From a virus: a DNA stretch of 64,000 bases. The notes beneath the pieces were generated by a model, which did no database searches, was not told the origin of the DNA, and was given only the letters and a program-made list of their open reading frames with translations. Where the stretch lies: the IMG/VR virus record IMGVR_UViG_3300038393_000351, positions 32,001 through 96,000 of that record; one strand, given 5' to 3'. The stretch's first letter is position 1. The number at the start of each line of letters is the position of its first letter. Below, piece after piece: positions 1-64,000 of this stretch. Position numbers and translations under genes: made by a program.

Positions 1-1
1 C

Positions 2-1276
2 GGTGATGAACGATGAGTGATCGTTGCAGTGATCGACGTTCATCAGATAGATTCGACCGGTGTCCTTTCTCTCCTGAACGAAAGCTGAGAACAGATCGAG
101 AGCTTTGATAGTCTTCTTTCGAATCTTCTTGTTGCTCTCGGCTTTTACGTAGAGTTCCTCGAACTTCGCTTGGTCTTGAAAGAAAGCATCATAAAGACCA
201 GGAACGTCACTGGGCGAAAATAGAGTAATGTTGCCTCCAGCAAGAAGCCTCTCGTAGAAGAGCTTCGAAAATTGGACTCCATAGTCCAAGCCTCGAGCAC
301 GTGTGTCTTCAGTGCCTTTATTGTTTTTGAGAACAAGGAGATCCTCTACTTCCAGATGCCAGATAGGATAGTAAAGAGTCGCCGCACCGCCCCGTACACC
401 TCCCTGGCTGCACGACTTAACAGCAGCCTGAAAAAGTTTATAGAATGGAATAACACCAGTATGCAGAGTGTCACCGTTGCGAATAGAGCTACCAAGAGCA
501 CGTATCCGACCAGCGCCAATACCGATTCCGGCCCTTTGACTGACGTACTTAACGATTGAAGAGACTGCGGCATTGATTGAGTCGAGGGAATCTCCGGACT
601 CGATAACGACACATGAAGAGAACTGTCTCTGCGGCGTTCGAACTCCTGCCATGATGGGGGTAGGGAGGGAGATTTCGTGGGTTGAGATTGCATCGTAGTA
701 CTCCTTTACCCAGTACATTCTCTTCTCCTTAGGATACCCGGAGAAGAGTGTAGCCGCGATCATCATATAGACGATCTGCGGAGTTTCATAGTATTTATTC
801 ACTTTCTTGTCGCGAACGAGGTACTTTCCTCGAAACTGCTCCATGGCGGCGTATGTCAGATCGAGATCTCGATCGTGCTTGATGTACGACCCGAGCTCGG
901 TCAGCTCCTCTTCGGTGTACTGATTGAGAATATCAGAATCGTAGAATCCAGCTTCCACCACGCGCTTGACGTGGGGAGCGAACGCGGTCGGATTCGCTTC
1001 ACCGTACACAGTCTTTCTCAAGTGATAGTTGATCAACCTTCCGGCGACGTACTGATAGTTGGGATGATCCTCTGAGATCAACTCAGACGCCGCTTTGATC
1101 AGCGTCTCCTGAATGTCGGATGTCTTGATCTTATCGTAGAACGATAAGTTAGATCGAATCTCAACTTCAGACGAGGAGACTCCAGTTAAGTCCTGACACG
1201 CCCACGTAGTGACTCGGTGCAGTTTATTTAGATCAAGTGGTTCCTTAGTCCCATTTCTCTTGGTAACAGTAATCAA
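2..1276 (-). CDS. nrdA: Ribonucleotide reductase class Ia alpha subunit, 5' part (runs off window start)
   Basis: Manual translation from TTG at 1276 (AAGGAAG upstream) gives MITVTKRNGTKEPLDLNKLHRVTTWAC, an ATP cone. The same frame reads NDHSSFIT at the window edge. Absent from the ORF track, consistent with no stop inside the window. Confidence 0.93.
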   Translation of the reverse strand, partial: MITVTKRNGTKEPLDLNKLHRVTTWACQDLTGVSSSEVEIRSNLSFYDKIKTSDIQETLIKAASELISEDHPNYQYVAGRLINYHLRKTVYGEANPTAFAPHVKRVVEAGFYDSDILNQYTEEELTELGSYIKHDRDLDLTYAAMEQFRGKYLVRDKKVNKYYETPQIVYMMIAATLFSGYPKEKRMYWVKEYYDAISTHEISLPTPIMAGVRTPQRQFSSCVVIESGDSLDSINAAVSSIVKYVSQRAGIGIGAGRIRALGSSIRNGDTLHTGVIPFYKLFQAAVKSCSQGGVRGGAATLYYPIWHLEVEDLLVLKNNKGTEDTRARGLDYGVQFSKLFYERLLAGGNITLFSPSDVPGLYDAFFQDQAKFEELYVKAESNKKIRKKTIKALDLFSAFVQERKDTGRIYLMNVDHCNDHSSFIT

Positions 1277-1298
1277 CTATAGCTTCCTTTTCTTATTC

Positions 1299-1583
1299 TT
1301 AATTCTGAGGAGGGATGCAGTCCGTCGATCGAGGACAACCATCGACTCCGTATTTTTCTAGAGCAGCGACTGCAACGGCCGCTACTTGAACCAATTCATT
1401 TAACGGTGCGCTCTTTCCAGGAAGATTCTTGATCCATCCCATGATCGCTTCGTTAAGCTCAGCCTGAGCAACGAGAAGAAGCCCAGGAAGAGACTGAGGC
1501 TGGTCTTTACCCCATTTAGCATCTTGATAGTCGCGCTCGCGATCAATCGCTGCGTAGACTTCGCTTCTTTCTAAAGTGTACAT
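1299..1583 (-). CDS. Small all-alpha protein, possibly MazG-like NTP pyrophosphohydrolase fold
   Basis: ERDYQDAKWG...ELNEA...ELVQVAAVAVAALE pattern; GGAGA SD before ATG 1583. Confidence 0.45.
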   Translation of the reverse strand: MYTLERSEVYAAIDRERDYQDAKWGKDQPQSLPGLLLVAQAELNEAIMGWIKNLPGKSAPLNELVQVAAVAVAALEKYGVDGCPRSTDCIPPQN

Positions 1584-1678
1584 ATAGAATTCTCCCAATC
1601 GCATACATAATATAAAGTGCAACTATAATCGCAGCTGCGATCTGATGTTCTTGAGCTGTGATACCATTACTAAGCTGT

Positions 1679-2419
1679 TCAATTGGATACAATGTATTCT
1701 CCTTCATACTGTGCAACGGCCTGATCAACGATGTTGAAGGTGACCGGATTTCTCAGATCAAGATAAATCATCAGAGAGATTCGCGGTGTGTCTTCTGAAT
1801 CGTTGAAAACGTTGTGATAGTGGATTGAATTGAAGAGATTCACCGTTCCACTGTGATAGCTCTGAGTGTAGATCTTCATCGTCTCATTCTGATGATCCTT
1901 CAGACGGAAGTCTTGAATCGGAATCACTGAGTATCGAAAATCAATCGGTGAAACAATGGGAACGTGGACTACGATCATCCATGGACGAAACTTCTCAACA
2001 CCGGCTACGTCGAACTGATGTGAGTGCCAAGTCAGACTCGACTTGGGCTGAACGATCATGATCCTAGCACGCGTCCCGATGTTTTTCTTCCGATCGTAGC
2101 CGCCGAGCTCCTCGACTATCGACGTCAAGTACGGTGCTTTATCAACGATCTGAGTCGGGATGCACGTCAATGCGTGGTCTGATGGATTCTCAGTCAAGTC
2201 AAAGTGAAGTGATCCATCAGGAGAGAAGAGAGACACACCTTGCCAAGCTTTGGCGATCTTCGTGGCGATCCTAGGTGTTGTCGTTCTATACGGCTGAATG
2301 ACTAGTGGATCCGATGCGATCCTCCCATATTCATCTATCATCTTGAATACGTCGTATCGAAGACCGAGATCAAGGTGTGGAATCCACGTGATCTCATTGA
2401 CGAGTCTATCGATATTCAA
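1679..2419 (-). CDS. 2OG-Fe(II) oxygenase, Asp/Asn beta-hydroxylase-like
   Basis: RARIMIVQPKSSLTWHSH...FNSIHYHNVFN...PRISLMI jelly-roll metal-binding motifs. Confidence 0.65.
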   Translation of the reverse strand: MNIDRLVNEITWIPHLDLGLRYDVFKMIDEYGRIASDPLVIQPYRTTTPRIATKIAKAWQGVSLFSPDGSLHFDLTENPSDHALTCIPTQIVDKAPYLTSIVEELGGYDRKKNIGTRARIMIVQPKSSLTWHSHQFDVAGVEKFRPWMIVVHVPIVSPIDFRYSVIPIQDFRLKDHQNETMKIYTQSYHSGTVNLFNSIHYHNVFNDSEDTPRISLMIYLDLRNPVTFNIVDQAVAQYEGEYIVSN

Positions 2420-3302
2420 GATTCTCTCCGTCTAGCGTTTTACGGTATTGGATCCACCCATCAAAGTTGCCGTGAAGATGTGGATTCGCCCATCCTTCGT
2501 ATCGATCATTTGCAGTACACCAGATGTGTTGATCAGGAGTCGCTTGGTGCTCTGCAGGTGAAGCGTGGATGGGATGTTTGGATAGTAACTTCTTATTTAG
2601 CTCGAGAGCGCGATCGGGTGTCATGATTTTTCCATCAACAGTTTTATATGATACCGATGCTGAGCGAGCGATAGAGAGTGCGATCTGTTCATCGTGATTG
2701 AACCCCAGCTTCTCCTCGTCAGTAACCCATGGGAGGTGCCATTCTCCAGGTTCAAGAATTTGAGGAATCGATTCATCACGAAGTCGCTTCATCTCAACAG
2801 CAAGGTGATAGATCTCATCTTGAGGAACCGGCATCCCATCTTCATTGAGCTCAGTCCTCAGAGCGAAGAAGTTGTTCCACTCAGTCGATGTCACTTGAAC
2901 GTTGATGTAACCGAACCACTCCAGCATTCGGTTAGCCCACTGCTTGTGTACGTTCAGTTTAGCCAACTGAAAAGCTGCTTCAGTGCACGTTTCCGCGGCA
3001 AACTTCCATACTTCTTCAGCTTCAATCTGATCTTCGGGAGAGAGCCAATCACCTGGCTGCATGCCGGGTTTGTTCTGACGAAACCTGGGAATGAACATAT
3101 CATCCGACGACCAAGACAACATCTTTTCAACGGGAATAGCCCTAGACGAAGACGCGTTCCTGGAGAACACTCTGTGTGTCATGAACTCCGCGTGGATAGC
3201 CCGCCAATAACGGAGCCTATAAGTCGTGATTCGTTTATATGGTTCTATAGATGAAATTGAATCTAGAATAATCTCTACAATATAATTCAAGCGTAGCTCC
3301 AA
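2406..3302 (-). CDS. thyX: FAD-dependent thymidylate synthase, phage ThyX type
   Basis: AIHAEFMTHRVFSRNASSSRAIP signature; HKQWANRMLE; HASPAEHQA. Confidence 0.85.
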   Translation of the reverse strand: MELRLNYIVEIILDSISSIEPYKRITTYRLRYWRAIHAEFMTHRVFSRNASSSRAIPVEKMLSWSSDDMFIPRFRQNKPGMQPGDWLSPEDQIEAEEVWKFAAETCTEAAFQLAKLNVHKQWANRMLEWFGYINVQVTSTEWNNFFALRTELNEDGMPVPQDEIYHLAVEMKRLRDESIPQILEPGEWHLPWVTDEEKLGFNHDEQIALSIARSASVSYKTVDGKIMTPDRALELNKKLLSKHPIHASPAEHQATPDQHIWCTANDRYEGWANPHLHGNFDGWIQYRKTLDGENLEYR

Positions 3303-4348
3303 TGCGCGATCTCACTCTCAGCGGCGAGACCTCGATAAGTGTTTGCTTTAATGATTTCAAGGATTATATCAGGGTCGACGCCGTTTTTAACCATGTCATT
3401 GACGTCTTTTTCTTTAGAGCTTCTCGGCCAGACGACTACTCCATATCCTGCCGACACAGCTTTGAGAAGCTTGTGCTTAGTGTCAGCTGATCTCGGCTCA
3501 TTGTCGAAGACGACGACCGTTCTTTTAGGATCATAATCCTTAAGGGTCGTGTAGTCTCCTCCCGCGAACGCAATACCATTAGGGATGAACATGGCGTCGA
3601 GCGGTCCCTCGAATGCGTAGACGGTACCATCGGAAATACGATCTGCACCCCATATCTTTGGGCTGTCTTCTTCAATTTTGATAGTGATGTACTTAACGCT
3701 TGATCTTTCTCTGTAGTCCCGTCCTTGAAAGGCAATGAGTTTACCTCCTTGATTATAGAACGGAATGATGAGCCTAGAGTGATCAGTTCTCGGTGTGCAG
3801 AGTTCATCTTTGAATGTTCCCGGAACGACGGTGTTCGTCCACGTATAGAAACACGGACAGTGATAGAGGAGTGTGAGATCCGGCAGACAACGCTTCTCGC
3901 AGAACTTACGTGCGTAGTGAGTTTCAGGAAGCGTGTCTATGCGCTTGAGAAATCGGAGAGGATCGTCGCTGTCGCATGCGGCGGATGCGCTCGGTCCCTT
4001 ATCATTGAACTGCGGTCCGCCCGTCTTGAATGAAGTCCCGGGTTCCCGGGTCCGTTTCCTCATCCATAGACCAGCGACGATCCTCTCCTTCTGGTACTCA
4101 TCGTATAGAACGGGATCAACCCGCTTAAAGAACGATGAGAATTGCATCGACCCACACACGTTGTGGCACGTGTAGATCGTAGAACCCTTCTTCTCAGTTA
4201 TGTATCCGCGCGCTTTTCTCTTGTTCTTCTTTGAATCACCGCAGATCGGGCAGGAGAAGTTGAACGTTCTATCATTTATCCTACGGTAGTTTCGAAACTT
4301 TCCCGTCAGGATATTTAGGTATTTTTGCTCCAGCCAATTCATCTTCAT
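3287..4348 (-). CDS. 61: DNA primase (T4 gp61-like)
   Basis: CPICGDS...CHNVC zinc finger; FQGR; EGPLDAMF and FDNEPR TOPRIM motifs; KDVNDM. Confidence 0.95.
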   Translation of the reverse strand: MKMNWLEQKYLNILTGKFRNYRRINDRTFNFSCPICGDSKKNKRKARGYITEKKGSTIYTCHNVCGSMQFSSFFKRVDPVLYDEYQKERIVAGLWMRKRTREPGTSFKTGGPQFNDKGPSASAACDSDDPLRFLKRIDTLPETHYARKFCEKRCLPDLTLLYHCPCFYTWTNTVVPGTFKDELCTPRTDHSRLIIPFYNQGGKLIAFQGRDYRERSSVKYITIKIEEDSPKIWGADRISDGTVYAFEGPLDAMFIPNGIAFAGGDYTTLKDYDPKRTVVVFDNEPRSADTKHKLLKAVSAGYGVVVWPRSSKEKDVNDMVKNGVDPDIILEIIKANTYRGLAAESEIAHWSYA

Positions 4349-4595
4349 AACTCTTCACGTAGTCTACAACGAGTTCACCGAGCTGATCGATCTTCTCGAT
4401 GATGAACTCAGCGTGGTCCTTCAGCGGACCCTGAACGTACGATGGGAGGTTGTGGTGTTCGAAGTAGTAACCCCGCTTGTCCCAATCGCCCTGAAAATTC
4501 TTGTTGTCGATCAGGAGATTCTTAACACACTTCGACAGTGCTTTGAACTCACGTCTCATGAGTTCATCCGGCTCCATGGGCTTTCTCTCTTTCAT
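4281..4595 (-). CDS. Hypothetical protein
   Basis: ORF in operon context; ATGA coupling to an upstream small ORF; 3' end overlaps the primase start. Confidence 0.55.
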   Translation of the reverse strand: MKERKPMEPDELMRREFKALSKCVKNLLIDNKNFQGDWDKRGYYFEHHNLPSYVQGPLKDHAEFIIEKIDQLGELVVDYVKSYEDELAGAKIPKYPDGKVSKLP

Positions 4596-4678
4596 TCGAC
4601 CCATCCCATGACGATCATCACGCCGAGAGCAGCCATGCATACACCGATCACGATCAGGGGAATGATCTGGATCATCAT
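4592..4678 (-). CDS. 28-aa membrane micro-protein
   Basis: Manual translation MMIQIIPLIVIGVCMAALGVMIVMGWVE; GAGGA SD; fills the gap between coupled ORFs. Confidence 0.45.
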   Translation of the reverse strand: MMIQIIPLIVIGVCMAALGVMIVMGWVE

Positions 4679-4923
4679 GGTTTATTCCTCACGTACATGC
4701 TCCCGTCCCATTGAAACTGGTGAGTTGGAACACCCTTCTCAAACTCACCATCATCCCACATTATATCATAGACGGTGAGAAAATAAACCGATGAGAAGGG
4801 ATTCTCCTTGGCGGGGCGAGTCTCCTTGATCTCGCCCCAGCGCTCCCTGCCTTCCCTGTAGTCGATGACGAACACAGTTGGCCACGCGACCACACCCCAG
4901 AGTTTCTTAAAGAAAGTGATCAT
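4675..4923 (-). CDS. Hypothetical protein
   Basis: GAGGAG SD before ATG 4923 (MITFFKKLWG...). Confidence 0.6.
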   Translation of the reverse strand: MITFFKKLWGVVAWPTVFVIDYREGRERWGEIKETRPAKENPFSSVYFLTVYDIMWDDGEFEKGVPTHQFQWDGSMYVRNKP

Positions 4924-4934
4924 CGGTGAGCTCC

Positions 4935-5036
4935 TCAGGTTAAGTCGCACTTGGTGCACGCCCAGTGTCCGTCTCTCCAGTCGATGCGCTCGCCACCGCA
5001 CTTTGGGCAGAGATACCCAAAGGAGACGATGCTCAT
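4935..5036 (-). CDS. 33-aa zinc-ribbon micro-protein
   Basis: Manual translation MSIVSFGYLCPKCGGERIDWRDGHWACTKCDLT with two CxxC motifs. Confidence 0.55.
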   Translation of the reverse strand: MSIVSFGYLCPKCGGERIDWRDGHWACTKCDLT

Positions 5037-5053
5037 GATCCAGTAGAAGAACC

Positions 5054-5308
5054 TCACGCCGCTCTCCTAAACGAGACTACGTTGGTGTGCTCAGTCAGAA
5101 GCGATGCTTCGGTACCGCCGGTCGGAGGAGTGTTCTTCGGATCTTCCTTCTTCGGTCTCTCGAAGATGAAGGCGAATCCCATTCCGGGTTTATCTGACGG
5201 TACAACGTGGTACAGAGTCCATCCCGGATTGTTCGTCGTGAACTTATTGACTGCGTCGGTACCGGAGATACCGTGATCAGCCATGATGATCTTATAGTCT
5301 TTTGACAT
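5054..5308 (-). CDS. Small protein, DUF4177-like
   Basis: YKII...GWTLYHVV...FIFERPK pattern. Confidence 0.5.
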   Translation of the reverse strand: MSKDYKIIMADHGISGTDAVNKFTTNNPGWTLYHVVPSDKPGMGFAFIFERPKKEDPKNTPPTGGTEASLLTEHTNVVSFRRAA

Positions 5309-5460
5309 CAGTGAACGACCCTCTTCCGCCTCATAACGATGATCATCGAACTATCGGAAGCCGCAAGGCTAACGAACTCATAACCCTCGTCTACCAAGGA
5401 GTTGATTCTGTCTTCCAAGTAACCAGTGTGAGTGTCTCGAATTACTCGATAATCATACAT
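5308..5460 (-). CDS. 50-aa protein, DUF4177/DUF1737-like
   Basis: Manual translation MYDYRVIRDTHTGYLEDRINSLVDEGYEFVSLAASDSSMIIVMRRKRVVH; GGAGAG SD; stop overlaps the next start. Confidence 0.6.
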   Translation of the reverse strand: MYDYRVIRDTHTGYLEDRINSLVDEGYEFVSLAASDSSMIIVMRRKRVVH

Positions 5461-5618
5461 CGTTTTCTCTCCAAGGAATTTATGTTCTTGAAAATACTGT
5501 TCAGATGCACCAATGTAAACTTATTTCACACCATGTTTTTGGTAGTGTTACCACTGAACGGGATGGACTCAGCGAGAATCTATCGTTCCCGAACCGTTTT
5601 GTAAAGGATTTGGTACCT

Positions 5619-5828
5619 TTATTGTTTGCTTATTGTTATATTATCTAATGGGATAATCGGATTGATCATCTGATAGTTTCCTTTGCAAGCCGGGTAATCG
5701 ACTTCCGTAGCAAGAGATGACGACTTAGGTCTATTCACATACGTCGATGTTACGGTGAAGCTAATGAAGAGGATGCCGAGGATGATTGTCAAGTCCCTGA
5801 GGACGCCGATGATCTTTTCATGCAACAT
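5619..5828 (-). CDS. Small membrane protein
   Basis: N-terminal hydrophobic helix; abuts the previous gene. Confidence 0.5.
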   Translation of the reverse strand: MLHEKIIGVLRDLTIILGILFISFTVTSTYVNRPKSSSLATEVDYPACKGNYQMINPIIPLDNITISKQ

Positions 5829-6059
5829 TTACGATGCTCCTAGTTTTACGAAAAAACCCTTGAATTTATCATAGTAAGTAAAGACAAATCCAGCTAGAGA
5901 TCCGAGTGCGATAAGAGCGGCTCCTCCGCCCTTCCATCTGTCAGCCATTTTTGAGACTTTCTCGCTCTTCTTCTCCAGCTCTTCGACCTTCTCTTCTAAT
6001 AGATCGTACTTGAGTTGAAGAACAGCGAGTTGAACTGCTACTTCACTGTTTGCCGCCAT
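5829..6059 (-). CDS. Coiled-coil plus C-terminal TM protein (holin-like candidate)
   Basis: Heptad coiled coil then GGGAALIALGSLAGFVFTYY; lies in a late transcript. Confidence 0.45.
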   Translation of the reverse strand: MAANSEVAVQLAVLQLKYDLLEEKVEELEKKSEKVSKMADRWKGGGAALIALGSLAGFVFTYYDKFKGFFVKLGAS

Positions 6060-6465
6060 CGGTTTTCCCCACCCTTCGAATAACGTCGTTGATGATTTTC
6101 TTCTTTCTAGTCTTTAAGAGTGGGTCGTACGTGTTGATGGGACCAGAGGTAGAGCTCGATGCTCCCATGCTGTTCGTCGGCGCGTCTTCTTTGATGCTGT
6201 GATAGTGCTTCAAGTGCTTGTCTAAAGCTTTAGCGCTGATAAAGCGCTCCTTTGAATGTGAATGAGCAGCCACCGGTGTAGACGTAACTTCCATCCTTCC
6301 AGTCTCGGGACTGCGGCTTAGAGAATGAGTGCGTAGGTGGGTCTTGGCGCCTGAGCTGTGTGTGTATGTCTTATAATCGCTGGTAGTGTAGCCGTGCTTC
6401 TGGAGAGTGCGGTGCATCTCTTTAAACTCGTCTTTCTTACCAAAGAACTTCTCGCTGATCATCAT
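6043..6465 (-). CDS. His/Lys-rich putative internal head protein with a gp23-like segment
   Basis: EDAPTNSMGASSSTSGPINTYDPLL closely matches gp23 EAAPTNSMGSSSSTAGAGPIDTYDPII. Confidence 0.6.
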   Translation of the reverse strand: MMISEKFFGKKDEFKEMHRTLQKHGYTTSDYKTYTHSSGAKTHLRTHSLSRSPETGRMEVTSTPVAAHSHSKERFISAKALDKHLKHYHSIKEDAPTNSMGASSSTSGPINTYDPLLKTRKKKIINDVIRRVGKTDGGKQ

Positions 6466-6851
6466 ATCCCCCGAAGTTTTTCAACGATCACTGGATCCAT
6501 CTGAATTCCAGTCAGATCCAACACACCTTTTTTTCTTACGTCCTCGATTTCATCCGGCATAATATTCAGTAGAACCAAAAACGGCTTAATCATATTGAAT
6601 TGATTCTCCATCTTGAGATAGAGAATCCGCGCTAGGTACTCATATCCAAATACATTATTAAGAACTATCAGGTGATTGAGTATCAGTCTCTCCTTAAGCT
6701 CACCGGTTTCAACGTACCTAGTCAGCAGCTTCTTGATGTACTTAATTCGAGATAGATCTTCAAAAAATTCCGTATCTGTAGTGCACTGTGTGTTTAAGTA
6801 CTTCTTCGACGTAAAGAGTACGAAATTCTCATCATTTAAAACTTCATTCAT
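6462..6851 (-). CDS. Conserved T4-like phage protein of unknown function
   Basis: EFFEDLSRIKYIKKLLTRY...GELKERLILNHLIVLNNVFG, recognised from T4-like phages; ATG at 6851. Confidence 0.75.
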   Translation of the reverse strand: MNEVLNDENFVLFTSKKYLNTQCTTDTEFFEDLSRIKYIKKLLTRYVETGELKERLILNHLIVLNNVFGYEYLARILYLKMENQFNMIKPFLVLLNIMPDEIEDVRKKGVLDLTGIQMDPVIVEKLRGI

Positions 6852-6853
6852 TA

Positions 6854-7168
6854 TTAAAAGTCGCTTCCCAACACCCTCTTTACGTGATTGTTTGAAGTCG
6901 TATAGTATAGATACGTTCCATCCGACCAAATGACACCTGAATCAACGTTCAGTGCTGCTGAGTTAGCGGGTGTTCCCAGAGGGGAAACCACGCGAAGACT
7001 GACTAGATTAGCAGCAACGTTATCGGTGTTTAGAAACAGATCGGAGATGGCGATCGTAGCCGTGTTAGATGTGTCTGAAGCGGCGTTTGAAACGAACACA
7101 ACGCGATCAGACGCCTTTGCAGACGTCTTGATCGGTAGATTCCTAGTTGTCTTTTCCTCTCCAGCCAC
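6854..7168 (-). CDS. Putative virion structural protein
   Basis: Ser/Thr/Asn-rich; GTPANS...GVIWSDGTYLYY motif typical of fibre proteins. Confidence 0.55.
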   Translation of the reverse strand: MAGEEKTTRNLPIKTSAKASDRVVFVSNAASDTSNTATIAISDLFLNTDNVAANLVSLRVVSPLGTPANSAALNVDSGVIWSDGTYLYYTTSNNHVKRVLGSDF

Positions 7169-7178
7169 TTCTCAATCC

Positions 7179-7760
7179 TTAGACTGGGAAGACGGTCGTA
7201 TTAGTAGGTGTGTTGATTCCGCCGGCTACGAGAGTCTCATATGAAACTCGTCCCGCGCGTCCACCCAAGTTCACGGTGAATGCAGCGTTTGATCCAGCGG
7301 ATGCACCGGCCGTTGAGTTGGTGACAGTAACAGTTCCTGCACTGACGAATCCCTCACCTTGGCTCGTGATAGTGACCGATGTGATTCCACCAGTTGCGTT
7401 GGTGACGATCGTTCCAGCAGCGTTTACAGTTCCACCCGATACTTCGACCAAGTCAGTGTTGGAGTAGCCATCACCTCCCAGTGATATGTCGACTGAGGAT
7501 ACGCCGCCCGTTCCAGCCACACGTAGATTCCAACCAGTATGATTGACTTTCTTAGCTTCTCCACCAGTGTTCGCCAGGTGCTCCTCGGCAACACCAAATA
7601 CACCATCTGCTTGGTGAGTGATGAACGCTCCTGAAGTCGTGTTCTGATAGAGAGCGGTTGTATTAGCTACTTGTGCCGTTGGACCCGATCCAATCGAGAG
7701 GTTTTGTGCTCCGTACTTCGGCGAGTTGTTAGCCTGATCAATTGAGCCAAATAATGACAT
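7179..7760 (-). CDS. Putative virion structural/decoration protein
   Basis: Gly/Thr/Asn-rich; HTGWNLR and GRAGRVSYETLVA motifs; late promoter and AGGAG SD upstream. Confidence 0.7.
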   Translation of the reverse strand: MSLFGSIDQANNSPKYGAQNLSIGSGPTAQVANTTALYQNTTSGAFITHQADGVFGVAEEHLANTGGEAKKVNHTGWNLRVAGTGGVSSVDISLGGDGYSNTDLVEVSGGTVNAAGTIVTNATGGITSVTITSQGEGFVSAGTVTVTNSTAGASAGSNAAFTVNLGGRAGRVSYETLVAGGINTPTNTTVFPV

Positions 7761-7781
7761 TTGAAAGTTTCTCCTTTTTCT

Positions 7782-7787
7782 TATTTA
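7782..7787 (-). promoter_or_regulatory. T4-type late promoter (TAAATA)
   Basis: GATAAATAAG about 20 nt upstream of ATG 7760; gp55 is present in the window. Confidence 0.7.
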
Positions 7788-7798
7788 TCTAGCTGTGA

Positions 7799-9349
7799 TT
7801 ATGAGGCACTCGGACGGATGTTGTGCTCAGCTTCGTGTTGATCGGCTGAGTTGGCATGGCGCTCGGCATTATCTAGATGATAATCACCTCGATCGTCGGC
7901 TCCTAAGCGGAATGCTCTGGCTGCCTCTCGGTAAGAATCCGCTGCGCGTCCGTGAAGATGAGCAGCCATATCGTGCTTCTTAGCTAGGCCATAATTCTCA
8001 TCATTTTCATGATGAGCAGTCATCTCCTCGTGGTGTGCTTGCATAGATTCATGATGCTTGGCTATCTGAAGTGCATTAGTTCCGGCCTGAGCAAAAGCCT
8101 CACTAACGTCTTCTTTAGCAAAAACACGAGGACGATGACCGCCACCTAACTTATCGATGGCTAAATTCATTCCTTTCGTGCGATTCTTCTGTTTACGTTT
8201 CCACGCCGGAAGATCTTCATCGCTTGGATTTGTATAAAGCCTGTGTGCGTAATCGAGGTCTGCTTTGTCGAGATATCGATCGATCTTCTTAACTGAAGCT
8301 TCATTCACATCTATCTCTTCAGACATCTGCTTGAATTTCTTAGCACCATACTTCTTACGACCGATTGCAGCCGCTAAACCAGCTGGATTATAGACTCCCT
8401 TCTCATGAGAGAGCTTCTTCTCCAGCTTCTTAAAGCCGATGTGCTTTTCGTCGAGCACTTTCGCTGAAATTTCTTGAAGATCATACTGAACTAAAGCAAC
8501 AGTATCTTCAAACATGACAGTTAGTTCTGCAATGAACGATGTGTCGCTAGTCTTAGCTTCTAGAATCTGACCGATACCTAATTCATCATGCTCAACGATC
8601 CACTCATTTGAGTTAAACACCGAGATCGCCAGATCGTGTTCGAGCTGTAGAGCACGCCTCTCATTCGCTTGAACGATAGCGCGACCCGTCAATGAAGATA
8701 CATCACCTGTGAAGTAAGCGGTTTTCGCACGCTCGATGTTCTCGACGAGCTTCTTCTGCTCCTCAGAAACCGGCATCTCGCCCGGCTCCTCGTCTTTAAT
8801 CTTGGGTTTCAGGTTGATCTTAGTCTTCTCCGATCCATCGACTTCATCTTCTTTCTCTGAGTCCGACTTCTGATCCGAACCGTCTCCATCCTTCGACTTA
8901 TCGAGTTCATCATCGGAATCTTTAGAATCGTCGGAATCTTCGTCATCTGATTTCGAATCATCATCGCTCGAGTCGTCTGGAACTTCTTTCTCTTCAGCTC
9001 CATCGTCGTTCGAATCGTCTTTTACTGGAGAATCACTCTTCTTTTTTGGTTTGGAATCATTGCCGGATTCATCCGAATCATCTGATTTCTTTGAAGAAGC
9101 CTTATCGGAATCCCCATCGTCCGATTTTGAGTCATCCTTCTTCTTGTCCTTTGATGGAACTTTCTGCTCAGCTTTACTACCATCCAGAACTTTACCATCT
9201 CCATCACCGTCCTTGGTGTGAAGCTTAGTCACTTTCCCATCCTTAGTCTTAACGTCGATCTCGATGTCGTCGTCTTTCTTATCTTTCTTTTCAGGCTTCT
9301 TACCTTCAAGGATGAGCAGCGCTGCTTTTAATAGATCCAAATCGGGCAT
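7799..9349 (-). CDS. Large, highly charged putative prohead core/internal protein
   Basis: Asp/Lys/Ser low-complexity N-half; LQE/VNE/VSE gp21-like sites; His-rich C-terminus. Confidence 0.6.
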   Translation of the reverse strand: MPDLDLLKAALLILEGKKPEKKDKKDDDIEIDVKTKDGKVTKLHTKDGDGDGKVLDGSKAEQKVPSKDKKKDDSKSDDGDSDKASSKKSDDSDESGNDSKPKKKSDSPVKDDSNDDGAEEKEVPDDSSDDDSKSDDEDSDDSKDSDDELDKSKDGDGSDQKSDSEKEDEVDGSEKTKINLKPKIKDEEPGEMPVSEEQKKLVENIERAKTAYFTGDVSSLTGRAIVQANERRALQLEHDLAISVFNSNEWIVEHDELGIGQILEAKTSDTSFIAELTVMFEDTVALVQYDLQEISAKVLDEKHIGFKKLEKKLSHEKGVYNPAGLAAAIGRKKYGAKKFKQMSEEIDVNEASVKKIDRYLDKADLDYAHRLYTNPSDEDLPAWKRKQKNRTKGMNLAIDKLGGGHRPRVFAKEDVSEAFAQAGTNALQIAKHHESMQAHHEEMTAHHENDENYGLAKKHDMAAHLHGRAADSYREAARAFRLGADDRGDYHLDNAERHANSADQHEAEHNIRPSAS

Positions 9350-9933
9350 TATGATCTCCTTGATTCTAAGATTCTCTTCACCACCGAGAGGGTGTTGTCT
9401 TTTGGTTGTGGTTCTACAATGACAGTCTCACCTAATAGATCGGCGTCCAGCTTTCTAGCACGTCCGCCGGCGATGAATGAGTTCACGCGATTGAAGCCGT
9501 CTGACTCATCACCGAGTTCAGCGCCGCGTGAATAGACTTCAAAGATCGTGTCTAGTGGAATCTCGTATTCGTTTGATTTCTTGATCAGGGCGCGCATTCC
9601 ATCTTCTGAGATGTCCTCACGAAGGGACTTCAGGGATTTTGATCGATTGCGGGTCAGGATGGTCTTAAAGCGATTCCAGATCACCGTATCATTGAAGAAA
9701 ACATCTAGGAGAGTGTTCAGGATCTCGGCTGTGTATTTTCTTGTGATCTGATTATTAACGCCGTCTACTGGATTAGCCAGGACTCGCTTATAGAGATTGA
9801 GCTTTCCCTGCTCCTTGGCTAGTCCTAATCTCAGGAGATAATCGATCTTCTGAGACGAGCGCGACTCTTCGATAGGGAGCTGCTGGCTATCAATATAGTT
9901 TATGGCTGATTCAATCGCGTTGTCGCGTTTCAT
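9349..9933 (-). CDS. Conserved late T4-like protein
   Basis: LIKKSNEYEIPLDTIFEVYSRG...FNRVNSFIAGG...DADL domain seen in T4-like phages. Confidence 0.6.
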   Translation of the reverse strand: MKRDNAIESAINYIDSQQLPIEESRSSQKIDYLLRLGLAKEQGKLNLYKRVLANPVDGVNNQITRKYTAEILNTLLDVFFNDTVIWNRFKTILTRNRSKSLKSLREDISEDGMRALIKKSNEYEIPLDTIFEVYSRGAELGDESDGFNRVNSFIAGGRARKLDADLLGETVIVEPQPKDNTLSVVKRILESRRS

Positions 9934-10005
9934 TCTGAGTTTCCCGTGGGCTTGATCAGTGATAGCCAGCAGTGTTCGCCGTAGCCGGAACTGCCGTATT
10001 CCTCT

Positions 10006-10011
10006 TATTTA
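10006..10011 (-). promoter_or_regulatory. Late promoter TAAATA
   Basis: CCTAAATAAG just downstream of a terminator, heading the 9933-7799 block. Confidence 0.7.
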
Positions 10012-10015
10012 GGGC

Positions 10016-10045
10016 AAAAGAAAACCCACGGAAGACCGTGGGTTT
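10016..10045 (-). terminator. Rho-independent terminator
   Basis: AAACCCACGG-TCTT-CCGTGGGTTT followed by TCTTTT on the minus strand. Confidence 0.8.
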
Positions 10046-10091
10046 GTCAACTTCGTGCCACTTAAATGGCATATTATGATTCACGAAGATA

Positions 10092-10715
10092 TCAAATAGG
10101 AACAAAGATCTGGTCTGAAACCGACTTCACGTCCTCTCGATAACCGAGTTCTTTGAGCAGTTCTTTGACTTCAGTTCCAGGCATCTCGGCTACGATCACG
10201 GGACGACACTTCTCGATAGTCTTTACCGCTCCACGTAGAGCAAACCGTTCGTATCCCTCGATATCTAGGGCGATCAGCCCGCAGGAGGGAAGTTCTAAGT
10301 CGTCGATCAACATCGTAGGAATGGAACTTCCGGCTCCAACTTTATGCATTCCCGTATTCACCATCGAGTGACGGGTTACGTCTAAGAGGCCGTGTTTGTC
10401 TCCTAGACCTGCGTTGAGCTTGACGATGTTGTCGTTCTGACAATTCTTGACTAGACAATGGAAGTTCAGGGGATCGGGTTCAAACGTGAAGACTCTCTTG
10501 AATTTACACGAGAGAAGACGAGGATACATACCTTGGTTTCCTCCCGCTTGAACACAATAGTCCCATGTCTTCACGTGTGTGAACCACTTCTTAGAGTGGT
10601 GCTGTTCCCAGTCGGTCTTAGGACCTGACCAAGCACCGTTGTCGGTCTTGATCCAATGCCATCCAACTAATCCATCAACGGATTCGTGGCGGAAGTAAAT
10701 AAGATCTTCATACAT
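10092..10715 (-). CDS. FkbM-family SAM methyltransferase
   Basis: VQAGGNQG, FTFEPDPLNF, LDIEGYERFALRGA..TI..CRPVIVAE. Confidence 0.85.
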   Translation of the reverse strand: MYEDLIYFRHESVDGLVGWHWIKTDNGAWSGPKTDWEQHHSKKWFTHVKTWDYCVQAGGNQGMYPRLLSCKFKRVFTFEPDPLNFHCLVKNCQNDNIVKLNAGLGDKHGLLDVTRHSMVNTGMHKVGAGSSIPTMLIDDLELPSCGLIALDIEGYERFALRGAVKTIEKCRPVIVAEMPGTEVKELLKELGYREDVKSVSDQIFVPI

Positions 10716-12101
10716 CTATGAGATATCCGAGAATCTTGACATATCACCGAATCCCTTCGCTTTGGAGAAGTTCGCTGGTCTAGGTGCTGGGTCAGAAGCG
10801 ATGTCCTTCTGAGCTTGAGGATCGAGATCGAACAACCTCATCTTTGGTTTATCGATTCCAATTAAGAATCTCTTGTCGATGTTCTCATCGCGATATCGAT
10901 TCTTAAGCTGCTTGATCAGAAGCTGGTTCTGAGACGCGAGCTGCTCGTTCGTAGTCATAGCCAACATAAGATCCGCAGTGGCCGGCAGACCAAAGGATTC
11001 AGAAGTGTGCTCGAGTCCTGGATCTGAGTTAGTGAAGCCCTCTCTGTTCATCTGAGTAGCCGTGACGATCGGAACGTTGAACTCCACTGCCAGTCCGCGA
11101 ATCTCCTCCGCTATAGCCTTAACATATGTATAGGAGTTTACAGAACCTCCCATCTTTATCCGAGAGGATATACAGATGTTCAGATAGTCGATGTAGATGA
11201 TATCCGGTTTGAAGTTCTTCTTGATCCGAAGTTCATTGAGCAGGTGCCTGAAGTTAGCAGCTCCAGCAGAGGACGTCGGATACTCCTTGATGATGAGCTT
11301 TCCCTTAGTCTTCGCTTTAAGCTTCTCGATCCTCGCTTCGTATGTGTTCCTGGGAAGAGTCTCGAGTTCATCGATCGTAACGTCGAGAAGGTTAGCGTCG
11401 ATTCGCTGAGCAACCATCTCCTCTGAGAGTTCGTTCGTGATGTACAGAACATTGAGACCAGCCGCTAGGTTAGCCGACGCCATATGACACATGACGAGAG
11501 ACTTACCGACACCGGTTCCTCCAAGAAGAACTGTCAGTGTCTTTCTATAGATGCCTCCCCTCGTGATCGTATTGAAAAACTCGATGTCGAATGGAATCCT
11601 CGCTTCTACTCGGTGATAGAAGTCAAACCGCTGTCCCCAATCTTCGATGAAGTCGTGTCCGATGCTCGTGTCGAATGAGACGGCCAGAGCATCCGACATG
11701 ATCTTGACGATGTGACCCTTATCGTGAACTTTATCCTGACCGTCTAAGATCTTGATAGAAGCTCGGATTCCATTTTGAATTGCCTGATCTTGACAGAACT
11801 CCTCAGTTCGATCAACGAGCCAATCAACGTCGGTCTGATCCTGTGGCGGTGTAAGCTCCGTGACGAGCGTCTCCGAGCACTTGTAGAGATCTTCATTAGC
11901 TCCGGCGTTGGACTCGACTTCGATGTTCAGTGCATCTAGAGTCGGAACGCTGTGATACTTATCGGTGTAGTCCTTGATTAGTTCAAAGACCAACCGCTCG
12001 GATTGGTCTATGAAGTATTCAGGCCTGATGAATGGTATTACTTTACGCCAGTATTCAGTTGAGTGGAGTAGGTTCTGCAGGATCAAACGTTCTATATTCA
12101 T
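10716..12101 (-). CDS. 41: Replicative DNA helicase (gp41)
   Basis: GGTGVGKS Walker A; IDYLNIC; SESFGLPATAD; KQLKNRY. Confidence 0.97.
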   Translation of the reverse strand: MNIERLILQNLLHSTEYWRKVIPFIRPEYFIDQSERLVFELIKDYTDKYHSVPTLDALNIEVESNAGANEDLYKCSETLVTELTPPQDQTDVDWLVDRTEEFCQDQAIQNGIRASIKILDGQDKVHDKGHIVKIMSDALAVSFDTSIGHDFIEDWGQRFDFYHRVEARIPFDIEFFNTITRGGIYRKTLTVLLGGTGVGKSLVMCHMASANLAAGLNVLYITNELSEEMVAQRIDANLLDVTIDELETLPRNTYEARIEKLKAKTKGKLIIKEYPTSSAGAANFRHLLNELRIKKNFKPDIIYIDYLNICISSRIKMGGSVNSYTYVKAIAEEIRGLAVEFNVPIVTATQMNREGFTNSDPGLEHTSESFGLPATADLMLAMTTNEQLASQNQLLIKQLKNRYRDENIDKRFLIGIDKPKMRLFDLDPQAQKDIASDPAPRPANFSKAKGFGDMSRFSDIS

Positions 12102-12161
12102 TATTCCTCTTTAGTCAGTAAAAATCAATTATAACATCCTGCAGCAACCTATTAAATCAGT

Positions 12162-13289
12162 TTAAGCCTCCTCTAGAACTTCACCAGTCTCACTGTCGAT
12201 AACGTCGCCCTCATCGAACATGGGCCTATCACTCTCCAGAAGGTACTTCTTCTCGATGAAGTCGACAAACGCTTTGTCCTGAAGTAGAGACTGATAGAAG
12301 TTCTTCGATGTGATCAGTGCGTCTTTCTTGATCGGTTCATCGAGTGCGTCGCCGATCGTAACGTATCCCTGCATCTTACCCTGGATCTTACTCGGTTTGA
12401 TGATGCCGAACTCCTCTGCGAGCTCCCAGAGACCCGACCACTGATCGATGCCAGAACCAAATGAGACAGTGATCGGAATCTTTGATCCCTCACGCACGTA
12501 GCGCGACTTCTCGACTTTGATGACGAAGTGATAACCCAGAAGTCCTTCCTTATCAGTCTTATCCTGCTGACGACCGATGATCCAGATGTTCTCCGAGTTG
12601 TAGATGCCTCCAGTACCGCCCGAGACTACATCCTTAGAGTACATCTCCTGAGTCTTATATGTGTGATTGATCGCTACCAGGGGAATGTTCTTGATAGTCA
12701 GGTGAGGTGTAACCATACGCCATAGAGACTTAAGCGACTTAGCGCGCGTCATGTCAGCGACTTGCTTGCCCTCGAGTGTGTCGTTGATCTCCTTGACTGA
12801 CGCAAGGTTACCAACTGAGTCGATGAAGATCAAGATGTTGTCCTCTCTCGACAGTTCCTTGAGCTGGACCATGATGTCGTGTTTGAGCATCTCGATGTCA
12901 GTCACGGGCGAGTGAACGACGTTATCGGTCGGGATTCCATATGAATGGAAGTAGGATTCCGGTGAACCAAACTCCGAGTCATAGAACAAAACAGTACCGT
13001 CAGGATACTTCTTCAGAAACGATGAGATGATGAGCAGGCCATAGCCCGTCTTAAAGTGCTTGGAAGGACCGGCTAGCATCAGGACACCTGGACCCATACC
13101 ACCATCGACTTTTCCAGACAAAGCTACGTTGACCATCGGAACTGGAGTTGAGACAACGTCCTTCTCCTTAAAGAGCTTTGATTCTGAGACGAGAGCTGTC
13201 TCCTTGATCGTTGAGTTCTTGAGGATGCGCTCCTTGAGTGATAGCTTCTTCTCCGGTGTGACTTGTGCTGCTTTTTCTTTCTTAGCCAT
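12162..13289 (-). CDS. uvsX: UvsX RecA-like recombinase
   Basis: AGPSKHFKT; FYDSEFG; DMTRAK; VVSGGTG. Confidence 0.97.
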   Translation of the reverse strand: MAKKEKAAQVTPEKKLSLKERILKNSTIKETALVSESKLFKEKDVVSTPVPMVNVALSGKVDGGMGPGVLMLAGPSKHFKTGYGLLIISSFLKKYPDGTVLFYDSEFGSPESYFHSYGIPTDNVVHSPVTDIEMLKHDIMVQLKELSREDNILIFIDSVGNLASVKEINDTLEGKQVADMTRAKSLKSLWRMVTPHLTIKNIPLVAINHTYKTQEMYSKDVVSGGTGGIYNSENIWIIGRQQDKTDKEGLLGYHFVIKVEKSRYVREGSKIPITVSFGSGIDQWSGLWELAEEFGIIKPSKIQGKMQGYVTIGDALDEPIKKDALITSKNFYQSLLQDKAFVDFIEKKYLLESDRPMFDEGDVIDSETGEVLEEA

Positions 13290-13512
13290 TCGTATTCTCT
13301 TCCTTATATGTTTCGTATAGATGTGCGTAGTATGCGTTCATTGCTATGAGAGAGACTTGCAGGTCCATCAGCTTTTGTGAAAAGTGACTGAAGTATACGC
13401 ACGATGGTGATGTATAAATGTCTTGATCAAACATCTGATTGACCATACTCAACCACGTACCGATTGTATTCAACGTGTATGCAAATTTCTCCGGATTAAA
13501 TTCATCTTCCAT
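13282..13512 (-). CDS. Hypothetical protein
   Basis: AGGAG upstream; overlaps the uvsX start. Confidence 0.5.
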   Translation of the reverse strand: MEDEFNPEKFAYTLNTIGTWLSMVNQMFDQDIYTSPSCVYFSHFSQKLMDLQVSLIAMNAYYAHLYETYKEENTNG

Positions 13513-13528
13513 AATATAAATTCTCCTT

Positions 13529-14341
13529 CTACATTTCTCTGATATCGTCGTGGGATACTTCCACGATTCCATCTTCCCTGACGTTCATGAGCTGCTTCTC
13601 TCGAATGAATCCATCGTTAGCCGCGATAAGCAGACAGATGGCCAAGGGATCGAATACCATGACGATGACCATGATCACCCAGCGAACGGCTTTATCAACT
13701 GATTCCGCACCTGAGCTTCCATAGACCGCCTCGGCGATGTATTTAAGAGGACCGACTTCAGCCTCGAGCTTAGCCTCATTAGCATCTACCCGCGCTTTCT
13801 TACTCAAGAGTGTGGTCAGATCAGTGGCGATCAAGTCGCGCTCAGCAGTGGCTTTCTGCTGCTGAATCCTCACTTCAGCCAGCTCTTTACTTTTAAGCTT
13901 ACCGTTTTTATCCAAGCTCTGTGATGAGAGTTTTTCAGATTGACTATCATAGTTCTGGATGTTCTTCGTCGCGGTTTCCAGTGCACGCTTCTTCTCATTG
14001 ATCTTAAAGTTCAGGATCTCACTCTCAACACCGACTGTGCTTGAGATGTGCACTCCCTGCTCGATGTGTGCTTTGCTCAGATAACCAAACACACCCAGTG
14101 AGTTGATGAGGATCAGAACGATGATAGCACCGGAGAGATACGACTTAATCGCTAATGAAGTTGATTTCCAGTTTCTATAAAGCCACGAGACACCAATGAT
14201 TTTACAGAGTTCGAGTGCACCTGCCATAACAGCTACAGATGCAGCTGAAGCAGCGAAGATAGCCGTCATACCTATGATGCTGAAGTACGCGGATACGCAC
14301 GAGAGGATGAGTGCGATTATTAACGTAAGGCGGTGAATCAT
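13529..14341 (-). CDS. Membrane-anchored coiled-coil protein conserved in T4-like phages
   Basis: Three N-terminal TM helices, GVFGYLSKAH, coiled coil, EVGPLKYIA...VFDPLAI. Confidence 0.75.
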   Translation of the reverse strand: MIHRLTLIIALILSCVSAYFSIIGMTAIFAASAASVAVMAGALELCKIIGVSWLYRNWKSTSLAIKSYLSGAIIVLILINSLGVFGYLSKAHIEQGVHISSTVGVESEILNFKINEKKRALETATKNIQNYDSQSEKLSSQSLDKNGKLKSKELAEVRIQQQKATAERDLIATDLTTLLSKKARVDANEAKLEAEVGPLKYIAEAVYGSSGAESVDKAVRWVIMVIVMVFDPLAICLLIAANDGFIREKQLMNVREDGIVEVSHDDIREM

Positions 14342-14622
14342 TGTGTTTCCTTTATCGCTTGTATTTTCTTGATGAATGCGTCTATCTTCTTGACGCGATC
14401 CGGCCACAGTATGTATGCTTTTTCTGGGTCGGCTTTAAGATTTATAAGCAGAGGCATGATCATCTTGTAGAGACGATCGAAGCGCTCCTCCGCTTCTGCG
14501 TGGAGTTCAGCTGTCTGTGTGACCGTCTGCTGAAGTGTGTGTTCGTAGGCTTTTAGCTCAGATTCGCTGACTGTGCTAAAACCGAAATCAAAGTCCGTCT
14601 CGAAGACTTCGTCTTTAGGCAT
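14338..14622 (-). CDS. Conserved hypothetical protein
   Basis: FDFGFS...LYKMIMPLLINLKADPEKAYILWPDRVKKI. Confidence 0.7.
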   Translation of the reverse strand: MPKDEVFETDFDFGFSTVSESELKAYEHTLQQTVTQTAELHAEAEERFDRLYKMIMPLLINLKADPEKAYILWPDRVKKIDAFIKKIQAIKETQ

Positions 14623-14975
14623 TCTGTAAAGCTCCCGGGTAGTTCAACGTTTTCAGGTGCTGACTCAAACATCGGCGCTATGTCCTGAGGTTTGTAGCCG
14701 GCTAAACCAGTTCCTATCGGCGTTAGTTCAAAGAGCTCCGTGGGATTCTCATTTGCATAACGTAAGAATTCGTCGACGTAGACCTTGATCCTATCGAGAG
14801 GAAGTGTTCTGATGAATTCATCTTTTGTAGGAATAGCGTAGGAGTTTCCCTGACGTCCCACGCCTTGTCCGTACACAGCTCCACAATGCTGTCTAGCGTA
14901 TTTAGCAGCACCCGCTCCGTGCCTGCCCGCTAAATTACTTCCAAATACGAAAATCTTCAGGCGTAAATCTCTCAT
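14553..14975 (-). CDS. A1S_2505-like phage non-structural protein
   Basis: IFVFGSNLAGRHGAGAA...GRQGNSYAIPTK...TPIGTGLAG. Confidence 0.7.
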   Translation of the reverse strand: MRDLRLKIFVFGSNLAGRHGAGAAKYARQHCGAVYGQGVGRQGNSYAIPTKDEFIRTLPLDRIKVYVDEFLRYANENPTELFELTPIGTGLAGYKPQDIAPMFESAPENVELPGSFTECLKTKSSRRTLISVLAQSANLS

Positions 14976-15123
14976 CGATTAAATCATTTATACGCGCTAA
15001 GATGTACTCTTGCTGACCGCCAACGGCACTTTTATTATGATCATAATACAAACGACGTACTTCTTGCATCGTCTCCCATACTTCATCAATAGTGATTGGA
15101 TATTCTACTAAGTTTCTACTCAT
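14935..15123 (-). CDS. Hypothetical protein
   Basis: ATGA-coupled to the RlpA stop. Confidence 0.55.
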   Translation of the reverse strand: MSRNLVEYPITIDEVWETMQEVRRLYYDHNKSAVGGQQEYILARINDLIDERFTPEDFRIWK

Positions 15124-15449
15124 CGCGTATAACAAACCCTTCCTACTCCAGTGTGAGTGAGACCAATCGCTCTGGCGGCACCCTTCGATAGATCCAGCGA
15201 CCGTCCTCTAATGAACGGACCTCGATCGTTGATCCGTACAGTAACAGATCTTCCTGTGCGTGGGTTAGTAACGTGCAGGCGCGTTCCAAACGGGAGTGTT
15301 CGGTGTGCTGCTGTGAATCCGTTTGGATTGTATCTCTCGCCATTAGCTGTTCTCTTTCCCTCACTGTAATATGAAGCCACGACACATCGAGATTCAGAAA
15401 AAGCCGGTGTAGAGAAGAGTGTGGCTAGTACGAGTAAAAATGCTAACAT
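15120..15449 (-). CDS. rlpA: RlpA-family lytic transglycosylase (double-psi beta barrel) with signal peptide
   Basis: ASYY...TANGE...TAAHRTLPFGT...VRINDRGPF...LDLSKGAA. Confidence 0.9.
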   Translation of the reverse strand: MLAFLLVLATLFSTPAFSESRCVVASYYSEGKRTANGERYNPNGFTAAHRTLPFGTRLHVTNPRTGRSVTVRINDRGPFIRGRSLDLSKGAARAIGLTHTGVGRVCYTR

Positions 15450-15463
15450 TGTTTTATCCTATT

Positions 15464-18070
15464 CTAGAGAAGATCAAGGAGAGTTCCACTACCCGCCTCA
15501 GTCTTCCAACCGACGATGTCGGTGATCTTACTGATCGGATCTTGGAACGTCTTAATGAATTGTGTCTCATAGTCAATGTAATCATCCAATCCAAACTCAG
15601 GCGGAAGTACGTCGTTCACCGCGATCACACTCTGATGAATGTGATTTGGTGTCTTTAAGTACGCAAACTTAATCTTACTTCCCTCCTTAATCAGTTCGTA
15701 CTTATTCTCTAATCCCATCTCCTTGATCAGGTGATTGTAGATCAGGGAACCCTTCACTTGAATCGGTGTGCCCGTTCTATATATGGATGCAGCGTCTTCA
15801 AACTTAGCCATATTGTTACAGCCGCGAGGAAAAGCAATATCCGTAAAGGGAAGTGTATGGAACTCTTCACGGAACTTTTCAACGAAGTCCTGCAGTTCCC
15901 CTTCATCTTTATTCATGATGATTGAGTAGATGTTCTTAATCTTGTCTCGAACTACCATCGGTGTCGATGAGCGAACTGCCTGAACACCCTTCATCTTGAG
16001 CTTCGGTTCCTTGTATCGAACACCCTCAGAATCCCAGACATTCAAGATGTACATCTTCTTAGCTGAGAAGACCGCTTTATCGGCGATGATCTCACGTTTC
16101 ATCTTCATCTTCTGGAAAGGAGCGTTGACTATCTTTTGAAGTTCCTCAAACGACTTCTCGATGTAGGGTTCAAACTTACTCTTGCATGAGACGTCAAGGA
16201 AATCAATTACTTTCTCATGCGGCGCGTTCTCAAGACCAACCGCTTTCACTAGAGGTTCGAAGTTGATGTAGATGGAGTCAGTGTCAGCCGCGATGACGTA
16301 GTCGAGGTCGGTAGTCTTGAGCAGCTTATTCATCAGCTCATTGATCTTTCTCTCGATCCACATCGTGGTGATCTGACCAGAAGACGTGACAGACTCAGCC
16401 AGATCAGGATCAAACCAACGGAAGAATTGGTTAGCCAGTGCACCGTAACCAGAGTTCAGGAAGAGCTTCATGGCCATCTGCATATTGTAGCACCTAGCGA
16501 TCTCCTTCTCATCCTCCGGCGATTTGGTCTCTTCGAACCTCCGCTGAGCCTCAAGCATCATCTTCTTATAGACAACGCGTCCATCGTAGAACTTCTTCAT
16601 GATGGTCGGAATAAATCCAACACCGTCCTTCTTAAAGAAGACACCTATTCCAGATGTAGTCACATCCTTCCGTGCAAGCTCATTGTTGTATTCACTACAC
16701 TTGAGCAGGAACATATCGAGATCCATAACCGGAATCCCATTGACGATCTTGGTGCAGTCCCATCCGGATATGACTTTCTCCACCATCTCGGGAGAGATGT
16801 TGTACTGCATGATGATGTGTGGGTACAGTGAGTTCAAGTCAAACGACACGACCCACTTATACATCCCGGGAACCGTGTCCTTAACGTATCCACCCATGAT
16901 CTGACGGTTGATCACGCTTCCCTGCTGGGGAACGACGATCTTTTGTTCTAGAAGGAAGTTGTGGATCAGAACGTCCCAGGGGCGCGTGGTCGTCATCGTA
17001 TCTTGATACGTGATCTTAGCTGAGTACGCCATGGCTAAGACGAGATCGATGAGCTTCAGTTTATCATCGAGCTTATCGATCTTGATCGTATCATCGAGGT
17101 TGTAGTCCATATAGCCTTCATAGTTCTTCTCATAGAAGTTATGAAGTGAACCGTACTCCGAATAGTCCAGCTTTCTCTCACCGAGCTCGACGAAGGCGAT
17201 GTGATCGAGCTTATACGACTCGTGATTTTTGAATGAGAACTTCTTGTACAACTCCATGTAGTCTAGAACTGTGATTCCATAGAGCTCATACACGTGATCG
17301 ATTCGGTTAGCTATATTCGTACCGCCTCGAGCCTGAGACTTACCGCGAACGATGTCTCGATCCTGAACGATTCGCCATGGACTCCACATCTTAATGTAGG
17401 AATCTCCCAGAACGTTCTTGGTGCGGTTCAAGAGATAAGGAATATCAAATCCCTCTACGAACCAACCAGTCAAGATGTCCGGAGTCCACTCGGGATCATT
17501 CCAGCATTCGAGAAGCTTTATGATCAGCTCTCGCTCATTTTCACATAGACAGAACGCAACGCCGGGAAGCTTAGGACGATAGGCTTTAGTGCCAAACATC
17601 AGACGCTTAGTCTGACCATTCTGACGATGCGATAGAGTTACAGCCGTGATCTCCTTGTCGGCGATCTTCGGATCGGGAAATCCAGAATCCGACATCGTCT
17701 CGATGTCGACAGACACGCGCGCTATCTGAGTCGGATCGTACTTGATCTCTCCATAGAACTCATCGTTCAGATACGTATAGAGGAAGTTCGTCAGACCAAA
17801 GAAGGGTTCAGGATCGGGTGCGTTCGAGATCTTAAGCGCTAGACTCTGCTCATACTCTTTGACAAAGTTCTTTGCGTCTTTGATTGAGTCGAAGTGAATC
17901 TTTGATACCGATTCACCATCGAGTGTTCTGAACTCACCTACCGGATCTCTGGCGAAGAGATATGGTTGGTACTCAACGGTTTCTTTAAACGGTTTACCAT
18001 TTGAATATCCACGAACGTAGATGGTGTCACCGCGACAGTGCGCGGACGTATAGAAGTGATTGGTCATCAA
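15464..18070 (-). CDS. 43: B-family DNA polymerase (gp43)
   Basis: DIET exonuclease I; SFDLNSLYP; KLFLNSGYG; ADTDS. Confidence 0.98.
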   Translation of the reverse strand: MMTNHFYTSAHCRGDTIYVRGYSNGKPFKETVEYQPYLFARDPVGEFRTLDGESVSKIHFDSIKDAKNFVKEYEQSLALKISNAPDPEPFFGLTNFLYTYLNDEFYGEIKYDPTQIARVSVDIETMSDSGFPDPKIADKEITAVTLSHRQNGQTKRLMFGTKAYRPKLPGVAFCLCENERELIIKLLECWNDPEWTPDILTGWFVEGFDIPYLLNRTKNVLGDSYIKMWSPWRIVQDRDIVRGKSQARGGTNIANRIDHVYELYGITVLDYMELYKKFSFKNHESYKLDHIAFVELGERKLDYSEYGSLHNFYEKNYEGYMDYNLDDTIKIDKLDDKLKLIDLVLAMAYSAKITYQDTMTTTRPWDVLIHNFLLEQKIVVPQQGSVINRQIMGGYVKDTVPGMYKWVVSFDLNSLYPHIIMQYNISPEMVEKVISGWDCTKIVNGIPVMDLDMFLLKCSEYNNELARKDVTTSGIGVFFKKDGVGFIPTIMKKFYDGRVVYKKMMLEAQRRFEETKSPEDEKEIARCYNMQMAMKLFLNSGYGALANQFFRWFDPDLAESVTSSGQITTMWIERKINELMNKLLKTTDLDYVIAADTDSIYINFEPLVKAVGLENAPHEKVIDFLDVSCKSKFEPYIEKSFEELQKIVNAPFQKMKMKREIIADKAVFSAKKMYILNVWDSEGVRYKEPKLKMKGVQAVRSSTPMVVRDKIKNIYSIIMNKDEGELQDFVEKFREEFHTLPFTDIAFPRGCNNMAKFEDAASIYRTGTPIQVKGSLIYNHLIKEMGLENKYELIKEGSKIKFAYLKTPNHIHQSVIAVNDVLPPEFGLDDYIDYETQFIKTFQDPISKITDIVGWKTEAGSGTLLDLL

Positions 18071-18095
18071 ATCCTAATGATTTTTATGTGAAATC

Positions 18096-18118
18096 GAGAC
18101 CGGAAAAGCCGTAGTCTC
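18096..18118 (-). promoter_or_regulatory. Hairpin in the gene 43 leader (candidate translational operator)
   Basis: GAGAC-TA-CGG-CTTTT-CCG-GTCTC between a TGTGGTACTAT extended -10 and the SD. Confidence 0.45.
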
Positions 18119-18142
18119 TAGAAAGATAGTACCACAGATAAG

Positions 18143-18170
18143 AAAAAAGGAGAACCTTTCGATTCCCCTT
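18143..18170 (-). terminator. Rho-independent terminator
   Basis: AAGGGGAATC-GAAA-GGTTCTCC followed by TTTTTT. Confidence 0.75.
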
Positions 18171-18289
18171 TATCTGCTTAAAATGTTTGCCCAATTAAGC
18201 ATGTACCCGTTTTTTACATCGACGTACCTCTTTGTTGGCGAAACAGTATAGTTTCCATTTTTTTGCCGTGCTTTCCACGGCCCGCACTG
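18143..18289 (-). ncRNA. Candidate late-expressed structured small RNA (~145 nt)
   Basis: TATAAATA at 18297-18290, four hairpins, then a U6 terminator; only a 14-codon ORF without SD. Confidence 0.5.
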
Positions 18290-18329
18290 TATTTATATCC
18301 GGATCAGATGCCGATGTAAATAGCTAAAT

Positions 18330-18563
18330 TCAATTTAAATAACGACCAAACGTTTCCTCAGCTACGCATCCGATGACCATGTCCTCTTCTCGATCATCGG
18401 CAATGATGAATACTGGAGTACATCCGGCTTCCCTCCATTCATCGGCGATCTTCAGGAGTCTCGCGAATGAGTTCCTCCCGCTCAATCCAGAAGTCGCGGC
18501 CATGCTCCTGATGCGTTCCTCTGGAATAACGTCAAAATCATCTAGCGTGCGGGGCATTCTCAA
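18330..18563 (-). CDS. Hypothetical protein
   Basis: ORF overlapping the o-spanin end; AAGGAGG SD. Confidence 0.6.
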   Translation of the reverse strand: MRMPRTLDDFDVIPEERIRSMAATSGLSGRNSFARLLKIADEWREAGCTPVFIIADDREEDMVIGCVAEETFGRYLN

Positions 18564-18840
18564 CCTCCTTTACAGCGCGGTTCGAATAGCGCTTGATTGA
18601 GTTCAGGGAAGCACCGCACGTGGCTCTAGCTTTGTACAAGCGATTGAGATAATCAGCGGTCTGTGAATCCGTCAGAGTCTCAGTGTTCGGCTTCTCGGGA
18701 AGCGGGCATTTATAGAGATTGACGGGAGGAGCTACTACAACCGTTCGCGTTGGAGATTCTTGGTTTGTAGTCTGACAGTTGGCAAGCGGAAGTGCCAAGA
18801 ATACAAGTGCCGCTGCGGTTATAATACGCTTCATCATCAC
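18538..18840 (-). CDS. Outer-membrane lipoprotein spanin (Rz1-like)
   Basis: Signal with LALPLAN-C lipobox, Pro-rich segment, later cysteines; follows the i-spanin. Confidence 0.7.
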   Translation of the reverse strand: MMMKRIITAAALVFLALPLANCQTTNQESPTRTVVVAPPVNLYKCPLPEKPNTETLTDSQTADYLNRLYKARATCGASLNSIKRYSNRAVKEVENAPHAR

Positions 18841-19226
18841 TTAGCTCCTAGTTTCTCAATGGTCTTCTTAAGAATAAGCGAAGAGGGTCGATCGTGCTTT
18901 AGAACATCCGGCGACTGCAGCCATTCGTTGATCGAGTGTTCCTGATCGCTGAGAACTGATATATCATCATCGAGCTCCTTAGAAGCCGCTTGCTGAAGCT
19001 TCATGAGTGCTTTCTGGTGAGCGATAGTCTCATCCTGCTCTTCTATAACGCGCTGCTTGGCAGCTACTTCAGCAGTGAGTCGAGCGTTCTCAGCTGCGGT
19101 GTGTGTGACGGACCAATACATCCAGCCGACTGTGCCTACAATCGCTACAGCACCGATTCCAATAAGCCAATATTTAATAGCAGAACTAGCGAAAAACGCC
19201 GTTATTCGAGCTAACAATCCAGACAT
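18837..19226 (-). CDS. Inner-membrane spanin (Rz-like)
   Basis: N-terminal TM then long coiled coil; late promoter TAAATA at 19260-19255. Confidence 0.7.
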   Translation of the reverse strand: MSGLLARITAFFASSAIKYWLIGIGAVAIVGTVGWMYWSVTHTAAENARLTAEVAAKQRVIEEQDETIAHQKALMKLQQAASKELDDDISVLSDQEHSINEWLQSPDVLKHDRPSSLILKKTIEKLGAK

Positions 19227-19260
19227 CGTTTATGTGACTCCTCCATGTACTTTGTATTTA

Positions 19261-19623
19261 TCACCCAAAGTACTCCCGTTTCTTATGAATAGCGTATTCC
19301 GTGGCTTTCTCGATAGCTTGTTCATAGTTGTCGTAGGCGCGATCGAGTTCATCATCAGTGAAAGTTCTGAAATAACTTCCCTCTTCCCACGCATCCGCTG
19401 GATCTCTCTTCGTCTCACAGCGATAGCAGGCTGAGACTTCACCGCGACTGTTCACTGAAGCTTCAATACCGACTATACGTCTTATCTTGACTTCCGGAGA
19501 GAAATAACTTTCCTGTCTCTCCCAGACTTTACCGTCGATTTCTTTTTGAACTACACGCACTCGTTCATATGAGCGCGGGCAGTAGAAGACGTCGTCGATT
19601 CCATACTTACACTCAAAATTCAT
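19261..19623 (-). CDS. Hypothetical protein
   Basis: ORF with GAGGA SD, coupled to neighbours. Confidence 0.6.
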   Translation of the reverse strand: MNFECKYGIDDVFYCPRSYERVRVVQKEIDGKVWERQESYFSPEVKIRRIVGIEASVNSRGEVSACYRCETKRDPADAWEEGSYFRTFTDDELDRAYDNYEQAIEKATEYAIHKKREYFG

Positions 19624-19808
19624 TTCGATTCCTCGATCATCGGAGTTCCAATCAGGATTTCTTTACCCGATAGACGAACTTTGAGTTCACGAACGAACGA
19701 CATCGCGCCGCTGAACGTCTTGAACTTCTTCGATCGCTCATCTATGAGTTTGAAGTTTGGATCACTCTCGTCAACGTTCTTGATTGTAAATTTTACTCTG
19801 TGCTTCAA
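19620..19808 (-). CDS. Hypothetical protein
   Basis: GGAGG SD before TTG. Confidence 0.55.
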   Translation of the reverse strand: MKHRVKFTIKNVDESDPNFKLIDERSKKFKTFSGAMSFVRELKVRLSGKEILIGTPMIEESK

Positions 19809-19874
19809 GTGACCGCCTCCTACATCCTTAGTCTGACTCAGATATTAAACTATACATCGTATATGAGAATTCTT

Positions 19875-20858
19875 TTAATCTCCAATTACTTGTTGACGAT
19901 AGAGTTCCACGATCAGTTCCTCGATCTTACTCACGTCCGCTCTCTCAGGGAGCGAAGATTGAGTGCTCGCTTCTTCAACATCCGTTAATAATTTATCAAG
20001 TTCATCGGCTATCGCTTTATACGGAACTTCACCGCGCTTGATACTCAAGAGACGATCGGCGTTTGGTCTGGGAAATGTGATTTGATTCGTGCTGAGAAGC
20101 TCGATCGCCTGCTCACCTACGCGGATGGCGTGCGACAGGGCTTTCCAGTCGATTCCCTGATTCGTCTCAGCTTGCTTTGCTCGATCACCGTATTCATTGT
20201 AGACTCGTCGGTAGATTTTACAAGCGTTCTCGATCGTGATGGTGTAGGGTACTTTCCTATCGCAGCAGACGAAGTGAAGCATGTGTGTGCCGTGTGCACC
20301 GTTTGGAATGCTCTCGATCGAGCAGTGCTCTACGCTATCGGCTAAATTCTGGAGCACACCGTAGAGTTCTCCAAGCTTTTCCTTTGGAGAGATATTCTCA
20401 TAGTATTCAAGAACTTCAAGCACTTCCCTGACAGCCGCGACACGGGAACCACGGATTCCATACTTATTCGCCTGCTGTCTGCAGTATCCTACATAACCAT
20501 CAACTTTCCTCGATAGGAAGATGTTCTTGTTATCTAGAATGATGTCGTAGAGAGGGTCCTTGAAGATGATGTTCTGAGGAGGAGCGTAGATCATCTCCAT
20601 CCCAATGATGTCGCCGGAGAACAACATCTCACAGAGCTTATGGACTGAGAAGCTCTGGATGTCTACATCGTCCGCGGTGTTCTTTGCACCGTGCTCCTTG
20701 GGTTTTGAGTTGTCGTACGCTTTCTTGGCACGCTGCAGAACGATGTCTCGACCCGAGGGAAGGTGAACTTCCTTCAGATCGAGATCAGACGTTTCAGTGT
20801 TCGTTCCGTAGAGGTGCGAGCCGTGCTTAATCTTAAAGATAGTCTTCTTGTCACGCAT
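19875..20858 (-). CDS. Pol-beta-superfamily nucleotidyltransferase (RlaP/phage type)
   Basis: HGSHLYGTNTETSDLDLK (GS...DxD); YCRQQANKYG; DWKALSHAIR. Confidence 0.85.
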   Translation of the reverse strand: MRDKKTIFKIKHGSHLYGTNTETSDLDLKEVHLPSGRDIVLQRAKKAYDNSKPKEHGAKNTADDVDIQSFSVHKLCEMLFSGDIIGMEMIYAPPQNIIFKDPLYDIILDNKNIFLSRKVDGYVGYCRQQANKYGIRGSRVAAVREVLEVLEYYENISPKEKLGELYGVLQNLADSVEHCSIESIPNGAHGTHMLHFVCCDRKVPYTITIENACKIYRRVYNEYGDRAKQAETNQGIDWKALSHAIRVGEQAIELLSTNQITFPRPNADRLLSIKRGEVPYKAIADELDKLLTDVEEASTQSSLPERADVSKIEELIVELYRQQVIGD

Positions 20859-21576
20859 TGTTCTGAAGTAGATCCCGTAGTGTAAGCTTATTCGAGACTT
20901 CTACAACAAGCCCATGATGATTGATGAAGTGAGTGGGCTTGTTGTCGACGTCGTTGAAGACAGCACCAGTCAGGACACCACCGAACACACAAGCGGTGTC
21001 GAGATTGAGACGATTGTGATGAAGATCCGGCCAATCGCTCCTTAGCGGTGTGTGACCGTGAACGACGAATCCACCGTTTGGACGCATATCCATCATGAAC
21101 TCATCGCGAGCCCAGACCATGTAGTCCTTGTTCTGGGTATCCATCGAGAGACGAAGGCTCCGTTGGATGCCGGCGTGGACAAACGTCCTGAGTCCATCGT
21201 TGAAGAAGTACGGAAGATTCATCATCTCCTCGATGTAGGAACGAGGGATGTCGTAGATCTCCTGAACTCCGAACGAGTCCATCGTATCACCATACGACGC
21301 CGTCCACTGGTACTGAGAGTGAGTATCACCGAAGTACGCTTCCCAGAGCATCTTCTCATGGTTACCCATCAGGCGAATGGTCTCTCCCTTCTCCTTCATA
21401 CGACGAGAGAAGTCGAGCACTCCCTTTGAGTCCGGACCGCGGTCGATGTAGTCGCCGATGAAGACGTAGCGAGTCTCCTCACCCGGAAAGTTCTTTTCAT
21501 AGGCTGCTATGAGCGCCTTGAGTTGATCAAGGCACCCATGAACGTCGCCGATTGCAAGTGTTTTCATTTTACTCAC
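20851..21576 (-). CDS. Metallophosphoesterase, Ser/Thr protein phosphatase (lambda NinI/PphA-like)
   Basis: GDVHG, GDYIDRGPDS, GNHE, VHAG, GHTP, LDTA. Confidence 0.92.
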   Translation of the reverse strand: MSKMKTLAIGDVHGCLDQLKALIAAYEKNFPGEETRYVFIGDYIDRGPDSKGVLDFSRRMKEKGETIRLMGNHEKMLWEAYFGDTHSQYQWTASYGDTMDSFGVQEIYDIPRSYIEEMMNLPYFFNDGLRTFVHAGIQRSLRLSMDTQNKDYMVWARDEFMMDMRPNGGFVVHGHTPLRSDWPDLHHNRLNLDTACVFGGVLTGAVFNDVDNKPTHFINHHGLVVEVSNKLTLRDLLQNNA

Positions 21577-21724
21577 TCAAGATCGCCACGATGTCCTTGG
21601 AGATCGAATCGAATACTGCGTTAGCTTCTTCCTGCGACAGATTCTTGTCGTCGATTAAGCCGTGCTTTGCAAGAGCTGTTACAACGCTAACAACGATTAA
21701 AACTGCGATCACTTCGGTGTTCAT
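21569..21724 (-). CDS. Small protein with hydrophobic N-terminus
   Basis: ATGA-coupled; AAGGA SD. Confidence 0.5.
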   Translation of the reverse strand: MNTEVIAVLIVVSVVTALAKHGLIDDKNLSQEEANAVFDSISKDIVAILSE

Positions 21725-22740
21725 GATGCTAATTCCTTGTTTCCTTGATAAAGACGAACTCGACCTTCCGCTTCTGCTTTGATGAAGCGGGCTACGTAGT
21801 CGTCGTTGTACATAGCCAGAACTTGGTAGTAGTGTTCCCAGGCATACTCCCTCCACCATCCGGAGGTGATCGAAGTGCATACCTTCTCCAGAGCGATCAG
21901 GAACGAAGTCCTCGGTGCGATCTCGAAGTTGCACGGAATCTGGCTGCGCTCCAGAGCGAGAACGTAGGACTCTTCGAGAACTGAGAGGAGCTTGACGTGA
22001 ATCGGAAGTTCAAAGAACTTCTTCTTATCGGTTTTAACTTCTGCGCCGTCGGCTTGAAAATACTTGTACGCCGGAGAAGTTTTTTGCATATCTTCGTCCA
22101 TGCAAAACGGCCAATCCGGATCTGGAAGCGTGGCTAAAGCCGCGTGTATGTCGTCGTGCTCATACTTGTACTCGACTCCATCACCTGAGAAGAACTGCTC
22201 CTTGTTCCGTTCAAGAGACGGGTGCTTATAATAGTACGTTGCCTTCTCACGTCTCTTGAACCAGTCCTGAAGCACTGGGGGTACGCTGTAACCAAGTCCC
22301 CTCAGAGCCAGGATGTCGTCCATCGTCTTCCTGAAGTGTGGATTGTTCTTCAGATAGCGGTGAGACAACTTCAGTGCTAGAACAACGTTCGGATCAGCAA
22401 AGTGAACGACGCCGAACAGATCATCTAGAAACTTTTTGTTAAACTCTGTAAATAGCGCTCGGTCTGTTCTTTTCAGTTCCCATCCAGTTGGATTCTCGAT
22501 CGGATCGGCAACCTCAAACTCGATCGGCCTGGCACCTCTCACGTGAAGATGAATGATGATCTTTAGCAACCGAGAATCATCGGTGTGAAACTCGATTTTC
22601 TTTTCCCTAAGGCGATCTTGAAAACCATTGATTTCATCCATCGTAGCGATGGCGTCTACATCCGAGGGAATCCTCCCCAGGCGAACGCCGTGAGCGATGA
22701 GTGCATGAGAACCGATGATGAGCATGTCAGCAACCCGCAT
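21721..22740 (-). CDS. Phage protein with N-terminal nucleotidyltransferase-like motif (start may be 22725)
   Basis: LIIGSHAL...PSDVDAI (GS + DxD); LKLSHRY; YEHDDIH; EESYVLALER; KVCTSITSGWWRE. Confidence 0.7.
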   Translation of the reverse strand: MRVADMLIIGSHALIAHGVRLGRIPSDVDAIATMDEINGFQDRLREKKIEFHTDDSRLLKIIIHLHVRGARPIEFEVADPIENPTGWELKRTDRALFTEFNKKFLDDLFGVVHFADPNVVLALKLSHRYLKNNPHFRKTMDDILALRGLGYSVPPVLQDWFKRREKATYYYKHPSLERNKEQFFSGDGVEYKYEHDDIHAALATLPDPDWPFCMDEDMQKTSPAYKYFQADGAEVKTDKKKFFELPIHVKLLSVLEESYVLALERSQIPCNFEIAPRTSFLIALEKVCTSITSGWWREYAWEHYYQVLAMYNDDYVARFIKAEAEGRVRLYQGNKELAS

Positions 22741-23020
22741 CCGATGATAGCCAACCTTCTAAGGCACCATGCCCTTCGAGAGGCCAATAGTCGTTCCGTA
22801 CATCAGAACTATACCATGGTGTTCCATCCGATTGAACCGGAAAATAATACCCAGAGTTTCCAAATTCATCAAAGGGAGGAAGTCCAGTAAACGAAACGAT
22901 GATGCCGTGTTCATCGGCGATCTTTTCGATCTCCCAGATCTTCCTCTTAACGTAGTCGCGAAGCTCAACTCGGATTCCCTCGATCTTCGCCTGAGCTTCA
23001 GCTTTCGGATCATTAGTCAT
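22727..23020 (-). CDS. W-x-S-S...C family small protein, paralog 5
   Basis: KIADEHG...GYYFP...GWLSSDAGC-stop. Confidence 0.75.
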   Translation of the reverse strand: MTNDPKAEAQAKIEGIRVELRDYVKRKIWEIEKIADEHGIIVSFTGLPPFDEFGNSGYYFPVQSDGTPWYSSDVRNDYWPLEGHGALEGWLSSDAGC

Positions 23021-23201
23021 CTTGATACTTCTCCAGGATCAAGGTGAATTTCTCACCATTGATTTCGAAATTGCGATAGCTAACGTGTTCACCGTGTTTT
23101 GAAGCTTGAAAGAATCGCCTATCTTCATATCGATCCATGACGTCTTCTATCCCATTATCGATAGAAGACGTTAGTTCATCTAGAATACTCACGCTCAACA
23201 C
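23013..23201 (-). CDS. Hypothetical protein inserted in the paralog array
   Basis: Overlaps both neighbours by a few nt. Confidence 0.5.
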   Translation of the reverse strand: MLSVSILDELTSSIDNGIEDVMDRYEDRRFFQASKHGEHVSYRNFEINGEKFTLILEKYQDD

Positions 23202-23524
23202 CTTTCGGACGAACTGATCCAGTTACCGTGACTCCAGTCACGTTCGTATTCTCCGCAGTTGTTCCATGGATGATATTCATGGTGTTCCGGATGATTTTTG
23301 TTTGGATCTTCTTCGTAACCTTCCGGAAGATCATATGCATAATCATCCCAGACTACCCAATCATCTGGACGCTTCGGGTAATAAGTTCCAGAATGCTGGT
23401 TGTCTGGGCTGGAGTAGACAAAAGGCACTATATGATCGTCGGCGATCTTTTGTGCTTCTTTCCATTTTTCTTTGATCGAATCGATGATATCATCGATTCG
23501 ATTGCGCGCTTGTTGTTGATTCAT
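23195..23524 (-). CDS. W-x-S-S...C family small protein, paralog 4
   Basis: KIADDH...GTYYP...NWISSSERC-stop; ATG 23524. Confidence 0.75.
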   Translation of the reverse strand: MNQQQARNRIDDIIDSIKEKWKEAQKIADDHIVPFVYSSPDNQHSGTYYPKRPDDWVVWDDYAYDLPEGYEEDPNKNHPEHHEYHPWNNCGEYERDWSHGNWISSSERC

Positions 23525-23526
23525 CT

Positions 23527-23775
23527 TCAGCAATAGATCGAAGATGAAGACCAGGACGAAGGATACCACTCACCTTCACCTGAAGCACCACCGTCTGCGT
23601 ACGGATGATTTTCCGAACCGGCCGGGTAGTAAGTACCGATGTTGCGAGGCTCGAAATCGAACTCTTCACCAGTCTCATCGGCGATCCTCTGAGCCGCGTC
23701 GATCAGTTCCTGAATCTGACCACGAATCTCAGCGAACTTCTTTCGCGCGTATTCCTTCTTACTCATACCGTCCAT
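23527..23775 (-). CDS. W-x-S-S...C family small protein, paralog 3
   Basis: RIADET...GTYYP...WYPSSWSSSSIYC-stop; GGAGG SD. Confidence 0.75.
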   Translation of the reverse strand: MDGMSKKEYARKKFAEIRGQIQELIDAAQRIADETGEEFDFEPRNIGTYYPAGSENHPYADGGASGEGEWYPSSWSSSSIYC

Positions 23776-23786
23776 TTCTTCCTCCA

Positions 23787-24047
23787 TCAGCAAGTCGACG
23801 CTTGCCAGTCAATGTGTTCATGAGACCAATGAGCGTCTGCCCATTCATCTGACGCTTCCCATTCGCACCCGCCCGACGCTTGCCAGATCAGCTCACGAGG
23901 GTGATACGTGCCCAGCGTACTCGGCTTGAAATCAAACGAGATTTCATGCTCGTCGGCGATCTCAGTCGCCTTATCGAGAAGATCGTTGACTTCAGCCAGG
24001 ATCTTCTTGATATCTTTCTTCGCTTTTTCCTTCTTACTCAGCGTCAT
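23787..24047 (-). CDS. W-x-S-S...C family small protein, paralog 2
   Basis: EIADEH...GTYHP...WQASGGC EWEASD...WQASTC-stop; AAGGAG SD. Confidence 0.75.
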   Translation of the reverse strand: MTLSKKEKAKKDIKKILAEVNDLLDKATEIADEHEISFDFKPSTLGTYHPRELIWQASGGCEWEASDEWADAHWSHEHIDWQASTC

Positions 24048-24058
24048 TCAGTTCTCCT

Positions 24059-24316
24059 TTAACAGTTCTGCGACGATGAACGCCAGAAACCACCATCGTC
24101 TCCATACTCATTCGATGGAAACAAGTAATCGTCGGGATCACCTTCCCACTCGCTTTTTCTTGCAGGATCGGGATAATACGATCCGCCCATGCCATACGCA
24201 ACACTGAAGAAGAACTCGATACCGTGAGCATCGGCGATCTCAGTAGCTTCCTTGATGAGGAGCTTTGCTTGATTCTTCAGTTCCTGAATCTTTCCTCTCG
24301 CTTCGTTCTTATCCAT
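24059..24316 (-). CDS. W-x-S-S...C family small protein, paralog 1
   Basis: EIADAHG...AYGMGGSYYP...FWRSSSQNC-stop; GAGGA SD. Confidence 0.75.
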   Translation of the reverse strand: MDKNEARGKIQELKNQAKLLIKEATEIADAHGIEFFFSVAYGMGGSYYPDPARKSEWEGDPDDYLFPSNEYGDDGGFWRSSSQNC

Positions 24317-24345
24317 CCGTTCCTCTTCCATATAAAGACAGTGGG

Positions 24346-24376
24346 ATTATACGTCCTAAATACTCATTCGTGAACT
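24346..24376 (-). promoter_or_regulatory. Sigma70-like early/middle promoter for the paralog operon
   Basis: GTTCAC...ACG-TATAAT upstream of 24316. Confidence 0.55.
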
Positions 24377-24467
24377 TATCGTTGAAAGTCTTTTTGAACC
24401 GTAAAATAGTTAACACTCATCCCTGTACAATGCCGATGATAAGGTATATGTATGATCTAGAAGGAGA

Positions 24468-24734
24468 ATGATCATGAGTATCTGGTCAGACATGCTTAGA
24501 GGAGCTTTTTATGGACTCTTTGGGAGCGGTTCATACATAGACTCCGATCATCCGAACCTCGATCCAGTCAAGATCGAGATCATGGAACCCAACACTCTTC
24601 AGTGGGCTCCGGTTGGAACATCGGTACCAAACATCAACGCCGTGAGCGTCAGGCTTCGAGAAGAAGTTAGAAAAGTTCCCGGCAGGCGAGCTCGGGCTGT
24701 TGATTCTTCCGGCCGAGTAATCGACATCGCGTAA
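24468..24734 (+). CDS. Hypothetical protein (plus-strand island)
   Basis: AAGGAG SD; TGTACA...TATATGTATGAT promoter-like sequence upstream. Confidence 0.65.
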   Translation: MIMSIWSDMLRGAFYGLFGSGSYIDSDHPNLDPVKIEIMEPNTLQWAPVGTSVPNINAVSVRLREEVRKVPGRRARAVDSSGRVIDIA

Positions 24735-24752
24735 AAATAAAAGTTTCTAGAT

Positions 24753-24791
24753 CAACTGCACTGTGGTTATAATCTGGCCACAGTGCAGTTG
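24753..24791. repeat. 14-bp perfect inverted repeat enclosing TATAAT
   Basis: CAACTGCACTGTGG-TTATAATCTGG-CCACAGTGCAGTTG. Confidence 0.85.
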
Positions 24792-24821
24792 CTGTATCTA
24801 TAACAAGGAGAACACTATACG

Positions 24822-25019
24822 ATGACGACCAATAAGACTACCAAGCTTCTGAATGAGTTCTTGAAGGGCAAGGTCCTGACCGTTGCTCAGATCCGTTCGA
24901 AGTTCGGCGTTCGCAATGTTTCGGCACACATCTCGTACATCCGCCAGAAGCACGATCGCCGCATCGTCACTTCCCGCAAGGGAAACAAGACCTACTACGG
25001 GTTTCAAGCTGTAGCCTAA
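24822..25019 (+). CDS. Small basic winged-helix DNA-binding protein
   Basis: KLLNEFLKGKVLTVAQIRSKFGVRNVSAHISYIR...KTYYG; AAGGAG SD. Confidence 0.7.
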   Translation: MTTNKTTKLLNEFLKGKVLTVAQIRSKFGVRNVSAHISYIRQKHDRRIVTSRKGNKTYYGFQAVA

Positions 25020-25043
25020 TCACTTAAATATCAAGTGGTTCGT

Positions 25044-25069
25044 AGGGCCGGCGCATAGCCGGCCTTTTT
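25044..25069 (+). terminator. Rho-independent terminator
   Basis: GGCCGGC-GCATA-GCCGGCC followed by TTTTT. Confidence 0.75.
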
Positions 25070-25082
25070 CGTATGAGGAGGG

Positions 25083-25268
25083 ATGATGGCAAAGAAGAAA
25101 GAAAAACAATGGAAGCTTCATGCGATGACCAAAGAGGGTTGCGCTACTCTCTTCAAGTTCTATAAAGACAGATACAACGTCAGACTGATTAAAGATCGTG
25201 AACTGGATACCAACGGAGTCACGTGGACGTTTACGATCACACATCCGTTTCCAGATGAGGTGGACTGA
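25083..25268 (+). CDS. Hypothetical protein
   Basis: GAGGAGG SD; TGATG coupling to the next gene. Confidence 0.65.
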   Translation: MMAKKKEKQWKLHAMTKEGCATLFKFYKDRYNVRLIKDRELDTNGVTWTFTITHPFPDEVD

Positions 25269-25699
25269 TGAAGATAGGATTCACTGGAAACCAACACGGA
25301 ATGAGCAAGGCTCAGAGAGTAGCGTTCGCTGAGACGATCATATCCTGGGATTCAAAGCAGTTCCCAACTGAGTTTCATCATGGAGACTGCATAGGTTCGG
25401 ATGAACAAGCACACTTCATCGTGAAAGAAGTGTGTCCTCACTGGAAGATCGTAATCCATCCTCCCATCAATCATACGAAGAGGGCGTTTGTTCTGGGCGA
25501 TGAGTCTCGGATCTTACGGGATTATCTACCGAGAAATCGAGACATAGTCAGCGAAGCTCTGAGGATGATAGCTACACCGGCTCAGTATCTGGAGCAACTC
25601 AGATCTGGTACGTGGTACACTATTCGGTATTCGAGAAAAAGAGGCAGAATGATCCGAATCATCTTTCCGGATGGATCGTTTCGAGACGAAAACGTATAA
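25268..25699 (+). CDS. SLOG-superfamily (YspA/DprA-like) nucleotide-binding protein
   Basis: KIGFTG; HHGDCIGSD; RNRDIV; SGTWYTIRY. Confidence 0.65.
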   Translation: MKIGFTGNQHGMSKAQRVAFAETIISWDSKQFPTEFHHGDCIGSDEQAHFIVKEVCPHWKIVIHPPINHTKRAFVLGDESRILRDYLPRNRDIVSEALRMIATPAQYLEQLRSGTWYTIRYSRKRGRMIRIIFPDGSFRDENV

Positions 25700-25721
25700 A
25701 CCCGGGAAATTTCCCGGGTTT
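25698..25721. terminator. Bidirectional terminator between convergent operons
   Basis: Perfect palindrome AAACCCGGGAAATTTCCCGGGTTT flanked by A/T runs. Confidence 0.8.
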
Positions 25722-25725
25722 TATT

Positions 25726-25827
25726 TTAACTTCCTAATATGTAGGGAATGATGATTCGAAGAAGTCCGGTATTATTAGCAATCACCATCAGTCCAATGAA
25801 GATGAGTACAGCAGTTACCCAGCGCAT
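25726..25827 (-). CDS. 33-aa membrane micro-protein
   Basis: MRWVTAVLIFIGLMVIANNTGLLRIIIPYILGS; TGATG-coupled to regA. Confidence 0.5.
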   Translation of the reverse strand: MRWVTAVLIFIGLMVIANNTGLLRIIIPYILGS

Positions 25828-26234
25828 CACTTCTTCTTTCCGATAGCGTACTTTGGAGACAGTGTCCATTCCTTCTTCTCGTCGAAGTGGATTACTTTAA
25901 TCTTCTCCCGAAGGGGTCCTTCAATCTTTTCCGAGATAGCGTTCTTAGGTGTCCTGATCTTGACCAGATCCCATTGCTCAAGTAGGTCCGCGATCGTGTT
26001 TCGACGTGCTCGATCCTCATCATCGAATCCAGCATCCATGCCATCGAGCAGCCTCATCTCCTTGTAGTGAGTGATGAAGTATCGACCGCGCTTCTGTAGG
26101 ATGTGGCAGGACTGATAGAGCGTCTTATCTTTTGAAATACCAATTCGAGTGAGCGTTTCCTTGACTTTCAGGAACTGCGGGCGATCTAGCGGCTCAATCT
26201 CAATAAACGTATCAATCAACTTCTGCATAACCAA
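25827..26234 (-). CDS. regA: RegA translational repressor
   Basis: FLKVKETLTRIGI...LYQSCHILQKRGRYFITHYKE...RRNTIADLLEQWDL. Confidence 0.95.
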   Translation of the reverse strand: MVMQKLIDTFIEIEPLDRPQFLKVKETLTRIGISKDKTLYQSCHILQKRGRYFITHYKEMRLLDGMDAGFDDEDRARRNTIADLLEQWDLVKIRTPKNAISEKIEGPLREKIKVIHFDEKKEWTLSPKYAIGKKK

Positions 26235-26275
26235 AGCCTTCTTATTTTATATTGGCTTTGTATTTAGGCTTTTAC

Positions 26276-26662
26276 TTAGTTCTCGACACCTCGACTTCTG
26301 GACTCCCGCATCTCCTCGATCTGCTCGGGAGTGAGGATAGACGCCGCTTGCTCAGCTTTTACTCTGGAAAATGAGTAGGCTTCCATCAGGAACTTAACGT
26401 CCTCAGATGAGTTCCTCTTTCCCCACTTAGCAAACCTCTTCTTAGGACGAATGGCTTCTCGATAGTAGTCGTACTGAAGCTTTGGATCAAGATACTGATA
26501 GAGGTTGATCTCAGCTGCATGAAGAATCGTATCGGGATAGTAGGAGAGGGAGCGGTTGACCATAAACGCTGGATACTCCTTCTCTCCGTACTCAGCCATA
26601 GGATCACCCTTCTTCTGAGTGATCGCGTCGACCCATGTAAACGGTGATACCTTCTCAGCCAT
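26276..26662 (-). CDS. 62: Clamp loader small subunit (gp62)
   Basis: YPAFMVNRSLSYYPDT...LQYDYY...KKRFAKW; synteny. Confidence 0.93.
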   Translation of the reverse strand: MAEKVSPFTWVDAITQKKGDPMAEYGEKEYPAFMVNRSLSYYPDTILHAAEINLYQYLDPKLQYDYYREAIRPKKRFAKWGKRNSSEDVKFLMEAYSFSRVKAEQAASILTPEQIEEMRESRSRGVEN

Positions 26663-26665
26663 CTG

Positions 26666-27610
26666 TTACTTCCACATCCCCGATCCCTCGATCATGATCT
26701 CAGCCAGACAAGCCGAGAGGTTGATCTCCGGATCTACACTGAAAGCAGCCTGGTACTGATACTTCGCCAGAGTCACAACCAGAGCGGGAATGAATCTCGG
26801 ATCGAGCTGCTCAGATGCGGCGTCGTAGAACTTACGAAACACCGCTTGCTGTGAAGTATCGGAGTTCTCCGCAACCCACTTCCGTACGTTGGAATACTCC
26901 TTCTTCTTCATATAGCCAATGAGTTCATCTAGTGAAACTGACTCAAGGTTGACGAGAATTCCCGAATCGATCTTTCCGGTCGCTGAGTATCGCTGAAGTT
27001 CGTTGAGAATACGTCTCCAGTCGGGAAACCACTTCTGGATCACCGCAGCGAGAGCTTTCTTATCGTACTCGACACTCTCTTGTTCAAGGATCACTTCCAC
27101 TCGCTTCATGAACTGAACAGCGAGCTTGGCCATATCACTCTTCTTGATCTTGAAATCGATGATGGAACACCGACTCTGCAGAGCTTCAATGATCTTATTC
27201 GGATAGTTCGCCGTTAGGATGAAGCCGCAGTTGTTCGAGAACTCCTCCATAAAGTTGCGAAGAGCCGGCTGAGTGCTGTTGGGATTCAGGTGATCGGCTT
27301 CGTCTAGGATCACGTACTTTCGTCCCTCGGAGAACGAGATAGACGACGCAAACTGAGTTATCTCATTTCGAAGAGTGTCGATGTTTCGATCGAGCGATCC
27401 ATTCACGACGATGTAGTCGGAGCCAATCTCCTTAAGCATCGCTTTAGCGACAGTAGTCTTACCAACGCCGGCGTTCCCAGTCAAGAGGAGGTTCTGTACG
27501 TTCTTCTGGTCTACGTACGTTTGGAACACTTTCTTAAGATCTTCCGGCAGAATAACATCGGCGATCTTATTCGGTCTAAACTTCTCAGTCCAAAGATATT
27601 CGTCAGACAT
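26666..27610 (-). CDS. 44: Clamp loader large subunit (gp44)
   Basis: WTEKFRP; GNAGVGKTT; ILDEAD; LQSRC. Confidence 0.97.
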   Translation of the reverse strand: MSDEYLWTEKFRPNKIADVILPEDLKKVFQTYVDQKNVQNLLLTGNAGVGKTTVAKAMLKEIGSDYIVVNGSLDRNIDTLRNEITQFASSISFSEGRKYVILDEADHLNPNSTQPALRNFMEEFSNNCGFILTANYPNKIIEALQSRCSIIDFKIKKSDMAKLAVQFMKRVEVILEQESVEYDKKALAAVIQKWFPDWRRILNELQRYSATGKIDSGILVNLESVSLDELIGYMKKKEYSNVRKWVAENSDTSQQAVFRKFYDAASEQLDPRFIPALVVTLAKYQYQAAFSVDPEINLSACLAEIMIEGSGMWK

Positions 27611-27647
27611 TCTAACTCCATAATATAAAGGCTCAGTTGATTTTACT

Positions 27648-27800
27648 CTACTGAGCCTGACTTTGATACTTTTTAACTAAATCGATTATAGCTTCCGCTT
27701 GCTTAGACCAATGAAGTCGATGTTCTTCTTTATAGTGAGTCGGCCACGATCCTCCATTATGGAGAATCGCAATCTGCTCAACCAATTCATCATACGTCAT
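27648..27800 (-). CDS. 50-aa hypothetical protein
   Basis: Manual translation MTYDELVEQIAILHNGGSWPTHYKEEHRLHW...; ATGA-coupled. Confidence 0.5.
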   Translation of the reverse strand: MTYDELVEQIAILHNGGSWPTHYKEEHRLHWSKQAEAIIDLVKKYQSQAQ

Positions 27801-28084
27801 TTCACATCGATCTCGACGCCGACTAGCTCAGCGATCTTCTTGATCAGAGCAGTCTTCTCCTCGAGCTCACACTCAGGCTCATTGTTGTCGATGTCGTACT
27901 GTTTAGCGCGAATGATCCAGTCCTTAAGTTCAAGCACTTCACGCTTTAGTTCATCGAAATCTTCTTTACTAATCCGATCCGATTCGGGAAATTGGGTAGA
28001 GGGAATCGTTGGAAAAGGTTGAAAATAAGGACGGTCTTTCCAAATATCAGTGTATCGATCTGAGACCATGCTAACTGCGCACAT
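27797..28084 (-). CDS. Hypothetical protein
   Basis: AAGGAG SD before MCAVSMVSD; RAKQYD...NEPECE. Confidence 0.65.
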   Translation of the reverse strand: MCAVSMVSDRYTDIWKDRPYFQPFPTIPSTQFPESDRISKEDFDELKREVLELKDWIIRAKQYDIDNNEPECELEEKTALIKKIAELVGVEIDVK

Positions 28085-28428
28085 TATAGTTCTCCTTCTG
28101 AATGGCGAGCTTCGGCTGAACGAATGTCTCCTGTGTAGGGTTCGTTTGTATATTCGAAAATATCGGGTTTCACCGGCCAATACTCTCCCCTGACACCTCG
28201 ACAGATGTAGTCGCCTACGTGAGCCGTCATCACACCTTCCAGAGTCTCGATACGAATCGTGTACTCCAGAGTGAAGATGTCGCGACTGATGGAAGCTTCG
28301 ACACCTGAAGCCTTGATCTCATCGAGGATCGGCTTCGCCGTGAGTCCAGCGAACTTCATCGCCTCAGTCGTCCACTGGATCGCCTCAACGACAACCGGCT
28401 TTCTCTTGTACTTCTTAAATACTGTCAC
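28084..28428 (-). CDS. Conserved phage protein (PGDYG-like)
   Basis: YKRKPVVVEAIQW...IETLEGVM...GDYI..GVRGEYWPVKPDIFE..Y. Confidence 0.75.
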   Translation of the reverse strand: MTVFKKYKRKPVVVEAIQWTTEAMKFAGLTAKPILDEIKASGVEASISRDIFTLEYTIRIETLEGVMTAHVGDYICRGVRGEYWPVKPDIFEYTNEPYTGDIRSAEARHSEGEL

Positions 28429-29102
28429 TTCTTCTTTGACTCCGTCGTCACGAGGTAAGTAATGTTCTCCGATCCAAAGCGGGCGATTCCTCTAGATGAA
28501 TACTTCACAGTATAATCAAGTGGTAGGAACTTGATGTTCTCCGATTTAAACAGAGCTGTGAACGCCTCCGTTGTAGTATCGAGCTCAGCTTCGTATGTAT
28601 CTCCCGTCGGATTCTTAGAATCGAGAGCACGGAGCTTAACGGTCTCGCCGTCACCCACGACCTCAAACTCAGGAAGCTTCATGATCAGCAGAGCTTTGTT
28701 GACGTCTGCAAACACGTCGTTGCTCCAGGGAAACTCGATCTCACCCTTCTCAACGACCGCGATCAGCTTCTTGAACGTCTCGGGATCAACTGAGTTGATG
28801 TGCCTGGGATCAGCGAACGTATAGTTGAGCTGCTTCTTTCCCTCTTCGATGGTGATGAACTTATCACCGATCAGGAGCTCAGGATCTTCAAAGTGCGACA
28901 TCACCGCCAGAAGACGATTGATGTCGTAGATCGCAAAGTCGCTCTCGAAGCTCTCAGCAATGGTAGCCTTAACCATGATGCTCTTGGCTTCTGAGATGGT
29001 GTAGATCTCGTTTCCCTGACGAAAGAGCAGGGACTTATTGATCGAAGCGAAGTTGCGAAGGATCGCGATCGTCTCCGGTGATAGCTTAATCTTCTGTGTC
29101 AT
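28425..29102 (-). CDS. 45: Sliding clamp (gp45)
   Basis: KLSPETIAILRNFASIN; FAIYDINRLL; synteny with 44/62. Confidence 0.95.
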   Translation of the reverse strand: MTQKIKLSPETIAILRNFASINKSLLFRQGNEIYTISEAKSIMVKATIAESFESDFAIYDINRLLAVMSHFEDPELLIGDKFITIEEGKKQLNYTFADPRHINSVDPETFKKLIAVVEKGEIEFPWSNDVFADVNKALLIMKLPEFEVVGDGETVKLRALDSKNPTGDTYEAELDTTTEAFTALFKSENIKFLPLDYTVKYSSRGIARFGSENITYLVTTESKKK

Positions 29103-29121
29103 AATCTAAATTTCTTCTCCG

Positions 29122-29976
29122 TTAATTCTTTTTCTTCTTGAGTTGAGCTGGATCGACAGTAGCCGATGCGCCAATCGTAGCTAGATCAGCTAGTGAACCA
29201 CCGAACACGTACGTTCCTACATGGTTCATCGACATCCACGGACAGAGCCACACTTTCAATCCCGCGTCGATACACTTCTGTGTAAACCAGTAGTCCTCAG
29301 AAAGATACCGTTTTGTCTTTGGGTCCACGTCGGCTTGGAAGTACATACCGATCTCCCTAGACCCATCGAAATCAGCCATGCGGGCGTGGTCCGGTCGATA
29401 TGTAGACTCCGGATACGCTTGAAGGAACTTCTCCAGAGTCCTTCGCGGAATCATCATGAAACCAGTACCGATCTCCAAAACTTCAGCTGGTTCACTGATC
29501 TGGAATGAACCAGTGCCTGCTTTAGGATTGAAGACGTAGTCGCCAACGAACTTCTCCAAGATGTTGGGATCGGACTCAGCCTTACCCTGATCAACGGCCA
29601 TCTTGATCTTTTCCCAGGAGATGCACTTCTTAGGATATGGACCACCAATGACATCGTATGGAGAATTGGGATCAGCCGTCATAGCCATCAGAGCGACAAC
29701 GTCCTGCGGAGTGAAGCCGATGTCTGCATCGATGAACATCAGGTGAGTAGCACCCGATCGCAGAAACGCATCGCAGCAGTAGTTTCTGGCTCGAGTAATC
29801 AGAGACTCATTCGAGAGAAAATAAAGCATGATCTCGATGCCATTCACCGCACACAGAGCAGTCAAGTCTGCGATTGCTTTAGTGAACATACCGGCGCACA
29901 TCCCACCGTACATTGGAGTCGCGATGAAGAGCTTATTCTTCCTCAGCTCCGACATCGGTACTGTAATTTCAACCAT
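29122..29976 (-). CDS. GT-A-fold glycosyltransferase-like protein
   Basis: LFIATPMYGG; ESLITRARN; HLMFIDADI (DxD); GTGFMMI; LSEDYWF. Confidence 0.7.
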   Translation of the reverse strand: MVEITVPMSELRKNKLFIATPMYGGMCAGMFTKAIADLTALCAVNGIEIMLYFLSNESLITRARNYCCDAFLRSGATHLMFIDADIGFTPQDVVALMAMTADPNSPYDVIGGPYPKKCISWEKIKMAVDQGKAESDPNILEKFVGDYVFNPKAGTGSFQISEPAEVLEIGTGFMMIPRRTLEKFLQAYPESTYRPDHARMADFDGSREIGMYFQADVDPKTKRYLSEDYWFTQKCIDAGLKVWLCPWMSMNHVGTYVFGGSLADLATIGASATVDPAQLKKKKN

Positions 29977-29977
29977 T

Positions 29978-30565
29978 TTATCCTTTCTTCCTTAAGAACT
30001 CAGCGACGATGATTGTGATCTTTTCATAGTACTCATTGATCGTCGTGTCGTTGTGTACGTCCACCTCGTTCGGTGAAACGCCGTAGATGTATGACCGAGA
30101 ATCACCGGTAAAGTCGTAACCGGGGCGATGACACCTGATCAGAAGAGTGTTCTCCAAACCAAAAGCATCTGCAACTGGTTTAGCTTCCTCGATAAAACCT
30201 GAATCCGGAACAACGATCGCGGATGCACTCGTGTTTCTATTTCGCTGAACGAAGAGTCGTGCAAAGATATCCGAGCCATACTTTAGCTTCATATATGATT
30301 CTGAAAAATCGATCTGCCACTGGCGATATGAACAGTTAAATTCAGGAATGATGTCTCCCTTAGTGCTTTCATATGGTTCTACGTTTCCGTATTCATCCAT
30401 GCCAGCTCCTACAACACCGGCAAAAGCAGCTTTAAGCGGCATTGCAAACCGATCAAAATCAACGTAAGAATCGGCACTTATAGATGAGAAGATCTTTTGT
30501 ACTCTAAGAGCAGCAGTGTCTTTTCCAGAACGCGGTGGGCCGTTAAACAGAATTATCTTGGTCAA
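29978..30565 (-). CDS. Deoxynucleoside monophosphate kinase
   Basis: NGPPRSGKDT P-loop; FAMPLK; VPDSGFIEE; GDSRSY. Confidence 0.8.
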   Translation of the reverse strand: MTKIILFNGPPRSGKDTAALRVQKIFSSISADSYVDFDRFAMPLKAAFAGVVGAGMDEYGNVEPYESTKGDIIPEFNCSYRQWQIDFSESYMKLKYGSDIFARLFVQRNRNTSASAIVVPDSGFIEEAKPVADAFGLENTLLIRCHRPGYDFTGDSRSYIYGVSPNEVDVHNDTTINEYYEKITIIVAEFLRKKG

Positions 30566-30746
30566 TGGGTTTCTCCTCTATAATGAGTTTTCTGTTCCCC
30601 CACACATAAAAATGAGCGTAGTCTCCCGGATTGAAGAGATCTGTTCTATCTCCAACGTATACAGAACCGTCTTCAAGCGATTCGACGACGCGGGCGGAGA
30701 CGGTGTGATTTCCTCCGCCGTGAATGATGTGAATCTTTGTTGTCAT
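30543..30746 (-). CDS. Hypothetical protein
   Basis: ATGA-coupled ORF. Confidence 0.55.
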   Translation of the reverse strand: MTTKIHIIHGGGNHTVSARVVESLEDGSVYVGDRTDLFNPGDYAHFYVWGNRKLIIEEKPIDQDNSV

Positions 30747-31954
30747 AGCAAAATGTCCTCGAGTGTTCTAGGTGCTTCCTTTTCATACACGTGTTTCTGA
30801 GTATGATTATATTGAAACACTAGCGGTTTAGTGACCCACTGCCTGTTTCCATTCAGTGCTTCACGAACTTCCACAGCCATGTCGTGTGCCGTCTTAACGG
30901 GAACGTTCTGACAGATGTGATTAGCCGATTTCTTTGGATCGAGAAGCTCAAAGTTCTCGGGAAGTCCCATTATCGACATAGCTTCACGATAAGTGATGAA
31001 GCGATCGTGAATTGGGTGTGTCAGGCAAGTGGGATAATGACCGACAAACGCACCGATGTAGTCCTTGGGAACAACAGTTCCGCGGCGCATTAAGTTTCCG
31101 CCGGCGTCGAGCTTAGCCTGCCTCTTGGCACACTTGGCGACTTCTCTTTCGAGACCCTGCTTCGCCATCCACTCACCGACTTGAGTGTAATTATAACCCT
31201 GAAGCTCGATATATGACAACGAATCGTTGCCGCGGGCTTTCAAGGGTTCAAGAACTTTCGTCGAGAACTCTCGATGTGAGATACCACCGTGAATCACTTC
31301 CAGAATAAATCGGTAGTATGGATCTGACTCAGAAGGTGTCCTGGGATTGATCGGATCCATCTGGGAGTTTGACTTAACGTTGATTATAAGATCTTCAATC
31401 TTCTGATGCGGCTCGTTATAGTAGTTCAAGATCGGAGTCTTATCGCCTTTCCAGAAGAAGTAGAACGAACGCTCCCGGACTTGAGGGATGCCGTGCAGGA
31501 GTGATCGCGTACGATAGAAAGAAGCTGTGTATCCATACTTCTTTCCAATGCTGATTAAGTTAGCTCGTACGTTCTGTCCAATCTTTCCGGCTAGTCCTGG
31601 AGCGTTCTCACCGAAGTACGCAGCTGGTTTAATCGTTCCCAGAACATACTCAGCTGCTTTCGGCATCCAATCGTTTGCGGGATTGTTGTCACCGTATCCA
31701 TGGGATAACTGAGACAAGCCCGCACAAGGACACGTGCTGTGAACAACGTCTACTTTAGTGTGCGGAGAATCACCGTTGTCTATTACGTAGTACGGAACGT
31801 CTTTACCAAGCGTGCTTTGGTAGTGATTGACGATGTGCTTATCGTTATTCCAAAACGCTTTGTACGAAATAAGATATTCTGGATCTTGATCAAAAGCCTT
31901 GGCTGTTCCAATATCCATTCCACCAATGAGTGGAATAATTCCCGCGAATTTCAA
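30743..31954 (-). CDS. C5-cytosine DNA methyltransferase-like protein with divergent motif I
   Basis: TCPCAGLS (catalytic PC); GENAP; PQVRER; RFITYREAMSIMGLP; QNVP. Motif I reads IPLIGG instead of FxGxGG. Confidence 0.75.
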   Translation of the reverse strand: MKFAGIIPLIGGMDIGTAKAFDQDPEYLISYKAFWNNDKHIVNHYQSTLGKDVPYYVIDNGDSPHTKVDVVHSTCPCAGLSQLSHGYGDNNPANDWMPKAAEYVLGTIKPAAYFGENAPGLAGKIGQNVRANLISIGKKYGYTASFYRTRSLLHGIPQVRERSFYFFWKGDKTPILNYYNEPHQKIEDLIINVKSNSQMDPINPRTPSESDPYYRFILEVIHGGISHREFSTKVLEPLKARGNDSLSYIELQGYNYTQVGEWMAKQGLEREVAKCAKRQAKLDAGGNLMRRGTVVPKDYIGAFVGHYPTCLTHPIHDRFITYREAMSIMGLPENFELLDPKKSANHICQNVPVKTAHDMAVEVREALNGNRQWVTKPLVFQYNHTQKHVYEKEAPRTLEDILL

Positions 31955-31968
31955 ATTACCTCTTTTCT

Positions 31969-32442
31969 CTATGGCAGTAGAATTTTCTTAGTAAGAAGGA
32001 TAGCTTCCTCCATATCGTGAACTGTGAACGGACAAGCCTCACGCATCATAGCATGATCGTGAACGTTAGGTGAATCCTTCTCGGTCAGATAGACGATGGG
32101 AATGTTCCATGCATCGGCCCAGGCTACTTCCATCACAGTACCAATGGAGACTCGGCCAGCACCGATCATATTCACGAAAACGAGATCGGATGTCTTGACG
32201 TCATTGCGGTCGCGATGAAAGATGCCGCGCTGTGTCGACATGACGGAGAGTGTGTCTGGATAGACATCCAGGATCTCCTTCTCATTGGAGAGATACTCCT
32301 TTGAGCGAAGGGGAGAGTACGCAACGATCCTACCATTGGAGATGTCGTCCAACTGCTTACTTACATACTCACGCCAGTTGGTGCATCCACCCCAGGAGCA
32401 ACCGGTAATCGGACCTGCGGTATATACTTTATATGAATTCAT
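31969..32442 (-). CDS. Nucleoside 2-deoxyribosyltransferase / NMP N-glycosidase family protein
   Basis: VYTAGPI; RDRNDVKTSDLVFVN; SIGTVMEVAWA; TATAAATA at 32469-32462. Confidence 0.75.
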   Translation of the reverse strand: MNSYKVYTAGPITGCSWGGCTNWREYVSKQLDDISNGRIVAYSPLRSKEYLSNEKEILDVYPDTLSVMSTQRGIFHRDRNDVKTSDLVFVNMIGAGRVSIGTVMEVAWADAWNIPIVYLTEKDSPNVHDHAMMREACPFTVHDMEEAILLTKKILLP

Positions 32443-32464
32443 AATGTAAAAACCTCTGAGCTAT

Positions 32465-32734
32465 TTATACTCGACTTCGATAAACGTCACCGTTTTCCAA
32501 CATTTTCTTATCTTCGTATGGAGAAACTACTCGACGAGAGAACTCTAACTTAGCGCACTCCAATGCACCAATGATCTCATTACAACGTGTATATGAGATG
32601 TTGTGTCCAAGATATGCATCACATATCGTAGTGATGACGTAGTTCAGTTCACCTGGAGTAAAGCACGCAGTACCAACTGAACTTAGGTAGCGATCACGTA
32701 GATTCAGACGTGCTTCTTCACTGATGTACGGCAT
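32465..32734 (-). CDS. Small conserved phage protein (DUF6899-like)
   Basis: MPYI...GELNYVIT...GALECAKLEF.RR...YEDKK..ENGDVY. Confidence 0.65.
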   Translation of the reverse strand: MPYISEEARLNLRDRYLSSVGTACFTPGELNYVITTICDAYLGHNISYTRCNEIIGALECAKLEFSRRVVSPYEDKKMLENGDVYRSRV

Positions 32735-33959
32735 TTTCAATCTTTCTCATTAAATCATCAAAGACAAACTGCGAGTCTTGGTGTGCTTTATAGTACTCAA
32801 ACGCTTTGAGTCTCCATGCATGGCGTTCATGCGGGTCTTCTGAGAGGCGCTTGATGATTTCGAACGCCTGACCCATGTCGCTCTTATTCGTCGGAAGCCA
32901 GATCGTTCCGGAGTCGTCTTCAGTCAAGCGATTACCCGTCACACGATGGGTGCAAGCGTCACCGAACTCCTTCCTGAAAACTGGAAGAGCACCAACTGCT
33001 GGAATCTCACAATGAGTGTATTCAATCGATTTATCTATGAATTTTGAATCAAGAAGCGAGAGCTGAAATCCAAACGCAGTCTTGGCCATTCTCTTCAGCA
33101 TGGCGTCGTTGTTGTATACGGAGAACACTACGGCGTCTTTTCCACGATAGTCCTTCATATCAACGGTATCTGGATCTTTGTTCGCCAGCATATCAACGAA
33201 GACGGACTTCGTCTTAAAGTCGAGATACGCAGGCGACTTCTCGATACCCTCTAGAACCGTGGCGAATCCAGCATCGCGAAGGTAGTTGTTGTGTAAATCG
33301 AACATGGGAACGAAGCCTTTCCAGAAAGTCGTTCGTCCGATCCACCGACATAGTTTATCATCTTGTGCCATGACTGGACACCAATATCTCTCGAAGAGAG
33401 CATCAAAGTTGCACGCCGGCTGAAACGTTTCGATCTTTCTTCCAGGAGAAAACAGTGTCTCGAGTCCCTCACCGCCTGAAAACGACGCCACTTGCTCAGC
33501 GAAGTGACCGGTCGTTGAGTGTGCAAAGATAGCCGCGGCGCGATCTACTAGAATCTCAGTGCCTGCGTTTCTACGCAGGGACAGCTTGTTGTGATCGTGC
33601 TGGATCATGATGATCGGAGGCTTACACTCCGAGATGCACTCCAGAAAGTTATCAACGGCCTTGGCATCGTGTGCTTTGACAGTCTTCTTTACTTGAGCCG
33701 ATGGTAGGGAGTTGACGATGACCACATCGGCTTTATTGATGATGTCCATAGCGTGCTTGAACTGATCATCTTTGGCGAACTTGAATTGAAGGCAATCGAG
33801 TTCGTGGGAATCCTTTCGAGACCACGTTTTATCTTTCAGGGCGATCACTGGATTATTGATGCCCTTTTTCTTTAAGTACTTCTGAAGCTCAATAGTGAAC
33901 TTCGTAACACCACATCCCTCTACACCCCTCCCAAGAAGAGTGACTACATTGCTAATCAC
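32718..33959 (-). CDS. agt: DNA alpha-glucosyltransferase (T4 Agt-like)
   Basis: GRGVEGCGVTKF (T4: ARGLEGCGVTKF); QHDH; RWIGRTTFWKG; IEYTHCE. Confidence 0.85.
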   Translation of the reverse strand: MISNVVTLLGRGVEGCGVTKFTIELQKYLKKKGINNPVIALKDKTWSRKDSHELDCLQFKFAKDDQFKHAMDIINKADVVIVNSLPSAQVKKTVKAHDAKAVDNFLECISECKPPIIMIQHDHNKLSLRRNAGTEILVDRAAAIFAHSTTGHFAEQVASFSGGEGLETLFSPGRKIETFQPACNFDALFERYWCPVMAQDDKLCRWIGRTTFWKGFVPMFDLHNNYLRDAGFATVLEGIEKSPAYLDFKTKSVFVDMLANKDPDTVDMKDYRGKDAVVFSVYNNDAMLKRMAKTAFGFQLSLLDSKFIDKSIEYTHCEIPAVGALPVFRKEFGDACTHRVTGNRLTEDDSGTIWLPTNKSDMGQAFEIIKRLSEDPHERHAWRLKAFEYYKAHQDSQFVFDDLMRKIENAVHQ

Positions 33960-34336
33960 GATTCGATATACTCCTTGCAGCGCTTCAGTTCAGCGCGTTC
34001 AAACTCTTTATCATTCAGAAGACGATTTCTCGGTGATGGGTGCGGGAGCTTAAAGTGCTCCACGTTCAACTTATCGAGAACTCTAGATGCAAACCCACCC
34101 AGTGCGACGATTTTCTCGTGATACTTAGTAACTTCTCGAAGTAGATCCCACTGAACGTACTCCATCTTAGCCGCGCCGCGATCAGGGACAGAGTTTACGA
34201 AGGATATCACGCCAAGATCCATGTCGTCTACCCACGCCGACAGCTTCTTGAACGTTTGGTTGGGCTTCATTCCGATCGTCGGTCGATCCGCTGGATTCAT
34301 TCCTACAAAGAGAACGTTTATTTTCTTCCTGCTCAT
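33956..34336 (-). CDS. Uracil-DNA glycosylase-superfamily protein
   Basis: VLFVGMNP; IVALGGFA; LPHPSPRN; ATG at 34336. Confidence 0.7.
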   Translation of the reverse strand: MSRKKINVLFVGMNPADRPTIGMKPNQTFKKLSAWVDDMDLGVISFVNSVPDRGAAKMEYVQWDLLREVTKYHEKIVALGGFASRVLDKLNVEHFKLPHPSPRNRLLNDKEFERAELKRCKEYIES

Positions 34337-35099
34337 GGTCGTGTCTTTCCCAAAAATCTTCTGTGAACTTAAGATTGATCTGCGGCTCTGAACTGTATGG
34401 GATATTCTCCTTCTGGAAGAGAGGAAGAACTGCTTTAATGATTCCATCTGCATTCGATATGGACAAATACGTTACAGTTATAGGCATCACCGATTTAGAC
34501 GGTGGAAACGTATAGGTCGCTTTCAGATCACCGCGATAGAAGGGCAGACGCTTGTATCCTTCATAATCGACTTCATTTGTCTCAACGCGATTACCAGCGT
34601 ACACTTGTCCAGTGTGAATTGAAATATACTCTATTTCCTTCTCGGAGGGAATTTCGTAACACACGAACTCAACACCACACTTATTGAACATAAACTTCGT
34701 ATCTTCAAAGGAAGCAGCCCACTTAGATTTCATGGGCTTATATCTCATGACGACTCGCTTGATACCAGATTGTATCACGGCTTTAGCACACTCAGAACAA
34801 GTAGCGATACCATCCACAAAGAGCGTAGCTCCTTTTAAGGAAACTCCGTTTCTGGCTGCGTTATAGATCGCGTTCTCCTCGGCGTGAACTACGTACTTCA
34901 GCTTTATTTCACGATCGTTATAGAGTTCCTCATCATCGGGAAATCCCTCAGGAAAACCGTTGTAGCCTGTCGCAACGATTCGACGATCGATAACGGCTAC
35001 CGCACCTAGCTTTGATCTCGGGTCTTTCGACCACGTAGCTATCTCATTCTTAGCTACGTCGAGAAACCGCTTATCCCACTTGGGAATCTCTACTTCCAT
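34182..35099 (-). CDS. cd: dCMP deaminase with long C-terminal extension
   Basis: SKDP; TGYNG; HAEENAI; TCSECAKAVIQSGI. Confidence 0.85.
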   Translation of the reverse strand: MEVEIPKWDKRFLDVAKNEIATWSKDPRSKLGAVAVIDRRIVATGYNGFPEGFPDDEELYNDREIKLKYVVHAEENAIYNAARNGVSLKGATLFVDGIATCSECAKAVIQSGIKRVVMRYKPMKSKWAASFEDTKFMFNKCGVEFVCYEIPSEKEIEYISIHTGQVYAGNRVETNEVDYEGYKRLPFYRGDLKATYTFPPSKSVMPITVTYLSISNADGIIKAVLPLFQKENIPYSSEPQINLKFTEDFWERHDHEQEENKRSLCRNESSGSTDDRNEAQPNVQEAVGVGRRHGSWRDILRKLCP

Positions 35100-35875
35100 G
35101 GTGACTCCGGATACTTCTCGCGATACTCAGATTTCTTGATTGAGATCTGACCAGTCTTATCGTAGTGATCGACTAGATAGAAATCCTTCTCATAGCAGTG
35201 AAGGGAACCGACTTGCCAGTGAATCGTACCAGCTTCGAGCTCACCGCCGAAGCTCTGGTTCAGAACATCGACCATGTTGTGCTGAACGTGCCTCTGCCAA
35301 GCGTAGTCGTTCCTATAGCCCGCCCAGACGTCGTTGCTGCGCATCTGAACTACGACGTCCAGAAGACCATCACGGATCAGGTATTGAACTGCGTTCGTAC
35401 AGACGAAATCCGACATACCACCCTTATTGTAGTCTTCGTGCATAGAGGGACGGTTATAGATAGCCAGTGCCCTGCGGGAGAGCGGATTCTTCTTGAGCTC
35501 CTCGATCACGTTCCTCCACTGATAGTAGTTCTCAGCGGAGTATAGAATAAAACCGTAGTTTGAGTTGATGTATCCGGTGCGCTCTGAGTTCAGCTCAGGA
35601 ATGATCTCCTTCGACGCGATCTGTTGCCAGATCTTCGGAGGACCACCCGGGATATCATTAACGTTTCTCGACATCGACTGATACCACTCGAGCTCACGTG
35701 AAACGTAGTCCTCGTTCACTTCACCAAAGATGAGGGGTTCATCTGCGATGAAGTCAGCACCGACGATCTCGATCGTCTTGACACCAGTCTTATCGATCAC
35801 GAACTGCTCTCGAAGCAGGAGATCAGTGAACTGCGATCGTACTTCCAGAATCCTATTATCTCGATATCCCTGCAT
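35090..35875 (-). CDS. 42: dCMP hydroxymethylase (T4 gp42-like, thymidylate synthase fold)
   Basis: DFVCTNAVQYLIR...MRSNDVWAGYRNDYAW (T4 gp42: DFMCTNTVQYLIR...MRSNDVVFGFRNDYAW), with the cytosine-specifying Asp; next to agt. Confidence 0.85.
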   Translation of the reverse strand: MQGYRDNRILEVRSQFTDLLLREQFVIDKTGVKTIEIVGADFIADEPLIFGEVNEDYVSRELEWYQSMSRNVNDIPGGPPKIWQQIASKEIIPELNSERTGYINSNYGFILYSAENYYQWRNVIEELKKNPLSRRALAIYNRPSMHEDYNKGGMSDFVCTNAVQYLIRDGLLDVVVQMRSNDVWAGYRNDYAWQRHVQHNMVDVLNQSFGGELEAGTIHWQVGSLHCYEKDFYLVDHYDKTGQISIKKSEYREKYPESPWK

Positions 35876-35882
35876 CTTATTC

Positions 35883-36341
35883 CTATCGGCTCACTGAGGG
35901 AATGCGAAAATCCCATTCATCTGTTTTATCAATCGGACAGAACGCCACCGTTGGTTGAGCTTGACCCATCAAACCCTCATAACCCGTCAAGCTCGGAGTG
36001 TTTGAAGCAACTATACATCGGTTAAACATGTCGCGATCGGGCTTCTGACCCTCCATCTTACCGCGAAGCCAAGACACACCGAACGATGCGTAGTTGATGA
36101 GGTCTTTCAGAGAATCCTCGATCGACTCATGCTTGGGTTTTACACCGGCCGCGGAAGCCTCGAGCAGAGACTGAATCCTGAGCATCTTACCATTCATCGT
36201 ATCGAAGATCGTGTCGATGCCTCGGCGATAGTGATCGGCTTGAACAACGTTCGAGTTCGGATTCTGATAATCCTGCGACTTCGCGAGCTGAAGTTCAATG
36301 CATTCACGAAGGACTTTTACCGATTCTCTTTCTTCACTCAA
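35883..36341 (-). CDS. Nucleotide-modification-associated all-alpha protein (DUF1599-like)
   Basis: LRECIELQLAKSQDY...KMLRI...ESIEDSLKDLINYASF. Confidence 0.7.
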   Translation of the reverse strand: MSEERESVKVLRECIELQLAKSQDYQNPNSNVVQADHYRRGIDTIFDTMNGKMLRIQSLLEASAAGVKPKHESIEDSLKDLINYASFGVSWLRGKMEGQKPDRDMFNRCIVASNTPSLTGYEGLMGQAQPTVAFCPIDKTDEWDFRIPSVSR

Positions 36342-36970
36342 TTAGCTAACTCCACTAGTCTCCTCAGCTCTGGGCAGAGGGGTTGAAAATACTTTGGACG
36401 AATGAGCAAGTCTCTATCAAGAATTAACCTCAGAGAGACTGCTAATGAATGCTCTTCAATGTTTGCCTGAATAAAATTCAATATAACCGATGAAGCAATT
36501 GAAAAAGCTGGCCTATACTTAAATGTCGTTGATCCATTATCTCTATCTGGTTTCACGCCTTTTGTAAAACCAAATAAAAAGAAGTCGTTGTGTGCAGTTG
36601 ATTTCTTGATTGAATCATACGTTGCCGGACTGATCCACACCATGTCTCCTCTCTTACTCAAGTGAGTGAAGGATTTAACTTGAACACACTCCGAACCGTA
36701 GTATAAATCCACGGCGATCTCCGACCATGGGTGTTCGTTTGGATTCTCATAGATAGGATTTGCGGGAACAAAGAGGCCGGTCGAAGTGAAGTAGTCCTCT
36801 AGACCGAAGCCAGACGCCGTGTCATATTGAACCTGCTGCAGAGTCCTCTTGTTCGAGACGCGTCCAAAATTATTACGCACCATCTGCTCGAAACCAACGA
36901 TATTTCGAGCGTCGATAGTGGCTTCAGGCGTGTTTTGAAGTAAGACTACGTCCAGTTCGTTGATCATCAC
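36338..36970 (-). CDS. PD-(D/E)xK nuclease, T4 DenB (endonuclease IV)-like
   Basis: GLEDY...HPWSEIAVDL...VQVKS...WISP...FKYRPAF parallels DenB blocks recalled from memory. Confidence 0.5.
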   Translation of the reverse strand: MMINELDVVLLQNTPEATIDARNIVGFEQMVRNNFGRVSNKRTLQQVQYDTASGFGLEDYFTSTGLFVPANPIYENPNEHPWSEIAVDLYYGSECVQVKSFTHLSKRGDMVWISPATYDSIKKSTAHNDFFLFGFTKGVKPDRDNGSTTFKYRPAFSIASSVILNFIQANIEEHSLAVSLRLILDRDLLIRPKYFQPLCPELRRLVELAN

Positions 36971-37392
36971 AAGTCACACACCGGCTTCTTAAAGATGATC
37001 TCGAGTGTTCCGATGTTGTCCTTATGAGACGGTGCAGTCCATCCCTCAGGCTTCATCAGATCAGGTAAACCCAACGGATTTGGACGACCCTCTTTGATTC
37101 CAGGCTTCTTATTCATATTAGCTTCGAGAACGTTGTCCCAAGCTTGATATGAGTCTACACCGAAAGCATCGAGTGTTCCGATAGCCACAACACAGAGATC
37201 GATCAGAGCGTCTACGACGTCATCTGCGTTCTCAGCATTCTTCAGTTCATTGAGCTCTTCTTGGAGAAAGTTGATTCGGAACTCAAGAAGCTTCTTAGCT
37301 TTCTCTCGATCAAGTGTGATCTCGTCGAAAGCATAGTCCATGTTGTAAAACTCATGCATCTCAGCGATGTCATAAACCCAATTACTCGAAAT
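36967..37392 (-). CDS. MazG/PRA-PH-like NTP pyrophosphohydrolase (candidate dCTPase); probable ATT start
   Basis: FLQEELNEL...DVVDALIDL...ANMNK...DLMKPEGW; AGGAG sits 7 nt before the in-frame ATT at 37392. Confidence 0.75.
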   Translation of the reverse strand: MSSNWVYDIAEMHEFYNMDYAFDEITLDREKAKKLLEFRINFLQEELNELKNAENADDVVDALIDLCVVAIGTLDAFGVDSYQAWDNVLEANMNKKPGIKEGRPNPLGLPDLMKPEGWTAPSHKDNIGTLEIIFKKPVCDL

Positions 37393-37426
37393 AACACTTC
37401 TCCTTTTTGATTATTACAGAACAAAA

Positions 37427-37501
37427 TGGCGCACCTAGACGGAATCGAACCGCCGACACAAGGGTTGAAAGCCTCCGTTCTACCATCTGAACTATAGGTG
37501 C
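37427..37501 (-). tRNA. tRNA-Glu(UUC) with irregular anticodon stem and encoded CCA
   Basis: GCACCTA/TAGGTGC acceptor; GTTC/GAAC D stem; GGCGG-TTCGATT-CCGTC T arm; loop CTTTCAA; G-CCA. Confidence 0.8.
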
Positions 37502-37507
37502 TGAAAT

Positions 37508-37622
37508 TGGCTGGGATGGTCAAAGCTTACACGGAAAATCACTTTGACGATAGGCTGCGCGATCTTTATCCGTTATTCAATCGTGCCAATGTGAACATCG
37601 TTACCGAGTCACCAACATCCCA
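37508..37622 (-). ncRNA. 115-nt tRNA-like RNA ending in CCA
   Basis: TGGGATG/CATCCCA 7-bp terminal stem plus G-CCA; GTCAAAG/CTTTGAC stem; starts about 7 nt after a -10 box. Confidence 0.65.
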
Positions 37623-37628
37623 ATTCGC

Positions 37629-37658
37629 TTTATACTTCAGAACAAGAAGCACGTAAAC
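37629..37658 (-). promoter_or_regulatory. Sigma70-like promoter for the RNA cluster
   Basis: TTTACG-N17-TATAAA. Confidence 0.6.
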
Positions 37659-37660
37659 TC

Positions 37661-38356
37661 TTAGTTCTTCTCCAGAGGCTCGAGTGCTTGATTGAGATTA
37701 TCCTGAGAGTCATGGAGGTTCTCGATCTTCTCGAGCATCGGACCCTCGCCCCTCCTCATCTTCACAGCCGCTAGGTTTACGGCTTTGACGAAGTGAGGTT
37801 TCTTGATCTTGAAGCGAGACTCGACTTCCTCAGCCGCATCGACTTTGATCGTATCAGCAGTCTGACAGATCTCCTTCTGAAGCTGCTGAGCACGGTTCAA
37901 CAACACCAAAAGCATCTCAGACCGCTTATCGATGATGTCGGATTTAGGAATGCCCGCCGACTCCAGAGCGTGAACGAAGTCTTCTTCGTCTTCATTAGAG
38001 AACGATGATAGAAACGATTCAGGTACGAAGTCTTCCTCGAATTCGATCTTGATACCCATCTCCTTGAAGTAGTTGAGGAGGACAGTCCTTCCCGACAACT
38101 TCTGAAGGTGAAGAAGCTTCGAGACTTGATCAGCCAGAGCGACTTCCTTAGCCGGAGACGTAGGGCTCGGATAGCCTCCCTGATAGTAGACTGAATCAGA
38201 CAAGCGCTTGAAGTCGCTCTTACTGTATCCCAAATCACCGAATAAAATAGCAAATGCTTTCTTGAGTCCGCTAAACGTCGGATGTAGGATGGTGTCGAGA
38301 TCTACTCTCGTCTGTGCACACTCATCAACAAAGTCTGAATACCCTAACTCACTCAT
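37661..38356 (-). CDS. Hypothetical all-alpha protein (possible DsbA/GapR-like DNA-binding segments)
   Basis: ATGA-coupled to def; EEVESRFKIKKPHFVKAVNL segment. Confidence 0.55.
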   Translation of the reverse strand: MSELGYSDFVDECAQTRVDLDTILHPTFSGLKKAFAILFGDLGYSKSDFKRLSDSVYYQGGYPSPTSPAKEVALADQVSKLLHLQKLSGRTVLLNYFKEMGIKIEFEEDFVPESFLSSFSNEDEEDFVHALESAGIPKSDIIDKRSEMLLVLLNRAQQLQKEICQTADTIKVDAAEEVESRFKIKKPHFVKAVNLAAVKMRRGEGPMLEKIENLHDSQDNLNQALEPLEKN

Positions 38357-38889
38357 AGCGATTTCCGATTCCTTTCTAATTTCTTCAGTCGACGATCAGC
38401 CTGATCGCGGTGATACTTAGATGCACTGTCGTAGAATATCTGTCCGTTCAAGTGCTCCATCTCATGCTGAAAAACACGAGACGTTAGTCCCTTGTAAGTC
38501 TCCGTCTTCACTTCACCGTTCGGATAGGAGAAGCGAACTCGAATGAGTTTATATCTCTTTATCTTGACGACGTAACCAGGAAAAGATAAGCAGCCCTCTT
38601 CTAGAAGCTCAGTCTCTGGTTCATGATGAATGATTTTTGGATTGAAGACTACTGTGTTCTTCGGTGCCGTTCTCATAGCGAAGACTCGATATGGAACACC
38701 TATCTGATTAGCAGCTAGGCCAATGCCGTTATAAGCATACATCGTCTTGACGAGGTCTGCGGCTAGCTGGATCGGATCAACTTGAGGATTAGCGAAATCG
38801 AACTCCTCACATGGTTTCAAAAGAGCTGCTCTGCTCTTTACAATCTCATGGAGATTTCCCTGAGGAATAGCGTCTATCTCATCTGTCAT
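38353..38889 (-). CDS. def: Peptide deformylase
   Basis: GIGLAANQ, EGCLS, QHEMEHLNG. Confidence 0.95.
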   Translation of the reverse strand: MTDEIDAIPQGNLHEIVKSRAALLKPCEEFDFANPQVDPIQLAADLVKTMYAYNGIGLAANQIGVPYRVFAMRTAPKNTVVFNPKIIHHEPETELLEEGCLSFPGYVVKIKRYKLIRVRFSYPNGEVKTETYKGLTSRVFQHEMEHLNGQIFYDSASKYHRDQADRRLKKLERNRKSL

Positions 38890-38903
38890 AGCAAACTCAT
38901 GAT

Positions 38904-38939
38904 AAAAGTTGATCCCGTAAAACGTTTTACGGGATCAAC
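38904..38939 (-). terminator. Terminator formed by a 32-bp perfect palindrome
   Basis: GTTGATCCCGTAAAAC|GTTTTACGGGATCAAC followed by TTTT on the minus strand. Confidence 0.75.
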
Positions 38940-38948
38940 GAGGGTTAG

Positions 38949-39092
38949 TTACACTTTTGTAGAAGTCGTGTTAGATACGGGCGCCGGTGCAGCGTTGGAC
39001 TGAGCTACCGGAGCGGCCGGCTTCTTACCAAACTTCTTCCAAGCAACGTAGGCACCTACAGCGACCAAAGCAAGCAAAATCAATGTTCCCAT
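38949..39092 (-). CDS. 47-aa late membrane micro-protein
   Basis: MGTLILLALVAVGAYVAWKKFGKKPAAPVAQSNAAPAPVSNTTSTKV; AAGGAG SD; TAAATA at 39128-39123. Confidence 0.7.
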   Translation of the reverse strand: MGTLILLALVAVGAYVAWKKFGKKPAAPVAQSNAAPAPVSNTTSTKV

Positions 39093-39114
39093 TCTTCTCT
39101 CCTTTATGATGTGT

Positions 39115-39792
39115 TCATGTACTATTTATCAGATGTCTTGGAAGACAGTCTAGAAAATGCTTCTTATCATCGGGAGACAGAGAATCCCTCCAAGATTTAT
39201 ACATAGCCTTCGTATCTATCCAGTTCGTCATCGTTCCCTGAAATGGCATAGTGTTGTCCCAGATCCACCAAGCATACGCAACCATTCCAGAGATAGCAGT
39301 CTTTTCAGTATGCCATCTATCCTCATTACATGAAAAGCGGCCTGAGAAGATGAGAATGTCGGACGGCGGTGTCTCTTTAAACATCTTCAAACGCCTGTTT
39401 GACTCAGCGAACGTCAGTCGACAGAGCATCGCTGTGTATGGAACTAATGAAATCGAGCGTTCGATAAACGCCTGAGCCATATTCTTCCCATACGGTGGAT
39501 TGGTGATTATACCATCAAAATCACCTTCTGTTTTAAGAAAATCATTGCCGTATTCTACAGGAGAAACTGGATCACGATAGTTATAGAGATCAGTCGCGTA
39601 CACTTCTCGTTGATTACGCTTGAGCTCCCAGGCCATCCAGCCTCGACCAGCGGCCGGCTCCCAGATCTTCCTGGGTGGAGCATGATATTGAACAAGAGCG
39701 TAGGTAGCGAATGGATGTGTGGGGTAGTGATCGTGCTCGTTGCGTTCCTCTGTAACAGTCCGAACACCACCGTACATATTAGCAAATGTCAT
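39115..39792 (-). CDS. DNA N6-adenine (amino) methyltransferase
   Basis: DHYPT; IWEPAAGRG; IITNPPY; AYAWWIWD. Confidence 0.8.
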   Translation of the reverse strand: MTFANMYGGVRTVTEERNEHDHYPTHPFATYALVQYHAPPRKIWEPAAGRGWMAWELKRNQREVYATDLYNYRDPVSPVEYGNDFLKTEGDFDGIITNPPYGKNMAQAFIERSISLVPYTAMLCRLTFAESNRRLKMFKETPPSDILIFSGRFSCNEDRWHTEKTAISGMVAYAWWIWDNTMPFQGTMTNWIDTKAMYKSWRDSLSPDDKKHFLDCLPRHLINST

Positions 39793-41501
39793 TGTACCAT
39801 CTTTGAAAAATTATTGTGCTTCTCAAATTTAATCACTTTCTCAAACTGATCGTAGAGCTGATCGGCTTTATGAGAGATGACGAAGACGTTGTTGTCTTCG
39901 GTGACTTTACCCAATATCTTCATGAACTCCTCGATCCCTGTAGCATCGAGTGAGGAGTCAAACACTTCGTCCATGATGAGAAGGTTCGTGTTGATCGATG
40001 AGCGAAGCTTCGCGACTGCTCTCCAAGCAAAGAGAACGGCCAGATCGATCCTCATCTTCTCACCCTCTGAGAATGAATTGTATGAGAAGTCGTCTCGTCC
40101 CCGCGACTTGATCGTCTCCTCAAAGTTCTCATCCATGTTGAAGTCGACAAAGAAGTCGAGTGAGGCTAAGTACTTATTGATCAGCTTGTTGATGATCGGA
40201 ACATACTGCTTGATGATCTTAGCTTTGATCCCGGTATCCTTGAGAAGGACGGAGACGTACTCCATCATGTACAGTTGGTTCTCAAGTTCCTTCTTCTCGA
40301 TCTCAAGCTCTTTCAGATCACTTTCTAAATCATCTAGAGATTCTCCAGATATCTCCTTCTGCTCAACATCGAGCGCTTCTATCTCTCGTTCAAGTGTTCT
40401 GATGTACTTATCTATCGTATCGATCTTTGTTCCGAGAACGTATATCTCAACGTTGATGTCGGCTACTTTCTTATTAACAGCGGTGATCTCCCGAAGACGC
40501 TCCTCTACCTTCGAATACTGTTCTCCTAAAAGCTTCAGACCAGCTTCAGTCTCAGCTACGGCGTCCTTCTTAGAGGACAGCGTACACTCCTTAAAAGAAC
40601 CATTTATCTCTTGATTACACGTAGGACAATTATCATGATCGTTTAAAAACTTAACATCCTGAAGAAGAGATGATATCTTACCATCGAGCTGATTTCTGAT
40701 GGATCGCATCTTCTTAGCGCGATTATCAAGTGAATGAAAGTCAGTAATCTGCTCAAGAAGTGCATCGACTTCCTTAGTCTTCTGATGAATGGCTATTCCG
40801 TGATCCTGTCGCTCCTCATACAGCGCTGTGATCTTCTCCTCCTTCTCCCAGATCTGCTTCTGCTTCTCCTCAGCGAGCTGCTCAGTGTGCTTCTTAGCCA
40901 TCTTGATCTTGGCATCTAGAACATCTTTTTCACGTTTCCTATCCTGAATTAACTTTTCTACATATGAAAAACGAGTTTTCAGGATTGTGTTCATAGAAGT
41001 AAAGATTTTCAAGTCGAGAACGTCTTCGGTGATCTCCCTTCTCTGACCACCGGGAAGCTGCATGAACGGAACGAATGAAGCTGAACCGAGAATGACTATC
41101 TGACAGAAAGTCTTGAAGTTAGTCTTGAGGATGTGCTTTTCTAGATGTGCCTGATAGTCTGTATTCTTTGCATCTTGATTGATCAAGACACCGTTCTTCC
41201 AGATCTCAAAGACGTTCGGTCTCATCCCGCGAACGACTTTATAGTGCGCTCCTCGAGTCTTGAACTCAACGTATCCCAGACAGTCTTTCTTAGTCGCGCT
41301 GTTGCACAGCTGGGGCTTGTTGATCTTTCTGAATGGTTTATTAAACAGAACGAAGCACAGAGCATCGAGCATCGTCGACTTTCCAGCGCCGTTGTCACCG
41401 ACGACTAGAGTCATTTTATTCTCAGTCAGGTCGATCTCAGTCATGAGATTGCCCGTCGAGAGAAAGTTCTTATACCCAATTTTAAGAAAATAAAGGTTCA
41501 T
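39789..41501 (-). CDS. 46: Recombination nuclease ATPase subunit (gp46, Rad50-like)
   Basis: GDNGAGKS; CPTC hook; FSEGEKMRIDL; MDEVFDSSLD. Confidence 0.97.
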   Translation of the reverse strand: MNLYFLKIGYKNFLSTGNLMTEIDLTENKMTLVVGDNGAGKSTMLDALCFVLFNKPFRKINKPQLCNSATKKDCLGYVEFKTRGAHYKVVRGMRPNVFEIWKNGVLINQDAKNTDYQAHLEKHILKTNFKTFCQIVILGSASFVPFMQLPGGQRREITEDVLDLKIFTSMNTILKTRFSYVEKLIQDRKREKDVLDAKIKMAKKHTEQLAEEKQKQIWEKEEKITALYEERQDHGIAIHQKTKEVDALLEQITDFHSLDNRAKKMRSIRNQLDGKISSLLQDVKFLNDHDNCPTCNQEINGSFKECTLSSKKDAVAETEAGLKLLGEQYSKVEERLREITAVNKKVADINVEIYVLGTKIDTIDKYIRTLEREIEALDVEQKEISGESLDDLESDLKELEIEKKELENQLYMMEYVSVLLKDTGIKAKIIKQYVPIINKLINKYLASLDFFVDFNMDENFEETIKSRGRDDFSYNSFSEGEKMRIDLAVLFAWRAVAKLRSSINTNLLIMDEVFDSSLDATGIEEFMKILGKVTEDNNVFVISHKADQLYDQFEKVIKFEKHNNFSKMVQ

Positions 41502-41881
41502 TCGCCGATCGTGTATTGAGCAAAAAGTCCTTCAGGAAATCCACAAGCAGTTAGATCTCGTTTTAAATCTTTAACATAGAAGTCATGATATTCATTATGT
41601 AAAAATGACATCTGCGGGACATGAAACGGTTCTTGATTTATATCAAGACTGCAACCGCTAACGGCAGTCAACATCTGTTTATCAAAGAGTACTTCAACTA
41701 CATCATCCGATGCATCACTTTCAATTTTAATAACAAAAGGAAATGATGGATCACCGCGTGTTTTCGCTGGTCGAGTGATAATAATCTTGTTGTAAAGTTT
41801 CTTATTAAGAAAAACAAATGCCAAATTTACGGGATACATGCCCTCACGTTGAGGGCAATGAATTGTATAAAATCTACTCAC
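41498..41881 (-). CDS. Hypothetical AT-rich protein between 47 and 46
   Basis: ORF overlapping both neighbours. Confidence 0.55.
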   Translation of the reverse strand: MSRFYTIHCPQREGMYPVNLAFVFLNKKLYNKIIITRPAKTRGDPSFPFVIKIESDASDDVVEVLFDKQMLTAVSGCSLDINQEPFHVPQMSFLHNEYHDFYVKDLKRDLTACGFPEGLFAQYTIGE

Positions 41882-42953
41882 TTTGTAATGCCTCGCTATA
41901 TAATGAACTAATGAATTTGTCTAACTTAATCGGATCGATTCCAGATGTATTCGTCGTGGAGATAGTCTTCTTAAAGATGGTCAGTGTATCTTCCGCTTCA
42001 TCTACGATCGTATCATCTTCAGTCACGTTTAAGTTGAGGTGATCGTCTACTACTTGAATATCGAGCGGATTCGACTTCTCGACTCGATCCATGAACACGT
42101 TGAAGAGAGCGACGTCGTTCCTATCACGAACTACCACCTTGACGTACTTATTCGTCAGCTGAGTAAAATCGTACTCTTCAAGAACTTCCTTCATATCAAG
42201 CTCCACGTCGGTGTAGTGGAGCTTCTCAAACATATGATATGGATTCTCTATGAACTCCAGTTCTCTGGTCACTGTATCGAACACATGAAATCCACGTGGG
42301 TCTTTGTGATCCGACCACGTAAACTCAGCATGTGCACCGAGGTAGTGAATATTTCCCTGAGAGGATATGTGATGATAGTGTCCTGATCCAACGAAATCGA
42401 ATTTTCTGAAGATGGATGCGTCGTCTCCGTGTGCGGCGATCGTGTGTCTGTCAAAAGCAAAATCCTTCAGCTCAAGGTGACCCAAGCAGATCTGAGCTTT
42501 TGTCGACTCAATCACCTTCATCGTATGTTCACGGTTTGCGTCGCAGATCCAAGGGACGAACAGAACGTGTGTTCCATCAGATAGCTTAACGTCCGCAGCC
42601 GCATCGTAGATACGCATGTCGTAGTCTTCAGAGTAGCGATGACACAGTTCCTTAACACCACTCACTTCGTTCGTGTTTTTGAAGTACACGTCGTGATTAC
42701 CCAGAATAAGGTGCATATAGCAGTCTAATCTAAGATGCGGATTGATGAAGTCTTCTCTCAATCGCTTAGCTGTAATAAAGTTCACATACTTACGACGATC
42801 GAGAAGATCACCGAGAAAGATCATTTCTCGGATGTCATGTTCGTTGATGTACGGAAAATAAACGTTATCAAAGAAAAGCTTGTTGCTATCCAACATAGCG
42901 GCGTTGTCGTTACGCACACCATAGTGGATATCCGTAATTAACGGTATCTTCAT
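41874..42953 (-). CDS. 47: Recombination nuclease subunit (gp47, Mre11-like)
   Basis: TDIHYG; LGDLLDRRK; GNHD; SGHYH. Confidence 0.96.
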   Translation of the reverse strand: MKIPLITDIHYGVRNDNAAMLDSNKLFFDNVYFPYINEHDIREMIFLGDLLDRRKYVNFITAKRLREDFINPHLRLDCYMHLILGNHDVYFKNTNEVSGVKELCHRYSEDYDMRIYDAAADVKLSDGTHVLFVPWICDANREHTMKVIESTKAQICLGHLELKDFAFDRHTIAAHGDDASIFRKFDFVGSGHYHHISSQGNIHYLGAHAEFTWSDHKDPRGFHVFDTVTRELEFIENPYHMFEKLHYTDVELDMKEVLEEYDFTQLTNKYVKVVVRDRNDVALFNVFMDRVEKSNPLDIQVVDDHLNLNVTEDDTIVDEAEDTLTIFKKTISTTNTSGIDPIKLDKFISSLYSEALQSE

Positions 42954-42961
42954 CGAACCTC

Positions 42962-43486
42962 TTAGACTGATGCTTTAGGTGATTTACTCTTCTCGGATTT
43001 CTTCTCATCAACGAGAGCGAGTAGTCCTTTTTTATTCTTCTTCTTTTGCTCTGTCAATTTTTTCTCGAACGCTTCAATGACGGCATGGGAATGCTCGTTG
43101 GGAGCCGAGCCGATGTTGTCGTATCCATTCTGGAAGTTCTTATGCTTGATATAAGTTTCCTTCTTTTCCAATGAGATACGACGAATGAAGGCTCTCCATG
43201 CTACCATCGTAAAGTAAGCGTGCGGGTTCTTGTACTTATATGGATCGAAGTGTTTGACTGCGTAGATGCAGTTCTCCACCGCATCGTCTATCATCTCGTC
43301 CTTGTACGTATACCCGATGAAGTTGCTCTTATACGACAACCCATGACATATCTTTAGGATCGCATCACCGATCACGTTCGATATAGCACGAGGCTCGGGT
43401 TGTTCCCGGTACTTGATGAACTCAGCGTGTAGAACTTTGTTGTTGACGTAGTTCGTGGTCTTCTTCTTAGTTTTTCCGACTGGCAT
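42962..43486 (-). CDS. 55: Late sigma factor (gp55)
   Basis: NYVNNK; NFIGYTYKDEMIDD; NPHAYFT..AWRAFIRRI; likely ATG at 43486. Confidence 0.93.
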   Translation of the reverse strand: MPVGKTKKKTTNYVNNKVLHAEFIKYREQPEPRAISNVIGDAILKICHGLSYKSNFIGYTYKDEMIDDAVENCIYAVKHFDPYKYKNPHAYFTMVAWRAFIRRISLEKKETYIKHKNFQNGYDNIGSAPNEHSHAVIEAFEKKLTEQKKKNKKGLLALVDEKKSEKSKSPKASV

Positions 43487-44084
43487 TCTTTCCTTTACCC
43501 GCTTTCTCCGCCAGTTCAACCAGGGAATCAATGATGTCGCTTCTAGTGCGAACGCTATCGGGAACAGACGAAGAAGCTTTGATGGTCTTTCCCTTCTTCT
43601 CCTCATTCTCGATTTCTTGAAGATCATCATCGGTCGGATCAAAGAGACCGGAGCGACGCGACTGAAGACGACGGTGGGATTGAATGGAATTGAAGATGCG
43701 CTGATCGAAATACATCTTATTCAGATCGTAGCTGTCGTGAGCAACGGCGTGCAGGATCTTCATCTGCTCATCTACTGGGTAGATTGAGACGATGTGATAC
43801 ATTGGAAACGTAAAGATGTCTGGATTCTGAGATGCGAGACCCCATGGTGATAGGATGATCTGTTCACCGTAGAACATCAGACGCATCGGTTTAACCACAA
43901 CTATCAGTCCATCGTCGTAGAACATCGTCTCATCGACGTGACCTATGATCTCATCTCCAGTAATGAGCTTAAAGTAACAGAGCTCAGTCTTCAGCTCGGG
44001 TTCCTCAGTCTTCAGCTCGGGTTCCTCAGTCTTCTTAACCGAGGCCGGAGGCTTCCTCTTAGTCGCGGGTTTCTTAACGGCCAT
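43467..44084 (-). CDS. Conserved protein between uvsW and 55 (Sm-like fold)
   Basis: FKLITGDEIIG...KPMRL...LSPW. Confidence 0.7.
   Translation of the reverse strand: MAVKKPATKRKPPASVKKTEEPELKTEEPELKTELCYFKLITGDEIIGHVDETMFYDDGLIVVVKPMRLMFYGEQIILSPWGLASQNPDIFTFPMYHIVSIYPVDEQMKILHAVAHDSYDLNKMYFDQRIFNSIQSHRRLQSRRSGLFDPTDDDLQEIENEEKKGKTIKASSSVPDSVRTRSDIIDSLVELAEKAGKGKNASRKN
43983..44034. repeat. 21-bp in-frame tandem repeat, about 2.5 copies (TEEPELK)
   Basis: CTCAGTCTTCAGCTCGGGTTC twice, then CTCAGTCTTC. Confidence 0.9.
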
Positions 44085-45547
44085 TATAAATCTACCTTAT
44101 AGATGCGGTACGGGAATAATTCTTGATTGTAGAGCTTGATGCGCTCGACAAAGTGCTTCAGTGTATAGTTCGTCTTTCCCTTCCAAGAAAGATCGTCAGC
44201 TATATCATATAACACAGCTTTCGATTTTGATACCGTTCGTCTCAATGTTCTTCCGATAGATTGAAGTATCTTTATCCTGGCTTTCGCTGGAGACGAGAAG
44301 ATCATGTTGTTGAGGTTGGGAATGTTCGTTCCCATTGAGAACACACCGGATGAAGCGACTGTGATTGAGTCAGTCTGAGAGTTTACGAACTTACGTATCA
44401 TCTCACGCTCATCTTTAGGTGTCTTACCAGCAACGAAGAGAACCGGAACCTTCGCTTCCTTCTCGATCATCTTGAAGAGAACTTCACCGTGCTTCTCCAC
44501 GAACTGAAAGAGGATCATCGTGTTTCCCTTGAGCGAGAGAGCTAAGTTCTTGATGAATTGATTTCTCTTCTCGCAAGTCACGATGTAGTCGAGCTCAGTC
44601 TGGTAGTCGGCTTTCTTCAGTGAGTCCCTGACATCTTCGGAGTGTCTTAAGACGAGCGCTTTGATCGAGAGCGCGGAGAGCGTTCCCCTCTCGATAAGCT
44701 CAGCGGTTGTAGCTACTCTGAGTATCGGACCAAAGAGTCCTTGAATGACGAGTTCATTCGTCAGAGTACCATCGAGTGATCCAGTCGCACCGATCCTGAT
44801 CTCGCAGTCAGTCAGACGCTCCATGATGCCGGTGAGTTCACGGGCTTTAAAGCCGTGAACCTCGTCTCCCAGAACAACTTCAAACTGCCTGAAGTAGTCT
44901 TCATCCATGTCCTGGATAGACTGCCACGTCGAGACTACAACCTGCTTATCAGTGTGCTTAGACTGTCCGCCGAAGATCTTGTGAACGTGAGTCTCGGAGT
45001 CAAAACCATACTCCTCCCAGTCCGAGAACATCTGATCAACTAGTTGGATAGTCGGAACGATGAGCAGCGTCTTTAGATTGAAGAACCTGGTGATGATGTA
45101 GAGGATCAGAGACTTACCGGCTCCAGTCGGTGCTAGAACAGTTAATCTCTGATTGTTAATTGCTTTTAGACAAGCTTCGATCTGCTCAGCGCGAACGATG
45201 AAGGGTTTACCATTCATCTCCTTGGGAAGACCGAGTTCTTCAATGAAGCTCAGCAAGAACTCTTCTGTGATCGGTTCAAACTTCTCAGACGCTTCGTCTA
45301 CGAATTCATAGTCTCGAACTTCACAGAACTCCCTGATCTTATCACGAAGACCCGAATAAATGAGAGGTTTGTGAATGGACGTAAGACGTATCTTACCGTC
45401 CCATACTTTGTTCTTATACTTCGGATTGAACTGATAGTTGGGAACGTAGAAAGTGAACTCATCAGCGAGTTCTTGGATCAAACCCTTATCCGCGACTATC
45501 AGGTCTTTAACGGCGTTGTATTTTTCAAGCGTAATTCTGTCCGGCAT
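44084..45547 (-). CDS. uvsW: UvsW SF2 helicase
   Basis: WDGKIRL; PTGAGKS; GDEVH; LQSIGRTLR; late promoter at 45582-45577. Confidence 0.96.
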   Translation of the reverse strand: MPDRITLEKYNAVKDLIVADKGLIQELADEFTFYVPNYQFNPKYKNKVWDGKIRLTSIHKPLIYSGLRDKIREFCEVRDYEFVDEASEKFEPITEEFLLSFIEELGLPKEMNGKPFIVRAEQIEACLKAINNQRLTVLAPTGAGKSLILYIITRFFNLKTLLIVPTIQLVDQMFSDWEEYGFDSETHVHKIFGGQSKHTDKQVVVSTWQSIQDMDEDYFRQFEVVLGDEVHGFKARELTGIMERLTDCEIRIGATGSLDGTLTNELVIQGLFGPILRVATTAELIERGTLSALSIKALVLRHSEDVRDSLKKADYQTELDYIVTCEKRNQFIKNLALSLKGNTMILFQFVEKHGEVLFKMIEKEAKVPVLFVAGKTPKDEREMIRKFVNSQTDSITVASSGVFSMGTNIPNLNNMIFSSPAKARIKILQSIGRTLRRTVSKSKAVLYDIADDLSWKGKTNYTLKHFVERIKLYNQELFPYRIYKVDL

Positions 45548-45601
45548 CGTATCTCATTCTAAAGCGTTGTCTCCTTTATTTATGAGATACGTAGAAGCGG
45601 A

Positions 45602-45769
45602 CTACTCGTTCAGAAGCTGAGGACCAGAGCTTCCATTACCCTCATTCAACTTCTTCTTTTTCTTCTGAGCTTTCTGAATAGCTCTCTCGGCTTCCTCTCT
45701 CGTTAAGTTGCCGGTATCGATCGAAAAGATCCGTCTACCGGAGTCGTCGTTAAGCAACATCTCAGTCAT
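45602..45769 (-). CDS. Hypothetical protein
   Basis: GGAGAAGG SD; RRIFSIDTGNL resembles a portal segment (RRVWYIDVGNL). Confidence 0.5.
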   Translation of the reverse strand: MTEMLLNDDSGRRIFSIDTGNLTREEAERAIQKAQKKKKKLNEGNGSSGPQLLNE

Positions 45770-46013
45770 TAGCCTTCTCCAAATATGTTCTAGCAAACTC
45801 AGCGTCGGTGCGGAGTTTTTCTATGTCTTCACTTATAACGTTTTCTAGTTGATTTAACGAATGAATATCACTAGCAATTTTAAACAGATGTCTTGAAAGA
45901 TAATCAATCAGATAGCTTGCGTGCAGCGGACCATTTGGATCGGATAACATTCCGTCTACGTATAGATCTGGTCTCCCCGTTGTTTCATTTATCATAATAT
46001 CGAACTTCTTCAC
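45762..46013 (-). CDS. Hypothetical protein
   Basis: AAGGAGG SD before GTG. Confidence 0.6.
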   Translation of the reverse strand: MKKFDIMINETTGRPDLYVDGMLSDPNGPLHASYLIDYLSRHLFKIASDIHSLNQLENVISEDIEKLRTDAEFARTYLEKAND

Positions 46014-46460
46014 TTAACCTCCTTGTATGAATTTTTGCCAGTCAAGCATTCGACCGATTTCCCAATTCCGTCCTTGAACGGCTTTGAGTATCATGTCGAG
46101 TGCAGCGACTATCTCAGCTTGATAGGCTACTTTCAAGTTCATCGCTATGATGTCTTTATCCGCGTCCATGTAGAGCGGCAGATCACTCTTGAGGACGATG
46201 CCTTTAGCTGGGAGAGTCCAACCCTTGGCCGCGGTCTCCTTGGTAGGACCGAGTGTATAGAACTCATGCTTCTGAAGCCGAAGCTCCTTAAGCTGTCCCT
46301 GAAGTTGAACTAACCTGAGGTTCTCTGTGGACCTGATCCGAAGGTACTTAGCGTGCAGCTTCGCGATCTTTCTCGACTCTTCCCCGAGTTCAGTCCTATC
46401 GATTTCAGTATCCTGATCCCAGGAGTTCAGGATTTCCTCTAGCTTCAATACCTTCGTCAA
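46014..46460 (-). CDS. uvsY: UvsY recombination mediator
   Basis: WDQDTEID...LHAKYL...LKSDLPLYMDAD...RNWEI...DWQKF. Confidence 0.9.
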   Translation of the reverse strand: MTKVLKLEEILNSWDQDTEIDRTELGEESRKIAKLHAKYLRIRSTENLRLVQLQGQLKELRLQKHEFYTLGPTKETAAKGWTLPAKGIVLKSDLPLYMDADKDIIAMNLKVAYQAEIVAALDMILKAVQGRNWEIGRMLDWQKFIQGG

Positions 46461-46713
46461 CCGATCACCGGAGGAGTCAAGTAAAAGCTTCGGATGAAGT
46501 ACAACACTCTCTTATAAAAACGCTTCATTCTCATGTCTTCATTATCTAAATGCTTTACTATACAAAACGAATGTGCCGTTGTTAATCAAAAACAATGCCG
46601 TTCTTGGTAACGGGAATGTTATTTTACTTCGGCTGATGATTATGGTACTAATAAGAAGTCTTCCACCCACCACAAGATCCTCTGTTGGAGGATTTGTATC
46701 AAGATACAGTTGG

Positions 46714-47238
46714 TTAGTTGACTCGCTCTATCTCAAATCGAGAATACATGAACGAGCAAGCAACAGTGATTGGTTCAGGAGACTTGATTCGAGTATCAAA
46801 ATCAAGACCAGATAATCCAATTGGAAAGCAGCCGTGGTAGTTTACATGGAATGCTGGATTCTTAGCATTATCCATTACCGTCAGAACGATCTCAGACTTG
46901 GTTGCCAGTGAAGTCCACTCCGGATTCTTCAAGAGATCTGCATACTGCTGAAAGTCGTTTGGGAAACCCAGGGACATGAGCCATGTATACAACTCCAGGT
47001 AGTTGGACATGTTCTCATCGACTGAAAACACGATGTCCAGAGTCTCAAAATCAACGTGATCACCTGAGAATGGAATATTTACGAACGGTGTCGGATACGC
47101 TGTCGATTTGATAGAAAATCCGGGTATGTTCGCTTTCTGAATGTAGAACTCACAGTTCGGCGCTCTTCTCAGCTGGAACTGGAAGTTGATCGGTGATAGG
47201 AAATTTGTAGTCGATGGGTTTCTATCTAGAACCGTCAC
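46714..47238 (-). CDS. 3: Tail tube terminator / sheath stabilizer (gp3-like)
   Basis: NFLSPINFQF; NIPG; VDENMSNYLELYTW; FPIGLSGLDFD. Confidence 0.85.
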   Translation of the reverse strand: MTVLDRNPSTTNFLSPINFQFQLRRAPNCEFYIQKANIPGFSIKSTAYPTPFVNIPFSGDHVDFETLDIVFSVDENMSNYLELYTWLMSLGFPNDFQQYADLLKNPEWTSLATKSEIVLTVMDNAKNPAFHVNYHGCFPIGLSGLDFDTRIKSPEPITVACSFMYSRFEIERVN

Positions 47239-47681
47239 TCTGCTTCTTTCACTCCAGGATGAAGAGGTTTCTCTTCCGATGGTTTGTCTTTCCTGTATTT
47301 ATGATTCTTCTTATCATCGAAGTTGGTGACATGAGCTCTGATGTGTTCATGACCGTGAACAAACGCTGAAGCAGCTCTGTGATTCCCATTAGCGATTACC
47401 AGCTTACCATGAATCTGATGCACTTTAATAGGCGGATAGTCTTTCTCAAGCGGTCTGATCTTTTTTGAATCTACGCCGCTCTGCCAAGCGTGAAGGTGTT
47501 TGACTGGAACGTGATACACTTTATGTTGATTTTTATCTTCAGCTTCGTATTTGTTTTTCTTCAGGTGACTGAGAGAATCATGAAGAGGGAATGGTGTTGA
47601 ATCAAAGTCCGATTTAGGTGTGTGATGAGAACCGAACTTCCATTCGCTGTTTTCTTTGATGAACTGTGAGAACTTCTTCAT
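47235..47681 (-). CDS. His-rich internal head protein with ParB/Srx-like motif
   Basis: MKKFSQFIKE capsid-targeting-like N-terminus; PPIKV...VIANGNHRAASA. Confidence 0.65.
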   Translation of the reverse strand: MKKFSQFIKENSEWKFGSHHTPKSDFDSTPFPLHDSLSHLKKNKYEAEDKNQHKVYHVPVKHLHAWQSGVDSKKIRPLEKDYPPIKVHQIHGKLVIANGNHRAASAFVHGHEHIRAHVTNFDDKKNHKYRKDKPSEEKPLHPGVKEAE

Positions 47682-48388
47682 TTATCTTTGTATCCGTAGT
47701 GTGCCATCAGGCGCTTCCTTCGTTCGACGAAAGTTCTGTGCAGCTCTTCGTGATTCGGAAGCCCAGATGTTTTGAACAAGTGATGGATGTGATCCATATC
47801 CATGTGTCTGACGCTGTGCATCGCTCTGTGAATCGCACCCGGATCTTTTCTGAAGACATGAGTGAAGACGCGTCCAGATGGATGATCCTTCTTAAAGTCC
47901 TCGATCTCAGGTGATGGATCGTGGTGGTATTCTTTGTGTTGACCCTTAGCTTTGAAGTTGAAAGAAGAACCATGATCGATTGAGTGAAGATCACCAGTCT
48001 TCTTGTGTTTCATGACGTTGTCGTACACTAGACCAAAAGCGTCTTTATTATTTGTTAGTACGGCAGCGTGGTGTAAGCGACCTACTTGTGTGTGCTGTTC
48101 ATGGTTGAGGTTTTGAAAGTGCTTGAGATGCATTGGTTTTAAGTGAGGATTCCACTTTGATTTAACCGATGGCTTTCCATCGTGGTCGACTAAGTGGTGA
48201 TCGGGAGTGTGGATTCCCATGTGTTTATAGATCTTTGAAGTCAGCACTTCTGAGCGAGTCTGATTCGGATCTTTATAGGACTTGATGTAGTGCTTACCCT
48301 CGTGGTCCTCATAAGTACCGCCCTCGTTTGAGCCGAGTTTTTCACCGACTTTCTTCATCTCAGCAATGAACTCAGAGAACTTCTTCAT
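47678..48388 (-). CDS. His-rich internal head protein with HipA/PI3-4-kinase-like fold
   Basis: MKKFSEFIAE; LGSNEGG; YIK; EVLTSKIY; NKD...DN; SIDHG. Confidence 0.65.
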   Translation of the reverse strand: MKKFSEFIAEMKKVGEKLGSNEGGTYEDHEGKHYIKSYKDPNQTRSEVLTSKIYKHMGIHTPDHHLVDHDGKPSVKSKWNPHLKPMHLKHFQNLNHEQHTQVGRLHHAAVLTNNKDAFGLVYDNVMKHKKTGDLHSIDHGSSFNFKAKGQHKEYHHDPSPEIEDFKKDHPSGRVFTHVFRKDPGAIHRAMHSVRHMDMDHIHHLFKTSGLPNHEELHRTFVERRKRLMAHYGYKDK

Positions 48389-48404
48389 TTGAATTTATAC
48401 CTTA

Positions 48405-48842
48405 TTATCGCGTCTTTTTACGAAACGATGTATCAGTTGATAACTCCACACCTCTCTTTTTCAGAATGCGAGCGGCACCTGGTGATAAACGTTTAGATTT
48501 CTCTGATGGTTTACGCTTCTTAAGTGATGGACCAGTAGTCACTGCTTTTTCATCGTAACCGCTGACTTTATTGACTTCCTCCTTCACGACTTTCTTTGTC
48601 TCTACGCGGTGAACGGCGGCGTTTTTGTATCCCGAGATCGGATGCGGAAAACGAGAGATCTTATCCAGAGCTCTCTTCTTAGCGTGCTCGGGATTCTTAG
48701 CACTGACCGGAACGCGGATCGAAGCTGTTCCTTTACCAGACGGATCATCGTACTTGATGTGGACGATGTGAGTGGATTCGGAGATGTCTTTAGAGTGCAT
48801 CTCCGAGAGTAGTTTCTTTGCGTCTTCGATGAGCTTCTTCAT
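48405..48842 (-). CDS. Basic putative internal head protein
   Basis: LLSE/ISE sites; Lys/His-rich; downstream of gp23. Confidence 0.55.
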   Translation of the reverse strand: MKKLIEDAKKLLSEMHSKDISESTHIVHIKYDDPSGKGTASIRVPVSAKNPEHAKKRALDKISRFPHPISGYKNAAVHRVETKKVVKEEVNKVSGYDEKAVTTGPSLKKRKPSEKSKRLSPGAARILKKRGVELSTDTSFRKKTR

Positions 48843-49453
48843 TTCTCGCGTACTCCAAGATACTTAACAGAGTTGATTTTTGAACCTTTTTTCTCTTTAA
48901 AGAAGCGATGATTTCTTGCAGCGTCTTCTGATTTTTCTTTCGTTTGAACGGTTACGTTTTTATTCCGCCATCGACCGTGATTATAATTTACGGCCCATCG
49001 ATGATGACCAATACCGATAAATTCGTCATAAGACAGTTTCTTATGTTCAACGTTTTCTGAGATGTCATGATCAGTTGAGATGTCTTCACCACCGAACTTC
49101 TTAGCAGCCCATTTGTGATTAGCAGCTACGTCTCGAGGATGAACGCGTCCTTTGAATCTCCACTCAGAGCCGCTGTATCCACCACGTGATGAAACGAGAG
49201 TGTGACTCTTAGTGTGATGTACATGAAGCTCCTTAGCGTCCGGATCACCTTCAGCTCGATGAATCTTGATTACGTGATCGGCTTTATGTTTAGAGATGTG
49301 ATTGTAGTCTCTATCAGTGAGTTCACCACCATTACCGAGCTTAGACGGGTGTGAGATCTTTCTATAACCACTTTCATCGTGCTCTTCATTCAGCCGTTGC
49401 TCGCGAACTTGAGCGATGATTCTCTTAGCTTCCTCCAGATATTTCTCGTTCAT
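48839..49453 (-). CDS. His-rich putative internal head protein
   Basis: AAGGAG SD before ATG 49453; LNE/ISE sites. Confidence 0.55.
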   Translation of the reverse strand: MNEKYLEEAKRIIAQVREQRLNEEHDESGYRKISHPSKLGNGGELTDRDYNHISKHKADHVIKIHRAEGDPDAKELHVHHTKSHTLVSSRGGYSGSEWRFKGRVHPRDVAANHKWAAKKFGGEDISTDHDISENVEHKKLSYDEFIGIGHHRWAVNYNHGRWRNKNVTVQTKEKSEDAARNHRFFKEKKGSKINSVKYLGVREK

Positions 49454-49517
49454 TGTGATAACTCCTTTTAAAGACTCGTGATTTATTATATCATCGGTGG
49501 CCAACGTGTACATGTCA

Positions 49518-49548
49518 GAAAAAAGGCCGGGAACAGAATCCCCGGCCT
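49518..49548 (-). terminator. Terminator after gene 23
   Basis: AGGCCGGG-GATTCTGTT-CCCGGCC followed by TTTTTT. Confidence 0.8.
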
Positions 49549-49590
49549 CGAAAGGTCGACCGGTTTGTTCCGGTCTTATTCTTGTGTCTC

Positions 49591-50991
49591 TTACGAGAGG
49601 TGTGTAACGAGCACTCGACGATAGTACTTATTGGAATCCTGGTGGATCACACCGAGTCCCTTTGTCAGACCCTCGGCGTACGGGTTCGCAACCATGCCGT
49701 AACGAGTCTTGAAGCCGATCTTCGGGGCGTAGGTGTTCGGATCGGTCGCGCGGACCATCTGGATCGGAACGTACGGGCAGTAGAAGAGACCGGCATCCTG
49801 CCAACCAGCGCCCTTGTATCCAAGAACGTAGTAGTTGAATCCAGCCGGAGCGTACGGATCGATGTAGAGCTTATACTTACCATTCAAGACACCGCAGAAG
49901 GTCGTGCCGGTATCGTCGATCTGGAGGTTGTTGCTCAGGCGGTCCTGATTGTTCAGCTTACCAACCGACTCTAGGGCAGACGCAACGTCTGAGGAGCAGA
50001 GGATGATGTTACCCTTACCGCGCCGGGTCTCGGTAGCGATACGGTTAGCGTCACGGTCGATCTGGAACATCAGACCCTTGAACTTTTCGTTGTGCCAGCG
50101 GCCGTTAGCGTCGGTATCGAGGTCAAAGATACCAGGAGTCGTAACGTCGATCTGGGCACCCGGAACAGCGGACATATACACTGTGCGGACGATTTCACGG
50201 TTGATCTCAGCGATCAGCTCAGCGGAGATGTCGTTGGCCAGCTCAGACTCAGCGTCTAGACCGTGGATCGCCTTAAGATCCTGTGCCATCTCCATTGAAT
50301 AGGTTGCCTGCATGCCGCGTGTCTTAGCTTCCACCATGACTTTCTCGATGGTGAACGCAAGCTCGGGGAAGATGGCGTTGGCGTTTGAACCAAGACCTTC
50401 AGCCAGTGAGCGAGCCACACCGCCGGCGTAGTTGTAGTTGTTGTTAGCAACGTTGTTTGAAACACCAAACGTTGTACCGACGTTGCCGTTTGCACCACCC
50501 ATCACGGTAGCGTTGGCGTAGCCTGCATCAGTGGTGTTAGCGTTCATGCCCTCGCGAGCGGAGAAGCCGGTATCAACTTCGTTGTAGAAAGTCTCTGAAC
50601 CAGCCTGGTTAGCCAGACGAGTGCGCTTAGCAAACACAAGACCAGTCGGACCAGTCATTGCCTGCACGCCGCAGAAGTCGTAGGCGATCAGGTTGGGCAT
50701 TGCCCGGCGCAGTAGAGACACGATGATCGGATCATACGTATCAATCGGACCCGCACCAGCGGTTGATGAAGATGAACCCATTGAGTTCGTCGGAGCAGCC
50801 TCGAACAGGTTGAATGAACCGTGCGCCCGCTCAACTGAAATCTCACGCTGAGTATTCTCGAGGATCTTAGCAAGGTCGCGCTTGCGCTTGGAGTCGGCGA
50901 TCGCCGGAAGCTCCGGGCTCGTGTGCTCAGTGATAGGTGCCCATTTCTTAAGCAGACCCTCTGAGATCATTTCATTCTGTTCGTCAGCCAT
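49591..50991 (-). CDS. 23: Major capsid protein (gp23)
   Basis: LLRRAMPNLIAYDFCGVQAMTGPTGL; AQDLKAIHGLDAESEL; IGFKTRYGMVANP; late promoter at 51027-51022. Confidence 0.98.
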   Translation of the reverse strand: MADEQNEMISEGLLKKWAPITEHTSPELPAIADSKRKRDLAKILENTQREISVERAHGSFNLFEAAPTNSMGSSSSTAGAGPIDTYDPIIVSLLRRAMPNLIAYDFCGVQAMTGPTGLVFAKRTRLANQAGSETFYNEVDTGFSAREGMNANTTDAGYANATVMGGANGNVGTTFGVSNNVANNNYNYAGGVARSLAEGLGSNANAIFPELAFTIEKVMVEAKTRGMQATYSMEMAQDLKAIHGLDAESELANDISAELIAEINREIVRTVYMSAVPGAQIDVTTPGIFDLDTDANGRWHNEKFKGLMFQIDRDANRIATETRRGKGNIILCSSDVASALESVGKLNNQDRLSNNLQIDDTGTTFCGVLNGKYKLYIDPYAPAGFNYYVLGYKGAGWQDAGLFYCPYVPIQMVRATDPNTYAPKIGFKTRYGMVANPYAEGLTKGLGVIHQDSNKYYRRVLVTHLS

Positions 50992-51041
50992 TGTAGTCTT
51001 TCTCCCTTTATTCTGTATTTTTATTTATTGTGCGGCAACAC

Positions 51042-52547
51042 TTAGCCGCGAGATGAGTTCATATACCGAGCCGCAGCAGCGACGAACGGATCACTGATGA
51101 CTTGCTTATTATCCGTGAATGATGAGCCCTCTTCATTCAACATATCGACTGAGCCGGATGTTGAAGGAGGAGTCTTCTTATTGAAGTAGTTCTCACGAAC
51201 GACTTGAATCTTCTTTGTGTACGACTCGACGTTTCCATCGAACTCCACGTTCTCGATCAGAGTCTTAAGCTTCTCTGAATCCGCGAGTGTTAGACCCTCT
51301 GAGACAGCGTCGATGACGTCTTCACGAGCCGCTTCTAGAATATCAGCCTCAAGCTCAGCCTTAGTCGATAGAGCCTCATCGAGCTTAGCTTCCAGCTCAA
51401 CGATCTGATCTGACATCTCACGGACAACGTCCAAGCGCTCCTCGGGAACGTCGATGTATGACTCAATGAACAGCTCCCTGAGCTTATCCATGAACTGCTC
51501 GGTGTTCTCCAGACGAAGAGTATCAACCACTGCAACTTCGTTCTCCGCGATCCACTGATCAACGGCGTACTCAACGTACTTATCGAGATTGACAGCTGTC
51601 TCCTCGATGAACTCAGCCATCGCTTCGTTCAACTCGGTCTCATACTGCTCCTGAAGTTCGGCTTCAATGAGTGAGGTACGCATCGTCACAGCCGCTTCAA
51701 AGAGCGCTGAGATCTTGCCCTGAGCTTCCTCAGTCAGAGACTCACCACCGAAGATCGACTCGACTTCCTCTTTAGTCGCATCCCATAGAGCCGGTTTCGG
51801 ACCCAGGGACTTCATAGCACCGTCCGCTGCTGGACCAGAACCGCCCTTTGCATCCGAGGGTTTCATGTTCTGAGTCGCTTTGTTGGATTCCGCGGAACCC
51901 TTAGCAGCGTTCGTCTTCCATTTTTCGTATTGAGTCAGAAGCTCCTTGGCGTGATCAAGAACCCAGGGAGTCGGCATCGCACCGAGTGCACCGAGAACTG
52001 AAGCCATAGCTTCGGGTTTTGATTTCGGATCGTTTACTGGAGCCGTACCGGGATGAAGAGAATCAATAGCTGCTTCATCAAGCGCTGCGTCAACATCTTC
52101 CTCAATGTTTAGATCAACTTCATCTTCCATGTCTGTGTCCTCTTTAGTTAGCTTATCAGTAGCTTTATCGATACCAGCTAAACGCTTCTTCGATTTATCT
52201 AAACTTTTTCTTTGTGGAGAATTCTTAAATGTATATGAATCTCCAGCACGGCGTGAATGTTTAGCTGCATCTACTGATGCTTTCTTGACGTAAGAACCAA
52301 GCGTCTTCTTGGAGATTTCGTCAATCTGTTCATCAGACATATCTGTATCCTCTTTTGTTAGACGATCAACGGCTTTATCGATGCCACTTAATCTATTAGA
52401 CAGTTTTCTCTGTGCTTTATTAGCTTTTTCTTTGGTTGAAAATTTAGACACTACGTCAACAGATTTATTTGGAACATCTTTGGAAGCTTTCTTGACGTAA
52501 GAACCAAGCGTCTTCTTAGAAATCTCGTCGATCTGCTCGTCAGCCAT
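51042..52547 (-). CDS. 22: Prohead core scaffold (gp22) with two N-terminal repeat modules
   Basis: LFEAAV; LDKYVEYAVDQW; LFIESYIDVPEE; ENYF; position between 21 and 23. Confidence 0.9.
   Translation of the reverse strand: MADEQIDEISKKTLGSYVKKASKDVPNKSVDVVSKFSTKEKANKAQRKLSNRLSGIDKAVDRLTKEDTDMSDEQIDEISKKTLGSYVKKASVDAAKHSRRAGDSYTFKNSPQRKSLDKSKKRLAGIDKATDKLTKEDTDMEDEVDLNIEEDVDAALDEAAIDSLHPGTAPVNDPKSKPEAMASVLGALGAMPTPWVLDHAKELLTQYEKWKTNAAKGSAESNKATQNMKPSDAKGGSGPAADGAMKSLGPKPALWDATKEEVESIFGGESLTEEAQGKISALFEAAVTMRTSLIEAELQEQYETELNEAMAEFIEETAVNLDKYVEYAVDQWIAENEVAVVDTLRLENTEQFMDKLRELFIESYIDVPEERLDVVREMSDQIVELEAKLDEALSTKAELEADILEAAREDVIDAVSEGLTLADSEKLKTLIENVEFDGNVESYTKKIQVVRENYFNKKTPPSTSGSVDMLNEEGSSFTDNKQVISDPFVAAAARYMNSSRG
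52131..52547 (-). repeat. Two ~70-codon tandem modules at the gp22 N-terminus
   Basis: DEQIDEISKKTLGSYVKKAS...GIDKA.D.LTKEDTD twice; 32-bp identical DNA at 52279-52310 and 52486-52517. Confidence 0.9.
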
Positions 52548-52581
52548 TGGTTCACCTGTTTCTATTCTTTGCCAATATTTA

Positions 52582-53256
52582 TTAGTTACGGTTTCTCAAG
52601 ATGAGGTTCTTCATAAATGACTTGAAGACGTCGACTTTCTGCTCTGAGATCTGAGATAGAGACATCTTTGAGATCACTTTCTTCGTATCGTCGAGCTTCT
52701 CAGCGATCCAACCGTTACCCTCAGTCAGGTGCCACTCGACTCCCTCCATCACTCCTCGAACGAACGCATCGGGTGCCGATGGATCAAGAACAACGTCGGC
52801 CGCTGTAGCGATCCTAAAGTCCTTCTGAACTTCCATGATGCCGCTCATGTTCTCCTTGAGAGAACCCATACCTCTAGATGAGACACCGATCGAACCACCT
52901 GAGTTGATCAGACCAGCGACGATAGCACCTGGACCGTTCTCAGTGATGACGAGAGCTTTACCCCTGAAGTTCGTTCCCTCTTTGACCAGGGAGATGATTC
53001 GATGTGAGACGTTTCTGGGATCGATCTGAGGACCCTGCGGGTGTGTGAGCTCACCCCAACCCTTGTTGGCATTGACCGCTTCGATTACGTATCGATTGAC
53101 TTCAGGCTCAAGGACTTCCATCGGATAGACGCGCCCGTTGCGGTTCTTGATAGCACCCTGCAGGAACGTACCCTCGATGTATAGCCTCTTCTGGCCATTC
53201 GCTTCCTCGATCATCTGAGGAGCGGCGTCTTCGATCTTCTCTATGATTAGCTTCAT
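52582..53256 (-). CDS. 21: Prohead protease (gp21)
   Basis: NRNGRVYP; GELTHP; GVSSRGMGSL; DPSAPDAFV. Confidence 0.97.
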   Translation of the reverse strand: MKLIIEKIEDAAPQMIEEANGQKRLYIEGTFLQGAIKNRNGRVYPMEVLEPEVNRYVIEAVNANKGWGELTHPQGPQIDPRNVSHRIISLVKEGTNFRGKALVITENGPGAIVAGLINSGGSIGVSSRGMGSLKENMSGIMEVQKDFRIATAADVVLDPSAPDAFVRGVMEGVEWHLTEGNGWIAEKLDDTKKVISKMSLSQISEQKVDVFKSFMKNLILRNRN

Positions 53257-53260
53257 CTGA

Positions 53261-53515
53261 TTACCACGCTGAGACTGCTACGGCTACCGTTGTAGCTGAG
53301 TTTGATGTAAGAGTATCGGTAGGATCTTTCCTAAAGTAGAATTCATTACCCTGACGAATCGTGATCGTTCCGATGGTGTTTCCACCTGCATCCTTATGTG
53401 TGATCAGCGCATTGCCTGTTCCCGTTTCAAGGACGCGCACCGCTTTACTGTTATTCACTGTATTAGCTGTGCTGAGTGCGATTTCAGATGACTGAAGACG
53501 AATTGTTTGATACAT
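53261..53515 (-). CDS. Small structural protein
   Basis: Thr/Asn-rich beta protein upstream of 21. Confidence 0.6.
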   Translation of the reverse strand: MYQTIRLQSSEIALSTANTVNNSKAVRVLETGTGNALITHKDAGGNTIGTITIRQGNEFYFRKDPTDTLTSNSATTVAVAVSAW

Positions 53516-53802
53516 TATTTCTTTCCTTTAGCGTCGATTCTCGCCTTGATCTTCTTAGCTTCTTTACCATCCTCGATCGAGAAACCGAGATTTCTCTTCC
53601 AGTCGGGTGACTTCTTCAGATCAACGTGCGATACTGAGCTCTTTTTATCTCTGAGAAGTTTATCTCTCTTTGCACGCATGAGCTGCTTGGAGTGATATGC
53701 TTCGCTGTCAGAACGTCGTTTAGAAGCTTTCGCAGCATCTCCATGATGCTTGATGATGGCTTCTAGACTTCCCTTTCCGACGATTTCGCGAAGCTGCTTC
53801 AT
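53515..53802 (-). CDS. Basic putative core/internal protein
   Basis: MKQLREIVGK; TAATG coupling. Confidence 0.6.
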   Translation of the reverse strand: MKQLREIVGKGSLEAIIKHHGDAAKASKRRSDSEAYHSKQLMRAKRDKLLRDKKSSVSHVDLKKSPDWKRNLGFSIEDGKEAKKIKARIDAKGKK

Positions 53803-54293
53803 TACTTCTCTAGTCTCTTATCAGCCATTGCTAAACCTTTTCGTCTTTGACGACTTTTTTGAAACAGAGCTTTTGCATTACGACTGTGTCTATCTTGTTT
53901 ATCAGGATTTCGATTTCCATCAGTCGACATCGCTTTATCTTCTTCCTGATCAGCTTTCTTTTCAAGACGATCGACGTGTGTGGCTGCTTTACGGCGATAA
54001 GACTTCAGAGTTTTCTTATCAAGTTCATCGATCTGATCAACGTCCTCACCGAGCTTCTGCGAAAAACCACGACCCGGTGACTTCTCAGAATCATCTTTCT
54101 TCAGAGACGTCTTGTAGTTCTCGCCCGAATCGTCTTCCGGATTCGTTACGTCCGTTGCGGGAGACGTATTCTGCCTGACCCACTCCTCTTCGTCTTCCTT
54201 TGCAGGAGAGCGATTTGGATTCATGGGAATGTTGATTTTAGTCGGAGACGGTATCGGCTTCTTACCGACTATTGCTCGAAGAGGTTTCACCAT
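53802..54293 (-). CDS. Putative prohead core protein
   Basis: Contains the module QIDELDKKTLKSYRRKA...RRKGLAMADKRL. Confidence 0.6.
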   Translation of the reverse strand: MVKPLRAIVGKKPIPSPTKINIPMNPNRSPAKEDEEEWVRQNTSPATDVTNPEDDSGENYKTSLKKDDSEKSPGRGFSQKLGEDVDQIDELDKKTLKSYRRKAATHVDRLEKKADQEEDKAMSTDGNRNPDKQDRHSRNAKALFQKSRQRRKGLAMADKRLEK

Positions 54294-55450
54294 TAGTCGG
54301 TCAACTTTCCTGTTTCAAGTTTCTTCAGCGCTTTCTCAACACCGCGTTGACGTTTTCCAAAAGCTGTAGTCTTACGATGATTTGGATCTAGCTTATCCAT
54401 CGCTTTGGCTTCTTTATCGTAAGTCTTCTCAATTTTAGCGCGATGTTTACTTTCACCATATTTGTTATATTCACGTCGATTATAATAATCACGCCGTTCA
54501 TCTGAAAACTTCTTTACTGAAGGATGATTCTTCATATCGTTATAATGAACTCGCTTCTTCTCAGCATCGACGCGAGCTTTCTGAATGTATGATCCGAGAG
54601 TCTTACCCGAAATCTCATCGACTTGCTCGACGTCTTCCTGAATGTCCTCGTCGTCGAACGTAGCCTGTGCAATGTCGATCTTGATCTCCTCGATACGATC
54701 CAGAGCCTTACGCTGCATCAGGGATGCGAAAGCAGATGAGAAGGCACCCGGCTCATTGTCATAGAGCGCATTGAGCATATCGACGTGTTCAGTTAAAGCT
54801 TCCTCCTCGATGTACTCTTCATCTAGATCTTCATAGTCCATGTCCATATCCTCTGTTACGTCTTCTTTGATGTGCCTATATGTATAAACGGAATGATGTG
54901 TGCCGTGTTGCGCATCAAAGAAGTGTTTTCCATCTTCATCGCGAATTATTCCACCAGAACGTCCGTACTCACCTCCGTGCTTCAGAACATGCTCTTTGAA
55001 TTTTTTATTAAAATCAGGAGTATTTGTATGAAGTGCGCCGTGATGCGGCGCACTTAATATGTGTTTACTACCAGAAGTGTGACCAAGCTTTTCATATCTA
55101 ATGTGATCTTTGCTAGTCGAATCTGATTTAAACAACTTATGTGTTTCATCCGCTATTTTTGATTCACCGAGATCATCAACGTTTTCATTTACTTTCTTAT
55201 TAGCCATGTTCTCCGCTTTCTTCTTCATTGCACGGTTGAAATCATTCGATGTATGCACCCCGGCGATCTGACTCAGAGCCGCTGAGATGGTCTTGTGAAA
55301 GCGTCCAAGCTTCCGGTGAACTTTTGCTTGTTCGGGATCGACTGACTTCGCCGAGATAGCATACTTCTTAGCAGCCTGATCATGAGCTTGCGAGTGCATA
55401 TAGTACCTCTGTGCACCGCTCAGACTCTTCTCGTTGATTTCATCGACCAT
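54293..55450 (-). CDS. Prohead core protein (gp67-like segment with added modules)
   Basis: Directly after the portal; FASLMQRKALDRIEEIKIDIAQATF; QVDEISGKTLGSYIQKA; late promoter at 55474-55469. Confidence 0.65.
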   Translation of the reverse strand: MVDEINEKSLSGAQRYYMHSQAHDQAAKKYAISAKSVDPEQAKVHRKLGRFHKTISAALSQIAGVHTSNDFNRAMKKKAENMANKKVNENVDDLGESKIADETHKLFKSDSTSKDHIRYEKLGHTSGSKHILSAPHHGALHTNTPDFNKKFKEHVLKHGGEYGRSGGIIRDEDGKHFFDAQHGTHHSVYTYRHIKEDVTEDMDMDYEDLDEEYIEEEALTEHVDMLNALYDNEPGAFSSAFASLMQRKALDRIEEIKIDIAQATFDDEDIQEDVEQVDEISGKTLGSYIQKARVDAEKKRVHYNDMKNHPSVKKFSDERRDYYNRREYNKYGESKHRAKIEKTYDKEAKAMDKLDPNHRKTTAFGKRQRGVEKALKKLETGKLTD

Positions 55451-55471
55451 TTAACACGCCTTTTCAATTAT

Positions 55472-57229
55472 TTAGGAGGGATGCTTTTTCTTCCGAGGAT
55501 CACGGCGCTGCTGAGTCTTGATTCGCTGATCCTGCTTCTCAGAGGGAAGCGGTTCATCTGGAGGAGGTTGATTGGTGTCACCACCATATTGATTATCGGG
55601 AGGACCATCGGATCCATCTTGAGGACCATCCATCGGCATCTCCTCTGGACCCATTCCATCCAGACCATCCATCATCGGGTCTTCGGTTCCAGGCACCGGC
55701 TGGGAGTAGATCGGATCTGACTTCTCCTCTTCGATCTGATCCTTCATCATCTCGACTTCTTCTTCAGTCAAGCGAAGGATGTTCTTATTGACCCATTCAT
55801 TTGAGTAGTAGTATCCAACCCACTTTGACGCAGCTTCAAGTAGATCAAAGCGGTTCATCTGAACTTCAGATTCCTTCATCTCCATGAAGTAGTTGTCGTG
55901 AGCGAAGTCGTACTTGATCTTTGGTGCGATCTTCTGGAAGTCCTCAAGGGACATGATCTGCTTCAGGACGATGTGTCTCTCCAGAAGCTTAGTGAAGAGG
56001 TATGAGAACTGATTGCGCATCCTCTGGATGAACTTACCAAAGGAGACTTCGTCCTGAGTGATCTCGGTCGCTCGTCCGAGTGTGAATGGTGTATCGGTGT
56101 TTAACCTAGACTGCGGGACTTGAAGAGTATCGAAGAGCTTCTTCTGGAAATAGAGAACGTCGTCCATCTCACCCAAGTTCTCACCTGCGGGAAGCGTCTC
56201 GACTTGCGTTCCCTTGGAGTTCTCACGACGGGGAAGCCAGTAGTCTTCAAGCATCGTCATGAACTTCCGATCATCGCGATACTCGCCGGTGCCGGCGTCG
56301 TACGTCAGGCGGTTCTTGTGTTTATTCATGATCGAGGCGACGTACTGCTCGGCTTTCGCCTTGGGTAAGTTACCCACGTCGATGTACCAGACTCTCCTCT
56401 CCGGTGCACGTGCGAGTCGATAGATGACTGAAGCGTCCTCGATTGCTCGAAGCTGGTTCAGTGCCTTGATCGCGTAGTGAAGGTATGATAGGACCATCGA
56501 TCCATTGGCGTCAGTCAGACCCGATGTGATCAGGGCGATTGAGTCCTCGGCGATCTTTAATCCAGTCGCGGTAGCTGCAATGGGAGTCTGGTTGCTGACC
56601 GATGTAGCGAAGCCGCGCTCGTTGTAGAGATAGTACTCATTCTTGATCTCTGTTACGGCTGCGTCTGCTCCACCTCCGCTCGACGCGGACTGAGAAGCGA
56701 TCCGGCGCTTGGTGACTTCACGGATCTTCCTGATCTTTCTGGGATCAATGTATCGAAGTTCTTGAATACCGTCCTTGGGATTATTAACGTCGATGATCGT
56801 GTGATAGTAGAGGCGTCCGTCTATGTACCATCGACGAATGATGTTGTATGATTGGTTGTTGAAGTTGAGGAGAGTCATGATCTCCTCGAAAGCCTGCTCG
56901 ACTGCGTCCTTGACTAAGTCGGTGGCGTTGCATTCCTCGAGCTTGATCTTTACCGCGACTTCTTCCTCGATCGCGACCATCGAGTTGACGATCTCGTTGA
57001 TGCCTTTATTGACTTCGGCATTCAGGGACATCTCCCTGTACTTAGTGATGAGCTCGGCTTCTGATCTGACAGTTCCCTCAAGATCTACGAACGTACCGTA
57101 GCCGCCTGAGGGAGCGACTACTACAGCACCGTCGTCGTTCTCCTTCTGAACAAAGGAGGGTTTAGCGATCTGCTCCTCGGAGTCGCTCTTCTTCTTTACT
57201 AGTTCGTAGCCGAATAAATCAAAGCCCAT
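55472..57229 (-). CDS. 20: Portal protein (gp20)
   Basis: WYIDGRLYYH; IYRLARAPERRVWYIDVGNLPK; MLEDYWLPRRE. Confidence 0.98.
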   Translation of the reverse strand: MGFDLFGYELVKKKSDSEEQIAKPSFVQKENDDGAVVVAPSGGYGTFVDLEGTVRSEAELITKYREMSLNAEVNKGINEIVNSMVAIEEEVAVKIKLEECNATDLVKDAVEQAFEEIMTLLNFNNQSYNIIRRWYIDGRLYYHTIIDVNNPKDGIQELRYIDPRKIRKIREVTKRRIASQSASSGGGADAAVTEIKNEYYLYNERGFATSVSNQTPIAATATGLKIAEDSIALITSGLTDANGSMVLSYLHYAIKALNQLRAIEDASVIYRLARAPERRVWYIDVGNLPKAKAEQYVASIMNKHKNRLTYDAGTGEYRDDRKFMTMLEDYWLPRRENSKGTQVETLPAGENLGEMDDVLYFQKKLFDTLQVPQSRLNTDTPFTLGRATEITQDEVSFGKFIQRMRNQFSYLFTKLLERHIVLKQIMSLEDFQKIAPKIKYDFAHDNYFMEMKESEVQMNRFDLLEAASKWVGYYYSNEWVNKNILRLTEEEVEMMKDQIEEEKSDPIYSQPVPGTEDPMMDGLDGMGPEEMPMDGPQDGSDGPPDNQYGGDTNQPPPDEPLPSEKQDQRIKTQQRRDPRKKKHPS

Positions 57230-57248
57230 AGATTACCTCATGTTATAG

Positions 57249-57274
57249 GAGCAGGAGATCTAATCCTCCTGCTC
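57249..57274 (-). promoter_or_regulatory. Hairpin between genes 19 and 20 (attenuator or stabiliser)
   Basis: GAGCAGGAG-GATTAGAT-CTCCTGCTC without a U tract. Confidence 0.5.
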
Positions 57275-57286
57275 TTTATCGCGATC

Positions 57287-57916
57287 TTAAGCGATCGGGA
57301 AAGCGACGCCGGTTCCATCAGTCGGATCAGGAGGAAGTGTACCTGAATAGGGCGCGACTGAAGGGTGGAATATAGACGGAACCCAGTAATCGTACGATAG
57401 CGTAACGTCGAATGTTCCGATTACGTTGCCTGCGTCCCAGTCAAGATTGATCGATGAGACGTCGGAGGGCCAGAGACCCTGAAATGTATAAGCCCGAACC
57501 ACACCTGAGTCGTCGCCGGGACCGGCTTTACCAAACTGAAGAACTTCAGCCTGAACTTTGTAGTCGAGAAGGTCTTCTGAATCTGAATCCTGACGGTTTG
57601 AGATCAGTGCGTTGATCTTGTTGTGCCAGGCTTCAAACATATTACGGTGTCTGAAGTCCTCGTCGTTGATCAGCGTGATCGTCCAATCCTGGAACACTCG
57701 GTCTCCAGCCACTTTGATCTTACGACCGAAGTAGGGAACCTCGATCGGCTCAATCGTCGATGACGGGATCTGAGCAGACCGACACATGTACTCAAGGTCT
57801 CCAGATGCATTCGGAACGCCCGGAGGAAGCGCTGAGAACCTCACTTTGAATAGTGAGGGACGCTGACCACCCCTGATGATACCCTGTGCGGAAAATTCGT
57901 CGATGTTAAAAGACAC
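57287..57916 (-). CDS. 19: Tail tube protein (gp19)
   Basis: VPYFGRKIKVAGDRVFQDWTIT..NDEDF; F.V.LSYDYW; late promoter at 57944-57939. Confidence 0.96.
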   Translation of the reverse strand: MSFNIDEFSAQGIIRGGQRPSLFKVRFSALPPGVPNASGDLEYMCRSAQIPSSTIEPIEVPYFGRKIKVAGDRVFQDWTITLINDEDFRHRNMFEAWHNKINALISNRQDSDSEDLLDYKVQAEVLQFGKAGPGDDSGVVRAYTFQGLWPSDVSSINLDWDAGNVIGTFDVTLSYDYWVPSIFHPSVAPYSGTLPPDPTDGTGVAFPIA

Positions 57917-57954
57917 GTTTATGACTCCTTTTTATCTTTATTTAGCCGTGAGTC

Positions 57955-60291
57955 TTAACCGAATTTTCCGATTACTTCTGAGAACGCCACATCGTCACGT
58001 ACGGCAACAAAGTTCAACGTGATAAAGTTGATCGAGTGGTTCGGCTTGATGTAGATGTCTCCAACGAACTGGTTTGACATTCTGATCTGAGGAGTGTTGT
58101 TGTCGGAGTCGCACTTCACATAGAAGTCAGTGATGCCTCGACGTCCCTGAACGTCCTTCAGATACGGATTCACGATGCTCTTGAACTGAGCGCGGGTGAA
58201 GTCGTCGTTGAACTCAAACAGCGTTCCCCTTGAAGCTAGCGAGATGGCTTTACGCAGGACGATGAAGAGTCGACGAACGTTGATTCGATCAAACGCAGAC
58301 GCTTGGAACTGCATCGTCTTATCACCGTAGAGGATCGTTCCCTGATTCGGGAAAGCGACGATCGGATTGACACCGTTCTTATAAAGTGTATCACGCTCGT
58401 TCTTGCGGGGATTATAAGCGAGTCGAACAACGTTCTTGATCTGACCGCGCTTGAATCCAGCAGGTGACCACCAAGCGTCGTTCGTCTGATCAGTTCTAAC
58501 GCAGAGACCCGCGATATCACCGTTCAGGGGAATCCAGCGATAGACGTCGTTGTACCGATCGTACTGGTACTTATAACCTGAGTCAAAGACACCGTATGAA
58601 GTGTCGCGTGAGACTGACTTCGCGTTTACGATGGCTTCCGCCTCACCGTACTTATTGTTAACCACAGCTTCCTTATACGGAGAGATGAAGGCGATGCAGT
58701 CGGTGCGTGCGATGCAGATGTTGTCTAGGATGTAGTTACCGAGTTGAGTGTAGTATGAAGCGGATTCACCCCGTGCCTTACCCTGAAGGACGAGCGAGAT
58801 ATCAACAGCTTCCGGCGACTGGAACTTATCGTAAGCGAACGTCAGCGTTGAGAGGGGAACAGTCGCTTCATCCGGACCATCTGATCCACCATAGAACTGG
58901 ACTTCCAGAGGAGCGGTGGCGCTCGATGAGACCACGAAAGCCGCGGTGTTTGAGGGTGCCAGGTAGCGATCGTTGGCGAACCAGATCCACTCAGATTGCT
59001 GGTTGATGACTTCCTTGTAGTAGTTCGTTGAGTTGTCGATCGTCTTAGCGTCAGTAGCGCGTGAGACGTTCTTGTGAACTTCAAGAACCGTACCCGGAGA
59101 AGATGAGAACGCACCGTCTTCATCCACCACGACGATGTGAAGCTCGTCTAGAGCAGCTGAGTTACCAAACTGAGTGACGTATGCAGAAGTTCCGGGTGCC
59201 CTATCAACGAAGTTGTAGAACTCCCAGTAACGCTGGATCGTGTTTGAAGAAGTGTTTGCACCGAGCTTCACTTCATCCTCGAGCTGAATCGTGAATGAGA
59301 AGACGTTTGCAATAGCCGTGACGCCTGAGACGTTAGCGACTTTCAAGTACTGATAACCGATGCGTGAGTTACCGACTTGGATCAAGTCGCGAACCGCGAT
59401 CTGAGCAACGGCGGCTGAGGCCAGATCATTCGCACTTGAGACTTGAGTAGTGTTTGAAGTATCGAGAGGAGTGATCGTTGCTACGAGAGTATTTGATCCA
59501 ACGGTTGCTGCGATGACTGAAGTCGCTGCGTTGAACGAAGCGTTCGGCTGAAGTGAAACGTTGGATGAAAACTGAGTAGGATGATCGCAGACTGAGATGC
59601 GCAGTGAGTTTCCAGCTCCACCAGCATACCTAGCAGCGTATAGAACTGAGATGTCAAAGAGACCATCAACGTTCTGATATTCATCTTCATTCCTGACGAT
59701 CTGGTTGTCCCAGTCGATGGTGATGTCCTGCGTCTCCTGAGCAACGGCTGTGTAGACGATGTTGTCTCGGAAGGTAACCGCGATCGACTGAACATTTGCA
59801 GTTGCGTTCTCTGAGATCTCAACGGCGCTTGAGTTCAGCACCTGAAGAATAGTCGGAGGCATAGACGTAGATAGAGCATCCACAACATCGGCAGTGTTTG
59901 AGTAGAACAGAACCATGTTCGCCGTGAGGCCGGCGGTGTTTGACAGGTTAAGAACGTTTGAGTTAGCCGTGATCGCCAGTGAAGTAGCGTTACCCACGAA
60001 CGTCTTGCTCACAGTGTTACCAGTGTAGTCACCGGCGCGTGAGACGATGAGGTTGTTTCCATAACCCAGGAAGTTTGATCCAGTGAACCAAGTCTCAGCG
60101 TTGAAGTTTGACGGACCCAGGAAGCGATTTTTCAGAGTTGTTTCGGAGTCGATTGAGACTAGAGAATCCAGAGGACCCCAGCGAAAGACACCAGCCAGAG
60201 CCGCTGCAGTGGTCGACACCGCCGGGACAATAGCCGTTAGATCAATCTCATTGGTGACGATTCCCGGCGAAAGCTGTGTAATAGCGCCCAT
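57955..60291 (-). CDS. 18: Tail sheath protein (gp18)
   Basis: LSPG...EIDLT; FRWGP; WWSPAG; FDRINVRRLF; late promoter at 60336-60331. Confidence 0.98.
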   Translation of the reverse strand: MGAITQLSPGIVTNEIDLTAIVPAVSTTAAALAGVFRWGPLDSLVSIDSETTLKNRFLGPSNFNAETWFTGSNFLGYGNNLIVSRAGDYTGNTVSKTFVGNATSLAITANSNVLNLSNTAGLTANMVLFYSNTADVVDALSTSMPPTILQVLNSSAVEISENATANVQSIAVTFRDNIVYTAVAQETQDITIDWDNQIVRNEDEYQNVDGLFDISVLYAARYAGGAGNSLRISVCDHPTQFSSNVSLQPNASFNAATSVIAATVGSNTLVATITPLDTSNTTQVSSANDLASAAVAQIAVRDLIQVGNSRIGYQYLKVANVSGVTAIANVFSFTIQLEDEVKLGANTSSNTIQRYWEFYNFVDRAPGTSAYVTQFGNSAALDELHIVVVDEDGAFSSSPGTVLEVHKNVSRATDAKTIDNSTNYYKEVINQQSEWIWFANDRYLAPSNTAAFVVSSSATAPLEVQFYGGSDGPDEATVPLSTLTFAYDKFQSPEAVDISLVLQGKARGESASYYTQLGNYILDNICIARTDCIAFISPYKEAVVNNKYGEAEAIVNAKSVSRDTSYGVFDSGYKYQYDRYNDVYRWIPLNGDIAGLCVRTDQTNDAWWSPAGFKRGQIKNVVRLAYNPRKNERDTLYKNGVNPIVAFPNQGTILYGDKTMQFQASAFDRINVRRLFIVLRKAISLASRGTLFEFNDDFTRAQFKSIVNPYLKDVQGRRGITDFYVKCDSDNNTPQIRMSNQFVGDIYIKPNHSINFITLNFVAVRDDVAFSEVIGKFG

Positions 60292-60359
60292 GGGTAGTTT
60301 CTCCCTTTACATTTTTTTATCGTTCTCAGGTATTTATTAGAACGATACTTCTAAAGGCA

Positions 60360-62018
60360 CTACTGCCCTTCGTTCATCCATTTCTCGAAGTTTGAGATGG
60401 TCTTGATGCCGCCCGTATTGAGATCGGGAACGTGATCGTCGAAGAAACCGAACGGCACTAAGTCCTCGATGATCTGCTCCTCAGTCTTATCTTTAAGATT
60501 CTGGATAGTGTTGATGTCCGTCATGTCCCTGAAGTAGTTCTCCTTCGAGAGCCACGCAAAGAGGACTAGAGCCATGACCATATCATCATGATGACCCTCT
60601 TCAGCCGAGAACGACTGTTTAGTATCTCGGCTGAACGTTGACAGTTCGGAGATGGTGTGAAAGTCCTGAATCACAAGCTGATTTGACTCGATCAGGAGCT
60701 TGAGCATCGAGCATCCTGTAGCTTTACTGGACTTAGACGTCTTGATGCCCATGTCTACGTTCGCACCGAATCCCGCACTGATCTTCTTTCCCTTTGAACC
60801 GGCGTTGGCTGTATACAGAACGTTCTCATATTCGAGATCGTCGTGAAGCATTCTGGCACACTCCCAACCCATTGGTACGTTCGTCTCGATGAGCATCGGC
60901 GCGTCTCCATACATCTTTCCGTGCTGGTGAAGGACGTGAACGAAGTCCGGTGTGGCGGTCATGTTGCTTCGGTAGGTGCAGACTTGAAGATAGGGCATCG
61001 AAGTCACGTCGATGACCTGCATCGTCGAGTAGTCCATTCCCTTACCCTCGGAGACGTCTGCGCATATCACATATCTGTGACCGTCCTTCGGCATCTGATA
61101 TCGACGAAGTCCCTGCTTCTCAAAATCGGGATTTTTGTGTGTGAGCTCCTTGAGCTTCCAGCCGGCGATCAGAGTTCCGCTTGAACCCATGAACTCGACC
61201 ATGTGCTCCTGAGCGAACTTGTCCTGATCGAAACCCATAGCGGCCAGAGTCTCATTCTTCCACTTCTCATCGCGGCCTGGAATCTTATCATACGTGACCA
61301 TGACGCGCTTGTAGGAGTTGCGTCCCTCCATGGAGTCGACCCAGATCTTATAAAAGTGATTGAGCCCCTTGGGTGTCGACACGAGGACGACCTTAGACGA
61401 TGTACCCGATGAGATGGTCGGAAACACTGAAGCGAAGAAGTCTTCCCAGTTCTCGATGTGGGCTGCCTCGTCGATGAACAGTAGGTTGATTGTGTATCCT
61501 CGGATGTTGTCGGACGATGTCGCGGTAGCCAGAACGCGAGAACCGTTTTCCAAGACGAACGATCCCTTGTTCCACTCGACGACTCCGTGCTGGATCCACT
61601 TCGGTAAGTGTTGGTACGCGAGCTGGATCTTCGTCAGAATCTCTCGAGCGGTGTCGCCCTTGTTCGCCAGTAGAGCAACGGTCTTTTCTGGATGAAAGAG
61701 GATGTACCAGAGAATGTATCCGCAGGTCGTTGTTGATTTTCCAGCCTGACGAGCGGTACCGATGATTGTGTATCGGTTGTTCACCATGGCATCGAGCATC
61801 TCGAGCTGGTAGTCTCTGAGCTTGAATGAGACGAGACCGAGATCGATGTGAACGATCTTCATGTAAGTCTCGATGAAGTAGACCGGATCTTTGGAGCACT
61901 TGATCCACTCAGCCACGAGCTCAGGAGTCCATTTGACTTCTACACCGGCTCGTTTTAGATTAATGTTTCCCTGATAACCCTTGGTATCAATTACTTCGGC
62001 TTCTATCTGATTATCCAT
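60360..62018 (-). CDS. 17: Terminase large subunit (gp17)
   Basis: ARQAGKST; FIDEAAH; STPKGLNHFY; HHDDMVM. Confidence 0.98.
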   Translation of the reverse strand: MDNQIEAEVIDTKGYQGNINLKRAGVEVKWTPELVAEWIKCSKDPVYFIETYMKIVHIDLGLVSFKLRDYQLEMLDAMVNNRYTIIGTARQAGKSTTTCGYILWYILFHPEKTVALLANKGDTAREILTKIQLAYQHLPKWIQHGVVEWNKGSFVLENGSRVLATATSSDNIRGYTINLLFIDEAAHIENWEDFFASVFPTISSGTSSKVVLVSTPKGLNHFYKIWVDSMEGRNSYKRVMVTYDKIPGRDEKWKNETLAAMGFDQDKFAQEHMVEFMGSSGTLIAGWKLKELTHKNPDFEKQGLRRYQMPKDGHRYVICADVSEGKGMDYSTMQVIDVTSMPYLQVCTYRSNMTATPDFVHVLHQHGKMYGDAPMLIETNVPMGWECARMLHDDLEYENVLYTANAGSKGKKISAGFGANVDMGIKTSKSSKATGCSMLKLLIESNQLVIQDFHTISELSTFSRDTKQSFSAEEGHHDDMVMALVLFAWLSKENYFRDMTDINTIQNLKDKTEEQIIEDLVPFGFFDDHVPDLNTGGIKTISNFEKWMNEGQ

Positions 62019-62484
62019 TCTTATTCATTTCCGTAAAGATCTTCTGCAGCTCAGCTGTTGAGCCGACGAATAAATTGTTTGTTATCTTGCCTGGAGCAGT
62101 CGGTACATCGTCCTTAGCGGCGCTTCCGGGCTTAAGCTCCTCTCTCTTCTTGTGAAGAGTAAAGATGTCCTGCTGAGCGTCCATAACAGTCTTGATGAGA
62201 CCACCCAGGACTTCAAAAGCCCGAGGATGCTGGGACTGATCGGCTATAGCCGCTAGCTTTGTGATGGCGTCTTTAGCGACTTGCGTCATCTCGATGATGT
62301 TAGCGCGCGCTAGAGTAAAATCTGAGTTCACCGACTGATCTAAGTCTGGATCTTCTTCAGTCGCTTCAACGATCTCTTTTCCTGTATCGTTGTCTATTAC
62401 GATAGATTTACTCGATGTGATCGGATCGTCGTTGACTCCAAGCGATGCGAGAAACGACGACGTTTCCTTTTCATTATCTTCCAT
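62011..62484 (-). CDS. 16: Terminase small subunit (gp16)
   Basis: DFTLARAN; HPRAFEV; NNLFVGSTAELQK. Confidence 0.93.
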   Translation of the reverse strand: MEDNEKETSSFLASLGVNDDPITSSKSIVIDNDTGKEIVEATEEDPDLDQSVNSDFTLARANIIEMTQVAKDAITKLAAIADQSQHPRAFEVLGGLIKTVMDAQQDIFTLHKKREELKPGSAAKDDVPTAPGKITNNLFVGSTAELQKIFTEMNKNG

Positions 62485-62486
62485 TA

Positions 62487-63344
62487 TTAAGCGGTTGTAC
62501 CGACTCCTAAGGCTGTTGAGTTAGACGTGGAGTTTCCTACGTATGGAACTAGATCACTCCGCGTCGTGGTGTAATCCCAGGGATCATCTATCCAGATATC
62601 GTATGGATCGATTGAGATCTCAGGATCTGTAGTTGGTTGACCATCGGCAGTTAGTCCAGGCGTCTGGAAGAACTGCTCGAACGGCGCTGCATCACTATCT
62701 GCATAGAACGTTGCGGTAGTGAACTTGATGATCGGATTCTGTTTAACTGGACCATAGAGATATCCCTGAAGCGTGAATGAGAGAGTCCAGATGTACGCTC
62801 TGTGCTCCTTATAGCTCTCATCTTTGAATGCATTGATCGGTTCAACGGTGTTGAGAACGATCGGGATGTCCTGTCTGATTCCCATTTCTGGAATCAGTTC
62901 CAGCGTTGCAGTAAATTCCGGAGTAAACATCGGAAGGATCTGTTCTACGATCTTCGTTCCATCCTCTGCGTTCTTAACTAAGATGTAGAGGTTGAAAGTA
63001 TAATCGTATGGAACGGGAACGAACTGATATTTTACTCGATTCCTATCATCGGATTTTGCAGTAATTTTATTTAGAGTAGGCAACTTTCTATCGGGATTGT
63101 ACTCCACACCATCGAGCTCGAACGCCATAGATGGTAGGACGATCTGAGCCGGCCTATCGATTCGAGGATCTTCTCTTAAGCGTACTAGAACCTGCTCCTT
63201 TGGAGATAACATGATAGGCACTTTGATGCGAGCACCAAGCGACCCGTCATTGAGTGTACGGTCGATGTAAATTCTTGAGAACAGAGCACCAAAGTACGAG
63301 AGGTACTTACGCGTCAGACCAAAATAGAATTGCTGATTGAACAT
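62487..63344 (-). CDS. 15: Tail sheath stabilizer / completion protein (gp15)
   Basis: FGALFS; LPSMAFE; PVPY; IVEQILPMFTP; YLYGPV. Confidence 0.95.
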   Translation of the reverse strand: MFNQQFYFGLTRKYLSYFGALFSRIYIDRTLNDGSLGARIKVPIMLSPKEQVLVRLREDPRIDRPAQIVLPSMAFELDGVEYNPDRKLPTLNKITAKSDDRNRVKYQFVPVPYDYTFNLYILVKNAEDGTKIVEQILPMFTPEFTATLELIPEMGIRQDIPIVLNTVEPINAFKDESYKEHRAYIWTLSFTLQGYLYGPVKQNPIIKFTTATFYADSDAAPFEQFFQTPGLTADGQPTTDPEISIDPYDIWIDDPWDYTTTRSDLVPYVGNSTSNSTALGVGTTA

Positions 63345-63345
63345 T

Positions 63346-63999
63346 TTATGTCACATTCCCTTCTGAGAAAGGATCGACTTCTGACCAATCAACGAACGAA
63401 TCAAAGTCGTCTTTAAAGAAGTCGTTCTGAGCTGCCGGATCATTCTTTTCCAGATCATAGGAGTCAACGATCGTATCACCATCATCTGTTGTGAGGATAT
63501 CTCCATCATCAGTCTGAAGAGCTGAGTCGACAATGTTAGTTGATAGTTTATAGATATCATCGATCTCTGGGATAGACGTATTGAACTTCTCACCGGAGTA
63601 TTCAAAGAGCTCGCACGTTAACTCAAACGTATAGAGTGAACCGAGCTGATAGAACATCTCCCTTGAATCAACGAACGTGATCTTGAAGCACTTCTTGTTG
63701 AGCGGGAAGTAGATCAGATCACCTTCTCTAGGACGAACGAACGGCTGCACTGCGCCGTTCACATCGATGTATGATTTTGCCGGCTGTCCTACGTTAGTGT
63801 TGAAAGCTCGAGCTGAGACCGAGAACACGACTTCATCTCGAATGTTGGCGCCGAACTGATTCAAGAAGTCCTTGTCTGAACCAAAGCCGTGAACTGACTT
63901 GATATACATCTCACAGTCGTACGTATCTTGATACAACGACTGATCGTCTGCACCATAAAGCGGATCATAGTCGAGTAGAGTTCTGACGATATAAATTAC
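63346..63999 (-). CDS. 14: Neck protein gp14, 3' part (5' end beyond window)
   Basis: Frame open to the edge (VIYIVRTLLDYDPLYGADD); RPREGDLIYFP; FYQLG; CELFEYSGE. Confidence 0.93.
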   Translation of the reverse strand, partial: VIYIVRTLLDYDPLYGADDQSLYQDTYDCEMYIKSVHGFGSDKDFLNQFGANIRDEVVFSVSARAFNTNVGQPAKSYIDVNGAVQPFVRPREGDLIYFPLNKKCFKITFVDSREMFYQLGSLYTFELTCELFEYSGEKFNTSIPEIDDIYKLSTNIVDSALQTDDGDILTTDDGDTIVDSYDLEKNDPAAQNDFFKDDFDSFVDWSEVDPFSEGNVT

Positions 64000-64000
64000 G

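Follow-up and report, generated by a model that had tools for sequence, protein, structure and literature searches.

In the type VII HEPN-MNT systems, a tyrosine of the partner protein is oligo-AMPylated by the minimal nucleotidyltransferase. In GlnD and the bacterial CCA-adding enzymes, the nucleotidyltransferase carries a metal-dependent hydrolase domain at its C-terminal side. Closest to the locus described here is MenAT1: PMC10435456 places 15 of 21 menA1 homologs upstream of a menT-like gene, and PMC11375011 gives T39, two residues before D41, as the acceptor of MenT1 auto-phosphorylation. RlaP is reported to add one or two nucleotides (NMP) to damaged RNA 3′ ends (PMC12776372). Our literature search found no description of a module that combines small proteins with a nucleotidyltransferase such as the following.

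The window, which is the whole stretch of 64,000 nucleotides analysed (positions 32,001 to 96,000 of IMG/VR record IMGVR_UViG_3300038393_000351), encodes five small proteins of 86 to 109 aa on the minus strand, and every one of them in the ORF list terminates in W-x-[SA]-S...C, with Cys as the final residue in 5/5 (Table 1). The columns M1, A11, I32-A33-D34, G50, Y52, P54, G77, W83 and C90 are invariant in their alignment; I32-A33-D34 corresponds to the helix motif IAD, and G50, Y52 and P54 form G-x-Y-x-P. The A4 profile, which contains paralog 1 alone of the five, retrieved all five paralogs and nothing else from the 117-kb record (E 3.6e-28 to 2.3e-9). PHROG 899 was matched by four of the five with E values from 2e-20 to 3e-9, whereas paralog 5 gave a weak match (0.022). 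The likeness among the five small proteins exceeds chance, and the co-oriented array with its Trp-Ser motif and terminal Cys, as proposed in the initial annotation, is thus confirmed by ORFs, alignment and profile. The description of the linker as hypervariable was overstated, since related contigs contain separate orthologs of every paralog. For paralog 1, the second ATG (24316) is the likelier start: it is preceded by GAGGA, and the resulting 85 aa equal its closest homolog, P0005, in length. Paralog 2 carries WQAS and WSHE copies internally, besides its tail. Paralog 4, with a long acidic/aromatic linker, spans 23195-23569 as listed. The unrelated 62-aa ORF within the array matched no Pfam or PHROG family, and a homolog was found in the near relative L005/L006 only.

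Table 1. Coordinates of the features of the locus within the window.
Feature	Position	Strand	Product or motif	Matches and remarks
Sigma-70-like promoter	24346..24374	minus	TTCACG-17-TATAAT, 5′ of paralog 1	10/12 matches; only suggestive
Paralog 1	24059..24331	minus	90 aa as listed; tail FWRSSSQNC	PHROG 899 E 2.1e-20; A4 profile E 3.6e-28
Paralog 2	23787..24047	minus	86 aa; tail WQASTC	PHROG 899 E 3.1e-10; A4 profile E 2.0e-13
Paralog 3	23527..23793	minus	88 aa as listed, start ambiguous; tail WSSSSIYC	PHROG 899 E 1.1e-11; A4 profile E 1.4e-11
Paralog 4	23195..23524	minus	109 aa from Met at 23524; tail WISSSERC	PHROG 899 E 2.9e-9; A4 profile E 1.8e-10
Unrelated ORF within array	23013..23201	minus	62 aa	Overlaps paralog 4 end and paralog 5 start
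Paralog 5	22727..23020	minus	97 aa; tail WLSSDAGC	A4 profile E 2.3e-9; PHROG 899 weak, 0.022
Nucleotidyltransferase, predicted MenT/AbiEii fold	21721..22740	minus	339 aa; motif IIGS...SDVD	DUF7277 + DUF7275; PHROG 2141
51-aa ORF	21569..21724	minus	51 aa; N-terminus hydrophobic	8-nt overlap with phosphatase start
Calcineurin-like metallophosphoesterase	20851..21576	minus	241 aa	Metallophos 2.2e-17; PHROG 246 'NinI-like' 1.6e-44
RlaP-family nucleotidyltransferase	19875..20858	minus	327 aa	PF10127 1.9e-10; PHROG 388 2.2e-82

The paralogs are followed by the 339-aa enzyme, the 51-aa ORF, the metallophosphatase and the RlaP-family nucleotidyltransferase, and the tight coupling of the small genes to the downstream enzymes is borne out by overlapping stops and starts throughout. 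The end of paralog 5 and the start of the enzyme share 14 nt, the stop codon of the enzyme runs into the start codon of the 51-aa ORF (ATGA), and the phosphatase and RlaP genes overlap by 8 nt. The 51-aa ORF is conserved in the near relative only (a single contig under the names L005, L006 and L070). Of the single promoter proposed before the array, a matching site is present but is weak evidence, because the promoter scan gave six sites against 5.5 expected from shuffles.

The 339-aa enzyme matched DUF7277 at 1.7e-10 and DUF7275 at 1.6e-61 in Pfam. In its AF2 model (pLDDT 90.3), an N-terminal transferase precedes a domain that is all-helical and bears an invariant His/His-Asp/His/Glu cluster. 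Among solved folds the model is closest to the MenT/AbiEii toxins, which modify tRNA: the best matches are MenT1 (Z 11.0, 162 residues aligned), MenT3 (9.9), MenT4 (8.9) and the AbiEi C-terminal domain (7.9), and Foldseek returned 8an5 (E 2.2e-4). The nearest folds, namely MenT1, MenT3, JHP933, ANT(2'') and LnuA, transfer NMP onto hydroxyl groups. Homologs of the enzyme keep G10 in 103/104, S11 in 102/104, and D27 and D29 in 104/104; K124, H127, K138, R164, H195, D196, H199, E256, E257, E264 and R265 are likewise kept in 104/104. The residue two before D-x-D is a near-invariant Pro. The conserved G-S and D-x-D motifs agree with the Pol-beta nucleotidyltransferase signature noted earlier, and the intact active-site motifs together with the modelled MenT/AbiEii fold suggest a catalytically intact enzyme.

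Homologs of the small proteins were expected to sit beside homologs of the enzyme across phages, and profile searches of IMG/VR in both directions found this to hold. When loci were found via the small protein, the enzyme lay within about 1.4 kb in 52/53 informative loci; counted over all 55, 52 have a same-strand enzyme, and contig ends account for two of the three misses. When loci were found via the enzyme, tailed small proteins were present in 73-74 of the 78 informative ones. A match to the small-family profile was obtained in 69/80; of the remainder, two are truncated by the end of the contig, and four have upstream ORFs with a diverged W-x-[SP]-S-x-x-C or W-x-x-S-S-C. Across 104 unique loci the small family, with one to six members per enzyme, is the sole recurrent neighbour (96/104; the next commonest neighbour family reaches 14/104). 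In the whole phage records p000v, CHI14 and Mx1 the small genes adjoin the enzyme and occur nowhere else, and a small-gene search of the T4 record gave none. Hundreds of phages of very different kinds carry the pairing, and it persists in Straboviridae, Otagovirus, Phapecoctavirus, Myxococcus phage Mx1 and jumbo phages, where every other neighbour is different. Small proteins and enzyme are a real, strongly conserved gene pair, and the conserved unit comprises these two components only. Enzyme homologs with no recognisable partner were found in L075, L125/L127, L148, Curvibacter phage P26059A, and Streptomyces and Gordonia phages. From bacterial genomes the small family is essentially absent, with four loci, all on metagenome-assembled contigs.

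The small family comprises at least 990 clusters and belongs to no Pfam family. Among its 150 top matches, 146 end in Cys. In the tails of these 146 representatives, position -8 is W in 142, position -5 is S in 145 and position -4 is S in 141; Thr is seen only once. Repeats of W-x-[SAP]-S occur in the linker as 54 copies in 51 of the 146 proteins, against 2.9 +/- 1.7 in shuffles, so that the tail motif is about 18 times commoner there than by chance. By these counts, the Ser-rich tail has the character of a linear motif present in repeated copies. An N-terminal helix (residues 8-36) is confidently predicted in the AF2 model of the small protein. The tail strand (82-85) lies paired to the G-x-Y-Y strand (50-53) in this model, at a pLDDT of only 53-68, so that the tail may be structural and not a free acceptor. 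Cys288 of the enzyme showed no covariation with the terminal Cys of the small proteins. Two Gram-positive phages, Brevibacillus phage Sundance and Bacillus phage G, also possess small acidic proteins directly upstream of full-length enzyme homologs. These proteins start with a helix, lack Cys and carry either two copies of YSSSYY or TSSSW at the end; with an hhalign probability of 0.4% and no significant profile similarity to the small family, they are analogous partners from two phages only.

The names given to the two downstream genes hold: the phosphatase is NinI-like by its PHROG match, and the RlaP gene scores 41.3 bits on PF10127 against a cut-off of 23. The phosphatase also matches the phosphatase domain of bacterial Pnkp in NCBIfam (1.5e-21), below the family cut-off. 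The initial annotation had counted both genes as part of the module and the phosphatase as eraser of a protein mark. The first idea is contradicted by their distribution, as a phosphatase lies near the enzyme in just 8/104 unique loci and an RlaP gene in 2/104, and outside the window both stand directly 3′ of the enzyme only in the near-identical relative L005/L006. The second is disfavoured by the best matches of both genes, which point to RNA 3′-end healing. A scan of ten neighbouring ORFs revealed neither an RNA ligase nor a kinase.

Our preferred reading, to which we give a probability of about 0.4, is a phage-only two-part module in which one nucleotidyltransferase modifies tail serines of one to six small acidic client proteins. 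The small proteins, encoded just upstream, would be protein clients of the enzyme, with the helix and the YGMGG-x-Y-x-P core as a common docking body and the aromatic-Ser-Ser-Ser tail as the element offered to the active site. There, a tail serine hydroxyl would be nucleotidylylated or phosphorylated, and the bond so formed may also be the target of the C-terminal-domain cluster H127, H195-D196, H199 and E256-E257. The phosphatase and RlaP would form a separate RNA-end-healing pair that shares the operon by chance in this phage lineage. The pairing, the apparently intact active site, the hydroxyl-NMP-transferring folds, the repeated tail motif and the Gram-positive analogues speak for such clients. 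Against them stand the tail-strand pairing of the model, the enzyme homologs with no recognisable partner, and the strict last-residue Cys, which gets no role. Furthermore, every characterised relative of the fold has small molecules or tRNA 3′ ends as its substrate, and none a protein (PMC10435456, PMC11375011).

The main rival, possible but on balance doubtful, is that the small proteins are antitoxin-like regulators that bind and gate a MenT-like tRNA 3′-end nucleotidyltransferase, like the 68-aa MenA1 on MenT1, and that the phage uses the enzyme on host or phage tRNAs. The closest folds (MenT1, MenT3, MenT4) and the order of small protein before enzyme, which matches menA1-menT1, are consistent with this, as is the N-terminal helix, through which MenA1 works according to PMC11375011. 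In spacing only, K124 lies 97 residues past D27, and K137 of MenT1 lies 96 past D41. Nonetheless, Pro at the MenT phosphoacceptor position counts against MenA-type control, the partner number and the conservation of the tail, which far exceeds that of the helix, do not resemble known antitoxins, there is no sequence relation to DUF1814 or any MenAT1-entry chain, and the near absence of the small family from bacterial genomes does not favour such a role. It is unlikely that the module serves RNA-end repair or counter-defence, with the enzyme healing or rebuilding damaged tRNA 3′ ends and the small proteins acting as specificity subunits or as decoys for host toxins attacking tRNA ends. The Pnkp-like phosphatase and RlaP-family enzyme would then complete a full 3′-end repair operon in this phage, and the flanks of the 104 loci hold polynucleotide kinase in 7, RNA ligase in 4 and phosphatase in 8 (raw counts). 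In Erwinia phage Hallingskeid, a small partner comes directly after the kinase. tRNA genes lie within 5 kb in 19/104 loci (raw count), and the Curvibacter phage enzyme has two directly upstream. However, RNA-repair neighbours are a minority of loci, the single tRNA gene of the window is 13 kb distant, and the Ser/Cys tail gets no role.

Two early genes linked by shared regulation or ancestry, with no direct interplay, would agree with the searches for a complex, fusion or covariation between small protein and enzyme, which found none; as the pairing survives across phages with otherwise different neighbours, we regard this as quite improbable. We give least credence to RiPP-like precursors matured by the enzyme, in which the Ser...Cys tail would be processed, for instance to a thioether ring via Ser activation, elimination and subsequent Cys addition, or so as to free a small product. 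Several precursor-like paralogs per enzyme, repeated core-like motifs, and a Cys that is strictly last, three to four positions past Ser, would liken the tail to lanthionine and aminovinyl-cysteine chemistry. In contrast, the window operon contains neither a known family of RiPP enzymes nor a known recognition element, protease or exporter, the 104 loci show no conserved third gene, the proteins have 70-140 aa with a predicted folded core, and the Cys is missing in the Gram-positive analogues.

Compared with known systems, the module resembles RiPP precursor arrays in having several small paralogs with repeated core-like motifs beside one enzyme, but here core and tail are conserved and not the leader, and no known maturase, protease or exporter family accompanies them. 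The phosphatase resembles Pnkp, PrpE and lambda-type phosphatases; neither it nor the RlaP gene travels with the module elsewhere. The arrangement of an N-terminal transferase and an all-helical domain with its invariant cluster is similar to GlnD and CCA-adding enzymes, although the phage enzyme has no match to the Pfam HD family at E up to 1. HEPN-MNT likewise has a small Pol-beta-fold enzyme, and the modification of a partner hydroxyl there may serve, by analogy, as precedent for tail-serine clients; in the phage module, the partner is no HEPN RNase, the candidate acceptors are terminal-tail serines, and several partners accompany each enzyme. MenAT1 and the MenT/AbiEii (DUF1814) enzymes include the closest solved folds, and share G-[ST], D-x-D, a conserved Lys about 96-97 residues past D-x-D, and a short helical protein encoded just upstream, although the 339-aa enzyme gave no PF08843 and no PDB sequence match. 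Unlike MenT, the phage enzymes have 300-340 aa with a large extra invariant cluster (H127, H195-D196, H199, E256-E257, E264-R265) and, compared with MenT1, Pro in place of the phosphoacceptor. Their partners, unlike MenA1, come from a different family in one to six copies with a near-invariant W-x-S-S-S-x-x-C end, and, unlike MenAT, the module occurs in phages only.

The window encodes on its minus strand five small proteins of 86-109 aa (paralogs 1-5) with a W-x-[SA]-S...C tail, upstream of a 339-aa protein, the enzyme. Neighbour counts across 104 loci indicate that small protein(s) and enzyme form a conserved unit, and that the rest of the operon found in the window is local. The initial annotation had asked whether homologs of the small proteins occur beside homologs of the enzyme, and they do so when searched from either partner. 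Scanning IMG/VR with the YGMGG-x-Y-x-[PG] core led to 55 confirmed small-protein loci, 52 of which harbour an enzyme homolog on the same strand. The enzyme is located downstream in 51 of these loci, its open frame beginning within about 1.4 kb, and just upstream in one (L065). Of the three remaining loci, L040 and L057 are on contigs that stop about 350 nt or less from the small gene. The only informative locus without an enzyme nearby is L033, from the 305-kb phage G001, which has a stray small-protein copy at 138670-138921 and the enzyme 30 kb distant, adjoined by a second, weak small-protein match.

The search from the enzyme side confirmed 190 loci, of which the best 80 were covered, and a profile match to the small family was detected in 69 of these 80, with one to six copies per locus. 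In 65 loci the nearest match lies upstream of the enzyme, at a median distance of 318 nt (maximum 1244 nt). Eight of the eleven loci lacking a profile match were inspected; L127 is a duplicate of L125, and both L096 and L097 are truncated by the end of the contig. In four, diverged ORFs with W-x-[SP]-S-x-x-C or W-x-x-S-S-C at the C-terminus lie upstream (three ORFs in L090, five in L092, and L128 and L143), L074 was borderline for such ORFs, and inspection of L075, L125/L127, and L148 found no tailed ORF near the enzyme. The five tandem ORFs of L092 (3390-5002) end in FW[IV]PSSM[SE]C, lack the YGMGG core, and were missed by the profile. This 11-kb locus also carries seven tRNA genes.

Same-strand ORFs located up to 3.5 kb from 104 non-identical enzymes were clustered, and the small family was present in 96 of the 104 loci (229 ORFs), a figure biased upward by a set that mixes loci found via either partner, so that the proportion obtained from the enzyme side is the fairer one. 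The next most frequent neighbour family (14/104 loci) corresponds to an out-of-frame artefact within the enzyme gene. The same pairing was found in named phages, including an Otagovirus, Tevenvirinae, a jumbo Erwinia phage, Myxococcus phage Mx1, an Acinetobacter Twarogvirinae phage, a Phapecoctavirus, a Tegunavirus, and an Aeromonas phage. Among 8000 scored candidates no small protein was detected in a fused or extended form, which we regard as weak evidence. Complex prediction with the enzyme and paralog 1, both supplied as alignments, returned a score of 0.00 ('no answer'), which neither supports nor opposes binding.

The operon of the window (19875-24376, minus strand) is organised in the order promoter site, four paralogs, 62-aa ORF, paralog 5, enzyme, 51-aa ORF, metallophosphoesterase, and RlaP-family nucleotidyltransferase. 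The description of these genes as tightly coupled in the initial annotation is correct for this phage, as stops and starts overlap at almost all junctions: paralog 5 overlaps the enzyme gene by 14 nt, the enzyme and the 51-aa ORF share an ATGA, and the two junctions that follow have overlaps of 8 nt each. The first ATG of paralog 1 is an unlikely start because it is too near the predicted -10 element for a ribosome-binding site, and the start is probably the second ATG (24316), preceded by GAGGA. The operon is located between RegA and clamp-loader genes on one side and DNA polymerase on the other, in a distant T4-like phage. PADLOC assigned no family to the four operon proteins tested, and an Rfam scan of positions 17000-27000 gave no matches. 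One soil DNA sequencing run contains 0.93 of the sampled words, and no RNA sequencing run is listed as containing them.

Features of the operon and its surroundings, in window coordinates
Feature	Position	Strand	Remarks
RlaP-family nucleotidyltransferase	19875-20858	-	PF10127, 41.3 bits (cut-off 23); covers profile positions 19-146 of 249 only
Calcineurin-like metallophosphoesterase	20851-21576	-	Pfam, 64.6 bits (cut-off 21.5)
51-aa ORF	21569-21724	-	Hydrophobic N-terminus; occupies the apparent enzyme-phosphatase gap; conserved only in a near relative (L005, L006, and L070, one contig)
Enzyme, 339 aa	21721-22740	-	
62-aa ORF	23013-23201	-	Unrelated to the paralogs; splits the array and overlaps both flanking genes; without family; homolog in the near relative only
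Sigma-70-like promoter site	24374-24346	-	Upstream of paralog 1
Short block between operon and regA	24468-25699	+	Diverges from the operon promoter region; includes a 143-aa protein with a weak PHROG match, 'GTP-binding domain'
tRNA-Glu(ttc)	37427-37501	-	Sole tRNA gene of the window

The enzyme is classified in Pfam (DUF7277 and DUF7275) and in PHROG (family 2141), in both without assigned function. Of the candidates scored, 2153 proteins belong to its family at E up to 1e-5, and tblastn detected it in 701 phage records; in 185,579 species genomes it was found at four loci only, all on metagenome-assembled contigs. An AF2 model based on 42 homologs (pLDDT 90.3, pTM 0.87) matched the solved structures of MenT1, the nucleotidyltransferase toxin of the MenT1/MenA1 pair (Z 11.0, rmsd 3.9, 162 residues aligned, model range 1-304), MenT3/TglT (Z 9.9), JHP933 (Z 9.2), ANT(2'') (Z 9.1), and MenT4 (Z 8.9), and Foldseek matched it to 8an5_A (E 2.2e-4). 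'MenT-like' is used here as a description of the fold and not as a family assignment, because MenT1 and MenT3 score only 1-2 Z above unrelated small nucleotidyltransferases such as ANT(2''). The enzyme gave no Pfam match to PF08843 (DUF1814, the MenT/AbiEii family) at E up to 1, and a profile of the 42 homologs gave no match to PDB chains at E up to 10.

Pol-beta motifs I and II (G-[GS] and D-x-[DE]) are present in the enzyme, with G10 conserved in 103, S11 in 102, and D27 and D29 in all of 104 homologs. K124, H127, K138, R164, H195, D196, H199, E256, E257, E264, R265, K286, S293, G294, and R297 are also invariant (104/104). On sequence grounds, the enzyme is almost certainly catalytically active. 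For MenT1, PMC11375011 gives T39 as phosphoacceptor, D41-x-D43 as metal binding, and K137 as nucleotide binding. K124 of the enzyme and K137 of MenT1 are at the same distance from D-x-D, which makes K124, by spacing only, a candidate for the catalytic Lys of the C-terminal motif IV. The all-helical C-terminal part of the enzyme possesses a second conserved polar cluster, including the invariant H127, H195-D196, and H199. We take the H...HD...H...EE pattern of this part to recall metal-dependent hydrolases; the domain gave no Pfam match to PF01966 (HD) and was barely covered by the fold search, and ESM Atlas returned no usable lead for residues 172-339. The reading of actinophage sequences as stand-alone DUF7275, with the transferase domain absent, was rejected, since they carry a short N-terminal G-S...D-x-D, and the notion that partners occur where the transferase domain does was dropped together with it.

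Common to all five paralogs are a helix with I-A-D at its end, the element G-x-Y-x-P, and a W...C end whose Cys is the final residue. A small-family profile containing only paralog 1 of the five (A4) recovered all five from the 117-kb virus record, with no other match. Exhaustive profile searching yielded 990 cluster representatives with E values no higher than 1e-3, and 294 with E values of 1e-10 or below. A terminal Cys is present in 146 of the 150 best representatives (median pI 4.5); these 146 proteins have W at -8 in 142 cases, S at -5 in 145, S at -4 in 141 (Thr once), and S, A, or P at -6 in 143. No Pfam family above threshold was found for the five paralogs, and no meaningful Pfam match for 71 A4 members. 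The AF2 model of the small protein, of moderate confidence, shows residues 8-36 as a long helix, and a sheet of two strands in which the G-x-Y-Y strand is paired with the W-x-S-S strand; its fold search was without matches at E up to 0.001, and ESM Atlas gave no usable lead. The tail motif also occurs inside the acidic linker, with 54 copies in 51 of the 146 proteins, compared with 2.9 +/- 1.7 (maximum 11) in 1000 shuffles; the tail behaves as a linear, repeatable motif. The paralogs had initially been described as diversified. Every one of them is closer to its orthologs in other contigs than to the other paralogs of the window, so that the array is old and not a rapidly diversifying one. T4 Cef, which we had presumed to be a possible member of the small family, was dropped, since T4 gave no match to the family at E up to 0.1; cef was also not found in the stretches examined.

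Brevibacillus phage Sundance and Bacillus phage G encode full-length enzyme homologs with all of the invariant residues listed apart from K286, replaced by Arg in the two homologs. Immediately upstream of the enzyme, Sundance gp088 (L012, 4675-4956) and phage G gp204 (L156, 2113-2466) are small acidic proteins with an N-terminal helix and without Cys, the former having YSSSYY twice in its tail and the latter a terminal TSSSW. They are homologous to each other (E 2e-10), and no homology to the main small family was detectable. These two proteins may represent the Gram-positive form of the partner. If they are true counterparts, the common denominator, as judged from these two phages, would be the helix, the acidic linker, and a serine triplet flanked by aromatic residues, with the Cys as a lineage feature. 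No such partner was found beside the homologs of Streptomyces and Gordonia phages, which have a shortened G-S...D-x-D domain, and no tailed partner directly upstream of the homolog of Curvibacter phage P26059A (L159). In the latter, the unannotated gap directly upstream of the enzyme (about 1690-2070) contains genes for tRNA-Arg(tct) and for a tRNA whose anticodon is CTA. A thiol relay or disulfide between Cys288 of the enzyme and the terminal Cys was rejected, as residue 288 is Ala or Ser in eight loci, and the partners in these loci, if present, still end in Cys. A 'cysteine switch' onto the His cluster of the enzyme is not general, since Sundance and phage G retain the cluster with partners lacking Cys.

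Enzymes of this fold family transfer nucleotides to hydroxyl groups, and MenT also phosphate. A relation of enzyme and client fits the pairing, the several partners per enzyme, and the strictly kept and repeated serines better than one of enzyme and inhibitor. Because of this fit and of the transfer to hydroxyls, we favour, with a probability of about 40%, that the small proteins are clients whose tail serines would be modified by the enzyme. The main rival is that the small proteins would gate a tRNA-directed enzyme in the manner of MenA1. The enzyme shares its fold with MenT1; however, MenT proteins possess a Ser/Thr phosphoacceptor two residues before D-x-D, and at the equivalent position 25 of the enzyme at least 90% of 42 homologs have Pro (Sundance and phage G have Lys, avDM10 Asn). 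With a near-invariant Pro, induced auto-phosphorylation of the MenA type at a site equivalent to T39 is impossible. We rate gating as less probable than modification of the tail serines.

Ranked after gating, and less probable again, is a role of the enzyme in RNA-end repair or counter-defence, in which the small proteins would be adaptors or decoys. The phosphatase and RlaP genes (19875-21576, minus strand) look, by sequence similarity, like an RNA 3'-end healing pair, and the presence of Pnkp-like and RlaP genes in the operon speaks for this role, RlaP being reported to add 1-2 nucleotides to damaged RNA ends (PMC12776372). The best NCBIfam match of the phosphatase is the bacterial Pnkp phosphatase domain, with all NCBIfam matches below their cut-offs, and neither ligase nor kinase was found among ten neighbouring ORFs scanned. 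Scattered kinase and ligase neighbours are also in favour: the fetched flanks of the 104 enzyme loci contain polynucleotide kinase in seven and RNA ligase in four. A third observation in favour is that 19/104 loci have tRNA genes no more than about 5 kb from the enzyme, a count that has no background rate and leaves enrichment unproven. The phosphatase, proposed in the initial annotation as the eraser of a modification system, is, like RlaP, a local passenger, with relatives in the fetched flanks of eight loci (RlaP-like genes in two), and both are more likely devoted to RNA ends. A more far-reaching reading would be phage-wide protein O-nucleotidylylation or protein-primed oligonucleotide synthesis, in which the enzyme would write nucleotides on the repeated aromatic-Ser-Ser-Ser motifs of acidic client proteins, its invariant His/Asp/Glu domain would remove them, the conjugates would mimic nucleic acid or tRNA ends and blunt host immunity, and the number of paralogs would mirror how many kinds of host target are met; taken jointly, these steps have a low probability. 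The obligate Cys at the last residue is explained neither by serine modification nor by gating nor by a role at RNA ends.

The pair is present in at least 700 sequenced phages, including T4 relatives, phAPEC8-like coliphages, plant-pathogen phages, and jumbo phages. The small family is absent from Pfam, neither partner has an assigned function, and no published description of either family or of their pairing was found in the open-access full texts searched. By likeness of fold and not by family assignment, the nearest relatives of the enzyme are AbiE effectors, and AbiE is called the fourth most abundant phage-defence system in PMC11375011. A counterpart carried by phages, with conserved partners of its own, could reveal a new kind of protein modification, or a viral manipulation or repair of tRNA ends. 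The system is amenable to co-expression and mass spectrometry, and carrier phages grow on laboratory strains.

Among known systems, RiPP precursor-maturase pairs differ from the operon, in whose nine ORFs no recognised maturase, recognition element, protease, or exporter was found with Pfam and PHROG, and no third conserved neighbour accompanies the enzyme and small proteins in the 104 loci. In HEPN-MNT type VII systems the partner is a HEPN RNase, whereas the paralogs of the window are not, and have no Pfam family above threshold. From MenT/AbiEii (DUF1814) the enzyme is separated by sequence membership, while it has in common with them the Pol-beta motifs and the fold.
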